Shown in pieces: positions 1 through 64,000 of a DNA stretch of 64,000 bases. The translations under genes and the position numbers were made by a program. Source of the stretch: Auanema rhodensis. Its lineage: Eukaryota > Animalia > Nematoda. The stretch is taken from NCBI GenBank assembly GCA_964057225.1, contig OZ059896.1, positions 7,440,001-7,504,000 of the forward strand, in the 5' to 3' direction. Below the pieces are notes generated by a model. The model had not been told where the DNA came from and ran no database searches. It worked only from the letters and a program-made list of their open reading frames with translations. Position 1 is the stretch's first letter, and each line of letters starts with the position of its first letter.

Positions 1-2926
1 TAAGTATTATTTAAATTTACTTTTTTAGGGTAAAAAAACATGATGTAAGATAGAAGAGAATAAAGCTGAAGACTCAAGAACTATATTGAGAGTAATTTTG
101 GAATCACCCGACTATATAAAGTTCGAAGGAGTAACAGAATAACCTTTTGAAAGAGGTAAAACTCAAAATTCAACTCAAAAATCAAGTTGATTGCCGCCAA
201 TAAGGAAAAAACATCCAAAGTAACAACGGAAAATACCCCCACAAGTTTCTATGTTTAAACTATATTCGGTTCAATGACGATAGAATGAATATAGTATTTA
301 CTCGAGAGTTCACAGATTAGCCATATGCTTCTATATTAAGGGAAACGAATGTTGATGAAGATGCTCATTGATCACTTGAAGTTCCTCACGTGTTAACTTC
401 CTCAAGCAAAATCGAGACGAAGGGAGGTAAAAGTCATTACGGAAAAGTAATTCCATTATTCCAGCAGCTTAACGTTGTAAACATTGACGATTTGAATTCG
501 TTAATGTGTGAAAAGTAAAATAAAGTTATATAAGTAAAACATTCTTGGTCATGTAAGCATGTTTTGGAATTTTTTTCTCATTTTCTAGAACAATATCTGT
601 TGTGATGTGTGTCATCATTGAGTTCATGATGATCAGTATAATGACCATTCATGTCACCATTGTTATGATATTGAAGAGAAGATGACATGAGAAATACTAC
701 TTTAGACAGCTATTGCTTTGTTTGAGATCATACCATAAAGCAAAAAATGGAAAGATTTTAGTATACAATTCTAAATACTATATGATATAGTATTCAATAT
801 ATGTAAATAAATATGTTTTTTTGCTACAAAATGATAGAGAGTTAGATGAAGAAGACCATAAATTCATAGACGATCCCGTATGTATCTGAAGATTTGCTGT
901 TGTTTTCTCAATGTGCAACAGCCGTGACAGAAAAGAGTTATGAAGTCTCGGATGGGGTGGTTCTTCTTTCACTGCTTTCTTCAAGTAAAATATTTCCCCT
1001 TATTCAATAATCAAAGATAAAAACAACAAGTTATTTATCTTTCAAATGTTGATAAACACAGTCCGAAATGTTTGTTGAAAACACGTTGCAACTTATTCGC
1101 CATATATGTCATTCATGTTATGCACAAGAGCAATAGAAAATATGAAAGATACACCAGCTTGGAAAGACGAGAAAATGTATAGAGATGTGGGTATCAATGA
1201 AAAAATAAAAAAGACAAAGTCTTTATTCTAACACAGGTTTTTCAAAATAGGTAGCTAGGCTGAGAATCGAATGAATGTTGGCACACAATTACATGCTCTG
1301 ACAGCCTCTTCAAGCTATATGAGATTCTGTAGTTAGTCAGTGCTCTTTCAAAGTCCGAACCTTGGTTATGCTATTTAAAGCCCGTAAACGGAATTTTAAA
1401 CGACCTCCCATATTAAATGCACTTGAAACAGTCAAGATTGTTGGCAGCTTTTAAATAAACTGATCAACTAAGACCAAAAAAGAGGAAAGTCATCAAAGGA
1501 ATACTCTTGACAGAATGAAAATAAATAAAAGAGAAATGAGAAATGAAAAGAAAATTCATTGAGATAGACCATAGTTTGGAATAGTTAAGGCAAAAGAACA
1601 ATTCAGGCATGTAATTCAGGTCCAAAGTGATGAGTTGACCTATAAAACTTTATACGTTTTAACCACATTCATAGCTTTTCACTCGAGCCCGTTCATGACA
1701 ATCATTTGTCTAATTCTAAATCTCTCTCTCTCTTTCAATTTTTACCCAAATATTGCTTCTGCAGCATTCTCTTCCTTTTTATCCCTTTTTGGACATTATT
1801 GCAAAGAAAACTGACAAGTATTTGCGATCATAGCATCCTTATTGAAAGTTCAACATTCCATTTTGGTACTTTTTCTTTAAATGAATATGGATACACTCAA
1901 ATCATATTTAAAACTTGAAATAATCTTTATAATCTTCAAGTAATCCAAGTTTTTGCTTCAATTTAGATTGAACAGTAACTTTCTGATCAGTTTTATAATC
2001 AAATATGATACTAATGTTGAAGTTCATTAACTATTAATATTAAAATATGAATGATTATCCGAATAAGCTTGAAAGAGCAATCCACATACTAAAACTAGAA
2101 AAAACCTAAGTTGTTGTAATTATAATTATGGTAAAACAATAATTTTCTTAAAGACACGATAGATGAAGATTATTCAAAATCAGTTGAGATGGAGAGGCAA
2201 TGATTATGATTCAGAAAGGACCAGTCAAATATTTGGCTGATTCAAGCTTTAAACACATGTTTATTTCATTTAAACAGATAGACATGTATATTCAGCTTAT
2301 ACGGCTTTGCAAGCGTAATTGAATAGGATGAAGGCGATTGAAGTAACATCGAAGGAATAAGAAGATGAAGGACGTCATCATCGAGGACGTGCTTTAAAGA
2401 CGGTTAACCAGTTCAGAACCATGAATGACTAGAAGCACATGACTCTAATCAGATTTTAAGGTATCTTGACAGAGACTGTGTTTAAACGTTTTCTTTAAGA
2501 TAAATAATCAAAATAGCCAAGTTAAACGATGTCTGGTACAAGCTAAATTGAATAGCATGAGACGCATTAAAAAAACATTTTCAATGATCACGTAGATCAG
2601 ATGAAATGGAAAAATAAAATTGAACATTTTCAAATAAATTCATATTTTTAGACAGGAATACATAGAATATTCAGTCACAAAACACAAATTTCATTTTAAA
2701 GTTTGTAATGGAACGACGTGGACGTCATTCGTGAATCCCGAAGGAGAAAAGCAATGTTCTATTGATAAATTGTCTCAAAAACTCAAGTTAACTGAGATAT
2801 TTCACGGATAAGCAATACTATCAACAAGATATTTATAAGCTGATGAAATGTGTCAAACCCTTTTTTTATTTTGAAGTTCTTCCCCCCATCCCCAATTAAC
2901 TGAATAAAATCATCGAAAATGCGTAC

Positions 2927-5900
2927 CTTCAAAGCAAGTTCTTTCCGGGATTCTGCTGATACTCCTCCACTCTTCAGCTGAAAAATTAATTTTTTATATA
3001 AAAAAACAAATATAATATTTTATAAATAAAATTATATTTTTTAAGAAAAACGGTAAATTCTCTTTTTTTTCTAATCAAGTTGTTTCTTGATCCAAATTTT
3101 TAGAAACAAAATGATAAGATGGTTAAATTCGAACATAAAAAACCAAAATACATGAATTTGAAGAAACATGTAAGTGCGAAAAAGAAAAAGAATTGAAGAA
3201 ATAACTGAAATATGAAGTGAACTATGTTAAATAGAAAAGCATAATCAGTTAAGTTTGTATGAGAAATAATTCATAAAACTACTAAAAGCTGTTCATCGCT
3301 GATTTGGGACAAAAGTAAAAGGATTTGTAGAATATTATTATAATAATTAAAAAGAATAAAAATAAAAAGAATAATCAAAACATTTTTCATTTGTCTGAAA
3401 ACCGTTAGCTAAAATAAAATAAGAGAGAAACGCCAAGAAGTAGAAGTTAAGCTAAGCTATTTTGCAAAAAAATGGGAAGATGAAACAACTTTTGAATAAA
3501 GAAGCTGACATTCGTTGATTTAATTTGAAGATATCAATAGTTGACAGCTATCAAGTTAAATTGTTTCAAAAAACATTTTCAATTTGAAAAGTTCAAATTT
3601 GCATTTACTTAGCCACTTCGTAATACTCTCAAGAGAATTATTTCAAGAAACACCACATACAAACTATAGAATAAACCATATGTGGAAATAAAAGAAGTTT
3701 TTAGACAAAACTTTAAAGAATGAAAAAACTCAGACGAAGAATAACGACGAACTCCCAAGTAGAAAGCTATAAACTAGAACAAGCGCATTCAATATATTTA
3801 AAAAAAACGAGATTGATAGTTAGAAGTCGAATAAAAAAAATTTAATCAAATAATTTTTAAAAAAATCTAATATATATATATTTGGAAATAATGAAAAAAA
3901 AAACTAACTTGATCAATTATTTTTGGATAATCTGAAGGATTAGAAATGATCGTAACACGTGAATGATTTTTAGCGGCTGCACGAAGTAAGGCAACTCCTC
4001 CTATAAAAATGAAATGTATAATTGAAACTTTTTTAATTCATAAAGTTTTAAATATTAAAATTATATTTTTATACTTACCAATATCAATATTCTCAATAGC
4101 TTGTTCAACTGTACAATCAGACTTTGCAACAGTAGCTTGGAAAGGATAAAGATTGCAAATAACAAATGAAACGTATTCAAATCCGCAGCGCTGAAAAGAA
4201 ATATTTAACTGAAAATCTTTAACAAGTTTCTATGTTTGACTAAAACTTCGATTATCAAAAGACAGAACATTGTAAACATGTTAATCAAAACTTGCAAGCT
4301 GTGAAAGTCAAAAGTGATAAATGGAGTAGGCGGAATTACGAACTTTTAAACAAGCTTGAAGATGTGAACTTAGACAATCTCGACAAGCCGAAAGAGAAAG
4401 TAAACTAACTCAAAAAGGAAGAATGAAGTTTCTTGTGGAAGAAAGCTTAGAAACTATACTGCCACGAGTTATTCCTGTTTGAATGAACTCGATGACTCGT
4501 AAGAATCAGGAATATTAAGCCTGTGTCCAGGCCGGAAGAATATTGCCAAAAGTTACTTCATAGACATTTAGAAAGTCACTTCAACATTAGGTGACCAGCC
4601 TTTACTTATACATCGTTAAACATAAAGAAAAAAATCATTTACAGTAGTTTATCTTCCGATCAAAAACCTCAGCATCAGCTTAACTTACAGCCAAGCAAGT
4701 TCAACAAGCTAAGATGTGAAAGAACTTCTTGAAATGAAAACAAAAGAGAATGGCAGATTAAAGTAAATGAACCTAAGAAAAATGAATAAATGCTGATTAA
4801 ATGAGAAAATCTTGAGAAAGAATTAAGTAACGTGACTGACAAATTTTCTCACATTCCCAAAAAGACTAAGCTTCTTCTTCGTCTATATAGGCATGGAGAA
4901 TGACGGCTCAAAGATCCGAAACGGTCCTATGGGAAGACAAGGAAGAAAGAAAAAAAGCGAATAACTGAAGTAAGACATAAAAATAGAAAACAATTTATGA
5001 AAACGTCAACATGCAACAATATGTCGAAGATAATCACTTATGAATTTTTCTTAAAAAAAGCGATTGAAAGTAAAAAAATAAGAAAGGTGTAGATGAACAC
5101 AAGAGAAAGAATTTTCTTTTTTTTTGGAAAAAAGTTTAAAAACGTGAATCATTTCACTAATAGCGTTATGAATGCTCTTTAAGTGAACTATGATCCGATT
5201 CGTTCATATGGAGCAGATATAACGCTTCAATTTTCAAGTTGGTGATTGAGCTCAGACCATTACTAGCAAAGTCTATTTCTGATCGAAATAAAAGTCATAA
5301 AGTGTTATTATATGAAGAAATGTATATTATGTGTAAAAAAAAATGAATTGAATAGTCAAATAAAATAAGAAATATCATTTGGAAAAGAACACAATGTTCA
5401 GAAACTTCCAAATTTAGATAACATCTCTTTGTCACCAAAATAAGAAACAAAACGTCTGCACATTGAATAGACAATGGTCTTTCAAGAGTACTAGCTTGAG
5501 TATCTCTTGATGTGTAAATTTGTTGTATATATTGTTGATGAATGTCAAATGACCAGTAGTAACAGAATGAAACCGATGGAAAAGCTTTGCAAAAGGACAA
5601 CAAGCAAAGATACATTGGTCAATTCAAACTTTTCCTCATACATATGCCTATGTAAGCTAATATCTCATTCCAGATACTAGAAAATTCACCAGAACTATCA
5701 TGCTTTGAGGTGAAAAAACTTTGAGAATCATAAGAAGACAACACAAATCCAAAAAACCATTCTAATTTAAGAAAAAGATACGAAAAAGGCAGAATATTAA
5801 GAAACCATCAGTTGCATTTCGTTTGAATTTACTTACTCTTTCATTTTTTTCCAAAAATAACTAACCTCCATATCCTTTTTATCTTCTTCGGTATCACGGG

Positions 5901-6417
5901 CCAAAATTCCACCATGAACTGCTGGATGAAGAGTTTTGACTCTTCCACCAAGCATCTCTTGGAACTTGGTAATATCAGCAACATCGCTGCAAAGTTCAAA
6001 GACTGAAGCTATTTTAAGAACAAATAAAGTCTTACCGAACTGGAATGTTACAATCACGTAAATATTGCGCAGTGCCACCAGAAGCAACAAGTCGTACACT
6101 TTGTTCGTGAAGAGCACTTGCAATATCTTTCAAATTAGTTTTGTCAGAAACGGAAATGACAGCTGAAACAAGAATAAAAAGAAAAACAGATAAATTTCTT
6201 AAGCAAAGAATTCAATGTTCAGGATGATCTATGCTCATAAATTGTCTTTCATCTCTTTTTGCCATATACTTCTATTCGAACAAATTGTTAAAAAATACAT
6301 TCCATTGAAATAATGGTTCATCATAAATGTATAACGAACTTCTTGCATAATTAATAATAAAACCATAAGAACATTTTTAAGATCTTTGATGAGCTTACCT
6401 AATGTATTCTTCATCAT
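2927..6417 (-). CDS. atic-1: Bifunctional purine biosynthesis protein ATIC/PurH, N-terminal IMP-cyclohydrolase half only; gene presumably continues beyond window start
   Basis: Exons 6417-6399, 6162-6036, 5986-5866, 4190-4079, 4000-3909 and 2977-2927 join in frame at GT-AG sites. They give [77 protein letters not shown], diagnostic PurH motifs. Confidence 0.95.
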
Positions 6418-6850
6418 TTCAGTTTTTTAAGACAGCTATTTGATTAGAACAAATCTCTATAAAAAAACAAAATTGCTATGAAAGTCTTTATAATAATCAT
6501 ATACATATAATTATTTAAAAAGCGAAAGAAAGAAAAACATTTATAATCACTAAAAATGACTTTAGATTAGTCAAGGCAAGATACAGAAAAGAAGAGATTG
6601 GTGAAGATAGAAACGAAACGGCAATACTATTTAAAGGTTATTAATCTAACAATCTTTTTTTTGCTGGTCAATCCAGACACCATTGTATATTACTTCCAAT
6701 TGTTCTCTTATAAAGAAAATTATCAACTATCGGGCAATATGTAATCATGTACTATTGAAGATGAAAAACAAAGTCAACTGGTTGCCATTTAATAAAAAGT
6801 TTTTTGGCACGTTAGAGCTGATGAAAACAAACACAACCATTTTCAAAAGG

Positions 6851-9592
6851 TTATTCCAACTGTCCAATAGGAGCATTCTGCAGCCATAAACTATGTAGAA
6901 AGTTGTAGAGTTTCTCACTGACGGACACCTTTAAAAAAGAAGTTTTTTTAAATCGCAATAAATGACTATGTATTCCCATGATAACAACTAAGTTGCACCC
7001 TTCCTCTCTTCCCCTCCCCCCTTTTTTTTAAACATTTTCGTCTCCTATAACCATAATGAGAAGATTATTCTACTTAAATATTGATAACTCGGAGAGTATT
7101 ACGAACGAGCAAAAACTGGTAAGAAGTAGGATGACATTAAAAGTGTTGTGAACAATGTGCAAACAAATCAATTCAAATATTGGTCGGATTGATAACAATA
7201 ATATGAGAACAAAAAAAAGACTTCATCTGAAGTCGAATCTTTTAGTAATAAACATATGAATCAGATATATTGTGGGCGGATCCTTGGCATCACTACGTGA
7301 GAACCAAGATGGGGGAATCCCCTCCCTACTGTTGACCTACCCTTGATATTAGTTAGACTTTGATCCGATCAAAGAACCAAAAAAACATAAGATTACTGAC
7401 CTTATACGGTGTTGGATTGAGATAACGTCGGTGATCTTTACGAAGACTTTCCATCGAAGTATTAACACGTGCCTAAGAAATTAAGGAAAATACCAGATAT
7501 ATCTTTTACAAGAATTATGCACCTTAATTACATCCAAAGACGGGAGTTCCTGTTGTAATTTTCCTTCTGCCCAGAATAGTTGTTGCAAAGGCTCCACCCT
7601 GCTAGGAATTACTAAAGCGCGTTTGGATTCCTATAGAAATAGCATTACTCTGATTCTTAAACTCATAATGTCACCTCGAATGGATGCCTACATAAGACTT
7701 GTTCATTTGCTTTTGGAATTTCCTCATCTTCGAGAGTCATCAAATCCAATATACTGTATCCAGATTTTCCATAAACACGGTAACACTTTTTCCGACCAGG
7801 TATGGTTATTTTCGATACTTCCTGGCTCAGTTTAATTTTGGGCTGTCCACTAAGGGCCACTAACTAGAATAAGACGAACAGTGGCACAACTACATGCACA
7901 ACGAGAGCAGTGAAATATTGACACCTACATACTCATAACAGAATAAAACTTTATTTACCTTAAAAACACAGCCTAAAGCTGGCTGTTTCTGGCATGTAAC
8001 AAGATGTGTTCCAACACCATAGGCATCAATCTCATGTCCTTGTTCATTTAGAGACATTATTGTTTCTTCATTGATATCATTTGAAGCAACAATTGTCATA
8101 GCCCTAATCCAATCATATTCCGGTTTTCTAATTTGTAAACAATCAGAAATATGAATTATTAGTTTTACTTACAAATCTGCAACTTTCCTGAATTTTGAAC
8201 GAACTTCTTTCGATAAATAAGATAAATCACCGCTGTCAATGCGACACCCTAATGACTTATAACCAATATCAAACAAGGCTAATGTGACAGCCAAGAAGTT
8301 CACGAGGCCACTTCTGTAAACATATTAGGTGAAGCATACGAATATAGGATTTAGAAGATTATTTCATTACCTTAGAACATCATAAGTGTCAATTAAAGCT
8401 AAGAATGAATCTGGGAATGCAATTGCATAAGCTACAAAAGCAGCCAACTCTCCATCATTCACTTCGGATTTGGCTACTCCCCAGTTTATCTATAATGTAC
8501 TAATGTTCAACTTAAAACTATTGGTTAGCATACGCTATCCATTATATAATTTCGTTTATTTCCGCTTATCTCAAACAAATCAAATTCAGTTGAACCATCA
8601 CTCGATTTCAACATTCGAACCTTAATGTTTTATATTATTCTAGTTTTGTTTGAAGAGTGTACTTTTAATTCTTCAGGTGTAGAATAAGACGAGATGAAAG
8701 AATGAGCTTGTGTTCCCTTCACTGGGATTCCATATAACTTTCCAGCTAGAACATTACTTGTGCCATTAAATCCTATACAAGCGTTTATCATTCTGCTTTT
8801 ATCATAAAAACACCAAACCTCCAATGTAGCAATATTTACTGGCTGTAAGTCCTCCATTAGGACCTTGCGCTCTGCGAAGGCCGAATTCCAACATTTGCTT
8901 CCGCTCACCGGCAACCTATAAAGTCCAAATCTCATTCCTATTTCCTGTCGTTTATACCTGTCTGAATCGAGCAGCATTTGTGGCTACTAAACTGGCATAA
9001 TTTACCAAATTCAAAAAAGTGGTTTCTAGCAATTGACAGATTGATAGAGGTCCTTCTATCGTAATCAAAGGAACTTTGGGGAAAACGACAGAACCTGAAC
9101 CAATTGTTCATTAATAAAAACAAAAATTGGATTCACCTTCAGGAACACCATGAATTCTTAATTGACTACAATCTATACTAGCCAAATAAGTAAAAAATTT
9201 TTCATCAGCATCAGACGGAAGAATTTTACGAATATAATCGAGATCTAAGAAACACATACATTTTGTTCGCCATAATAGATTGATAATATCATACCACTTT
9301 GTGAGAATTTGAAGTTTTCAACAAAACGAAGGCAATCTTCGAGACCGGCAAAAACAGTGAATTCGCCCTTAAAATTAGACTAACATATATAATATTTCTT
9401 TTAAAGGAACCTGGAAAGGATTTTTTCTGAAAAACAAATCAAAAACTGCTGGCTCATCATGAGTGCCAGATCGCCAGTAAGCATAGCACATAGTGATCTA
9501 GAAGATTTTGAGTACTCCTAGATTAACTTAGAAAGTTATACCTGATAAAAATCAGTCAGCAATGGCTGAACCAACGAATCCTGACCATTCAT
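6851..9592 (-). CDS. nprt-1: Nicotinate phosphoribosyltransferase (NAPRT), multi-exon
   Basis: Exons encode [98 protein letters not shown] and [19 protein letters not shown] (TAA at 6851). The open frame extends to the acceptor at 9630, so the true start may be further upstream. Confidence 0.95.
7268..7381 (-). ncRNA. Candidate structured intronic RNA (H/ACA-like) in the last NAPRT intron
   Basis: Minus strand shows a hairpin, an H-box-like ACAGUA (7332-7327), a GC-rich hairpin (CUUGG/CCAAG, UCAC/GUGA, GGGAGG/CCGCCC) and ACA at 7273-7271. It sits in a ~470-bp intron, whereas neighbouring introns are ~45 bp. Confidence 0.35.
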
Positions 9593-11383
9593 GTGCAAGC
9601 CGTTATTCAAACCGCCACCAGGACCAGATTCTGAAGAATAAGATACTTAGAGACGGGACATATTGAAGATTATTAGGAGAAGCTGGGAAAACCGCTTCTG
9701 TGCAAGCAGTTTTTTGCTTAAAACAACCGTAACAACAAGCTTCTCTTCATTCAAGGTTTCAAGAAGCGTTAAAACAGAAAGTAAGGACAATCACATGAAC
9801 AGAGGAGTTTCAAATCATTATGATAACATTTATTGAACATAAAGCCAGTGGTTACATGCTCTAACAACAAATAAGTTCACACAAACATGATTTCTATGAT
9901 TACTCTTACCAGATGGCAATACGAATGCCATTTCAGGATGAAAGACGCAGCAACTGATAAAAAAAATAGGTCGTGGGGTACACCTCAAAGGACAAAATCT
10001 CATAATCACCTCCACATAACGCGATACATCACCACTTATAATTCAAGAAAAATTGATAGGAAAACGAAAAATAGCAGAAAACATAGTATGAATTCACCCT
10101 TCGCAGTAAAGATGCAAACTATACTATAGGGAAACCAAAGAAATACATAATAACTTTAAACTCGAGGTGCAATTTCAATGTATAGACATGAGAGATGATG
10201 GAAGAAAACGTATAACATATAAAAATAACAGGAAATACAAACGACAATAGCTTTCTTCGCCCCCTCGACTTGTCAATTTAGCTTGATGAACACGAAAATA
10301 ATTGATGAAATAGAAAGAAAACATAATAATCATCAAATAGCCATTATATACAGTCATGCTAATAAATGTTAAACGCTTTTAAGTTGATAAAGAATAAAAC
10401 ATATCTGTGTAAACAACGAAACATCAAGTGGCAAAACGCCAGCACAGATTAGTTGGAAAGGAACATGAATTTCCTCACGCCTAGTCACAACTATATATGA
10501 TGAGATTATAAGAGATATACATATATATGGAAAAGAAACTGCTCTCGAAAGAACATAGATTTATTAGCATGACAAAGGGATAGGATGAGGAAATATAACG
10601 AGGTCGGGAAAGAGATGGAGAGTAGAAAACGAGAAATAGAAAGTAATGGATGGGAGGGCGATGTGAGAAGCGCAGGATAAGAGCATAGTAAGAAAGCAGA
10701 GCAAGGATAAATCATTTTAAAACCCCAACTATCTGTGCTGTCATTTAGACACTTTCATTGATATAGTATAGATAAGTTCAAAACTAAAATAATAATCATC
10801 GAAAGACATTGAAAAGGCATTGTTGTGAATGACATGCAGGTGTGAATGTGCGAAATGTGCGAAATGTGATTGAGGTAAAGTTTGATGCCTTGTGAAGGAC
10901 ATCGGTAGAGCTACACAAACTTTCTTTTCACAAAGGCAAAAAAAGCGAATAGTGAATGTGATGTAGCGGATGGGTGAATAGGGACTGTGATATTAATAAA
11001 ATGCCGATAAGAACAGCTAGGCTTATTAAATAACAAAAGTCTGAAAAAATGACATCTTATTTACAAGTAAATAAAACCTGGCACTTTCAACAACAATCAG
11101 CATATAAGGTTCTGAAATACAATATTACCAAATGATAACTTATAAATCAAATACATGCAAAAACAGAGAATTTCAAATCCTATAAAAGAACAGAATAAAC
11201 AAAATTAGATCAAAACATGAGAACGAGGTCTTCGAAGCATATTTGACGGATATACACAGATAGGAAAGTAAAAAAAAACTAAACTTCTTTAACATTTTAA
11301 AAAATGAAGGAACAGTAGACTAGTTCAAATACGTTTCTGCTCACTAAGCCGAAAGAAATATGTAACTCAACAAGGCTTCTATA

Positions 11384-13914
11384 CTATAACTCAAACAATT
11401 CTTTTTTCCGCTTCTGAATCCGCAACAGATCAGATTCCAACTGAATGAGAAAGGTTTAAGATCAAAATGTGAAAATCAAACTTTTACCTGCAACACCCTA
11501 GCTTTAGTTGCTTCCAATTCGTTCTTCTTGATTTCTTCCTCTAAGGCAAGATCCCATAACTCATTTTTCTAAAATAATCCTTTAGTCAGACATTTTTTTA
11601 AATTCTAATAAACCTTATTATCAATATCTTGCTCAGGGTTAAATCTAACCTCTGGCTGAATAATAGCAGGGGTCTAAATAAGATATATATATATATATAT
11701 AATTATATAAATATTATCTCACTATCGAGAAGTAGTCATCCTCCACCTCATCCTTAATTGGTTTAGCACACGAGGTTATGTCAAGCCTGCTAGATAAAGT
11801 ATTTTCATCAAGCATTAAGGACGAGCACATAGAACTGGTGTTAGTAACCGAATCACCAATAGCTGGTAATGATCCCGAGGACGTAGACGAAGCTGATGAT
11901 GGACCAGCTTTTGTGGACTTTGCTACTGATTTAGCCTTTTCAATTTCACCAAGAACCTTAAGCGGGACAAAAAAAAGCATGAAACATAATATTTGATCCA
12001 GATATCGCTTACCCTACTGAGATCTGCTGTTCCAGAATTGTACGACCGCATAGCATTCGGGTAGTTATATGGTGTACTCATAGGAATGTTTGCGACAGTA
12101 GCATAAGTAGCAGAGGAATCATTCAAGCTAGGTATTGTTACGCTACTAGGTGTTGGCATGAGGACACTAAAGAGATTAGCAGGAAAAATAAAATATAAAA
12201 TATGATAAAACATACGGTAATGTATTCGGTAATTCTAACAATATACCATCTTCCTCAGATAAATCTTCGGGTCTGCATAGTTTAAATATATTTTATTTCA
12301 GCCCATTTTTCTCTTACTTTTTATCTAATAATCTATATTTGGATGCTCGATCCCGTCTAACTAAATCACTTTGCTTTTTTCCTATAACTGATTTTGCTAT
12401 CCGTTTCCAAGTTTTTTGTTTATCATGTTGATTGATGATTGGTCCAGGTATAACATTTCGCTTTTTCAACTTTGGCGCTTGTGCTGTGGCAGCTAAATCC
12501 ACAAATTAGAGTTGTATTAACTTTGAAATTACTAACCGGAACTAACACGTGTTGGAGAGAAAATAGTTGAAGTTCGAACACGTTCTGTTTTTTTTTCTGG
12601 GTTTATTTTGGGAGCCACTTTCCCAGGTTCCTCTTGTGGTAAAGGCTTTCTAAGCTGAAGTATGACGCATAAGATTATAAGAGCAATATGACGCAGATTT
12701 TACCTTATCTTTCTTTCTCATCGACATGCTACATGCTCTTTGAAACATAGTTTTCTTAGGCTCTTCGTTTTGAGGAGATGGTTGTCCACTTTTACTTTTA
12801 TCTCTTTCTTTGATATTAATATTTTCTTGATGGCGTTCCTTGGGAAACCTTTCTCCATGGTAGCTTGAGAAAAAAATAATTACCAACTTCTGTTTCCAAG
12901 ATTCTCACCTTGCTCGATTGGAATTTCTTTCAAAAAATCGTCTATCTGTATACCCTCGATAGTCGTTTCTGTGGCTCTCGGAGGATCTCTCATTGTTATA
13001 AGGACTTCCCTTAAACGAATAATGCATAAAGATAAAACTTATAAACAATGAAAACAATCCGACGAGCAAATATTGCGGAGTCGTGACGCTTCAGAAAAAT
13101 ACACGCAGTGTAACGCACTACGAATATGATTTTCTTTCGATTCAAAACAAGTTCGTATAATTTAAAAAAATAATTAATAATCATTATAAGAACTCTTAGA
13201 AATATTAAAGATTTTAGAAAATTAAATTAATACCCTGTACACCCCATATCCATAACGGTTCGCAGCGTTTCGAGGTGTATACGTCCCAACATGCTCTCTA
13301 TATATTAAATATTAGACTTTAAATTTAAAAAAGAAAACCTTCGATCATAATTTCTTGATGAAGCTGGCTCCATGTATGTGTTATCCTTACGATCCGTACC
13401 ATTATTTCTCATTTTTTTGTATGGCTGCAAGTTTTATTATTGAAAAGAATTTTTTTCTTATTTACTTTGTCAGCTTCTTCTGTATCTATTTTAGCCCTCA
13501 ATCTTTCTAACCGTTTTCGATGATCTGGAGAGTCAACGTGCTAAAATAGAAAATATTTATTCCATACAATAAATCTCAAATTCGACCTTCGAATAATCTG
13601 CTAACGATTTACAATTGTAAGTACATTCACTACAGTTGTGTTCTTGAGATCCAGTGGATGCGATCTTAACGTGATGGCTAAGCAGAAGAATGTGCTCTTC
13701 TAGCTCCTACAACACAGAAACACGTATAGACATACAAATAGTTCTAGTACACAACTTTAAAATGTAAGGTTCAACGAAATTTGTAAAAATCAATATGTCA
13801 TAATAAAATTGTACATGGGTGCAATCTTTACACTTCAATGGCCTTGTATATGAAAATTGACCTTACCAATTTACTGCTAAAACTTGTATTACATAGCTTA
13901 CAATCCAGTGGCAT
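11384..13914 (-). CDS. Protein with two N-terminal C2H2 (U1/matrin-type) zinc fingers resembling the ZNF106 N-terminus, a low-complexity middle and a C-terminal coiled coil
   Basis: Spliced N-terminus is MPLDCKLCNTSFSSKL|ELEEHILLLSHHVKIASTGSQEHNCSECTYNCKSLADYSK|HVDSPDHRKRL. The exon junctions I checked join in frame. The protein ends ..ELWDLALEEEIKKNELEATKARVLQ|LESDLLRIQKRKKELFEL* (TAG at 11384). Confidence 0.8.
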
Positions 13915-14254
13915 CCACAACAGCTTGTTAGTATTTGGTTAGAGTATGAATCTAAAGGGTAAGCATGCTTAAACTAATGTCTTTAAATTCAGTATACAAT
14001 TTGGAAAATCAACCAATATAGAGAAATAAAAAAAGATTTATAAGGAAAAAATTATAATTTATAGTATAATACTATATTTTACTTAACAAACAAAACAAAG
14101 CATAAGATATCTTACATGTACAAGAAAATTATCTAGTTTAGATTATAAAACAAATCGCACCAAAAAAATCACATATTATTCCTCAAAAGCATCGTTATCA
14201 ACCCATGTAGAAATATCTTGAGACTTGAGAATGGAAGATTATAATATACATAAC

Positions 14255-17200
14255 TTAATCAGACCACTCATTTTTGTCATCTGAGTCTGAAATATTCTTA
14301 TTGTAACGCATATTTCAAATAAACTTTTACCGTCTTCATCACTAGAATCGTCAATTCCCAGATTAACTCTTCGTTCTTCTAAAGCCTTAGCTAAAGCGCC
14401 TGCTAAGCCACCCATGTCAGAAAGAGGAGCAGCTGATTTTCTTCTTTCTTCTTCGGCGCTCTGATCGACCTTAATTTAAAAAAGATAAGACCGAAGAGAA
14501 ATGATAAGCACTTACATGTTTCAATTGAGTTCCTTGACGAATCTGTGCCATCATATCACCACGAGCATTTGCTGGAGCCGGTTTTTCTTGCTCCACAACA
14601 GACTTCAACTTTTTACCCGCCTGGATTTCCTGTAAACAATCTGCTACTGTTATTATATCTGAATCAAAACTAACGGCTAGAAGATTTGATCTTCCTGATT
14701 GCGCACTTGGTAAATCTTTGAGTAAACTTGGAGGAGGTGGTGGTGGTGGAGGTATAGAGTCTTAAGAAATAATGTAGACAAGAATGTTTTCTTTAAATGC
14801 CTACTTGAGTTTAGAGACGAGGGAGGAGGAGGTGGAGGTGGAGGTGGAGGTGCTGCAACGGCTACAACAGCTACAGGCGGAGGAGGTGGAGGTGGTGGAA
14901 CGGCAACAGGACGAACGTTATCCACGGATGCACTTGTAGGAGTACTCGGGACCTTAAATTATGAAAGATTGATATGAATAGTTTTGAATTATCTCCTAAA
15001 AAATTAACATAATTTTGGAAAATTGATACAAATGGTTTTTCAATTGGTTATTGTTTCAATTTTTTACCAGCGGTAATGGTCGAGCAGTTCTGCTAGGAGA
15101 TTCCATATAACTTGGTGGGGGCGGTGGCGGTCTAGCTGGAGGCATCGATGATTGATGCGATGATATCCGTGAGGGAGGTGGTGGTGGAATTGGCTGACTA
15201 CCAAATTGAGAGATCGGAGCGGAATATGGCACAGCTGGAGGTGGTGCCTTGAGCGGAGCAGAAGGGGGCATTGATCCCATAGAGGTTCTAGATCTTATAT
15301 TAGCATGATTAACTCAATATTCTCTTACCCGACAGTATTCTCTTCAGAATTATACTTATCAATGAAGTCATAAACAAATTTAATAGTTTTTTTGCTCATG
15401 TTATTCGGATCTTTACCAGCAGCACGAATGATATCCCTATGAAACTATTGTATTTCTATCGAAAAGATTCTCTCACCTAATACTTTCATCCATGGGTTCC
15501 GAGTCATAGACATTGTTAGAAAATCCATTGTCTTGGTCCCAACCAACATGAGCTTTGTGCCTGAAACAAATTTTTGCTACTGTTAACAATTCCAGATTTC
15601 AATTGTTTGTCAATGTTCTATCAACTTGCATTCAGGAGGAAATAGGAAAAAATATTTAAGCAACATTTTCTGAAGATCGAAGACTTGTTTCTTTAGTTAT
15701 TAAGGCGGAGAAAGAGGATGGACAGAAATGCTCAGGAAAGCAAACAGAGTGCTCAACATTTATTTGATGAATAGAAATCATGGTCTCAACATAGAAAACT
15801 CGCACTTTACTTTATCTCAGGATCATGCCTTGTGACTTCAACTAGCAAGTTCTCTTACTAAACTGTTCAAAAAATGAACTAATTGAACTCTTGAATATTT
15901 CTAAGTAATTTTTGCACTAATAATGATAGAAGAAATGATAAACTGAATCTAGTCAAAATATTAAGCTTCAATTATCTAATATGAAAAAGAGCTAAATTAT
16001 AAAATATCCAAAGAAAGCTTTAAGTGAGAATAAAACAAATAAATACGCTTTGAACTAAAATTTCTTCCTGTTTACGATCTTTCCAGCATTTTTTCATGCC
16101 AAGATTTAAATTCTATGACTGTTATACAGACGACTCAATAAATATATATATACATATACGAAAGTCACTGACAACAATTTCTCAGAAGAAATGAATAAGA
16201 AAAATCCCTCAGTTTAATGGTGACACTCTCTTTAAGTTAGCTGCGCTGAATGAAGAATGATGCTTTTGGCAAACAAGGCAGTCCTTTCACAACAGAGCGC
16301 TGCTTGGCCAACGAGACGAGAAGTGTAAGAAAAGTATTACGAAAAAAAGAATTAAATTGGAAATGTGTGAAACGTGGTTATGATGTTGTATTTCAAATAA
16401 AGGCATAATTAAAAAACTCACTGAAAATTGGTTGGGTTACTGATATCTTCCTTTCTAATTTTATTCTTCGGCTTCTTCTTCGATTTATCTTTTCTGAACA
16501 AACTAGATCCAATCGATGAATTCGCTTTTTCAGTGTGAGCCATTGTGCCAATTGGTGTAACACCACCGCCTAAGGGCACAGGTGGAGCTCTTGATGTAGC
16601 TGGAGGGAAAGGAGAGCTCAAAGCAGCAGGTGGTAATGGTGCACTTCCTTTAGTAGCTGAAAAAAATAGATTACCTAATCCAGAACTCCAGTATTAAAGT
16701 TTTTTTCATCATCAACAAATTTTGATATTTTCTTGATGTTTCGGATGAAATTTTCGCTAAGAACCGGACAAGCTTTCTAATGAGCGCCTTTTGTTTGAGC
16801 TTATGTCGCTGCATGATAACAATATACGCTCTTTTAAAATCTGGACCTCTTCAAAATATTTCTTTCATTCACCTTACCTTCTTCATTTTAAAATAACATA
16901 ACAAGAAAACATTTAAATCTTCTTCATTTTTACACAATATCCTCAAGAAAAACAAAATCTCGACACTCAAAATTGTTGATACAGATTAGGAAGCTACAGA
17001 TTTGACTACAGAATAAATCCGATAGAGCTGTAAACCAATTCACAATACAAGCTAGAGCACTTGAGCCATGTCGACCACTCGGGCCACAAGAGCGTGATGG
17101 CCCGAAAGCTTCGTGCTATATGCTGTATACCCGACCCCTAGAACCTTATAAAGAAGGAAGCAAATACTAACCTGTTTTGCGAAACAATCTACTCTTAAAG

Positions 17201-19477
17201 AGCCGAGAAGATGAAGATGATTTCTTCGGTTGCGAGCTCTCATATATATTGTGATTATTTTCATATTTGGATTCTTTGATTGGTGAAAAATCTCGGTTAG
17301 ATACAGTAGAATATGATGTTGGATCGGGATCCAAACTGAACGGCTCCAAACTGGATATATGTCTATCTTCTTCCACAGGCTGTCGAGGTTCGCGTTCGCC
17401 TCCGACCAAGGAGCTGACAAAATGTCCCTCAGACACGGGCGAATCAGGTAGCTGAAACCGAACCCGATTCCTTAAAGGTGGTGAATAGTCGGGAGAAGGA
17501 TAGCGGGGCTCTTTACGGGAATAGTAGTAAAAACTCTCAGAAGCCGGTGGAGGAGGAATAGGAGGTGGAGGAGGGCTTAAAGCTTCTCGTGAATAAGATG
17601 GCCTTCTAAGATATCTCATATCACGAAAAACTGAACTCTCTTGATATTCCGACGAAGATGTAGAAGGTGATGAATAAATATAACTTCCAGAAGTAGGTGC
17701 TGAATATATTTGATGGTACATTGGAACAGGGCTATCCGGTGATACGTTATCATATTGTTCTACCTCGTAAGGCTGATCAGAATATCCAGGTTGCGGAGAG
17801 CAAGAATACATGGAATCTGGGAAATTCCGACAGCCACGTGAATACCGGCAATAGTCATCCGGGTTGAATGTTGGAGAATTATGATATTGATAGCGTACAC
17901 GGCCGGCAGAGTCTTCTCGTACAACCATCCACATCTTTACAAATAAGAAAGCTAAGGATTGTGGAACTAAGTGACACAGTTAATTGAGGTACTTCAACTA
18001 ACTGGAATAAGGAAGGATGATTAACCTCTACTTTTTTTCAAGTTCAGTTAGAGAACACAGCTACAGGAAAACCGGATGATGATTATGCAACGACTAATTG
18101 CATAGGGTAAAGCAATGCTCTAGCAGAACAAGGGGCGTTCTTGCTCCGCCCATTTCGGAAACACACATCTCAACTCAACCGGACAAAGAGAAGATAGACG
18201 TTCTGCCGATAATATTAAAAGAGAACAGTTTCGATTTTCCTCTTAAAATGTACCCTTTAGTAGTGCTTTAGCTATTCAATATAATCAGTAACAAGTTTTT
18301 ACCAGATATGAAAACTTGGTAAGTAATATTGCACTAATATTAATCAACAAACACTTCAAATAGCATAAAAGGCAATCAATGATATCATTATCAAATATTA
18401 AAACTGAACTTGTGCAAGTGTCATACGTATATTGAGCGTTCGGACATTTTTGCAAATTTTAAACATTATAACTTTTGTTTTATACGTTATATACTTGAAA
18501 TAAACGAAAATTAAACTAACTGGTAACTTTAGTCTCCTGTTCTCTTCTCTTATCTAGATGACCCTTAAAATCCCTAGCCTCCTCTATATTTGAAAAATTA
18601 AAGCCGTATATCTAAAGAAAACAGAATAGTAAGTATAAAGAATTCGAAAATACCTTAGAATCCGATTCTCCCTCAAAATATAATAACTCTGGACAATTGT
18701 CTCCAACCTCAACTTGAAACCCTTTGTAACTGAAAATGTCTTATACACAAAATCTTTATGAAACAAGAAAAAGAATATAAAATGATGATCGACGAAAAAA
18801 ACTGGTATTCTAATCGGGCATTATGCTAATCTTCCCTTTACGGGTCAATCAACAACAATTCGACAGCAGTTCGGAAATGTTAAAACTCACAGCTTAAAAG
18901 CCCATATTTCCTTACTGTTGATTAAATCATATAACCTTAAATAATACGCACGGTGTATATAGTCCTAAAAAATTGATAATAATGATAATAAAAACTGAGA
19001 AACTCACTTTCACTAGACACAAGACACCTCTATATTGTTTTCTCCATCGTCTATCATCAGATATAAGGAGCTCAACAACAGCAGCCGATAAAGATACATT
19101 ATCATTTCCAAGAAGAGAAAATAAATAATAATTTTCCTGATTATCTAACAGTTTAGATCCCGTATTAGGTGGTCTACGTTTCTCTGAAAGCGATTATATG
19201 GTAAATGTAAGATGATGAAGTGTTAGAACTTGTAAAAAAAGATTTGTCAAAGAAAATCAAGATTAAAAGCTAGTAGCTTCTTAAGTCAGAAAGCTTCTCA
19301 ATTCATGAAACATGACACATACTTATATCAGCTATACATCATATAATTTAGTAAAAAAACTTGAATAAAAGAAAAAATATGTATATAGCACAAAATAATA
19401 AATGATTGATGTAGTAACTTACTTGGCTTATCACCCATCATTGACATATTAGGTGGCGGAGGATAACAAGTAGACAT
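14255..19477 (-). CDS. wsp-1: WASP/N-WASP actin nucleation-promoting factor (WH1, basic, CRIB, polyproline, two WH2, C, A)
   Basis: WH1 exons at 19185-18521 (SLSAAVVELL..WRKQYRGVLCLVKD..YGFNFSNIEEARDF). Basic/CRIB region KKKPKNKIRKEDISNPTNFQ|HKAHVGWD, polyproline exons, WH2 repeats (..EIQAGKKLKSV; RGDMMAQIRQGTQLKHV) and acidic end DDKNEWSD*. TTTCAG trans-splice-type acceptor at 19512. Confidence 0.95.
17172..17934 (-). CDS. wsp-1: Alternative first coding exon of wsp-1 (~254 codons, Tyr/Ser/Pro-rich), giving a WH1-less isoform
   Basis: Long ORF inside the wsp-1 intron, with ATG directly after an AG. It ends in a phase-1 donor (ACAG|gttagt at 17171) compatible with the phase-1 acceptor of the basic/CRIB exon near 16656. 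Confidence 0.8.
18144..18155. promoter_or_regulatory. GC-box-like CTCCGCCCATTT upstream of the internal wsp-1 first exon
   Basis: An identical 12-mer lies at 19659-19670, upstream of the canonical first exon. Confidence 0.5.
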
Positions 19478-19658
19478 ACGACAGGCCTATTGGCAAAAAC
19501 AACGCCACCGCACTGAAATAAATTTGATACAGCTTGAAGAATACTTCATATCTTATCAGAAAGCTCGAATACAATTTCAAAAGAAAAAGAAAGTAATGAA
19601 TCACCAAAACCACCGGAAACAACACAAATATACGTGCTTGGTCACAGTACCGACAGCT

Positions 19659-19670
19659 CTCCGCCCATTT
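19659..19670. promoter_or_regulatory. GC-box-like CTCCGCCCATTT upstream of the wsp-1 canonical first exon
   Basis: Sp1/KLF-type CCGCCC core ~150 bp upstream of the trans-splice acceptor; duplicated at 18144. Confidence 0.5.
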
Positions 19671-19804
19671 GACATAGCAAACACAACATAGCAAGCGCTA
19701 AACAGCGTGCATAATACTACAGTCTTCTGTTATAATTATTGAAAACATATAGTCTTTCAGAAGCATTTATAAGATATCCAAGTGCGATTTGATACAATAT
19801 ATAA

Positions 19805-21553
19805 TCAACACGCTTGGTATTCATTTGGGCTTTCTCTTTCTTTAGTGAAGTTGGCAGATTCCAGTACTTTTGAACTATCTTTCTAAGATAGCATAACGTT
19901 ATAAATAAAGAATCCATTCATACAGTATATGTATATATAATTTCTGGTTCTTTAAATTTAAGAGCATTTGTATAAGTTTGATTGTGTGCCGAGTTTACAC
20001 ATGGTCGCAAAGAATAATCTGTATTTAAAATTAAGCAATATTTAAAAAATATATGGTACCTGTCAATGATATCATGTTTCTTACTGTATTACTAAAAATA
20101 ATTTCTTTGGCGAAAAATATTTCATCCCTTTCTTTTAATATGTCCAAACTTTCAAAAGCGTTCAATTCAATTCGAAAAAAAATTAATTTATCTCCAGTTA
20201 TTTGGGTGAATGACTTACGGAATGTTGGGCATTGGTACTAATTGCTGTGTACCAGCGCTGACATGTAAAATAACTTCTGCATTCATTGGCAAGTCATCTT
20301 CTGTGTCAGCTTGTGACTAAGGAAATATTTTTACAAGCATCCAGAAAATACAAACCACATCTTGATCATTAGGTTTTCGTTTCACCATCCAAAACGGATT
20401 TTCATATTTCAAAGTATTATTTTCTTCGTTTTTACTGTTATTATTATTTTTCTTATCAAGTACCGAAAATGAGACGAATAAAGAAATTTCAAACTGCAAA
20501 AAAAATCAAAATACAGGGAATAACTAACCATATTTCCGTACTTTAAGCTTCCCGAAGTAATTGTAGTGAGAATCTTAAGTATCTTGATTCTTTAAGGTTA
20601 AGAAAGATAAAATGTACTTCGTCAGGTTCTTCAGTTCTAAGAAATGTGGGAAATACGTTTTTGTTCATGTTCCTTACAGGATCCTTGTAAATGATATTGA
20701 CATAAGAATATGAGCGATAAATACCTCCGAAACATTTTTTTTTCTTTTTTCCACTTTCCCTACCAACTTTTTCAGTTTGGCTTCTTTGATAGGTCTACTT
20801 GCAAAAACTCGCACCTTTTTAAAAGCTTTTTCGCTTTTCTCAATAATTGAAGCTAAAGCATTAACATTAGCCGTTGCTCAAAAGAATAAAAAGGCTTACT
20901 GAACACATTTTTTGAGGTTTGAGATGAGTACACATTCTCAATGTTGTTCATGTCAAAGTAATCGGCAGAATAATCTCTCAATCTGCTTTGTTTTAAAGTT
21001 TGTCCGTCGAAAACATACAGATCTTACACTAATGGTTCATCAAAGCGATTGGTTTCTATATAGTCATCGCCAGGCATCATTTGGAGAACAATCAACTGGT
21101 CATCGCTATTAATATGATAGTTTTTTTGCTTTTCTTTCTCACTCTACAAGAACTGTTTTTGAAAAATCTTGGAAGAGCTCAAAATGCACACAAATAATAA
21201 TTAATTGTTTGTTTAGCTTCTTCAACAGACACTCTCTCATCAGCTACGAAAAAGCTAATTTGTTGAAACTTGGAAAACTTGCTGACCTCTCGGGTGTTCG
21301 ATCTATCCTCTAGTTCTTGAATATTATCTTTGGAACATGCAGTCGCTGCCTGAAAACATATGGTAGCAAAACAAATGTACATACTAAAACTCTGTATTAC
21401 TGAGTCATTACAAACTGGTAATACATTATCCTGAATTTCTAGTTTAGATGGAAGTTTACGTTTTTCTTTTTTTTTTAATTTTTTGAGAAGAGCTGAAATT
21501 GTTTCCGTTTGAAAAAATAGCTACATGACGAACATACTGCCAATTGATTTCAT
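19805..21553 (-). CDS. Uncharacterised multi-exon, Lys/Asn-rich protein (no recognisable domain)
   Basis: ATG at 21553. Exons separated by ~45-50 bp introns give MKSIGTLLKKLKKKEKRKLPSKLEIQDNVLPVCNDS|AATACSKDNIQELEDRS..VLRDYSADYFDMNNIENVYS..ESPNEYQAC* (TGA at 19805). Some internal junctions are uncertain. Confidence 0.65.
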
Positions 21554-21886
21554 TTTCGCTCACAACCGGTTTCACACTTTGCTTTACATAAAATGATAAC
21601 CTAAAGCGCTGCGTTTATCTCTATGAATTACATACATTACGCTCAACTTCAATGATTCTTTTATTTATAATATATTAAAGTGTTATACAATTTTAAAACA
21701 ACGGTTTAAACGTTTCGCACAAAATGCACCCCTTCTGTTTACAGAGGTTGTCATCGTTGGACATTTTCATTAGTCAACATTGGATTTCTCGTTTTTAACT
21801 ATTTTAACTTAATCTTTTCTAAAATATTCATTTAACAATGATTTTAAACATAATATTTTAGATTTTGTATATAATTCCTTGTAAAT
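21554..21886. promoter_or_regulatory. Putative bidirectional promoter between the orphan gene and hgrs-1
   Basis: Only 333 bp separate the divergent start codons; contains CG-containing motifs (TTTCGCTC, GCGCTGCG, TTTCGCAC). Confidence 0.55.
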
Positions 21887-24588
21887 ATGTCTAAAAAGTT
21901 TGAAAAGCTGCTGGGTATGCTAGAATTTTAGTTACTAGTTACTTGGATAAAATTTCAGATGCAGCTACTGACAGCACCTTACTTGAACCGAATTGGGATA
22001 GTATCATCTCTTGTTATGATGCTGTTAGATCGGGTGAAACACAGTACTTTTAATTTTACAATTCCATCGTGAAATTACTTTTTTTCAGAGGCAAACATGC
22101 TATGATTCATATTCGTAAGAAAATGCAACACGAAAATCCCTATGTTGTTATGTATACCTTGCTGGTGTTGGATGCGTGCGTTAAAAATACTGGACCTAAG
22201 GTATATAACTAAGTTTTGTCTTTCAACACAATGAAGTTTAGATTATCAAGGAAGTTGCAACCCGTGAATTTATGGAGGAGTTCAAAAACCTTGGCATTGA
22301 AAGCAAATATGATGAGGTGATAGTGTACTTTCTTTTTAAATTGTTATCATGTTTGTTTAGGTTAAAAACAAAGTATTAGAGATGCTTCAATGCTGGGCTA
22401 TGGCTCTTGCTAACAAGCCTGAGTGTAAAATTATTGTTGATACTCATAATTTAATGAAATTAGCTGGCTTTGATTTTCCATCTATAAAAGAAGCTGACGC
22501 TATGTTCATGACTGAAGTAGCTCCTGATTGGCACGAGGGTGCGGAGTGTTTCAGGTTTTTGTTTTTAAAATGTATGCCATTAAAATTCTTCTATAGGTGT
22601 CGTGTAGAGTTTGCTGTTTTAACTCGTAAGCATCACTGTCGCGCTTGTGGGCAAATTTTCTGTGGGAACTGCAGCAGTAAAGTTATGGCATTACCCCAAT
22701 TTGGAATCGAAAAGGAGGTATTGTTTTATTTATACTTTCATCAATAATTTTTCTTAATCAGGTGCGAGTTTGTGATGCTTGTTTCGAGAAAGGAGGACGT
22801 AAAGTAAGTGATAGATCTTCTTCAACTGTCACTGTTGCCTCTTCAAATGTACGTTTTATTTCGAAAGCTTTTTTAATGTTTAATTATTGTTTTAATTCAG
22901 AAAGCTGTGCTTTCGGAGGTAACCGAGGCAGAAAAAGAAAAATTACGTAGAGAGAAAGAGGAACAAGATCTAGCATTAGCAATTGCCTTGAGCAAAAAAG
23001 AAGCTGAAAGTAAGGAAAACGAAAGACAGAATAAAGGTCTGTATTCCATGTACGGCTTAGAAAATCAAGTGTCAAGTAGTGCTCCACCAGCCACAGTAAG
23101 CTTATTATGCTTATTTGCTATTTAATTATTTGTTTATTCGAAGGATAGTTCTTCCGTTGCGTCTTACCAACTTTCCGAAATAGGTTATAAGGGTGCAGCT
23201 TCAATTGTTCCAGAGTCTCCTGCTGATAGTATTGCAGGTGATGACCCTTTAGCAAAGTATGTTTGTTTATATTTTGTTTTACTTTTATGTTTTTACTTTT
23301 AAAGATATCTTAACCGCGAGTATTGGCAACAGAAAAAGGCGGGTTCCTTAGCTAAGGTAGAAGATTGGGCTGGTAACTCTGCTTCTGCTCCTGTACCTTC
23401 TGAGCAATCTTATCCTTCTGGACCGGGAACGATTATTGATGAACCTACTTCTATGAATGGAGTTGTAAATCAAATGTCTAATTTGGAAATAGACGATCAG
23501 ACTGATTCTACGTTACGTTGGTGCCAAGATTTGAAGGAAAATGTAGCTTTAATTTTTGATGTTTTTTTAAAAATTTTATACATTGTAGGTTAGTGTGATG
23601 GAAAACCGAATCCGTTCAAATACAGCACGCGGACGTCCGGTTGTAAACGACACTGCTATCCAAGGATTGTTTTTGAAGCTAACTGAACTTCATGCGCAAG
23701 TGCTTAGTAGAATGTCCAAATTGGATGAGGATCGAGGTTCTTTTCCCTTACGTGAACTGTTAGTTTTATTAAAATATTTTCAGCGTATTATGAGCGTTTA
23801 CAAGACCATCTTGCACATATAGTTGATGCTCGCTCCGCTGTGAATGAACTGCGTGATGAGAATGAGAGAAAGCGTCAAGAGCGCGTTGCTGAAGAACAAC
23901 GATATCGACAAGCTCAGATGAAACAAACTTTAGACATGATGCGTATGAAGAAACATGTGAGCTTATTATTGTATTTAAAATGTGGTAATCTGAGTTTTGT
24001 AGGCAATGCTTCTTGAGCAAAGAGACTTGGCTCTCCAAAGATTCCAGCAACAAGAACAAGAAATGCACGCTAGGCGACAACCTCAGATGGGATATTATGC
24101 TCACGGATATCCCCAACAAGGATATCAAGCTCAACCACAAGCTCAAGCTCAACCTCAACCTCAAGGTGATCTGATAATGAATTTTATTTGTATTATATTC
24201 GTTTTTTTTTAAGGTTATGCTAATTTTTATGGACAATACCCACAACAACATTCCCAGTATTCCCATGCTCCTCAAACAGCTCCTGCAGCTGGGCATTTTG
24301 AACAGTATTCTCAGAATACTTACTATCAATCTGAGGCTAATGGACAAATTCCTCAGAATCGTAATGACTTGTTTTAAAAAGTGTTACTAAAGTCTTATTT
24401 TAGATATGGTAATGCAAGGACAACCAAATTCAAATTCTACCATGCAAATGCAGAATCATGCAAATGCTACTAACTACTCTTCTCAACAGATGCAACATCC
24501 TTACTATATTGCTCAAAATGGACAATATGTAGCAGTTAGTTAACTTGTTATGACTTCATTATTTTCGTTTTTACCCAACAGCAACCTC

Positions 24589-24622
<34 letters not shown>

Positions 24623-24901
24623 GCAACAACAGCAGCAGCAGCAACATACAACACAAGCAAATTCTGTGAAACAAGAATGCATACCCCAGACTACACAATC
24701 GAATTATACCACATCAGCTATAGCTGCTTCTTATCCAGGTAAAAATTTGGTCTATTCTATTCTCTACTGATTCTCTCGGAATGTGAATAGCATTCCTTTT
24801 TTCCTTTTCCTTTTAAGCTGAAATTTATCTTGATTACAGCACCTGTCGCTGAAGTCCAACAACAACCGGTTGCAGAGGCTCCATTAATTTCTTTCGATTG
24901 A
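21887..24901 (+). CDS. hgrs-1: Hrs/Vps27 ESCRT-0 subunit (VHS, FYVE, UIM, coiled coil, Gln-rich region, clathrin box)
   Basis: VHS MSKKFEKLLDAATDSTLLEPNWD; FYVE WHEGAECFRCRVEF..RKHHCRACGQIFC..RVCDACF; UIM EEQDLALAIALSKKEAE; LAKYLNREYW; C-terminal EAPLISFD*. Confidence 0.96.
24588..24644 (+). repeat. (CAA/CAG)19 coding repeat, poly-Gln in hgrs-1
   Basis: 57 nt of CAA/CAG codons shortly after the acceptor at 24581. Confidence 0.85.
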
Positions 24902-25136
24902 TATTTATTTTTTGTGTCAATATTTTTTCTGTACTTATGACATTTTTGTGATGATTTTGGTGTAGGATTTTTTTTTCAATTCTTAACATGTATAATTCGC
25001 AAAGAGTTCTCGGCTATACTTGTGATATGTATTTAGTACAAGTAAATCTGTAAAAAATAAGTTGTTATTTTCTGAGAATGTTATACGCCCAATATTTTTA
25101 ATCAGTTAGTCAATTAAATTCTGAATTATATATAGA

Positions 25137-25737
25137 ATGGGAGGATCTAGTTCAGTTCCGCTGTCCAAAGCTTCTCAATTAATCAAGAATGAGGTGATAG
25201 CTTAAGTGAAACATTGGTTTAAAGGACTTTAAGGTGCAACAACATGCAGTAGTAATGTATTCAAAAAATCATTGTCCTTACTGTGTACGAGCGAAAGATG
25301 AGCTTAACGATATGGGGATAGGATTTCTTGAAAAAGTCGGTCGAACAATACAAGCTTTGAACTGTACAACTTATTGCAGAACTTGAATGATAAAGCTAAG
25401 GAAGATCCTGCAAATGTTGAGTCATATATAAAAGGCTTGATGGATCTGACTCATCAGAAAACTGTACCACAAATATTTATTTGTGGCAAGTAAGTGATAT
25501 TATATCATGAGTTGAACTATAACCAGAAAAATATCATGTTTTTAGAATAAATAAAATTTAGTATGTAATTAGTTCCAGAAAATAATATTTTTTTTATTTA
25601 TTTATTTATTTTACAGGTTTATTGGAGGATACACAGAAATGCATGCTTTGAAAGATAGCTTACACAAGTTAGTTAGTGAATGTTCCAGTGAAGGAACACA
25701 ATGTGAAAAAGGAACTACTGTTCGACCAAAATTATAG
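25137..25737 (+). CDS. glrx-22: Dithiol glutaredoxin (CPYC)
   Basis: Four exons give MGGSSSVPLSKASQLIKNE|VQQHAVVMYSKNHCPYCVRAK..QKTVPQIFICGK|FIGGYTE..TVRPKL*. The symbol is inferred from sequence type and from my recollection that glrx-22 lies near hgrs-1/wsp-1 in C. elegans. Confidence 0.85.
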
Positions 25738-25855
25738 ATAAGTATATAAATGTTTAGATATAGATTTATAATAGATATAGATGTTTTCTTACTATAATAA
25801 AAATAATTTATTTTATAAATTAGAATGATTTATTTTATTAAATATAGTTCATTGG

Positions 25856-26796
25856 TCATTGGTTTTCGATGGTAGTTTCGTCTGTTTCTATAATTGCCCC
25901 AATAGAATCCGTAAATGGTGTGCATTCCTGCAAAGTATGATAATTCTTAATATATAAAACTAAAAACTGTTTGTTTTCCAAACCTTAACTAGAAGGCAGA
26001 TGGTTAAAGGTTTAAATGAAGGTGTATTCATTTCCTGATATAATAATTGAGCATTTTCTTTAATCATTGCTAAGCAACGCCTGCGATACTAAAAAAAGAA
26101 AATAAGTTTTGGATAAATCAAAAGTGCATAAAAAATCAATTTTGTTTCCAAAGTTAGAAAGAGAATTGACAGCTACTCATAATATATTTTTTGTTGTAAT
26201 GCTGGTTATAAATGACACAATCATGATAAGCATGTTCTGAGAAATTAAAAGAGAGATTGTTGTTAGAAATGTAAACAGGTAGTATCATCATCAGTTACGC
26301 ATATATTACTAGCAACTTAATTCTCTATAAGAATACGAATAATATCAACAATTGTTGAAAGATTGTTGATGACTTTGCATGTTTGATATCAAAAGTTCAG
26401 CAGAAGTCCATGTGAATAAGGCTTATTTGAACATTTGCACTTCGGAATGTTATCATTACTACTATGTTACGAAAAGTTTCTTGAAAAAATCTCATATTAT
26501 TATATATATATGCTAATCAATAAATATACTTCCTTAATAAGGTTGAAACTAACATTAAATTGACGATTACATTCGTGCTTAAGTTGATTAGCTAATTTTC
26601 GCCGACTGGATACATTTGTCGAGAAATGGCCGTTAACTGTTCTTATAACAAGCTGACATAGATCGCATGTTTCTTGCGTTGTAAGACTGTTAACAGCAAT
26701 AGCAAATGTCTGTAGACATAGATAAAACATTGAAATTGTTTTAGAAAATGCGAAACATACCAGAATGAAAAGAAAGAGCTGATGGTATAATCCCAT
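25856..26796 (-). CDS. Secreted saposin-B-domain (SPP/caenopore-like) protein
   Basis: Hydrophobic signal peptide MGLYHQLFLFIL|TFAIAVNS, then a six-Cys saposin pattern TCDLCQL..HECNRQFN|YRRRCLAM..TICLLVK|ECTPF..ENQ*. Confidence 0.85.
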
Positions 26797-27346
26797 TTGA
26801 TCATGGAGGCCTTACCGAAGGTCGCCAGAAAGTGACAGATGGTACTAGTGACGGGACGATATAGAACTGGTGGATGACGATGTCGAGAAAACGATCAGCT
26901 GGAATTTAACGGTTTTTGTTCGAAAAACCTGCGTTGTAACCGAAGGTCAAGCTTGCTACAGGATCATGATACAGGTCAACAAAGAGCTTGTGATTCGTAA
27001 CGGTTCAAGCATTAAATGAAAAGAGAGAAAAGCTCAAGATCAAATATGAAGTATGAATAATTCAACATTGCTTAAATATCAGCCATATTACGAATTATAC
27101 GAATTATATGAATAACTTGAAATAGTTCCAATAACGTTCAATAAAAAAATTTTTTTTTTCAATCAAAACGTGGAGGACTAATTTTCTAGAATAAGTAGTT
27201 GCATTATAAATTAGACGATTTTGTCTTTGTGAAAACGCTTAATTCCAACTGTCGTAGTTGGTGCGTCTGATTGTCGTCGTGGTTGCAGAGCTAGTTCAGC
27301 CGATCTGCTACTACACGACCCACTCCAGCAATTCTTTCTCCCTTTC

Positions 27347-27458
<112 letters not shown>

Positions 27459-29126
27459 CTATCTTACTCATTCCCCCCCCCCTCTGTCTTAAAAAAATTC
27501 GATCAAATTCTTTCTATTGAAGCAAACATTTCTGCTTAATGGTCATTTATGGCAATGAATAATACGAGAACAAATACGTTTTGAACAATTTTGGTCCGAA
27601 AACAAAAGAAAAATAGAAGTATTTCAACAAAAGCTAGATGAATGAAAAAAAAATGATCTAGAAACTTCAAGCTTGATAGATGAAGAGCGTGGCACACTGA
27701 GAAAACGCTGTAAGATCGGAAAAGGAAACGATATCAGTATTTAAACAGACGTATCAGCATTCTGATTGAAGCCACATAGTGGAACGGAGTTTTGGATGTG
27801 ATGGTCAACGCCGGTGCAAATTGTACTTATGACCTTCAGTCATCACTCGACCACTGACTTTTCTTCTTTTTTTTATTTTCCTTCTTGATGATTTTTTTTG
27901 TAAAAAAAATGAACTTGCTTAGATATATTTGAGAATAAGCTACAAATAATTGATTTTATGTTTTTATAAAGTATATTAGCTTGGGAAACAAAGAAAAATT
28001 TAAAATGAAGATATTTATATAATAGCATTTGGGGGTATTAAAATAAAGAAAAATGTTTAAATTATATGAATATTTATATTCAATTGAATTTTCTTAGAAA
28101 ATTATACAATTAATTAAAAATATTTTATCAATAAATTTTTTAATTTTTTAATTTTTAGTTAACTCATGTATTATATATTATATAATATAAAATATAATTC
28201 AGCATACTCCTCCCTATAAAGATTTTTTTTTAAAATTAAAATGCAACATGAAGTTGAAAATGAAAATAATTTGTTTGTAAACTAACTAAAAACAAGCCTT
28301 TATGTGTTATTACTGTTTAATATTAATGAAAAAGAATTTTTTTTGTCTAATGTTCAGTGAATTATTTTATCTGATCATGCTCCTTCCCAATTTAGTTTGT
28401 TATTATGTTTTTTTTTATCAAAGAAACCCGTTACGTTCATTAAACTATGGACGTTAGAGAAGAAGTTTGATAATGGATGTTACTGTTTGAACCTTTGAAT
28501 TCAAGTTTTCATGCTTCTAATTACGTCATCATATCATATCATGTTATACAATTCTTATTTCAGTTTTGTGAACTTCATTTTGTTTATATTTTTTTCTGAA
28601 ATATTGTTTCATTGTAACTGATAATTTAGAAAAATGAAATATAAACAGAAAACATAATGTCTTTTAATATGTATTAAATGAAAAAGCGATAATTAATTTC
28701 AGTATTGTAAACATACAACGGGAATAAACAAAAACGAATCAACGGGGGATTGGGGGAGAAGAAACTAGCGACGAAACTATATTAGGAGGACACTAAATCG
28801 TGCATCTAAGTATAATTCTGTAGGATAGATGAATACCGAGATGTTACAAGATATAAAAAAAAACATTTTCTATGAGGAAAGAGACACGAGGTCGACGGAA
28901 AATAATAGTAGAGATACATTATTGCAAAGACATGTTGCGGTATTTTTAATAATAATAATAATTATAAATATATAAATATTTATATAAAAAAATAACTATA
29001 TGCATATTGCATAATAGATATATAATTATATTTATATATTTATAATTATGTAATAATTAATTATATTATCTATAATGAACAAGAAAATGTGGCTAAGATT
29101 TGTTTTCTTTTATGAAGAAAAAAAAT

Positions 29127-29157
<31 letters not shown>

Positions 29158-30803
29158 ATATTATATAACATATTAAATAAAATAAAACTATTTAAATTAT
29201 TTGAACTTGTCATTCTTTTAGGTCGAAAAAAAAGGAAAATATGATGATAATGAGTAAAGAGGTTTGATTGATAAAACAGTTTTTGGAGTTGCATTTACTC
29301 CGGAGGCAGAACGAACGAGAAAAAGGGCAATTTGGAAAACAAAAGCGACTTAATAACTAGATAGAAGGTTCATATATTGAATGCATTAATTGTATTGTAG
29401 ATTTTTGTATATAATATGTATATCAAACGTGAAAAGAAACCCTAAAGCTCGAGGTAAAGCCCCTAAAGGATAAAATATAATAATTATAATACATATATTA
29501 ATGAATTGGTCCCAATCTAACATTTCGTAGTTCTTAAACCCAAAATTATAATAAAAGGTAACATCATCCGAACATGATCAGTTAGCCGAAAAAATTTAAT
29601 GGAGGGAGGGGCTTGCGGAAAATCATGAAGCTGATATCCAGTATGAGAGGCAACCTGATACCGCTGATGGCTTAACGGTACAATTGCTAAACAAAGTTGC
29701 TATGGCCATCATTAGTCTCAAAGATGAACAAGAATAAAGAGAGATTCATGTATCTGTTATAAGCAGATATATGAATGAGTTAATTTGATAAATTGAATGA
29801 TAGCGTTGGATGGGGGGGGGGGGGGGGGTTTGCGGAGAGGGGAAAGGGTAAAAGCAGGAATATACTTATCTATAACTATATCTATGTATATATATATAAA
29901 TATATTTGAATATTAAACAATACAAATGATATATATTTCTGAAATAAGCAAATGGATAAATATCTATGTAATAGGAGCTTAACCGGGCTTATTGCGCATG
30001 ACCAATTTGATGGTACAAAAGGTTTTAACACCGGTCGATCAGGACACTGGGGCGTTTAGCGGTTTGTTAGCCGGATGAAGATAGGTTTAATGACAATTAA
30101 ATACAAAAAAACTTAAGTTAAACGTGGATTGAATGAGTGTTAACATGAGAGAAAGAAATAGGGCTGAAGAAATGGGTTGAAAGAGAAACTGCCTACAGAA
30201 GATTATATAAATAAACTGAAGGACAATTAGCTCACTCGGATGAATATGTAGATACGATTGAGTAAAATCTACGACATGCTTCGAAAAGGTTGAAAAATAT
30301 GTATATATAGATATATGTCATAATATGTATATATATAATCTACATAAGTTATAATATGAATTGTGTACTGTAAGTACTATGCGTACTTCTTTCACAGATA
30401 GTCACGAAAGCACTGTGTGTTCGGAGAGAGAGAGAGAGAGAAAGAGAGAAAATACACAGGAAGGGAAAGAAGGAAGAAAATGAAAAAGGAAAGTGTATCG
30501 TTGACGACCGAAGTTCAAAGCACAGTAACGTGCTGGGAGAATTGGATACCGCATGGCGTCATATAATTGAAATGCGGTAAATCAACACACTGTCCAATCT
30601 CTAGTTCATGAACAAGTTGAAAGTCCAATAACCTGACAAAATAATGATCGGAAAGAAAAAGATGAAGAGAGAGAGGGAGAGATGGATAGAAAGATCTTGC
30701 GGATCTGTATTGGGTTTATGTACAGCTGAGGTATATTGGGTTGTTGTATAGTAACATTTGGATATATTTGGATATATTGAGATTATTCTTGGATTCCGTG
30801 TCT

Positions 30804-33800
30804 TCAGAAAACATGTTCCTCTGCACTGGCTACTGTCTGTGTCATTGGTGAAGCTTTCTGATCTGACTCCATTTGCTTGACAGCATTCTTAGCATCTTCA
30901 AATGCTGACCCTGTTGATCCAAGCTGAGTAGCCATGATGCTATCAGAGCAGGTTTTTTGACTGTCAAACACATTCATGACATCCATTTTCAGGACGAATG
31001 GAATAATCTGCTCAACTTGCATGTTGCCAATCAGGCCAGAGAAGAATAGCTCGGCAAGTATTGGCTGTCTGAACCAGCGTAAGCTGGGCAACAATTGCAG
31101 AATGCGAGAATATCTTAAATATAATTAATATAATAATAATAAATAAATGATTGATTACCTGTCAACAATAGCAGACATGTTATGGGAAGTAATATGTGTC
31201 TCGTTATCTTCAGATGTTGAATCATCGTTTAGGGAGACCATTGAAGCAATATGATCATACAACTCAGTACAGGCGGTTGTGTTTGTCATTCTCATCTCAG
31301 ATAAGTTTGTCAAAGATGGAATATCTAGAATATATTTGATAAGATGATTTTCGTCAACTGAAATCTACAATCTTACCATTTGCAGTGAATGAGATCAACT
31401 TCAAATATGCAAATTCAATGTTGCTTAGCTTTAGTTCTTCAAACCGTCGAACAAGAGTACGTAAATATCCGATTTGTTCATGAACTTCATCAAATTTAAT
31501 GGAAGGAAGTTGCTCTAAACAAGTAAAAACATTAATTTAAATTCTCATTTTTGAAAACATACTTATTCTTAAGTAAGCAGTTAGTTGACAATTCATTGTT
31601 TCTAGCATACGAATGAAATCAATTTTGTTGGCTGATTGCATAAGACCAAGCACAAACAGATCACACCATTTCATTTTCATCACACTTTCCAATGTAGATG
31701 CTCTATAAAAAAAAAATAAATATGATGTAAGTTGCAGATGTTATTGAAATTTATTTTGATTTGCAAAACGGTCAGAACTTCTTAGAGGATTGCCTTTCAG
31801 TGACTCTCAAGGGCAAGTTTTAACATCATACCGCCGGATTCGAACCAGTGACTTACTGGTGACAACGTTCGCTTTTAACCACTAGGCCAAGCAACACTTG
31901 ATAATAGCATTGAAGAACAAACCTGAGACCCATTCGAACATCTTTCATCCAATGAACAGAGAGAAACAGAAGTCGACTGGCAGTTTCACAAATAAATTGA
32001 AGATTCATTTCAGGAGATTGAGGAACGGGAAGTTCGAAGCGTGATCGTTCTCGGTTAAAGATGGGACCATCTTCACTGACACTGGATGCTGTGTTAGAAG
32101 ATGATGGGGAGGCAGAGGGGGCCAATCCGATGACGGTCATGACATCAATTCCAGACTCGTCTTCTCCAATAGATTCCTAGAACAAAATTCATGAATTCAG
32201 ATGTTTAACCCATAATAAGAATATCAAAGATCATAATAAAACATACTCGTTTGATGGAATAATCTGTTTGTGGTGAACTAGAATTTGGACGAATCAAACT
32301 GTTTGGTGATGATGAATTCATTTCATGGTCTTGACTTGTGATTTCTTCAACTCCCTTAAGAAGACGAGCGGATGAACGGTCTTTCTCTTGCTCTGACTTG
32401 ACAATAGCGAGAAGTCCAAGCATTTGTCCTGATAATGGCTGAAAGAGAGAAACAAATAAGTTAAGTAGTTTCTAGCAGAGCAAAATAAAAGTATAAAACT
32501 TACAGTAGATGTTCTAGAGCTATGAACCATTGTGGGAGCAGTTGAACTGGAATCACTCATTTGTTGAACTGGACGACGTTCCGCTTGAACCGCTGAAAAT
32601 GCTAAATTAGTCATATTCTTGTTGAAATTTCTGTTTATATTTACAACTTTTTGTATTTTGTTCAGCTGAACTTTCAATTTGTTTCTCAACATTTCAACTT
32701 TTGAAATGAAATATTAATAGCCCCTGCCTACTCAGATTTCGAATCTATGGACAGATTGAATGCGAGCAAAGAGGTGCCGGATCCCGGCAATCATGCCCTC
32801 TGCCCTTAGGTGATTCCTCCTTCCTGCTTTCGCTTTCTCACTGGAACATCCTGCATGCAAATTAATTGGCCGCCATCGTCTTTCTCTCTCATCTCTCACT
32901 TGAAATTCTACTTTCCTTATATTATAGATAAAGTTTACATTCAAGCTGTTATAAACACATACATATCTATTATATAATATATGAATTATGTATATTATAA
33001 ACTATATATCATATAGTTAATTACAATTGATTATATTGTTCTTAACTATATATATATATATAATATCATAATTACTATAAAAATAAAAATGTATATTGTT
33101 TCGTCATTGTGGTGGAAATGGATAATCGAAGACTATTCCGGTCGATAAGCTAACAAATCCGTTATTATGAATTTGAGCTATAAGCTCTCTTATCTAGTTG
33201 CTCGATTACTTATTCAACGGTAAAATTAATCTAATATTTCATTCTCAGATAGTTTTAGTTTTGGTTTATCGTAGTTTTATTTTATTATTCTTATTCCAAC
33301 GATTAAACTTTGTATTTTTGCCAAAGTCTTAAGTTCTTCAACAAATTTCATGTTTGTCTCTTAAAAATAGAAAGTTAGAACTTCTATTAACTATTATATA
33401 CTATACGACAATTCAGACGTCAAAATACAATTTTAATTTTTTACCAAAAAAATTCTGGAAAGCTGTTGAATGGGGGGGAAAGCGTTTCTGGATAGCAATC
33501 AAGAGAAAGCACATCAGCATTTTCTTTTGAATTGACTTTTAAGATGTTATGTTGATAGATGAAGCTTAAAGAACAAAAACAACTCATTATAGTGTGGTTC
33601 ACGGAACAAAACCCAAAGGTAAAGAAAACATTTAATTGAAAATACGATAAATATGGAATGTAAAGCCAATTAATCAAGTCTCTCGAGATCGAAAACAGCC
33701 AAAACGAAAGTAAGAATATGTAAAACAAATTGAAAATTAGTATTTCATATGCTTTAACAGTTCGAATGATGACTTTTAAGATTAATGATCTTTATGTTTT

Positions 33801-34693
33801 ATTTTTCTTAAATATACTTGCAGTTTAGCTAATTATAAATCTATCCCCTAGTTATAACATATAGTAAATCCCTAGATCTTTCAAAATCTATTTTTACTTC
33901 AATATCAATTCATTTTAGCATATGAAGTTAAGTAAGTTGTATTACTAGTTAATATTGTTTTAAAAATGAATTAAAAACTTACATTCACTTCGCATTCCCA
34001 TTGCCAAACATTTCTTCAAACGACAGTATTGGCATCGGTTTCTGTGAAATTTTGTGACGGGACAATCTTTTCCTCCACGACAAACATATCCAATCTGAAA
34101 ATATAATTGTAAAATATGAAAGGGAAACCTTTGAAAGACATAAAACAATTTTTTTTTAGATAAAGACAAAGATCAGAGTTTAGTTTGCAGGCCAAAAACG
34201 TTGACATGTAGTTAGGAATAACAAACAACTCATTCGATAAAATGTAAAAATAAAATGAAAATGTACCTGTTTTCGGATGGATCGCTTGAAGAAGCCTTTG
34301 CAGCCTTCGCAGGAAACAGCTCCATAGTGTCTTCCCGAAGCTTTGTCACCACAGACGACACAAATCTCACTGGCTTCTCCATTACCAGATGAACTTCTCA
34401 TGTGTGAATGCAACTGTGGATGAGCATCAGATGTTGCGGACACAGCACGTTGCACGCCGTTCATTACACCCGCATTGACGATCTAAAATGATTTGGATAA
34501 GAAATGAATGTTAAAAAAAAAGTTGAAGAATAGAAGGGCCAATAGATCGTTGAGGTTGAAAAGGGAGCTGTGTGACATTGAGCAACATGGACACATTTTG
34601 ATTCAACTAACGACACAACAGAACAATGATTGGTATGAGGCTGTTGATAAGAACATTCAAAAGAACGTTACGAATACTTTTATAATTTAAATT

Positions 34694-34724
<31 letters not shown>

Positions 34725-37473
34725 GAAATAAACTTGAAAAGTTAAATTTGGTAACAGAATGGAGAGTGAAGATGATGTTCGGTTCGCGAAAGCGGTAATG
34801 ATTGGTGCTATCAGAAATCAATCGATAGGTTACGAAAGGCAATATTAGAGCTGAAGAAGAGTATGACGACTGAAGAAGCGATAGGGCAAAGGGCTGCTAG
34901 CCAAGAAAGGCAGGAGGCAGAGGATGGAATAGAACGATTGAGTATGTAAGAGAAAGACATAATGAGAATGAAAAACGACAGAAGATATGAAGAAAAAGAA
35001 AAAAAGTAAATGATGAGTGATAGAAATGACAAATAGTTTAGATAATATCTGAATGCAATAAGGCTTGAAGTTAATAGGGAGAAAAGCAAACAGAAAAAAG
35101 AAAAAATGAAAAAAAGCATATAGGAGAGTGAATGAAGAAACTGATAAGAGCTGTTTAGTCATCACTTATTCATCAATGATACTCTTATTCAATTTTTCAA
35201 AACAATTTATAAGAATTACTTATTTTAATAATAATTATTATTTTAAATATTTATTTTTATATAATAAATATTTTAAATTATAATTTAAATAATAATAATT
35301 CAATTAGAAAAGGATGTGGTCATGAGCCTATTACAGTGTACATTTGAAAAAGGACGTTGTTCAAGAGCTTATTTTGAACTTTATTATGATCAATAAGGTA
35401 TATAGGGGGGCAGAAATATAATTTTAAAAGATGCATATTATCTTTATTATAGTTTAAAACTTATATACTTATATATATATAATATGATAAAGAATGCTGG
35501 ACACTATGGGGTGAAGAATGACCGAAGGGGGGGGGGGAGGGTTGGAGGAGTAGAAAAGCAAATGAGAGAAAATGAAGAAAAGGAGGGATGGAAAGATTGG
35601 AAGAAAAAAGAGAGTAAAAGAAAGAGAGAAAATAGATATTGAATAGTAAAACACAAAACAACTCGTCTAATGATTCTGTCTTGAGAAAAACGGCTTTACG
35701 CTTGTTCAATTTGGCTTCTACTCCCCCCTCTTTGCTCCATCTAAGGTCATCCCTCATGTGCTGTCATCATCATGTCAGCCTAGTAAGGACCATTCGGCTT
35801 GTCCTATGGTTTGCTCTCTTCTCTATTCTACTTTGTTCCATCCTTATATTTCTTTTTCATCACTTCATAACCATGATCTTCATCTTCCCATAGACACATT
35901 GGTAGCATAAAGGTCTCATTGGGAGAAAGGAAAATTGTCCTTTCAGGGAAATATTAGGAATAGTGAAAGAGCAAACTTGATAGAGATAGAGAATAAAGCA
36001 AAAAAAAAAAGAAAAAAAGAAAAAATATACTATGTACATATAGAGAGACATGAAAAGAAGCAAAATAGCATAGAGAGATATAAGTTGATCTCTTCGTTAT
36101 AACTATTCCTCTTTACATATTTTAGCTCATCTATAAATATATATATATATATAGAGATGTATATGTACATGTATATGTTTATTTGCTATATATTATGCTT
36201 AGATGCTTTTAATAATTTTAAAAATTGCTGATAACATAGCTATATCATCAGGCTATTCAGGTGAATGAGCAGTGGATTAGTGAGCCTTATAGTATACTAA
36301 AGGATATAAATATATGTATATTGATAAAGATATAAAGCTAGAAATAGAGAGAAAGAGTGAGAGAAAGAGATAGAGAGTAAGAAATGCTATAAGATTGAAA
36401 ACAGGCATCGGCGAGTGCCATGTAAGGATATATTAACCTCGATTCGTTTATTAATCTATATCATATGATTATGACATGCATGTTACTATACATATGCATG
36501 AAGTATATCAAAAGGAAATATTAGTCCAGATTTAATTTCTATACATATAAGCTATCATATAATCAATTTTGAATGAGAATTCAACTTATATATGGTTGGG
36601 AGAGACTGATTTAAGATCTTTATTTAGTTTTAGAATGCTTTTTTCTTAAGTTTAATGATAATTATACATATATTTATATATGAAAGCTAACTGATGTGGT
36701 ATACATATTGTAGTTGAAGTCAACATATATGCGAAAAATGTCTTTGTGTTAGCTTCGCCGTCAGATGAATCTGAAAGCTTGGGTTTAACTGGCATAGCTA
36801 TTTCAGCTACCATGCTCATAAGCTGAATGAGAAGAAGCCGGATGTCCTGTCTATATGTATATATGTATGGTTGGAGAAGGATTCGTGAAGATCCATAATA
36901 GTTATTGGAGGTACAGCTTTTGATAAATAAGAACTGTCAATTGGAATAATGGTCAAATTATTGAGATAATATGAATTTGAGCCAAATATTTAATCTGAAG
37001 CCTTTAAAGTCGATGACGTCGTCTAGGTAGACTCTCTTCAATGAAGCCGATCTACGTTTGTTTTTGCCCTGAGGCAATTCGAGTGGCAGCACGTCGTTAC
37101 CTCGGCTTCTCTGCCGTCAGTTCCACTCAAATAGAGAGATAGAGGGAGGGTGAAGAAGAAAAAGAGAGAAAGAAAAGAGGGGAGAGGGAGGAGAAAGATC
37201 GGAAAGAGGTGCACTAAGCGACGGGTTATAATGCTTGTGCTGTTGCTGGTGTTCGACTTGTTGCCGGGAAAAACGGAGGAAGGAAAGCCGCTTTCCGATC
37301 TAGTCGTTTATGAAAACTGAAATACGTTCCGCATTTTCTTTAAGAAAAAAAGAATAATTAAAGATAGACAATGGAGGAAAAGAAGAACTAAATACAATTA
37401 GCTTCATACTATCATCGTTCATCTTCAATCTTCAAATTAAGATGAATGGGAAAAGGACGAAGTAAATTTACTT

Positions 37474-37546
<73 letters not shown>

Positions 37547-39105
37547 AAGATTATAACTATAAATATATAGAAAAAGGTTAACATTTAAGATAAAATATAT
37601 ATTTTTTAGAGAGAGAGAGAGAGAAGGAGAGAGAGAGAGTAAAAAAGAGAGAAAGGGTGAGAGACTTTAAGAAGTATTGATGAAATATATGAAAATGAAT
37701 GAAGGAAAAAAAATAAAAAACATAGTCAGTAATCATGTTCATCTAGCTGTTTTAATCAAAAATTGAGATAAGACAAGATGAAGATAGGTTTGTTGAAAGA
37801 AGCAAGCTTAGACTGGTTCAATGAATATTAATGAAAAAAACAAAATAAAATTGGAAGTAAAAAAAAAATTTAAATATATTAAAAAGTTTGAACTATTACT
37901 TGAAAAAACATAATAGCTTGAATGTATATTGTAAATAAAGAATGGGATTTTAAGGATTGTAATAGACATCAACATCTCTTTTGAACAAAAAAAATGAAGA
38001 TTTGAAATGGAGGAAAGGAGTAATTGAAAAGTTTAGTGGATATAGATCTGGACAACTGGTGGGTGGTCTCATTCGGTTTCAAGTAGAAAAGTTCATGCTG
38101 AACTATTAAGAAGAAGAATGCTATTATGTGAATCTGCACTACTTTAAATAGCAAAAGATTCTGCAAAAGCAAGAGAGTGAAGAAAAGAAGAGTAGAGGAT
38201 GAATGCAAAGGAAGGCAAGAGAGGTAGACCTCCGGCTGCGTTCTGCTGGCTGGACGAAAGCTAAGCAATTGCCGGAGGGCTCCTAGAATAGAAGGCGTGA
38301 CCTCTATGGATGTGATGTCGTCATGAAGCAACCACAGCTAGAGAAGAAAGAGAGGCAAGCATAGAGAATAGAAAAAATAGATCATGTAATGAGAGTGTGC
38401 GAAAGATCGAGGTGAGACGACCTCAGGAAGTGAGCAGTAGGAAGGATAGAGCAGCGGAGGGGGGGGGGTCAGAGGCCAAGGGCTAAGCGTAGTAAACGGA
38501 GCAGAAGACTACTCTAGTCCCGCGGGATAGGGAAGCGGGAGTGGAAGAGGTGAATGAAGTGAAGACGAAGGAGCAACAAGTAGAAATCGATGACCAGGTT
38601 GGCCGACTTGAGGCAAAGGTGAAAATGGATTGATGTAGCCTTGAAAACGTGAGCTAATCATCGGTAGTCAACATAAACCAAGTGATCAATGCTTGGAAAT
38701 TATGCACTAATGGGCGCAGAAACCTAATGCACGGTGGAGATTAATGACAGCTTAAGGATTGCCAAAGGATGTGAAGCCTACTCTGCTCATCGCTTCGTTT
38801 TGTTCTCATAGCCTTGCAATTTGAATTACGAAGAAATATGAGAAACATACATGTGCTGATCGTATAGGTTATAAAAGATTTAACTATAGCTATAATATTA
38901 GAATATAGTTAATAACAGGTTGGTGTAAAAGCAGAATACATGAATTTTCTGAATTAATATGCTCACGAGTCATGAGAAAGAGATAGACACAGAGGTCAAG
39001 CTTGTCGTGCCACTAGCCCGAGGGCAAATAATCATTGAGGACACCGAACTGAATGGATAGAAAAGAAAAAAAGAAAAAAGAAAGAATGGGAAGAGGGAGG
39101 AGAGG

Positions 39106-39136
<31 letters not shown>

Positions 39137-42100
39137 GACGAGAGAGGAAGGATAGACTAGAAGACTCGTGTAAGGATAGCAAGAATGAAGCTGCTGTTCT
39201 TCCTGGTCCGTCATCGTCATCATTCTCCTCCTCATCATCATCATCATCATAGTTTTCTGTCTATATATCTACTTTGAGGCTGAAGTTAAAAGATCGAGAA
39301 AAGAAGAAATTAGAAAGCCACAGGCTTTGAACCTGGTTTCGTGTCTCTTTTTTCCCCTGTTCTGTTTCTCGGGCTACAACAAGTAGTTAAAAAACTTAAA
39401 ACGAAAGAAATAGACTGAAAAGTGAAATTGAAGAGAGACTGAAGAATGAGAGAAAAAAGGAGGAAAAGATTCGGACCGGCTGTGGCCAAGAAAACTTTCA
39501 GTGTGTTCAGGAAAAAAGTTGGGAAGATACACAAGCGCCAAACAGCCATAGATACAGCATATGAATAATGTTGATGATCGAGAGTGGAAATGAAGCTTTT
39601 CTTTGAAAAAAATTGAAAAGCGTATCTTCAATGTTGTGATCGAAAACCACATAGTTGCAGCTTGTTAAAGAAAATGATGAAGGGTGAGGAAGGTATATCT
39701 CGACAATACCATCATTGGACGATTCTCACACGGAAAAGTTGAATGTACTTATGTAAGCACAAGCCCAGTTGGGGCTCATGAAATCATTGACAAGACAGAC
39801 ACGTATAGAGAAAAGAGAGAGAAACCTACGAAGACAGATGAAAAAGAATCAAAGATTGTGAAAGAGAAAATAAGAAAAAGAGGAAGCAAGTGTAGGTGGT
39901 AGAGTATATGAGAGAGGGAAAAGAGAGATCGGGAAGGTGGTACAGTTGACGAGGAGATAAACTGATAAGCCGTTGAATATGAAAAGGGGCGGAGATGCGA
40001 GCTGTAACAGGTCACAAGGCTATTAGAGCTGAAGCATTTCAAATGATTATAGGTACATTGTTTGGGAAAACGAGAAAGTAATGAAGAATGAGAGAGCAGA
40101 CTCAAATTCAATCATGCACAAGGGGGTTCTATAGAAACCGGCAATTATTTTCCTTTCCATGATAACCTTTCGGCTCAAAATATAATTTGAAATAGCCAAA
40201 GAACATAGCGAGATATATGATGAAATAAAATGTGGGTAGAGATATATGATTACAAGGTTGAAATAAGACGAAGTGTGATTGTCAATATGGTTGTATAGGT
40301 ATAGCCGATACACTGAGAGCTTGAAAATCTATAATGATAGGATTTGAAAAACAATACGATCATCCTAGCTTAACAGGAAGAAAGAGTGAGAAGCTTGCGG
40401 ACAACCCACGCTTAGGATAAATCCTGGAGCGTTGTGTGGTCTTGACTATCTGTGGTTCAGAGCATACGAATACCGGATATGCTGCTTATTGGTCTAGGAA
40501 TCTCAGACCAAATGAAAGAGAATGAGATTGTAAGAGAGATATAGAAAGTTAGAGAAAGAGAAAAAGAAGAGGATGGATATCCTCCTGTTCGTATATAGAA
40601 TGATGGTTGGCACAAAAGAGAAGCAGTAGCTTCACCGGGGGAAAAAGGAAGTATTGGAAGCCAGGAAAAGGAAAGTGAATGGATAGATAGATAGATAGAT
40701 ATAAGATAATAAAAGAGAAATAGAGAGTAAAAGAAAAATGATGAAGAGGGACATCGAGAAATGAAAAGAGAGTTAAAAGTAATGAATGAGGAGAAAAAGA
40801 TGAACAGAGATATCTGGAATAGAAAAAGAATAAGAAACTTAGAATGGATAAGCATGAAGACGTATTGAAGAAGAATTATGAAGTTGCATGAAAAGCTTTG
40901 AAACAAATCTTGAATAATTCAAATGAGATCAGATAAATCTCGAACATACATGAGTTGATTTCAAATATCAAATTTTCTGTTTTTCAAGTAATATTGTATG
41001 GAAAAACTATTTGAATGTTTACTTCTAGCTCTACATGGTAGTGTTGATAATTTCTTTTCTTTTTTTTCGCAATTTTTTTCGTAATCAGCGACCTATGAGA
41101 TGATCAAAAAATTTGAAAAAAAGCCTTCTGAAAAGTGATTGGTAAAAACCAAATGAATAAACCTGTTCTTCTAAAGAAAAAAAAATGACTGAAAAGATTT
41201 GATGATAACAATCAAAGAAAAAAGAAAAAGAAACTGTTAATATATATTTTGAAATTGAAATGAAAGTAAGTATGTCTTGATATGGAACAAGAAGATATTA
41301 TCTTAATATTTCTTATCATGAATTTGCAAAAGTTTATAACAAAAATTTTTAAAATGCATATGAATAACGACTAACTAAAAACAATTTTTTTGAAGAAAAA
41401 TAGGAAAAATAAAAAATATTTTAAAATATATATTTGAAATATATAATTTTGATAATATTTAATAAAAAAAATGATATAAAAGAGTTGGAAAAAAATGAAG
41501 ATCCTGGGACGGAATAATTACAGGATCAAATGAGAAAAAATTAAAAAAGGATAAGCAAAATGAACAAAATATTCCAGAAATTGAACGACAAGCAATCTGT
41601 TTTTGGCATATTCTTCCAAAAGATTTGATTTTTTTTTGAAAAATGTGAAAGCAGTGGTTGGGGAATGAGCAATCGGAGAATACGAACGGTTATAATTAAA
41701 TTTTGTTATGAAAATGACAAAAACTGTATCAATCGATATGTTTTAGTTGATTTTTCAAAAGACATCTTCAACGTCCTTTTGATTATCGGCGTCAATTCTG
41801 ACAACGACAACGATGACGATGATGAAGATGCTGTTGATGTTGCTACATGACGGGCATCAGATGGTTGTTTTTCTTTCCGGAAATGTTCCGTCAGGTTAAA
41901 GGTCATACTGATTAGAAAAATGAAGAAGAGAGGGAAACTAAAAATTGATTGCGTGGCAAGGTTGACATGAAAAATTTAGAATGACAGAGAAATGAAGAGA
42001 AAAAGAGAACTAGAGAAAGAGAGAAAAAGACTTACGAAGGGAATGGGAGGAGGGCTAACGAGGGAAGAAGTGAGAGAAAGAAAAAAAGAAATTAGCCAAC

Positions 42101-45100
42101 TAAAAATATAAATGATTATATTGAATATATGTTGATTAATTGATTATTTTAATAATAATATTGATTATTATTCATAAAATATATTTTTTTTTGAGAAAAG
42201 AAAATAATCAATTTAATTTTTATATAAATAAATTATAAACATTTATTTTATTTTATTTAAATATATTTATATTTATTTATTAAAATATATAAAATATATT
42301 GAAATATATTGATTATTCCTTCAAGATATTTTCTGTTGCTAAGACACGAAAATCATGTATTGTTATGAGGCGAGAAATAGCAAAGGAAAAGGACTAAAAC
42401 ACAGTTTTTATCGAAAAAGAACATATCTTTTTGAAAATTCTGAAGAAATAAAGAATAGAATGTTGAAAATCAATAATTATCTCAGAAATTAATTTTCAAT
42501 GAAATCAATAAGAATATCGAAAATCGTATATAATAACTTTACATAACATCATTAAAACCATTGATATTCGATCTTTTTAATTGAAAAAAACAAATTATTT
42601 TTAAAATCATCTGATTGATCTAGTTCAAATTCATTTATATGAATCAAATAGATATATCGTTGAGAAAAAAATGGAAAGAAGTGGAGAATAAGCTATGAAC
42701 TAAACTGCTGAATGCTAAAATTGGTTAGGAGAGAGACCGCGAGATAAAAGGTCGATTGGACGAACATCAACAGGACGACCTGCAGTTAGACTTGTCGACC
42801 TTTTTTGGTTAAAATATTTTGTGTGAGAGGGAACTAGGATAGCTCTTATTCTCACTCTCTTTCTCTCTATACCTCACTCTTCATTTAACTATTTTTCCAT
42901 TTAAAAGCAGATTATTGGCATGCTGAGCGAACAGAAACATACTGAATAAACAGAAAAGAACCAAAAAAAAAACATTAACATGTACTATATGTTTTATTAT
43001 TTTCCTTATAATTTTATTTTTAAATGTTTTATATTTTAATTATTTTTTTAAAATTTGAAATATGAACGTCTCACGTTTTACGTGAAACTATATTCATTTC
43101 ATATGCTAATAATCCGCTGTGCAGTTGTTTCTCTCCCATTAAAAAAAATAATTTAGTAGCTTTAACTCAAAACCATAAATTTTGTTCTTCCCCTCCACCC
43201 CACACCCATACCCATCTTTTGCCTCTCCTTTTCACATCGAGCTGCCTGTCTCTCATTTTCCCCCCACTTATTCTGATTCCAATCTATTTTTGTCTTTAAC
43301 TAGCCTTCATATGAACAGAATCTTCTATTCAGAAAATGAAAAGGGTAACCTACTCTGCTGTACTTTTTTAGTTTTCAGTCTACACTATCGACGTCATGAT
43401 AGAATGAATATCTTCTTAATCTTTTTATCTTAGAAGGCCATATAATAAAGAATTTCAGAAAAAAACTGAATTGTAGATGATGTTTGCTGTCATATATTCA
43501 ATACTTTTGTTTTTTTTTTAAAAATACTATGTAGTATCATGAAATATGCTATATTGATGTGATTATGGTCAAAAAAATGGAATTAAATATATGATATGTT
43601 ACAAAGAAACTATGAAAATGATGTTTCATTCTTTATTTTTTGTTAAAAAAATCCTTTAATCTATTTTACTGTTATTTCCGGAAAGTTTATCAAAAATGTT
43701 TTAGAATGGGGGTGTTGGTAGAGGATAGACAGGTCGACAAGATGAGATTAGAAGAATATAAGATGAATATCTCTGCGTATAAAATATCTTTTGATTAAAG
43801 AATTTGTTTCATCTTATTTGAAAAATAAAAACAGGTGAGATAGATAAAGAGAGAATGGCATAGAATGATGTAGATGGAAAACAAAGATGGAAAAAAGTGA
43901 AATGGTAGAACGATGATTCTTCGTTCATATGCTCATCTTCCAACTACCCATCAACTTCATACAGATGAAATGTACTTCTGATGCTTATTGTGATGTATCT
44001 GACTGATCAATCAAATCATTTCTTATTATTAATAATTGAAAAAAAATATATTTATATCTGAAGCAAAAATAATAATTTGAATCCCTCTCCTGCTATTTTG
44101 TAATTTTTCTTTTTTTTTTTTGCAAAAAAGTTCATTACCACCTTGCCTTTTTTATCCGCTATACAACAATATAGATGAAATGAACGGAGGAGGGTAGTGA
44201 GAGAGATAAGAACATAGAGAGAGAATGGAAATGAGGGAGTCTAAATACATCGCTTCCTTGGCATATTGTTTGTCAACACAGCATCAGTTCGGCCGATTGG
44301 CTTTGCCTATGTCGTCGTTATCGAAACCGATTTCCAAACGCTCAGATTGTCGTTATCAGCTTTTGCTCAAGCTCGCGTCATCGTGTTGCCTCTCTCAGTT
44401 TTTCATTCCACCTCTCTTCATCTTCACATTTTCATATTTGCTGTTTTTTGTTATTTATCTTTTCAGAGTATTTTTTCTTTCTCTCTATATATATCTCTCT
44501 CTCCCTCTCTCTCTCTATTTCTCTCTGTGTTCATTTCCCGACTAATGCCAGATATTGAAATTATGTGCAGGTAGCCAACAAATGAGAAAATAGAAAATGA
44601 AAAATGTAAAGAAGAGAGAAAGGAAAATATAGAGAGAAAGAGAGAGACAGACAGACAGAGATAGAGAGAGAAAATGAGTGAGAAAGTCGAATAACATGAC
44701 AGGTAGAGAAAATTTGTGTGAGGGCAGAGTATGAACCGCCTTTTTCAGTTGCCATTGGTAACCAGATTTTTATTTCGAAAAGAGATAGAGAGAATGAAAT
44801 ACCTATCCTCATTCTCTAACTCCTTTTGCTTGTACTATATAATACGATAGGCTAATTATTCTTTTGTTATATTTATGCCATTTTCGTGCAGTACAAAAGA
44901 TACTCTCAAATGACTGATAATAGAGGAAAAGCAGAAAAACAAGTGGAGATACGGAAAAAAAGCCGACAGCAGGTATAAACAAGCAATCCTAATCACTATT
45001 GTTGATTTTTGTATCACTGACATGGCATATAACTTCTATATTCACGAGTTTTTCTATACCAAAAGCTTATACAATTCTTAGAAGCTGAAGAGTATAAGAC

Positions 45101-47341
45101 CTGATTAAACTATTTGACTTAACAAGGGGAGAAAAGATGGTCTTGAAAGATAAGGTGATTTGATTGAACTAACCTGAGCATTACGCAAAGCGTTAATGTG
45201 ATGAAGAAGATTTGGCATAACCTGAGGCAAAACACTCCGAGGTTGCTGTTGCTGTTGTTGAGCTGCTAGAAGATTATTGCGAGTTGCAGCCTGAAAATCT
45301 GAGGATAAGCCGCAATTCGGAGAATTACATTTTTCTTCAATAAAGTCAGCTACATTCTACCAGCTTTATAGGTGTGATGATATATAAAGGAGGGTCCAAT
45401 GTTGTAAAAATCTCATATTTGAATAACAAAGAAAAAATAAAAATAATTATGAGTGATTGACCAAAATTCAAAATTAAATAATTTGAAATTTCTAATGGCT
45501 TAAGATTGTATGAAAGATATTTTGAAATGAAGAAGTTAAATAGAGATTATAGAAATTGAATTTAATGAAGAAGAATTGATAATATACATATTTTGATTGA
45601 AATTTATAAAAAATTCTGAATATGAATGACTATAACTGATAATAAATAAATAGAAATAGAAATGTTGTCTTGATGACAAGGCATATGAGAAAGGTATGAA
45701 TACAAAAAACATGCTGTATCTACCATGCAAATTGCATTAAAAATTAAAAAAAAAGAAGATAATAATATAGAAAAGTAAAGAATATTTAATCCAAAATGTG
45801 CAAAATAGCAGGTAATATCACTTTGATTCGAAAATAACGAGACTGAAGACGAGAACGAATATGGGGGATAGAATAACAAGTGAACGAGGTGTAGAGAGGA
45901 ATGTTTTCAGAAACTGAAAAGTCGCTTGACGGTACGTCCAGCCTTCTGTAAATGGGAAAAGGCGGGAAGAAACCGTTGGACTGGCAGAAAATAGTGTAAA
46001 AGAGATTTCGAGAGAGTTGGATGAGAAAAAGAAAAGAAGAGAGGTAGACAGAGAAGGAGATACAAGGTCAAAGGTAACGGCGACACACGACCCCCAAGGG
46101 ATGACTACACACGCGATCGTGGCGATGTCGTAGTCTCGACGATGGGCAACAGGTCAACTACGTGAATAGATCAGTCAGACAGATCGTCTGAATTCAGGAG
46201 AATTGGCTGATAAACAGTCTACATGAATATTCAGAAGTGCCGTAGGGAAAAAACATTTTCAGATGTGAAGATCAAGAAAAATACTTAGAAGAGTTTGAGT
46301 TTTTTGAAGAAAAACAAGGAAAATGAAAAAAACTTGGGTGAGAAAAAGAAGAATATACTATATGATCATAGATACAACCGATCATAACGTAAAGGTAATG
46401 ATAAATGACATAAGAATTTGATATGAATATCATATGATATGATGATAATCTATGAATAATAATATAAATTTAAATAAATAAAAAGAGAAAAAGAGAAAAA
46501 TTAATAATAAATATTATAATAATTATATAGACTATATTTGAACTAGTCGAATCAAACTCTAGGTAATCAATATAGTCCCCGAGGGCGCGATGGCTAAAAG
46601 GTCATCAAGGGAAAAGAAATGATTCAGGTCAACGGAATATATAATCATAATCTCAAGAAGATTTTTGAATATACTAAAGTGAAGTAATCTTAAACTATAT
46701 TCAAATTGTAGAAATTTTCAAACAAAAAAGGAATTTATACATATTTGGTTATGAGACTTTTGGATTATTATGAGATCATAACAGCTACATACATGTAAAA
46801 CTGGCTTATCAATATAAGAATTTTTAATAATAAACATATTAAAACTTTACCTGCATCATTCCAGCTAATAATTGAGGATTATTGAATAATCCAAGTTGTG
46901 CTGCCATTATTGAAGTATTTAGAGCGTTGAGGTGATTGGCAGAGGATGTAGCGGCAGCTAAAGCTGTTGGGTTTCCGGGATTTAATAGACTCGAGAAATC
47001 GAGTTGACCTAGCTGGCCTACGTTCGTCGATTCAGACGACGGTGAACTAACGGCTACGTTGCCGGACGTGTTGACGATGTTCACCGACACAGCGGACGGA
47101 TTGAGATGAAGAGAGGTCGGAGGAGCGACGGATGAGCAGGATGACGACGAAGCTGCGATGGACGCGGCTGACGACGTCAAGGAAGAGACGGATGAGGCTG
47201 ATGAGGACGACGTGGTGGCTGAGCTAGAAGAGCTCGTGGAGTACAGTCTGGTACTCGACGAGATTGGTGACAGGACGGTAGACGACGGCGAGTGATGTGC
47301 TGGCTGGCGATGATTACAACAACCACGGAAGAACCGAACGT
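30804..47341 (-). CDS. nhr-41: NR2C (TR2/TR4-type) nuclear hormone receptor; 5' end probably incomplete
   Basis: [35 protein letters not shown]|[37 protein letters not shown]|[60 protein letters not shown]. Upstream in-phase exons are 47341-46851 (Ser-rich) and 45290-45174 (Gln-rich), followed by a 10.7-kb intron to 34482. Confidence 0.93.
31765..31768 (-). terminator. Pol III T4 terminator after the snoRNA
   Basis: CTGAccgTTTT immediately follows the D box. Confidence 0.6.
31769..31834 (-). ncRNA. Box C/D snoRNA, U61/SNORD61-like guide for 18S rRNA 2'-O-methylation
   Basis: C box ATGATGT (31829-31823), D' CTGA (31800-31797), D CTGA (31775-31772) and terminal CGG/CCG stem. The D-guide CCTCTAAGAAGTT is complementary to conserved 18S AACUUCUUAGAGG. 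Confidence 0.85.
31826..31896 (-). promoter_or_regulatory. tRNA-like Pol III internal promoter module (pseudo-tRNA) upstream of a snoRNA
   Basis: A box TGGCCTAGTGG (31889-31879) and B box GGTTCGAATCC (31846-31836) at tRNA spacing. D and T arms partly pair; anticodon and acceptor stems pair poorly. Confidence 0.8.
37478..37544. repeat. (AT)n microsatellite
   Basis: Direct read. Confidence 0.95.
41893..41905 (+). promoter_or_regulatory. DR1 nuclear-receptor element AGGTTAaAGGTCA
   Basis: Near-consensus DR1; similar elements at 38466-38478, 38610-38622, 46065-46077 and 51648-51660. Confidence 0.45.
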
Positions 47342-50300
47342 CTGAAACACTATGTGTTTAATATGAATAATATTAAGAAAATCAAGAAGAAATTACAAAA
47401 AACGAACAAAATAAATTATAAATATATACAAATTATATAAAATTAATGAAATAATTCAAAAAAAAATTTAAAAAACTGGAGAAAATTACAGTTAAACATG
47501 AACATATCAGCTAAATCAAGGGAATAATGTATAGCAAAATACAGTTTTTGGAGAAAAAATGTGAAATCAAATAGGAAAACAGAAACTGTTCGCTTTCTTG
47601 ATTTGTTTCAGCCAAGAAAGACATGAGAGAGGCAGTTCTTGCGAAAATGAAAAGCCGGTAGGAAAGGTGAATACAGTGATCAGCTGCTGCTGTCTCTTTC
47701 TCTCCGATGGCTATGTTCGCTCAATCTTTGCCTCAACCATCGCTCGCTTGTTCTATTTCTTTTTTCGTTCAACTAGACGTTTAGTCTCATCTCTCTTCGT
47801 TGTCCTTGCTTTGCTACTCTGCTCCAGAAGAACAGGAGTGAGAAGGTTGGAGCAGCAACCGATGGCTGCTCTTGTCGCCCTCAGGCCGGCCAGCTCACTC
47901 TCTCACTCTCTGTTTGATTTAGGAGAAATGACTGAAGGTTGACCAACAGAAAATCCATGTGAACTAGGGAGATAGCAGAGGAAGAGAGAGAGATAGAAGG
48001 GAGATCCCTTATTGACCAACAGTTTTGGATCAGTGCCTGTTTCGAACTGTTTTTTCACCAAACAAAACTTTTTTCCTTTCCAACTATGATGGCAAGGACT
48101 ATATTTGAACATTTATAAATAAAATAGATAGGATATAATATAAGAATAAAAATAAAATAATAATCAAAGTTTCAAATAAAAATTTTAAAAATTAACGAAA
48201 ATGTTTGTGAAAAAAAATATTCTCATAATAGATTACACAATATAGATGAATATAGTCAAAAATGCTTGAAATATCGTAAAAGGTAAAAGGATAAGTGATG
48301 TGGAAAAAAGGAGAATCAGGATAGTTGAGAATGACATGAAGAATAATGATGAGGAGAAGATGACGATTAAGCTAAAAGACAATCCCTCTGCTTGAACTAG
48401 ACCGGACCCGAGAGGGCGAAGGACATCAAGCGCGAAGCATGGCCATAAAATGGCTATGAAGAAGATCCAGTCAGAAAGTTTGACAATGATGAGGTGTAAG
48501 AAAAGGATGAGAAAAGCAGCTAGATTATTAAGCTGTTAGTATATGATCATACTTCATGATATTAGCTTCTTCGTCATCCACTGTCTTATTCTACAGAAGT
48601 TTTTCAATCCTTTTTCGTCTCTAAATCAGAGAAGTCTTGTCGGATTGTAAGACAAGTGGTGTGGCTGGGGGGTTGAATGGCTATTGCAGCTAGAAGTTTT
48701 GAATGGCTATGAAATAGTATGTAATAAATAGAGAATACAAAAGGTAGATAGAGAAACAGAAAGGAAGAGGACCGGTCAGCCGCGGTCAAACAACTGGTTC
48801 TTCGACTGGATGAGCTGGCTGACCGTCCGTTGTCCGAAGACCGCCCGACCGACCAATCATTCTTTCGACACACTCTCTCTCTCTCTGTTTCTCTGTCCTC
48901 TTATAAACTTCTTCTGTCTAGCCTTCCTTCTCAGCTTCTAGGTGATCTTCGCTGTTCCTCAGAGGCTATGAAAGACCAGGTTACAAGCCAAGAGGGAAAT
49001 GAAAGAACCCTCAAGGGTTGAGTGAAAGATACCGAGGCGCACAATTTTTTATTCTTGAATAGGCTGGTAGTAACTCTGTCTATCTTGTCTCTTTTATTCT
49101 CTTCTACCAATTATTCTTCAACACAACCAGGTGAAGAGATAGGAATGACAAAAATGGCATATGGGGAAAAAGAAAATATAAAAACATTCCAAAAAAATCA
49201 TTGACAATATGCTCTCTCTCTCTATACATATCTATACCTCTCTCGCCTCTTTTATTCTCCTCATCTCAACATATAGCTAGCAGATTATCTGTCGAGTAAC
49301 ATAGTCAAGTCAAATATGAATATACAAACATATCTAAATAAAAGAAAATATTATTAAATTATTAAAATATAAATATAACGAATTATATAATATTTAGTTA
49401 AAAATCTTTTTAATTAAAGAAATTCAATATATCCATGACACACACTCACTATATTAGATATTCAGTAGTAAAAATATTATTAAGAGTTGTAATAATTCTG
49501 TTTTCTTCAAAATCAATCCGAAAATTATATATTAAAGTTCTAGTTGAAAAAGCTGCATACAAGCCGATCTAGTGGGTGGTGCAGATGGATTATATGCTTT
49601 CTTATACAAACTGGTATGAGCCGGAATTGAAAGAGAGAAAAAGTATCAAAGCTTTACATGAAACAACTATCTGCAAACTTCTAACTGTTTCAATTGGAAA
49701 TTAAGAAATAGATAACATGTGATTATATGTTTTTTCAAAAGATGAGATCATGTATAGTTCCTAGATATCACTTAAATCATCATGCATAGTTACTGAATAT
49801 ATAAAGATGAAGAAAAAAGAATCTGAAAGACCTATTCTCTCTTCAATTGATATCTTAAAATGAAAAAAAGAAAATATTTCCTCTCCCCCCCCAAAAAAAA
49901 AAAGATTATTATTGCTTGACACACACATATACACAGGCTCTGTCATACAATTGGTGTTGATTATTTGATAAACAACCAACTAATCGTTCTCAAAGATATA
50001 GAAGGCAATATCTGATAGACAACGATAATATTCTGAGGGAAATCAGAAGAAATAAGCGATTAGACAAAGAATAGAAAAAGAATTGAGAGAAATTGAATGA
50101 GAAAAGCAAGGTGATGGATACAGAATGTGAGGCCTTTCCACTCATACAACACTGATTATGCTTAGTAGTCGTGGCTATGTCGCTGAGAAACAAGACGACA
50201 ACGAAATTTATTTATTAGTTGAGATGTAAGGATGATAGTTGATACATGATATCTATCTATCTATATAATAACTTCTATATATATATAGTTAAAGTTTTAA

Positions 50301-51413
50301 TTATAGTATCGTCTGAGCTATATATAGTTAGGAAAGTTTATCGTAATAACAATGCAAAAGAGAGGAAAAAGGAAAAACGGAGGAGGGGTAGTGAGAGTTA
50401 GAGGAAGTTGATGAGGACGAAGTAAAGGAAAAGGTGATGGCTAAAAGCCTCCGAAATGAGATACTATAAACAGAAAGGTAAGCTGATAACAATAATGAAA
50501 AGAAAAACAGATAATATGATAAACGTATTATTTGAATTATAAATTTCAATAACTAGCCATGTGCAAAACTTCTGCTATACATTGAAAGATATTTGAAAAA
50601 ATAAAAAATAAAGAAAGTTAACAACTGCGAGATGCATCGTAATTAAGATAGGGTCCTGATAATTGGAGGAAGCAAATGCTCAAAACACGAATAAGCTCAA
50701 AACAGTCATTGGCACATATAAACGGCTTTTTTCTTTTTCTTTTTTTTTTAAACCAAACAAACTGTCAAAACTGAGCTATTTTGAATTTATGATACTAGCT
50801 TTGAGTCTCTTGGTTGTGAATGCTTATAGTTTAGCAAAGATACAAGTATTTATACTAAACTAATTTCAAATATTTTGGGTAATATTCACGTGAAAAATAT
50901 TTTTAAATAGTAGAGCAGTCAAGCGGTCGATTAAATGAAAAATTTTGATATTGAATCAAATGAATGAGAGTTCAATTGAAAAGAACTAAAATTTGAAGGA
51001 TGAAATAGATGAAGGAAGCTACTTCAGGACACTGTCGGCATGATAGATTTAACCACCCTGCTTGGCTTGTTTCCTTTTTTAGAAAAGAAAAATCTAAAAA
51101 AGCAACAAACTCCACCCATTTAGCAACCGATTGACGGTTTGTCTGCCTTGACCGGACCTGAAAAAGTCTTGACTGGATGATGAGAGTTGAGGGAGAAGAA
51201 AGGAGAATGAGAGGGCTAGATCGCCATTGGAGGAGTGCTTGTTCAGTGGGAGAATCACATTCCGGTATCGGGAGAGCGAACTGGAGCAGCGAATCTTGGT
51301 AGACGAAAAGATAGAAGAATGAAAGGAGTGAAAAAGAAAAGAGAAAACTTCTCGGAGCTGTCTGGCTCAGGGCGCGCGGAGGTCGTTTCAGTGGGTTCAT
51401 TTGTTTATTTGTT

Positions 51414-51426
51414 TGCCCTGAGGGCA
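51414..51426. promoter_or_regulatory. Palindromic AP-2 (TFAP2)-type site TGCCCTGAGGGCA
   Basis: Palindrome around a central base; about ten related sites occur between 37 and 63 kb. Confidence 0.5.
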
Positions 51427-54400
51427 TGTGTACAAGCTCGGAGAGAGAGAGAGAGAGAAAGAAAATGTATAGACTATGGAAAGGCAAAAAGTATGAAATA
51501 CAAAAGAGTGATAGAGAAGAATGATATACAATGAGCGGTCAAGATAGCTAAAAGAAGCGAAAAAACAGAGATGTGGGAACCGGATGGGTAAAAACGCTTG
51601 TTTCCTTCCCTTTACTGTCCTTCTAACCTCCCTGAGGGCAAACAAATGGTTCAAGGGGCAAAGGGAAAGAGATTGAGATACAGACAGAACGCAAGCAATG
51701 AAAGCTTGGAAAAGAGATTGTCACAAAGACACAGAAGATGAAACATTATGCATCAAAGGATTCCTGTAGCACTGATCCAATACAATGACTAGAGTGGTTG
51801 GCCTGATGGTGAAGCTTTGTGGTTCGGCATCAACACACATACACAGACACTAGCTAATACATTTCTCGATTTAACATTTCAAACGAGTGAAATGGAGCTC
51901 CTAAATAAAAGTCAGTTTAAAGATGATGACCCAGAAAAAGGACAATTTTTTATGCCATCTGTCCCCAGCAGGTCATCAAGCCAGACTCAGGTAAGAACAA
52001 AGAAAATTGGTTAGTTGATGGTAGTTGACTGGGGGTCGGACAACCAAGTGAGCGCCGCCGGGTCGAAGTTAAATCTTTGTCTTCGTTTAGCATTTCAATA
52101 CTAATTCTCTTCATGCTTAGTACTATTTCATATTGTCTATCTTTTCATCTGAAAACTATGTCTGTAGTGGAAGTGAGAGTGTGGGTGGAGACAGAGGAAG
52201 ATGAAACTGCAGGTCAGCCATTCAAGGAATTATCGTTGTGTAGAAACATTGCGATAGAAAAGGAGAATGTGAAGGTGGATCAAGATACATATGAACCCGA
52301 TAGTTCAGTTTAAAGTGAAAGGACACACGACGCGTGCGGCCAACAGAATCTTGCAAAAGGACCTCATCATCATCAGCAGTAAAAGCAATGGACGACACAC
52401 GAATGGACAACGCCGAACAGCATATTTCGCACCCACGACTATCTCATCTCCATCTTTTCAATGAAGACCATTAAAAATATGTACAATAATGAGATAAAGA
52501 AAAGTACATGATGAAAGATTCACAACTTCAACGATTAGCTTCAGATTTTCGGATTAAAACGAAACAGAATTGCTTTCTTCGTTTTAGTGAACCTTCACCA
52601 AGAATTTGTTGTAGTGAGAATGGTTCATCAGTTTTTCGAACAACAATTTCGAAAGATATACTGATGTGAATCAATCTCTTATCTAAATTACAGATAATTC
52701 TTGAGAACAGTAGGAAAAGGTGGGTGGGAGCTTCAGGATTGTTTGCCAAAAAAAAAATTTTTTTTTTCATTTTTTTACGTTTTTTAGCTGTGCAAATGTG
52801 ATGCATGTTGTGATAGGTAAAAAGTAATAGAGAAAATAGGAAATGAAAAAGACGACAGACAGGGAGGCAAATCACGGGAGCAATTGTTGATCAGAAGGGG
52901 GGAGGGGGGATATATGAACAAAAGGGGAGTTGAAAAAAAGGCTTCTGAACGACGCCGCACAAAATACAGATTCAAAAACAGAAGGAACACCCATATGAGA
53001 GCAGACAAAGGCAAAAATAACAAATAGAAATAAAGAAAAAGGAGTAAACGAGCAGGAAAGGCAAGAAGTCAGACATTAGAGATGCAAGATGTCGATGTCG
53101 ATGTCGCTGTCGTCGTCGTCGTCAACTGCAAGACAACGACTGTAGCAACGACGAAGCAGATATATTCATTGTATTCGCTACTTTGTAACATCTGATTTGA
53201 GTTGCGAATCAGAAAAGCACAAAAATGGAATAGGGATTAACAGAAAAATTTTCGAAAGAAACAGAAGTGAAGTTGAAAAAGTGAAATAAAGTTCAAGTTT
53301 ACTATATGCATAAAGTATTGAATATACATACGAATATGAGACTATATAAAACTTAGAATTATTAAATATTTTGTTTTAAATATTATATAAAAGCTATATA
53401 CATATATATATATATATATATTATATAATATATAGTAGCTTATATACGGTAACTACTAACTCACTACTTGAGGGCGCCCGAGAGAGAGAGAGAGAGAGAG
53501 AGAAATTTTTTTGAGCTAAAAATGGATTCGAGTACGGAAGGAAAATGAGTTCAATTGAAAACAATAAGATTATTGTGTGCATAGTTAACATGAAATACAA
53601 ATTCGTTTATAATTATTTCGTATGACGATTATCGATATTGAAGTTCAGACGACTAAATTGGCAGGGTTGAAGCAATGACAGAGGGTGTAAGCTTTGCTAG
53701 TAAAATGAAGACCTTTATGATTAAGGGATAAGTAGTAGCAGTAGTATCTATATATTATCTATATCTATGTATATGTATAGATATACATAACTATACATAA
53801 CTATATATATATATATAGTTATAATAGTTAGGGCATGATTAGTATAGATGAATATGTTTAAATGAAAAAAAAATAATTCTATGAATTATAAAGTTATAAT
53901 AAGTTTAAATTAAATGGTTTTGATTATAATATTTTAGAATATAAATCAGAGGATTTTTCTTGTTGATGAAAGAAAAGAATGAAAGATTATTTGTAATTGA
54001 AACAGATCGAAATGCAAGCCGAAGAAGCTGAACAAGACCTTCGCCAGGTATGTTGTTTCCTATTTCACCTCACATGTTGTACTTCTCACCCTGCTATCTT
54101 TGGCAACGACAATCAGGGGGCGGGGTTGTTCTCTCTCTCTCTCTCTCTCTCTCTATTGTTGTCTATAAATGGCAACAGCGACGACAACGACAATTGATAG
54201 TATTGAAGATGCTGAAAAACGTTTAAGTTAAGATATTATAAGCATAATATATATAATATATCTATACATATACATATATATTTGGAATATTGCCAAAAAT
54301 ATTTGATCTTTTCTTTTATATTCGAATAGAGAAGCTTATAACTTATTTGATATTCATATGTTGTATGTATATTTATAATAAATAAAATTATATTTTCTAA

Positions 54401-56703
54401 TACCACTTGTAATTAACTATGTTATACCCTATACCATCAGAAGTATGCAACGACAACGACGACGACTGCTATGCTGATAATCAGCCAGGCATGATTGTGA
54501 GAACGGTGGAAGCAACCTCAAAACAATTAATATTATAAATCATATAATATATATAAATTATAAAAATATAAGAAAAAAAAAGCTTGAGAATAAAAATAAT
54601 TGTATGAAACATTAATATACAAAAATGAAGCAATTGAATGTATACAGGGTTAGTTCAAAACAAAAAAAAAGGATAAATATATATAAATATATATATATAA
54701 TATATAATATAACTGATAAAATATGCCTGAGAATTTTGTTCAATTTTCAGGTATTTCGTTTTAATTAATTCAAAACAAGCATATTCAAAGTGGAAACTGT
54801 GTGAGCAATTGCTATGAAGCCGTGAACGGAGATCGAGAAGGGCTACATGTGTGATAAAAAGATTAATAAAATCTATGAATCTTATACATCTACATGTAAT
54901 AGATTTAAGAAAATATTATGTATAACTTATATAGTTTCTATCTAATCTTGAATAGTTAGTAAATTATCATTTACAAGGTTATTGTTATTATTAATATTTT
55001 GAATTTCTATTATAAACAGGTGAATATATAAGACAAAATAAACTTTGAACATATGACTATTATAATCTAATATGATATTTGCAAAAAACCGTTAAGCATT
55101 TCTGATGGATTAAAATGAAATTCGTTTTGCTTAAAAATAAAAAAAATTGGATAATTAGAAAGGTGTTGAGGTGTCTCTTTCAATTATTCGTTTTGAAAAC
55201 AAAACAAAACAAAAAAATTATACAAATAATTAATATAATTAACTTTGATATTGATTGTTGATAAAGTCAATAAATTCTAAAATTTAACTTTTTTTTTTCA
55301 TTTAAGACGATATTACGAATTCTAATAAACAACTCTTAATGAATCCATATTATCTACGTCATAAGCTCTATATCTTCTCTTATAATATGAATGGAAAGAT
55401 CAAATGTGTTTGGCGATATTCCAAAAGGTTCATTGACTTTGAAAAGGATTTACATGTCATATGTATATTATATGAATTTATAAGATAATAAAGATAAATT
55501 AGAAAATCATCTTTCTTATTTCTTTTCTGTGTTCTTCAATCTTTCAATTTTTTTTATTTTTTGATAATAATCGCCTTTGATTAAAATCAAAAAATGAAAT
55601 CGAAGAAGAGCATAGAACACAGATGAGAAGAGAAGGTTGTTACCTATGATGATGATGGTGTTGATTCTAAGAAAGTTTTAGAAAAGGTTATAGAGAGGTG
55701 GTAAAGCTTATAACATGAACATGAAGCATATATCAAATATAAAGGTAATGTAGAATGTGAAATCATAAACCAAAGAATCACAACATCTTTTTTTTGACGA
55801 ATTAAGTGAGAGAGAGAGAGAGAAGGGGATGTATAAAGGATAGGGTAAATGTAATTTCAATACGTATGTTCATACATACACATGTATATGATATGTTGTC
55901 GTTTTGATCTCCAAGCTTCTATAGACTAGGACAATAATCAGGCTTAAGATTGGCCTTTGAGCTGTATAGCTGATTTTCTGTATACAAGTTTATGAGATAT
56001 GTTTAAGAATTTAGTATCTATAATATATATTATTTATTATATAATATAAAGGGATTTATATGTTAAATGTTATAAAAACGTATTGGTCAGTAAGAAAATT
56101 TCCATTTGAAATGCTAAGATCATCATCAACAGATGATAAATAGTATCATGTGTTTTCTTCTAAATTGAATATCATACTAAATGTCTTATCATTTTGGGAT
56201 TAGAATGATAATGACGATGTGCATGAAGGAAACTGTCTTTTTTTATTTTTCGTAGAAATAACAAAAGAGCCATTGCAGCTGAATAAGGCGGATTACAGCT
56301 AACCTGGTGTTTTCTCTTTCAAGCACAACTATCTGAGTTGAATTAAGTGGGGAATGGAGGGGGATCAAGGAACCTGTAGAGATTCAAACATAATTTTCAA
56401 AATGAACAATACAGAGAGATACAGAGAGATAGAAAGAAAGATCGGGGAAATGAAAATGATAGAAAAACTGAGATAGTAGTTAGGTGTTGTGGATGTCATA
56501 AGGAGAAAAAGAGAAAATGATGAAGCTATAAACTCAAGAATTATATGCTTTGTCTGCAAGCTTCATGTATGTCCTTTTCATGAAGAACAGAAGCTGAGAA
56601 TCAAGACATGATTTTGAAGCAGCCTAAGCGTTAAGCCTATTGTGATATCAGCAGCGGATGTCAATAATATACTACTTTCACCTCTTTTTCTTTCAAATCC
56701 CTT

Positions 56704-56738
<35 letters not shown>

Positions 56739-57054
56739 ATACTCTCTTTATTCCTTCACTTCTACCTTTATCACTGTTTATCATTCTGACTCTTTCCTTT
56801 TCTCGAATCCAAGAATAAAATAAAAATTGATGGAGAAAAGCAAAGGGAGGAGCGGAAAGGAAAATAGTTGATTTGTGTGGCTTCAGATGTTCTGACGAAG
56901 CTTCATGTATAACCCGCCGTTTTATTGTTCGTTTTGAATCTATTTGTGAACAGCTGAAGAATCATGCATAATATGAGTTGTTAAACTGATTTCAGAATAC
57001 ATCTGAGTGTGATGATCGATCAGAGAGATAAACAGAGAGATTGAGCTAGATAGG

Positions 57055-57063
<9 letters not shown>

Positions 57064-57132
<69 letters not shown>
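57064..57132. repeat. (AG)n microsatellite
   Basis: Direct read; shorter GA/CT tracts recur throughout 30-64 kb. Confidence 0.95.
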
Positions 57133-57137
<5 letters not shown>

Positions 57138-60100
57138 GTTGTATACGCAGTTCATGAATCAAAAGCAAATGAAAGAAAAAGATATATAAAGTTAGGAAAC
57201 AAAAACGAAATGAAAATCACAAAGACTTATCGTTTATACCAAAAATAGAAATTATTTGTCTGAAAATAGATGGTGAATTCATGAAATTCTAAGTCCTGCT
57301 ATTTGCACATTGAGCTTTTTAGATCATTTTTTGATAGAAATTGTGTATATCAACTCAAATCTTTGATTATTATGAAGTATAAATGTGAGTTTTTCAAATT
57401 TTTTATGATATGTTATCATACTAATCAAAGAATATATGAAAAGAATGTGTATATACTATGTATGTATACTATATGTACATATAAAGTATTTCATAGTTCT
57501 TATTTCAAAAATAGGACTTCTCTTTATTTTATATAAAATAACAAACAAAACCGTTTGTTTTGTTAACAATATATACATAGTATATAGTATATATTTTCAT
57601 ATTTTGTATGAATTATCTAGTTTAAATATAAGAGATTATGGCTGTTAAAACATTAAAAAAAGTCACAAAAACTTGGAATTTTAAAATATAAATATAAAGA
57701 TATAATTAAATAAATTCTTATTATTTAAAATATTTAAAAGAAGAGATATGCCCCTCAAATTCAGGAAGTAGATGTAGATATGTATACTGAAGAATTACCT
57801 TTCATTTCATCAAATTTATTCATTGAATAGCACGTCTGATCTAATCGCACTTACTATATATAGAGTAATTCAACAGAATTTTTCCCAGCCCTTAAAGGAA
57901 AAAAAAAGAAGAAGAAAGAGAAGATGAAGAAAGGATTTCTGTCGTCTACATGTTTCTTTTCCTCAAAAATGATATTTTTGTTACCAAAATCTCTTCAATA
58001 CGGTAATTATACAGAAAATAAGAGATAAGGAGGGAGGAGGGGTAGCAAATAGCTGAACAGACAAACTGAAATAGATAAATATATATTAGATAGAATATAT
58101 AATATAGGTATACATACATGTATATATATATATATAAATACATGAATGTGTCTTTCTTTACTTCTATCTCTCTCTCTATCTCTCTCTCTCTCTCTCACTC
58201 TCTCTCTCTATGTCCAGTATACCATGTGTGTATGATATCAATAGCCTGAGGGCATATTAGTCTTGTTTAAATAGTACATCTCTATATAGAAAGAGAGAAG
58301 GACAAGAGTCGAAAATTAGCCTCCATACCCTCCGCCTTCTCTCCCGTCCTTTGCTTGCCTCGTTCTTCCTACCTACCAACAGCATAAATGACGATTGAAA
58401 TGTTTGTTTATGATAAAAAGATCATCATTAGAACGTTGGACTTGTGATAAAAAGAAAATCAAATAATCTTTTTGTATAGTATTATATAACTGTCTATGAA
58501 AAGAAGAAGAAAAAGAAGAAAAAATTATTATTTACTTATTATCTTTTAATTTTTTTATGATTTAGGTTTACTTTTAAATGGAATCCCTCTCTCTCTTCCT
58601 CTCTTTATACGATATTATGAGGGATATAGGTATATGTTGAGAGAGATTTTACTTTTTATTCAAAATGCTTTACCTCTCATACATTCCATCTGATATTAGA
58701 TCTTGTTCTTTTCTTCCAGAGTTTGATTGTTTCTTGTCTTGTTTTCAGTTTTCGAAAAATTAGTAAAGCAAAAATGAAAAACATTATTATAATTGAAAGA
58801 TCTATAGGTTATTACCTATTATATAATATTTCACGTGAAAAAATGGATTATAAATCTCAAAATGATCCGAAAAGAAAGTTGAGAGCTTTGTTATTGCTCT
58901 AATCTAATTTCAACCATTTCTGTCTTTTTTCTCTTTTTTTTCGTTTAATTTATGTGAAAAAAAAGTTTGTCAATTGATAAGAAAGATGATTTTTACCTTA
59001 TAATAGTTAGAAAGTACTATATAACTATATAAGAATATAGATTATTTATATTAAAAATTGAAAAATATTAGAAAAGTTATAAAGAATTTAAATTTAAAGT
59101 TTTAGAAGTATATCAATTAAATATACAAATGATGTACATTTATATATTCAATTGAAATAATTTGAGTTAAACGATTTGAGTTGAAAAGACAAATGATTTC
59201 GGAAGTGACAATCTGAGGCCGAATTTGATAAACATGAAGGCTAGCGACTTGATTTGGTTTTACACCTGGTGATAGACGAAAGGGATTGTTTGTTGTGCTG
59301 GTGCAAACTCAAATTAGCTTTCATACGGCTCATAAATGGCATCAGGCTTCAGATATTCTAGTATTTTGAGGGTAAAACGAGGGAAGCATGAAAAAAAGAA
59401 AAAAAAGCAAAGAAACGAAAAAATTGGTTATAAGAGGGAAAAAAAGAAATGATTACATGCCAAATATGATGACTATCTGATACATCGTCTTACGTTCATG
59501 ATAGCTTCTAATGAAAAATTGGAATGTAAAGTTAAAGCTGATTACAATACTTCCAACTGTTGAATATAGATGATTTTCTGAAAAAAAAATAAAGTTTACG
59601 ATGAAAAATATCATAAAAGAATGAAATAAATGAATAAGAAAAACCACAAAAAAATTATTTGAAATGAAAAAATCGGATTGAAAAGAGATCAGTTGAGATA
59701 AGTATGATCAATATAGGAAATAAACTGAAATTACAGAACAATAAATTGAATATTTCATATAAAAATAAAACAAATGAAAGATTGAGAATAGATTTTTTTT
59801 AAAAAAAAAGAATCTGCTATATTTCTGGAAAATTATAAACAAAATTGAAATGATGATGATATTATGATTAGAGTTCTGATGATATGTTCATAGATAGAAG
59901 TGAAGATGATGATGATGATAATAGCAAGGAAAAGAAGGAAATTTATAAATTAAATTGGTAAAGAAAATTGGAAAATTATTTTTACAGAAAAATGAATTTA
60001 TATTGAAAATGTACGTGATATGTACTTGATGAAGCATACATATCAAAGGATAGGTGTTAAGGTTTGGTTTTTGACTTTGAAAGCTTGAATACATTCAGAA

Positions 60101-63100
60101 GATAATTATGAAATGGGGATAAAGAAGAAATAACAAATAAATAATATAGTTAAGATATATTGATTATATTTAAATAAATATATAAAGTTAAAGTTTAATA
60201 AAAATTGATAAAGAAAAAAGAAAAATATCATAAGAAGGAGAAAATGAGTAGATGAGCAGAATTAGTATTTAAGGACGAAAAAGAAGAAAATGAAAGAAGA
60301 GTAATGAAGAGATAATATGGGATAATGTGAGGGAAAACTACAAGCTTTATATACAATTGATTAAAGATATGAATCATGTAATCCACGTGCATGTCATCAG
60401 TAAGAACTGAAGACTTAGATTAGATATTAAGGAGATTCAAAAGGTAGAGAGCAAGAAAATGAAATATAATATTCAATAGAGAGAGAGAGAGAGAAAGAGA
60501 GAGTAAAAGAGAATTAAGAGAGTGAACGAAGGAAGAGCCAAAAAAAATCTGAGAATATATCATATTTCTTAGGATTAACTTGGTGGAAGACACCATCGCT
60601 TAGCTAAATATGTATGAGCGAACAGTTCGTTTTGCTGTCGGCTAAAGGCTAAAGCGCTTCGGGGCAGGACGGGAAAGCTGATGATGATTCCAGAGAAGGC
60701 GATCGCTGTTGTTGATTGCGATTCGACGTCAGCTGAATGAGAGAAAGAAAGACATGTAGTAGGGATATGGTATAGGCTATATAGAAGTCACAGAATTTAT
60801 CCCCTCCACCTCCCCTCTCTCTTTCTCTCTCGAATATTCTTTCTTTTACTACTTGTCTTTCTCTTTTTGAAGTTTTACAAACTCTTTACTATATATGTTT
60901 ATAAAACATTATTATATAACTATATAAGATTGTGATTGAATTCAATAAAATACAAAAAAAAAGTGGAAAAAGAGACAGAAATTGAAGATAGAACTATTGC
61001 CGGATAACAACAGCTTTGACATTATCTTGCATTTTACTGTAGTAGACTGGAATTCCGTAGTATTCAATGCTTTCCAGCTTGAAACTGATGCAAGCTAATC
61101 CAAAGCATGTGATAACTCCATTTGCTATTCGTCTTGTGAGTAATTGCAGATTTTTCAATAGAAAAGCTGGATGACTTCAGTGGAATATGATTGGATAATG
61201 GATTGTTATTGAAGCCAAGTAAATGACATCGGAAGGAGCAAAATACTATTAAAGGCTTCTTCTTGTTTTTGGCAGCATGTGAAATGATAATGGCAACAAC
61301 GTGCAAGCTGAGGATTTTGCAAATTTACTTGTACATCATCGTTTTCGCGCATTTCTATCACAAACGACGTTGTCTGACTTTTGGTCAACAAGAGGCTATC
61401 TTGTTCTGAAGCTTCTAAGAGAGTATAACCGAACCATTTTTTTCTTCTAAAGATCAAGAAACACTTGGAATATAAGATAGGTGTTACAAAAGAAAATTAA
61501 AACAAATACATCAAAAGTAGAAGAAAGAGTTCATTCTTTTGATTTAGAGGGAAAGAGTTGAGAGGGTGTTCGGGTGCTGATGTCGACAAGGACATCTAAC
61601 ATCGACCACAGGAGCTTTCAAAGACCGGTTTCATCCTCGAAACTATCGTTCGTTCCATCGGATGCCTAACATCCCTATCCCTGTAGCAACTACCTCTCTT
61701 AGTCTTGTAGTGTCTCTTACTCTCACTCTCTTTTCTTTTATCTCATTGTTTTCTTTCTTTCTCTCCAACAATCTTTCCCCAGACTATCTCATGAAATCCT
61801 CGACGTGGTCATTTCAGGCATCTATCCTCTCAACTTCTAGTACTCGAACACCAACGACCGAAAACGTCAGTTTCGTTTAATGTCAAACGAAACAGCTATT
61901 ATAAGCTTATGTTGTTTATACGATTTGTCTTCTGAATACTACTACTACTTGTATAACTACTTCAACTACAGCTTCAAACACTAATAATTCTGTTATGAGA
62001 AACGTTTGGTACATCAACACCTTTTGCAGCCAAACAATCCAAAATCCCAAAAATCTCAATAATAACCTTCTTGAATTAGTCTGATAAGCTGGAGTTAATA
62101 AGTTGAGAACAAGAAAATATGTATAAAAGTAAAAAGGAAAACCGAGATGAAGGGGGACGAGAGTGAGAGACGACGAGAATTGAATACGAACCGTGTGAAC
62201 GACAGGTGGATCGTATGGAACAACATATCGCCAAAACAGGTAAAAATAATTTCAGCAGAATATTATTCTGAAAATGAATATAGAAGCGGAATAAATGTAC
62301 GACAAAGGAAAAGCTGTTGCGACTGTTGGCCCCTCTGTTGATCTGAGAAAAATGTGAGAACAAGGTGGACAATATAGCCGAGAAAATGTTTGTTTTTTTT
62401 TGTAGAAAAGAAAAAAGAAAAAATATAATAATGAAAAAAAAAGAATAATTCCAAGAAAAAATAATGAATAGAAATAATAAATAAAAAAAATATAAATTAT
62501 AATATTTTTTCTGTTGAAAAAATAAATAAATAAAGACTTGATGGTCAACAAAATGTTCGAGATTTTAAGTTTATAAGAATATCAATTTAAATTATTTTTA
62601 ATAAAATAAAAAGGTTAAAACTAAAAAAAAAATTAATTATAACATTAATACTATTCCTACTATGGAATAATTTTAATTTGGCGTAATATTTTCAAATAAA
62701 AATGTTTGAATTGTGACGTAATGATTGATATAGAAAGTAAAGATAATTAAAATAGTAATAACGTAGAAAGAAAGTTCAAAATAGATTGGCGGACTGGCTT
62801 TTTTGATCATGTCACTTCGCTAAGACTAGCGAGTAGATGTTCCAAAAAGTTTTCCATGAGGTTCGATAACCTGTACAGATTAGAGAAGAACGGGTCGACT
62901 AGCCGTTGGATTTCACTAGCGTTTGTCTGTGATCTCTGAGTTTAACCGTCTATTTTCGTACAAAAAGGCCGGGGGGCAATACAGGTTATGGCTAAAGACT
63001 AAAGAGAGGTGGAGATCTGTCCGGTTGTTGGCGGGCTGACTGGGCTGGAAAGGGGGGGGGGGTGTAGGGGCAAACTGACTGGATGACTCTTTGCGAGGAA

Positions 63101-63538
63101 TGGATGAAGGTGATGACGACGGTCAGTTTGGCTGACGGAATGGTGATGGAAATGTGACATTGGAGAGAATTAGAGAAAAACAGAAAAATACAAATGCTTA
63201 GCAAGAGAATTGAAGAAGAAAAAGATTCAGATGGAAAGCCTTGATGAAACCATGAACGTGAAGAAGAAGCGTAGTAGATGCGAGAAGATGAATCGGTCAG
63301 AAGCCGGCTAATTGCAAAAGTGGTAGAAAGGGGGGGGGGGGTGAGAGAAAACAGAAAACTGGATGTCTATGTTAGGATACGAGAATAGTCTTGGGGGCAT
63401 TTTAGAAATTGGGAATCTTTCTTGCGAAAGAAATCTGAAGATATAATCATAATCATCGTACGTTGTTGCACATTTACATTAAAAAAGTAGAGAGAGGAAA
63501 GAGAGAGTGAGAAAGAGAGGGAGAAAGAGAGGGAGAAA

Positions 63539-63588
<50 letters not shown>

Positions 63589-64000
63589 AGGTAAATTTGA
63601 GAAAAATTGAGTGATTGAGTGTTAAAGGAGGGAATATAATGATAGAGGTAGAACACGACGTAGATGGACTTCTTTTAAGGTTCTATTAAAAGTGAAAAAT
63701 ATTTTTGAGCAAATTCTTTGTTTAGATACTGCCAGCTTCCAAATCAGAGAGCAAGTTAAGTTTCCGGATGAAGCTCTTTGCTACCAAAATGAAGAAAGGC
63801 GTATGCTAATACGGAAAAGCTGAAGAGGTTGAATTAGACAATACGAATTCGCAGGATGAAGACAAGGAAAACGCGATAGATGATCTGTAATCGAATTAGA
63901 CAGTCAGAGTTCTTTTGAAAATCACAAGCATAGAGATTCTGATGCCAAATACGGAAATTCGTCAGCTAGAAGAACTTCGAAGCATCATATCCCTTTTCCG

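What the first reader, a model, noticed from the sequence alone, without database searches (positions are those of the whole stretch)
31765..31896. Self-contained Pol III 'pseudo-tRNA + C/D snoRNA' cassette hidden in an nhr-41 intron
Seen: a 220-bp intron, among ~45-bp neighbours, contains in order on the minus strand a perfect A box, a perfect B box, a C box, a D' box, a 13-nt guide complementary to 18S AACUUCUUAGAGG, a D box, a terminal stem and TTTT. The tRNA-like part has lost anticodon and acceptor pairing but kept both promoter boxes, and its 3' end overlaps the snoRNA 5' stem. Known: nematode C/D snoRNAs can be driven by upstream tRNA-like A/B-box motifs, and plants have dicistronic tRNA-snoRNAs. 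By the D+5 rule the target is the second U of CUUC, the site guided by vertebrate U61/SNORD61 (human Um1442, from memory). Inference: a tRNA gene was exapted as a promoter or processing leader, so a housekeeping snoRNA is expressed independently of its developmentally regulated host. The D' guide has only a short 8-nt match (UGACUCUC) to LSU rRNA, which is weak.
Basis: partly seen in the sequence, partly recalled or inferred. Interest (0 to 1): 0.85.

Follow-up and report, generated by a model that had tools for sequence, protein, structure and literature searches.

The report
Nematode U61 snoRNA with tRNA-like promoter
This is a real small guide RNA gene (the worm version of U61/SNORD61, which directs one ribose methylation on 18S ribosomal RNA) sitting behind a decayed tRNA that serves as its promoter inside an intron, a layout already described and tested at dozens of C. 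elegans loci.

Summary
Observation largely confirmed. The 220-nt nhr-41 intron (spliced in RNA contigs) of an Auanema nematode holds exact A and B boxes 32 nt apart, a 67-nt box C/D snoRNA matching Rfam snoU61 (E 2.6e-7, below the gathering score) and TTTT. Its guide pairs 13 bp plus one G-U with rhabditid 18S, pointing at the U equivalent to human Um1442. The layout is the UM2 class known from C. elegans (40 snoRNA loci; Li 2008, He 2006), and this scan has noted many more such cassettes in this genome. No small-RNA, ChIP or methylation data were available, so Pol III transcription is inferred. Verdict: new member of a known kind.

The parts
31703..31922 (-). 220-nt intron of nhr-41 (TR2/TR4-type nuclear receptor) that hosts the cassette, same strand as the host
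   Evidence: Joint 31702-31923, CT..AC, in RNA-like contigs X10 and X13; flanking exon 97.6% identical to Auanema sp. JU1783 NHR-41-like protein
31832..31896 (-). tRNA-derived leader (nominal tRNA positions 1-65), UM2-type
   Evidence: Ungapped register with C. elegans tRNA-Glu, 40/72 identical, 15/32 between the boxes, p about 0.003; no tRNA call
31879..31889 (-). A box TGGCCTAGTGG
   Evidence: Only exact match to TRGCNNAGYGG in the window
31859..31865 (-). Anticodon-loop remnant TTGTCAC (anticodon position reads GTC, Asp); stem lost
   Evidence: 6 of 7 identical to the tRNA-Glu loop in the same register
31836..31846 (-). B box GGTTCGAATCC, 32 nt after the A box
   Evidence: Only match in the window at up to 1 mismatch; A+B pair 0 of 100 shuffles
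31768..31834 (-). Box C/D snoRNA, U61/SNORD61 orthologue, about 67 nt, with terminal stem GCGGU/ACCGU
   Evidence: Rfam RF01170 38.5 bits, E 2.6e-7; orthologues in five strongylids
31823..31829 (-). Box C (AUGAUGU)
   Evidence: UGA.G conserved in orthologues
31807..31810 (-). Box D-prime (UUGA), revised assignment
   Evidence: Aligns with NUGA/GAGA of strongylids; forms a 4-bp stem II with C-prime
31794..31800 (-).
   Evidence: Aligns with NUGAUCG of strongylids; K-loop register pairs in 5 of 6 species
31776..31789 (-). 18S guide: 13 Watson-Crick pairs plus one G-U; fifth base upstream of box D (31780) faces the second U of CUUC
   Evidence: Pairing with rhabditid-type 18S loci L002, L012, L021, L024; invariant in six species
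31772..31775 (-). Box D (CUGA)
   Evidence: invariant
31765..31768 (-). TTTT, putative Pol III terminator, 3 nt after box D
   Evidence: four T suffice at C. elegans UM2 loci (PMC2527325); a related species' contig in run X14 also has TTTT right after box D
31923..32176 (-). Upstream nhr-41 exon
31563..31702 (-). Downstream nhr-41 exon

Best explanation
A UM2-type, self-contained Pol III gene for the nematode U61 snoRNA. TFIIIC binds the A and B boxes of a decayed tRNA gene (probably Asp/Glu class); Pol III starts about 9-13 nt upstream of the A box (about 31898-31902), reads through leader and snoRNA and stops at TTTT, giving a 134-138-nt precursor. The C/D proteins bind the C/D and C-prime/D-prime K-turns; the unstructured leader is removed (most likely by 5' trimming or a cut inside the leader, not by RNase Z at the tRNA 3' end) to leave a 67-nt snoRNA. 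Its single guide directs fibrillarin to 2'-O-methylate the 18S uridine equivalent to human U1442. Expression is thus uncoupled from nhr-41. Shown here: sequence elements, spliced intron, family match, target pairing, orthology. Inferred from C. elegans work: polymerase, start site, precursor, processing, methylation.
For: Exact A and B boxes 32 nt apart, 0/100 shuffles; C. elegans UM2 has 33-nt spacing, start 9-13 nt upstream of box A and 70 nt upstream of the mature 5' end, both boxes needed, TTTT termination, joint UM2-snoRNA precursors, leader never recovered alone (PMC2527325); intronic UM2 loci are uncorrelated with hosts and far more abundant (PMC1474057); 52 snoRNA genes carry TFIIIC and Pol III in C. 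elegans (PMC6950938). Boxes stay exact while acceptor and anticodon stems have decayed, which points to selection on the promoter. Guide and D box invariant in six species. TTTT also follows box D in another species' contig.
Against: No small-RNA reads, precursor, ChIP or methylation data (only contigs of spliced mRNA were available). The snoRNA is on the host strand and its D box lies 69 nt from the 3' splice site, so release from the spliced intron is also possible. Strongylid orthologues in the same intron lack an upstream B box, and two lack a nearby TTTT. Rfam score is below the family's gathering threshold.
Confidence: 0.8

Rival explanations
1. Ordinary intron-encoded snoRNA: it is cut out of the debranched nhr-41 intron, and the tRNA-like leader is a recent insertion or relic with little role in expression (or only an additional route).
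For: Same strand as host; D box 69 nt from the 3' splice site; the snoRNA has stayed in this intron in five strongylids without a full A+B leader, and Necator and Parelaphostrongylus have no TTTT within 300 nt.
Against: Both boxes are exact, correctly spaced and followed by TTTT while the rest of the tRNA has decayed; a transcription-factor host is unlikely to supply enough snoRNA (inference); many such cassettes in this genome were noted antisense to their host or in arrays (unchecked notes).
Confidence: 0.12
2. True dicistronic tRNA-snoRNA as in plants: the leader folds as a tRNA and RNase Z (HOE-1) cuts at its 3' end to free the snoRNA.
For: Leader is collinear with a tRNA, with partial D and T stems; plant tRNA-snoRNA precedent cited in PMC2527325.
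Against: Acceptor stem pairs 2 Watson-Crick + 3 G-U of 7 with a break, anticodon stem lost, and nominal position 73 (31825) lies inside box C, so a canonical cut would destroy the snoRNA; fold z-scores -0.2 to -0.9; the released leader was never detected in C. elegans.
Confidence: 0.05
3. Dead or silent copy: a tRNA pseudogene or TFIIIC-only site lying next to a non-expressed snoRNA remnant.
For: No RNA evidence for the small RNA; Auanema sp. JU1783 lacks the unit in this intron; C box has a mismatch.
Against: Guide, D box, terminal stem and K-loop are intact and match five orthologues in the same intron, while the D-prime side has drifted freely.
Confidence: 0.03

Closest known systems
C. elegans UM2 snoRNA loci (Deng et al. 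2006; He et al. 2006, PMC1474057; Li et al. 2008, PMC2527325), e.g. CeN37, CeN39, CeN53, CeN55, CeN119
   Same: A and B boxes about 32-33 nt apart upstream of the mature snoRNA, start-to-mature distance 64-70 nt, TTTT end, often intronic (20 intronic pairs studied).
   Different: Different species and snoRNA; here the tRNA register and anticodon-loop remnant can still be read; transcription not tested.
SNORD61 clan CL00067 (RF00270 SNORD61, RF01170 snoU61): human Um1442, Arabidopsis Um1381 (PMC3511168)
   Same: Identical D-side guide and D box; single functional guide; short internal stem around D-prime/C-prime as in the snoU61 consensus.
   Different: Shorter (67 nt), score below the gathering threshold; own tRNA-like promoter, which none of 85 guide-matching metagenome sites showed.
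Strongylid U61 in the orthologous nhr-41 intron (Necator, Haemonchus, Cylicocyclus, Parelaphostrongylus, Heligmosomoides; found here)
   Same: Same intron, same guide, D box, terminal stem and D-prime/C-prime arrangement; an A-box-like word upstream.
   Different: Leader is only a D-arm-like hairpin (TGGCGCAGNG invariant) 20 nt before box C; no upstream B box; a B-box-like GATCGATTC lies inside the snoRNA in 4 of 5; TTTT nearby in only 3 of 5.
Plant dicistronic tRNA-snoRNA genes and yeast SNR52 (as cited in PMC2527325)
   Same: Pol III type-2 promoter placed in a transcribed leader ahead of a C/D snoRNA.
   Different: Plant leaders are intact tRNAs released by RNase Z; here no tRNA can mature. 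Closer to SNR52, whose leader only carries the boxes.

Membership tests
Box C/D snoRNA, SNORD61 clan | Boxes C and D with terminal stem | tested here: met
   (C box one mismatch)
Box C/D snoRNA, SNORD61 clan | Guide of 10 or more bp to 18S with D+5 on the U equivalent to human U1442 | tested here: met
   13 WC + 1 GU with rhabditid-type 18S; guide identical to the snoU61 consensus; the species' own 18S was not available
Box C/D snoRNA, SNORD61 clan | Rfam model score at or above gathering threshold | tested here: not met
   38.5 bits against 55 for RF01170, E 2.6e-7; the model is built from other lineages, so this lowers formal Rfam membership, not orthology
Box C/D snoRNA, SNORD61 clan | Expressed, fibrillarin-bound RNA and 2'-O-methylation at the target | not testable with these tools
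   Only assembled contigs of longer RNA
UM2 Pol III snoRNA loci | A and B boxes about 33 nt apart directly upstream of the snoRNA | tested here: met
   32 nt; 0/100 shuffles
UM2 Pol III snoRNA loci | Oligo-T (4 or more) terminator just downstream | tested here: met
   TTTT 3 nt after box D
UM2 Pol III snoRNA loci | Leader-containing precursor, TFIIIC/Pol III occupancy, host-independent expression | not testable with these tools
   No raw small-RNA or ChIP data
Dicistronic tRNA-snoRNA (plant type) | Leader folds as a complete tRNA with its 3' end upstream of the snoRNA | tested here: not met
   No ARAGORN or Rfam tRNA call; acceptor and anticodon stems broken; position 73 inside box C
Double-guide C/D snoRNA | Conserved second guide upstream of D-prime | tested here: not met

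The most novel reading that the evidence does not exclude
One snoRNA gene has stayed in the same nhr-41 intron since the Auanema-strongylid ancestor while its Pol III promoter was rebuilt: Auanema uses a full tRNA-derived leader with both boxes upstream, whereas strongylids use a minimal A-box hairpin plus a B box embedded in the mature snoRNA, overlapping box C-prime and the guide start, 44-45 nt after the A box. That would be a compact promoter layout I did not find described for nematode snoRNAs, and a natural experiment in promoter turnover.
Probability: 0.3. Interest if true: 0.5.

Novelty: new member of a known kind. Interest (0 to 1): 0.24.

Why it matters
As found, it is one more UM2-type snoRNA gene: it extends the C. 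elegans layout to Auanema and annotates a nematode U61 orthologue that Rfam's threshold misses. The comparative result is the more useful part: a fixed intron position with two different leaders, and loss in a congener, offers a tractable case for asking how snoRNAs switch between host-dependent and Pol III expression and how tRNA-derived promoters are gained, shortened or lost.

Tried and rejected
Rfam at gathering threshold and ARAGORN: nothing in the window. Folding gives no significant structure. Heterorhabditis as source rejected (75% identity); Auanema fits. Second guide to LSU or SSU rejected. RNase Z model rejected on geometry. Metagenome scan with the nematode-type 3' stem: 0 hits; with the bare guide: 85 sites, none with A/B boxes, taxa unknown. 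A profile of the six orthologues found no copy in nhr-41 loci of C. elegans, C. auriculariae, Diploscapter, Mesorhabditis, Pristionchus or Auanema JU1783, and no second copy in the window. Covariation of the strongylid leader hairpin is not significant with five sequences. Deng 2006, Zemann 2006 and Ikegami and Lieb 2013 were not held, so the name of the C. elegans U61 orthologue and its promoter could not be checked. Of the 26 rRNA loci, 21 carry a signature that may be vertebrate or human; they were left alone and not compared.

Full report
Observation. Each box alone could be chance at one mismatch, but the exact pair at tRNA spacing occurs once in 64 kb and in 0 of 100 shuffles. Two RNA-like contig sets skip exactly 31703-31922 (220 nt, GT..AG on the minus strand); neighbouring introns are 45-70 nt. 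The upstream exon is 97.6% and the downstream exon 89% identical to the NHR-41-like protein of Auanema sp. JU1783, and relatives are named NHR-41 in Caenorhabditis. The window is therefore another Auanema species; an earlier scan note names A. rhodense, which I did not test further.

The snoRNA. Rfam snoU61 (RF01170, clan CL00067) matches 31768-31834 at 38.5 bits, E 2.6e-7, below the gathering score of 55. Rhabditid-type 18S fragments found as contaminants in bacterial assemblies pair with the guide over 13 Watson-Crick pairs plus one G-U, and the fifth base before box D faces the second U of CUUC. The U61 clan targets human Um1442 and Arabidopsis Um1381 and traces to the last eukaryotic common ancestor (PMC3511168). 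Twenty-one other loci had a signature that may be vertebrate or human and were left alone.

Internal boxes revised. Five strongylid orthologues show NUGA (or GAGA), a 4-5-nt loop, then NUGAUCG just before the guide. The window aligns as UUGA, GAGUCA, CUGAAAG, and this register gives tandem G-A pairs closed by a paired stem in 5 of 6 species, four Watson-Crick pairs in the window. The segment before the true D-prime differs in all six species, with only 7-9-nt matches at unrelated rRNA sites (most of the LSU was not available). This is a single-guide snoRNA.

The leader. No tRNA is called and folding is not significant. Yet the leader lies in ungapped register with a C. elegans tRNA-Glu: same 32-nt A-B distance, 40 of 72 identities, 15 of 32 between the boxes (p about 0.003) and a loop TTGTCAC with GTC (Asp) at the anticodon position. 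It is a decayed tRNA gene, probably of the Asp/Glu class (only one tRNA was at hand for comparison). Acceptor and anticodon stems are broken, the T stem keeps 4 of 5 pairs, and the nominal position 73 falls at 31825, inside box C. A canonical RNase Z cut would thus destroy the snoRNA, so the plant dicistronic model does not fit.

Mechanism. The anatomy matches C. elegans UM2 loci point by point: sub-motifs 33 bp apart resembling boxes A and B, found at 47 ncRNA loci of which 40 are snoRNAs; both boxes needed in vivo; start 9-13 nt upstream of box A and 70 nt upstream of the mature end for CeN37; joint precursors cloned at four loci; leader never recovered alone; termination at TTTT (PMC2527325). 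Twenty intronic UM2 loci are uncorrelated with, and far more abundant than, their host mRNAs (PMC1474057). ChIP places TFIIIC and Pol III on about 50 snoRNA genes (PMC6950938; PMC5364375). Applied here: a 134-138-nt Pol III precursor trimmed to 67 nt. This is inferred; no small-RNA data were available, and release from the spliced intron is not excluded (same strand, box D 69 nt from the 3' splice site).

Relatives. The exact guide and D box sit between the same two exons in Necator, Haemonchus, Parelaphostrongylus, Cylicocyclus and Heligmosomoides, and a contig of another species in run X14 has the guide downstream of the same exon, followed by TTTT. The unit is absent from nhr-41 in C. elegans, C. 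auriculariae, Diploscapter, Mesorhabditis, Pristionchus and, notably, Auanema JU1783, whose intron is about 49 nt. The position is therefore older than the Auanema-strongylid split and was lost in JU1783 (inference from presence and absence; no tree was built). The strongylid leader differs: an invariant TGGCGCAGNG in a D-arm-like hairpin about 20 nt before box C, no upstream B box, and GATCGATTC (fits GWTCGANNC) inside the snoRNA 44-45 nt after the A-like box in 4 of 5 species. For an internal B box: the 5' strand and loop bases of the hairpin are invariant while the 3' strand varies, and spacing is constant. Against: C-prime pairing and guide extension can explain the word, Heligmosomoides breaks it, covariation is not significant, and two species have no TTTT within 300 nt. 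None of 85 guide-matching metagenome sites had A/B boxes.

Verdict. Real feature, correctly spotted, of a known kind. The scan has noted at least eight similar cassettes elsewhere in this genome (unchecked notes, two of them also filed as known). New member of the UM2 class and of the U61 clan; interest 0.24, most of it from the differing leaders in orthologues.

Noticed in passing
L027:20161-20246, L030:16442-16527, L031:26176-26259, L036:28747-28831, L037:5333-5417: Strongylid U61 genes in the orthologous nhr-41 intron: invariant A-box-like TGGCGCAGNG hairpin directly before the snoRNA and a B-box-like word inside it (4 of 5). From memory, both words resemble the boxes of initiator tRNA-Met; not tested.
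   Followed up: partly
L034:10446-10494: Auanema sp. JU1783 has a bare intron of about 49 nt at this position; its U61 must have moved or been lost.
   Followed up: partly
L028 (C. elegans nhr-41 locus): One tRNA-Glu(TTC) at 2928-2999 (minus) and about a dozen further A-box/B-box-like pairs, many 40-41 nt apart, in other introns of C. elegans nhr-41; probably a tRNA-derived repeat.
   Followed up: no
window 31770-31790 and 32054-32184, run X14: A 2.6-kb contig of another, unnamed nematode carries the exon at about 78% identity and the U61 guide 378 nt away, followed by TTTT; its leader could not be read.
   Followed up: partly
window 31811-31818: The segment before the revised D-prime (ACUUGCCC) matches 18S GGGCAAGU over 8 nt, but it is not conserved in orthologues and can pair internally with GGCAA; probably chance.
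   Followed up: yes
L002, L012, L021, L022, L024: Several bacterial genome assemblies contain rhabditid-type rRNA contigs as contaminants.
   Followed up: no
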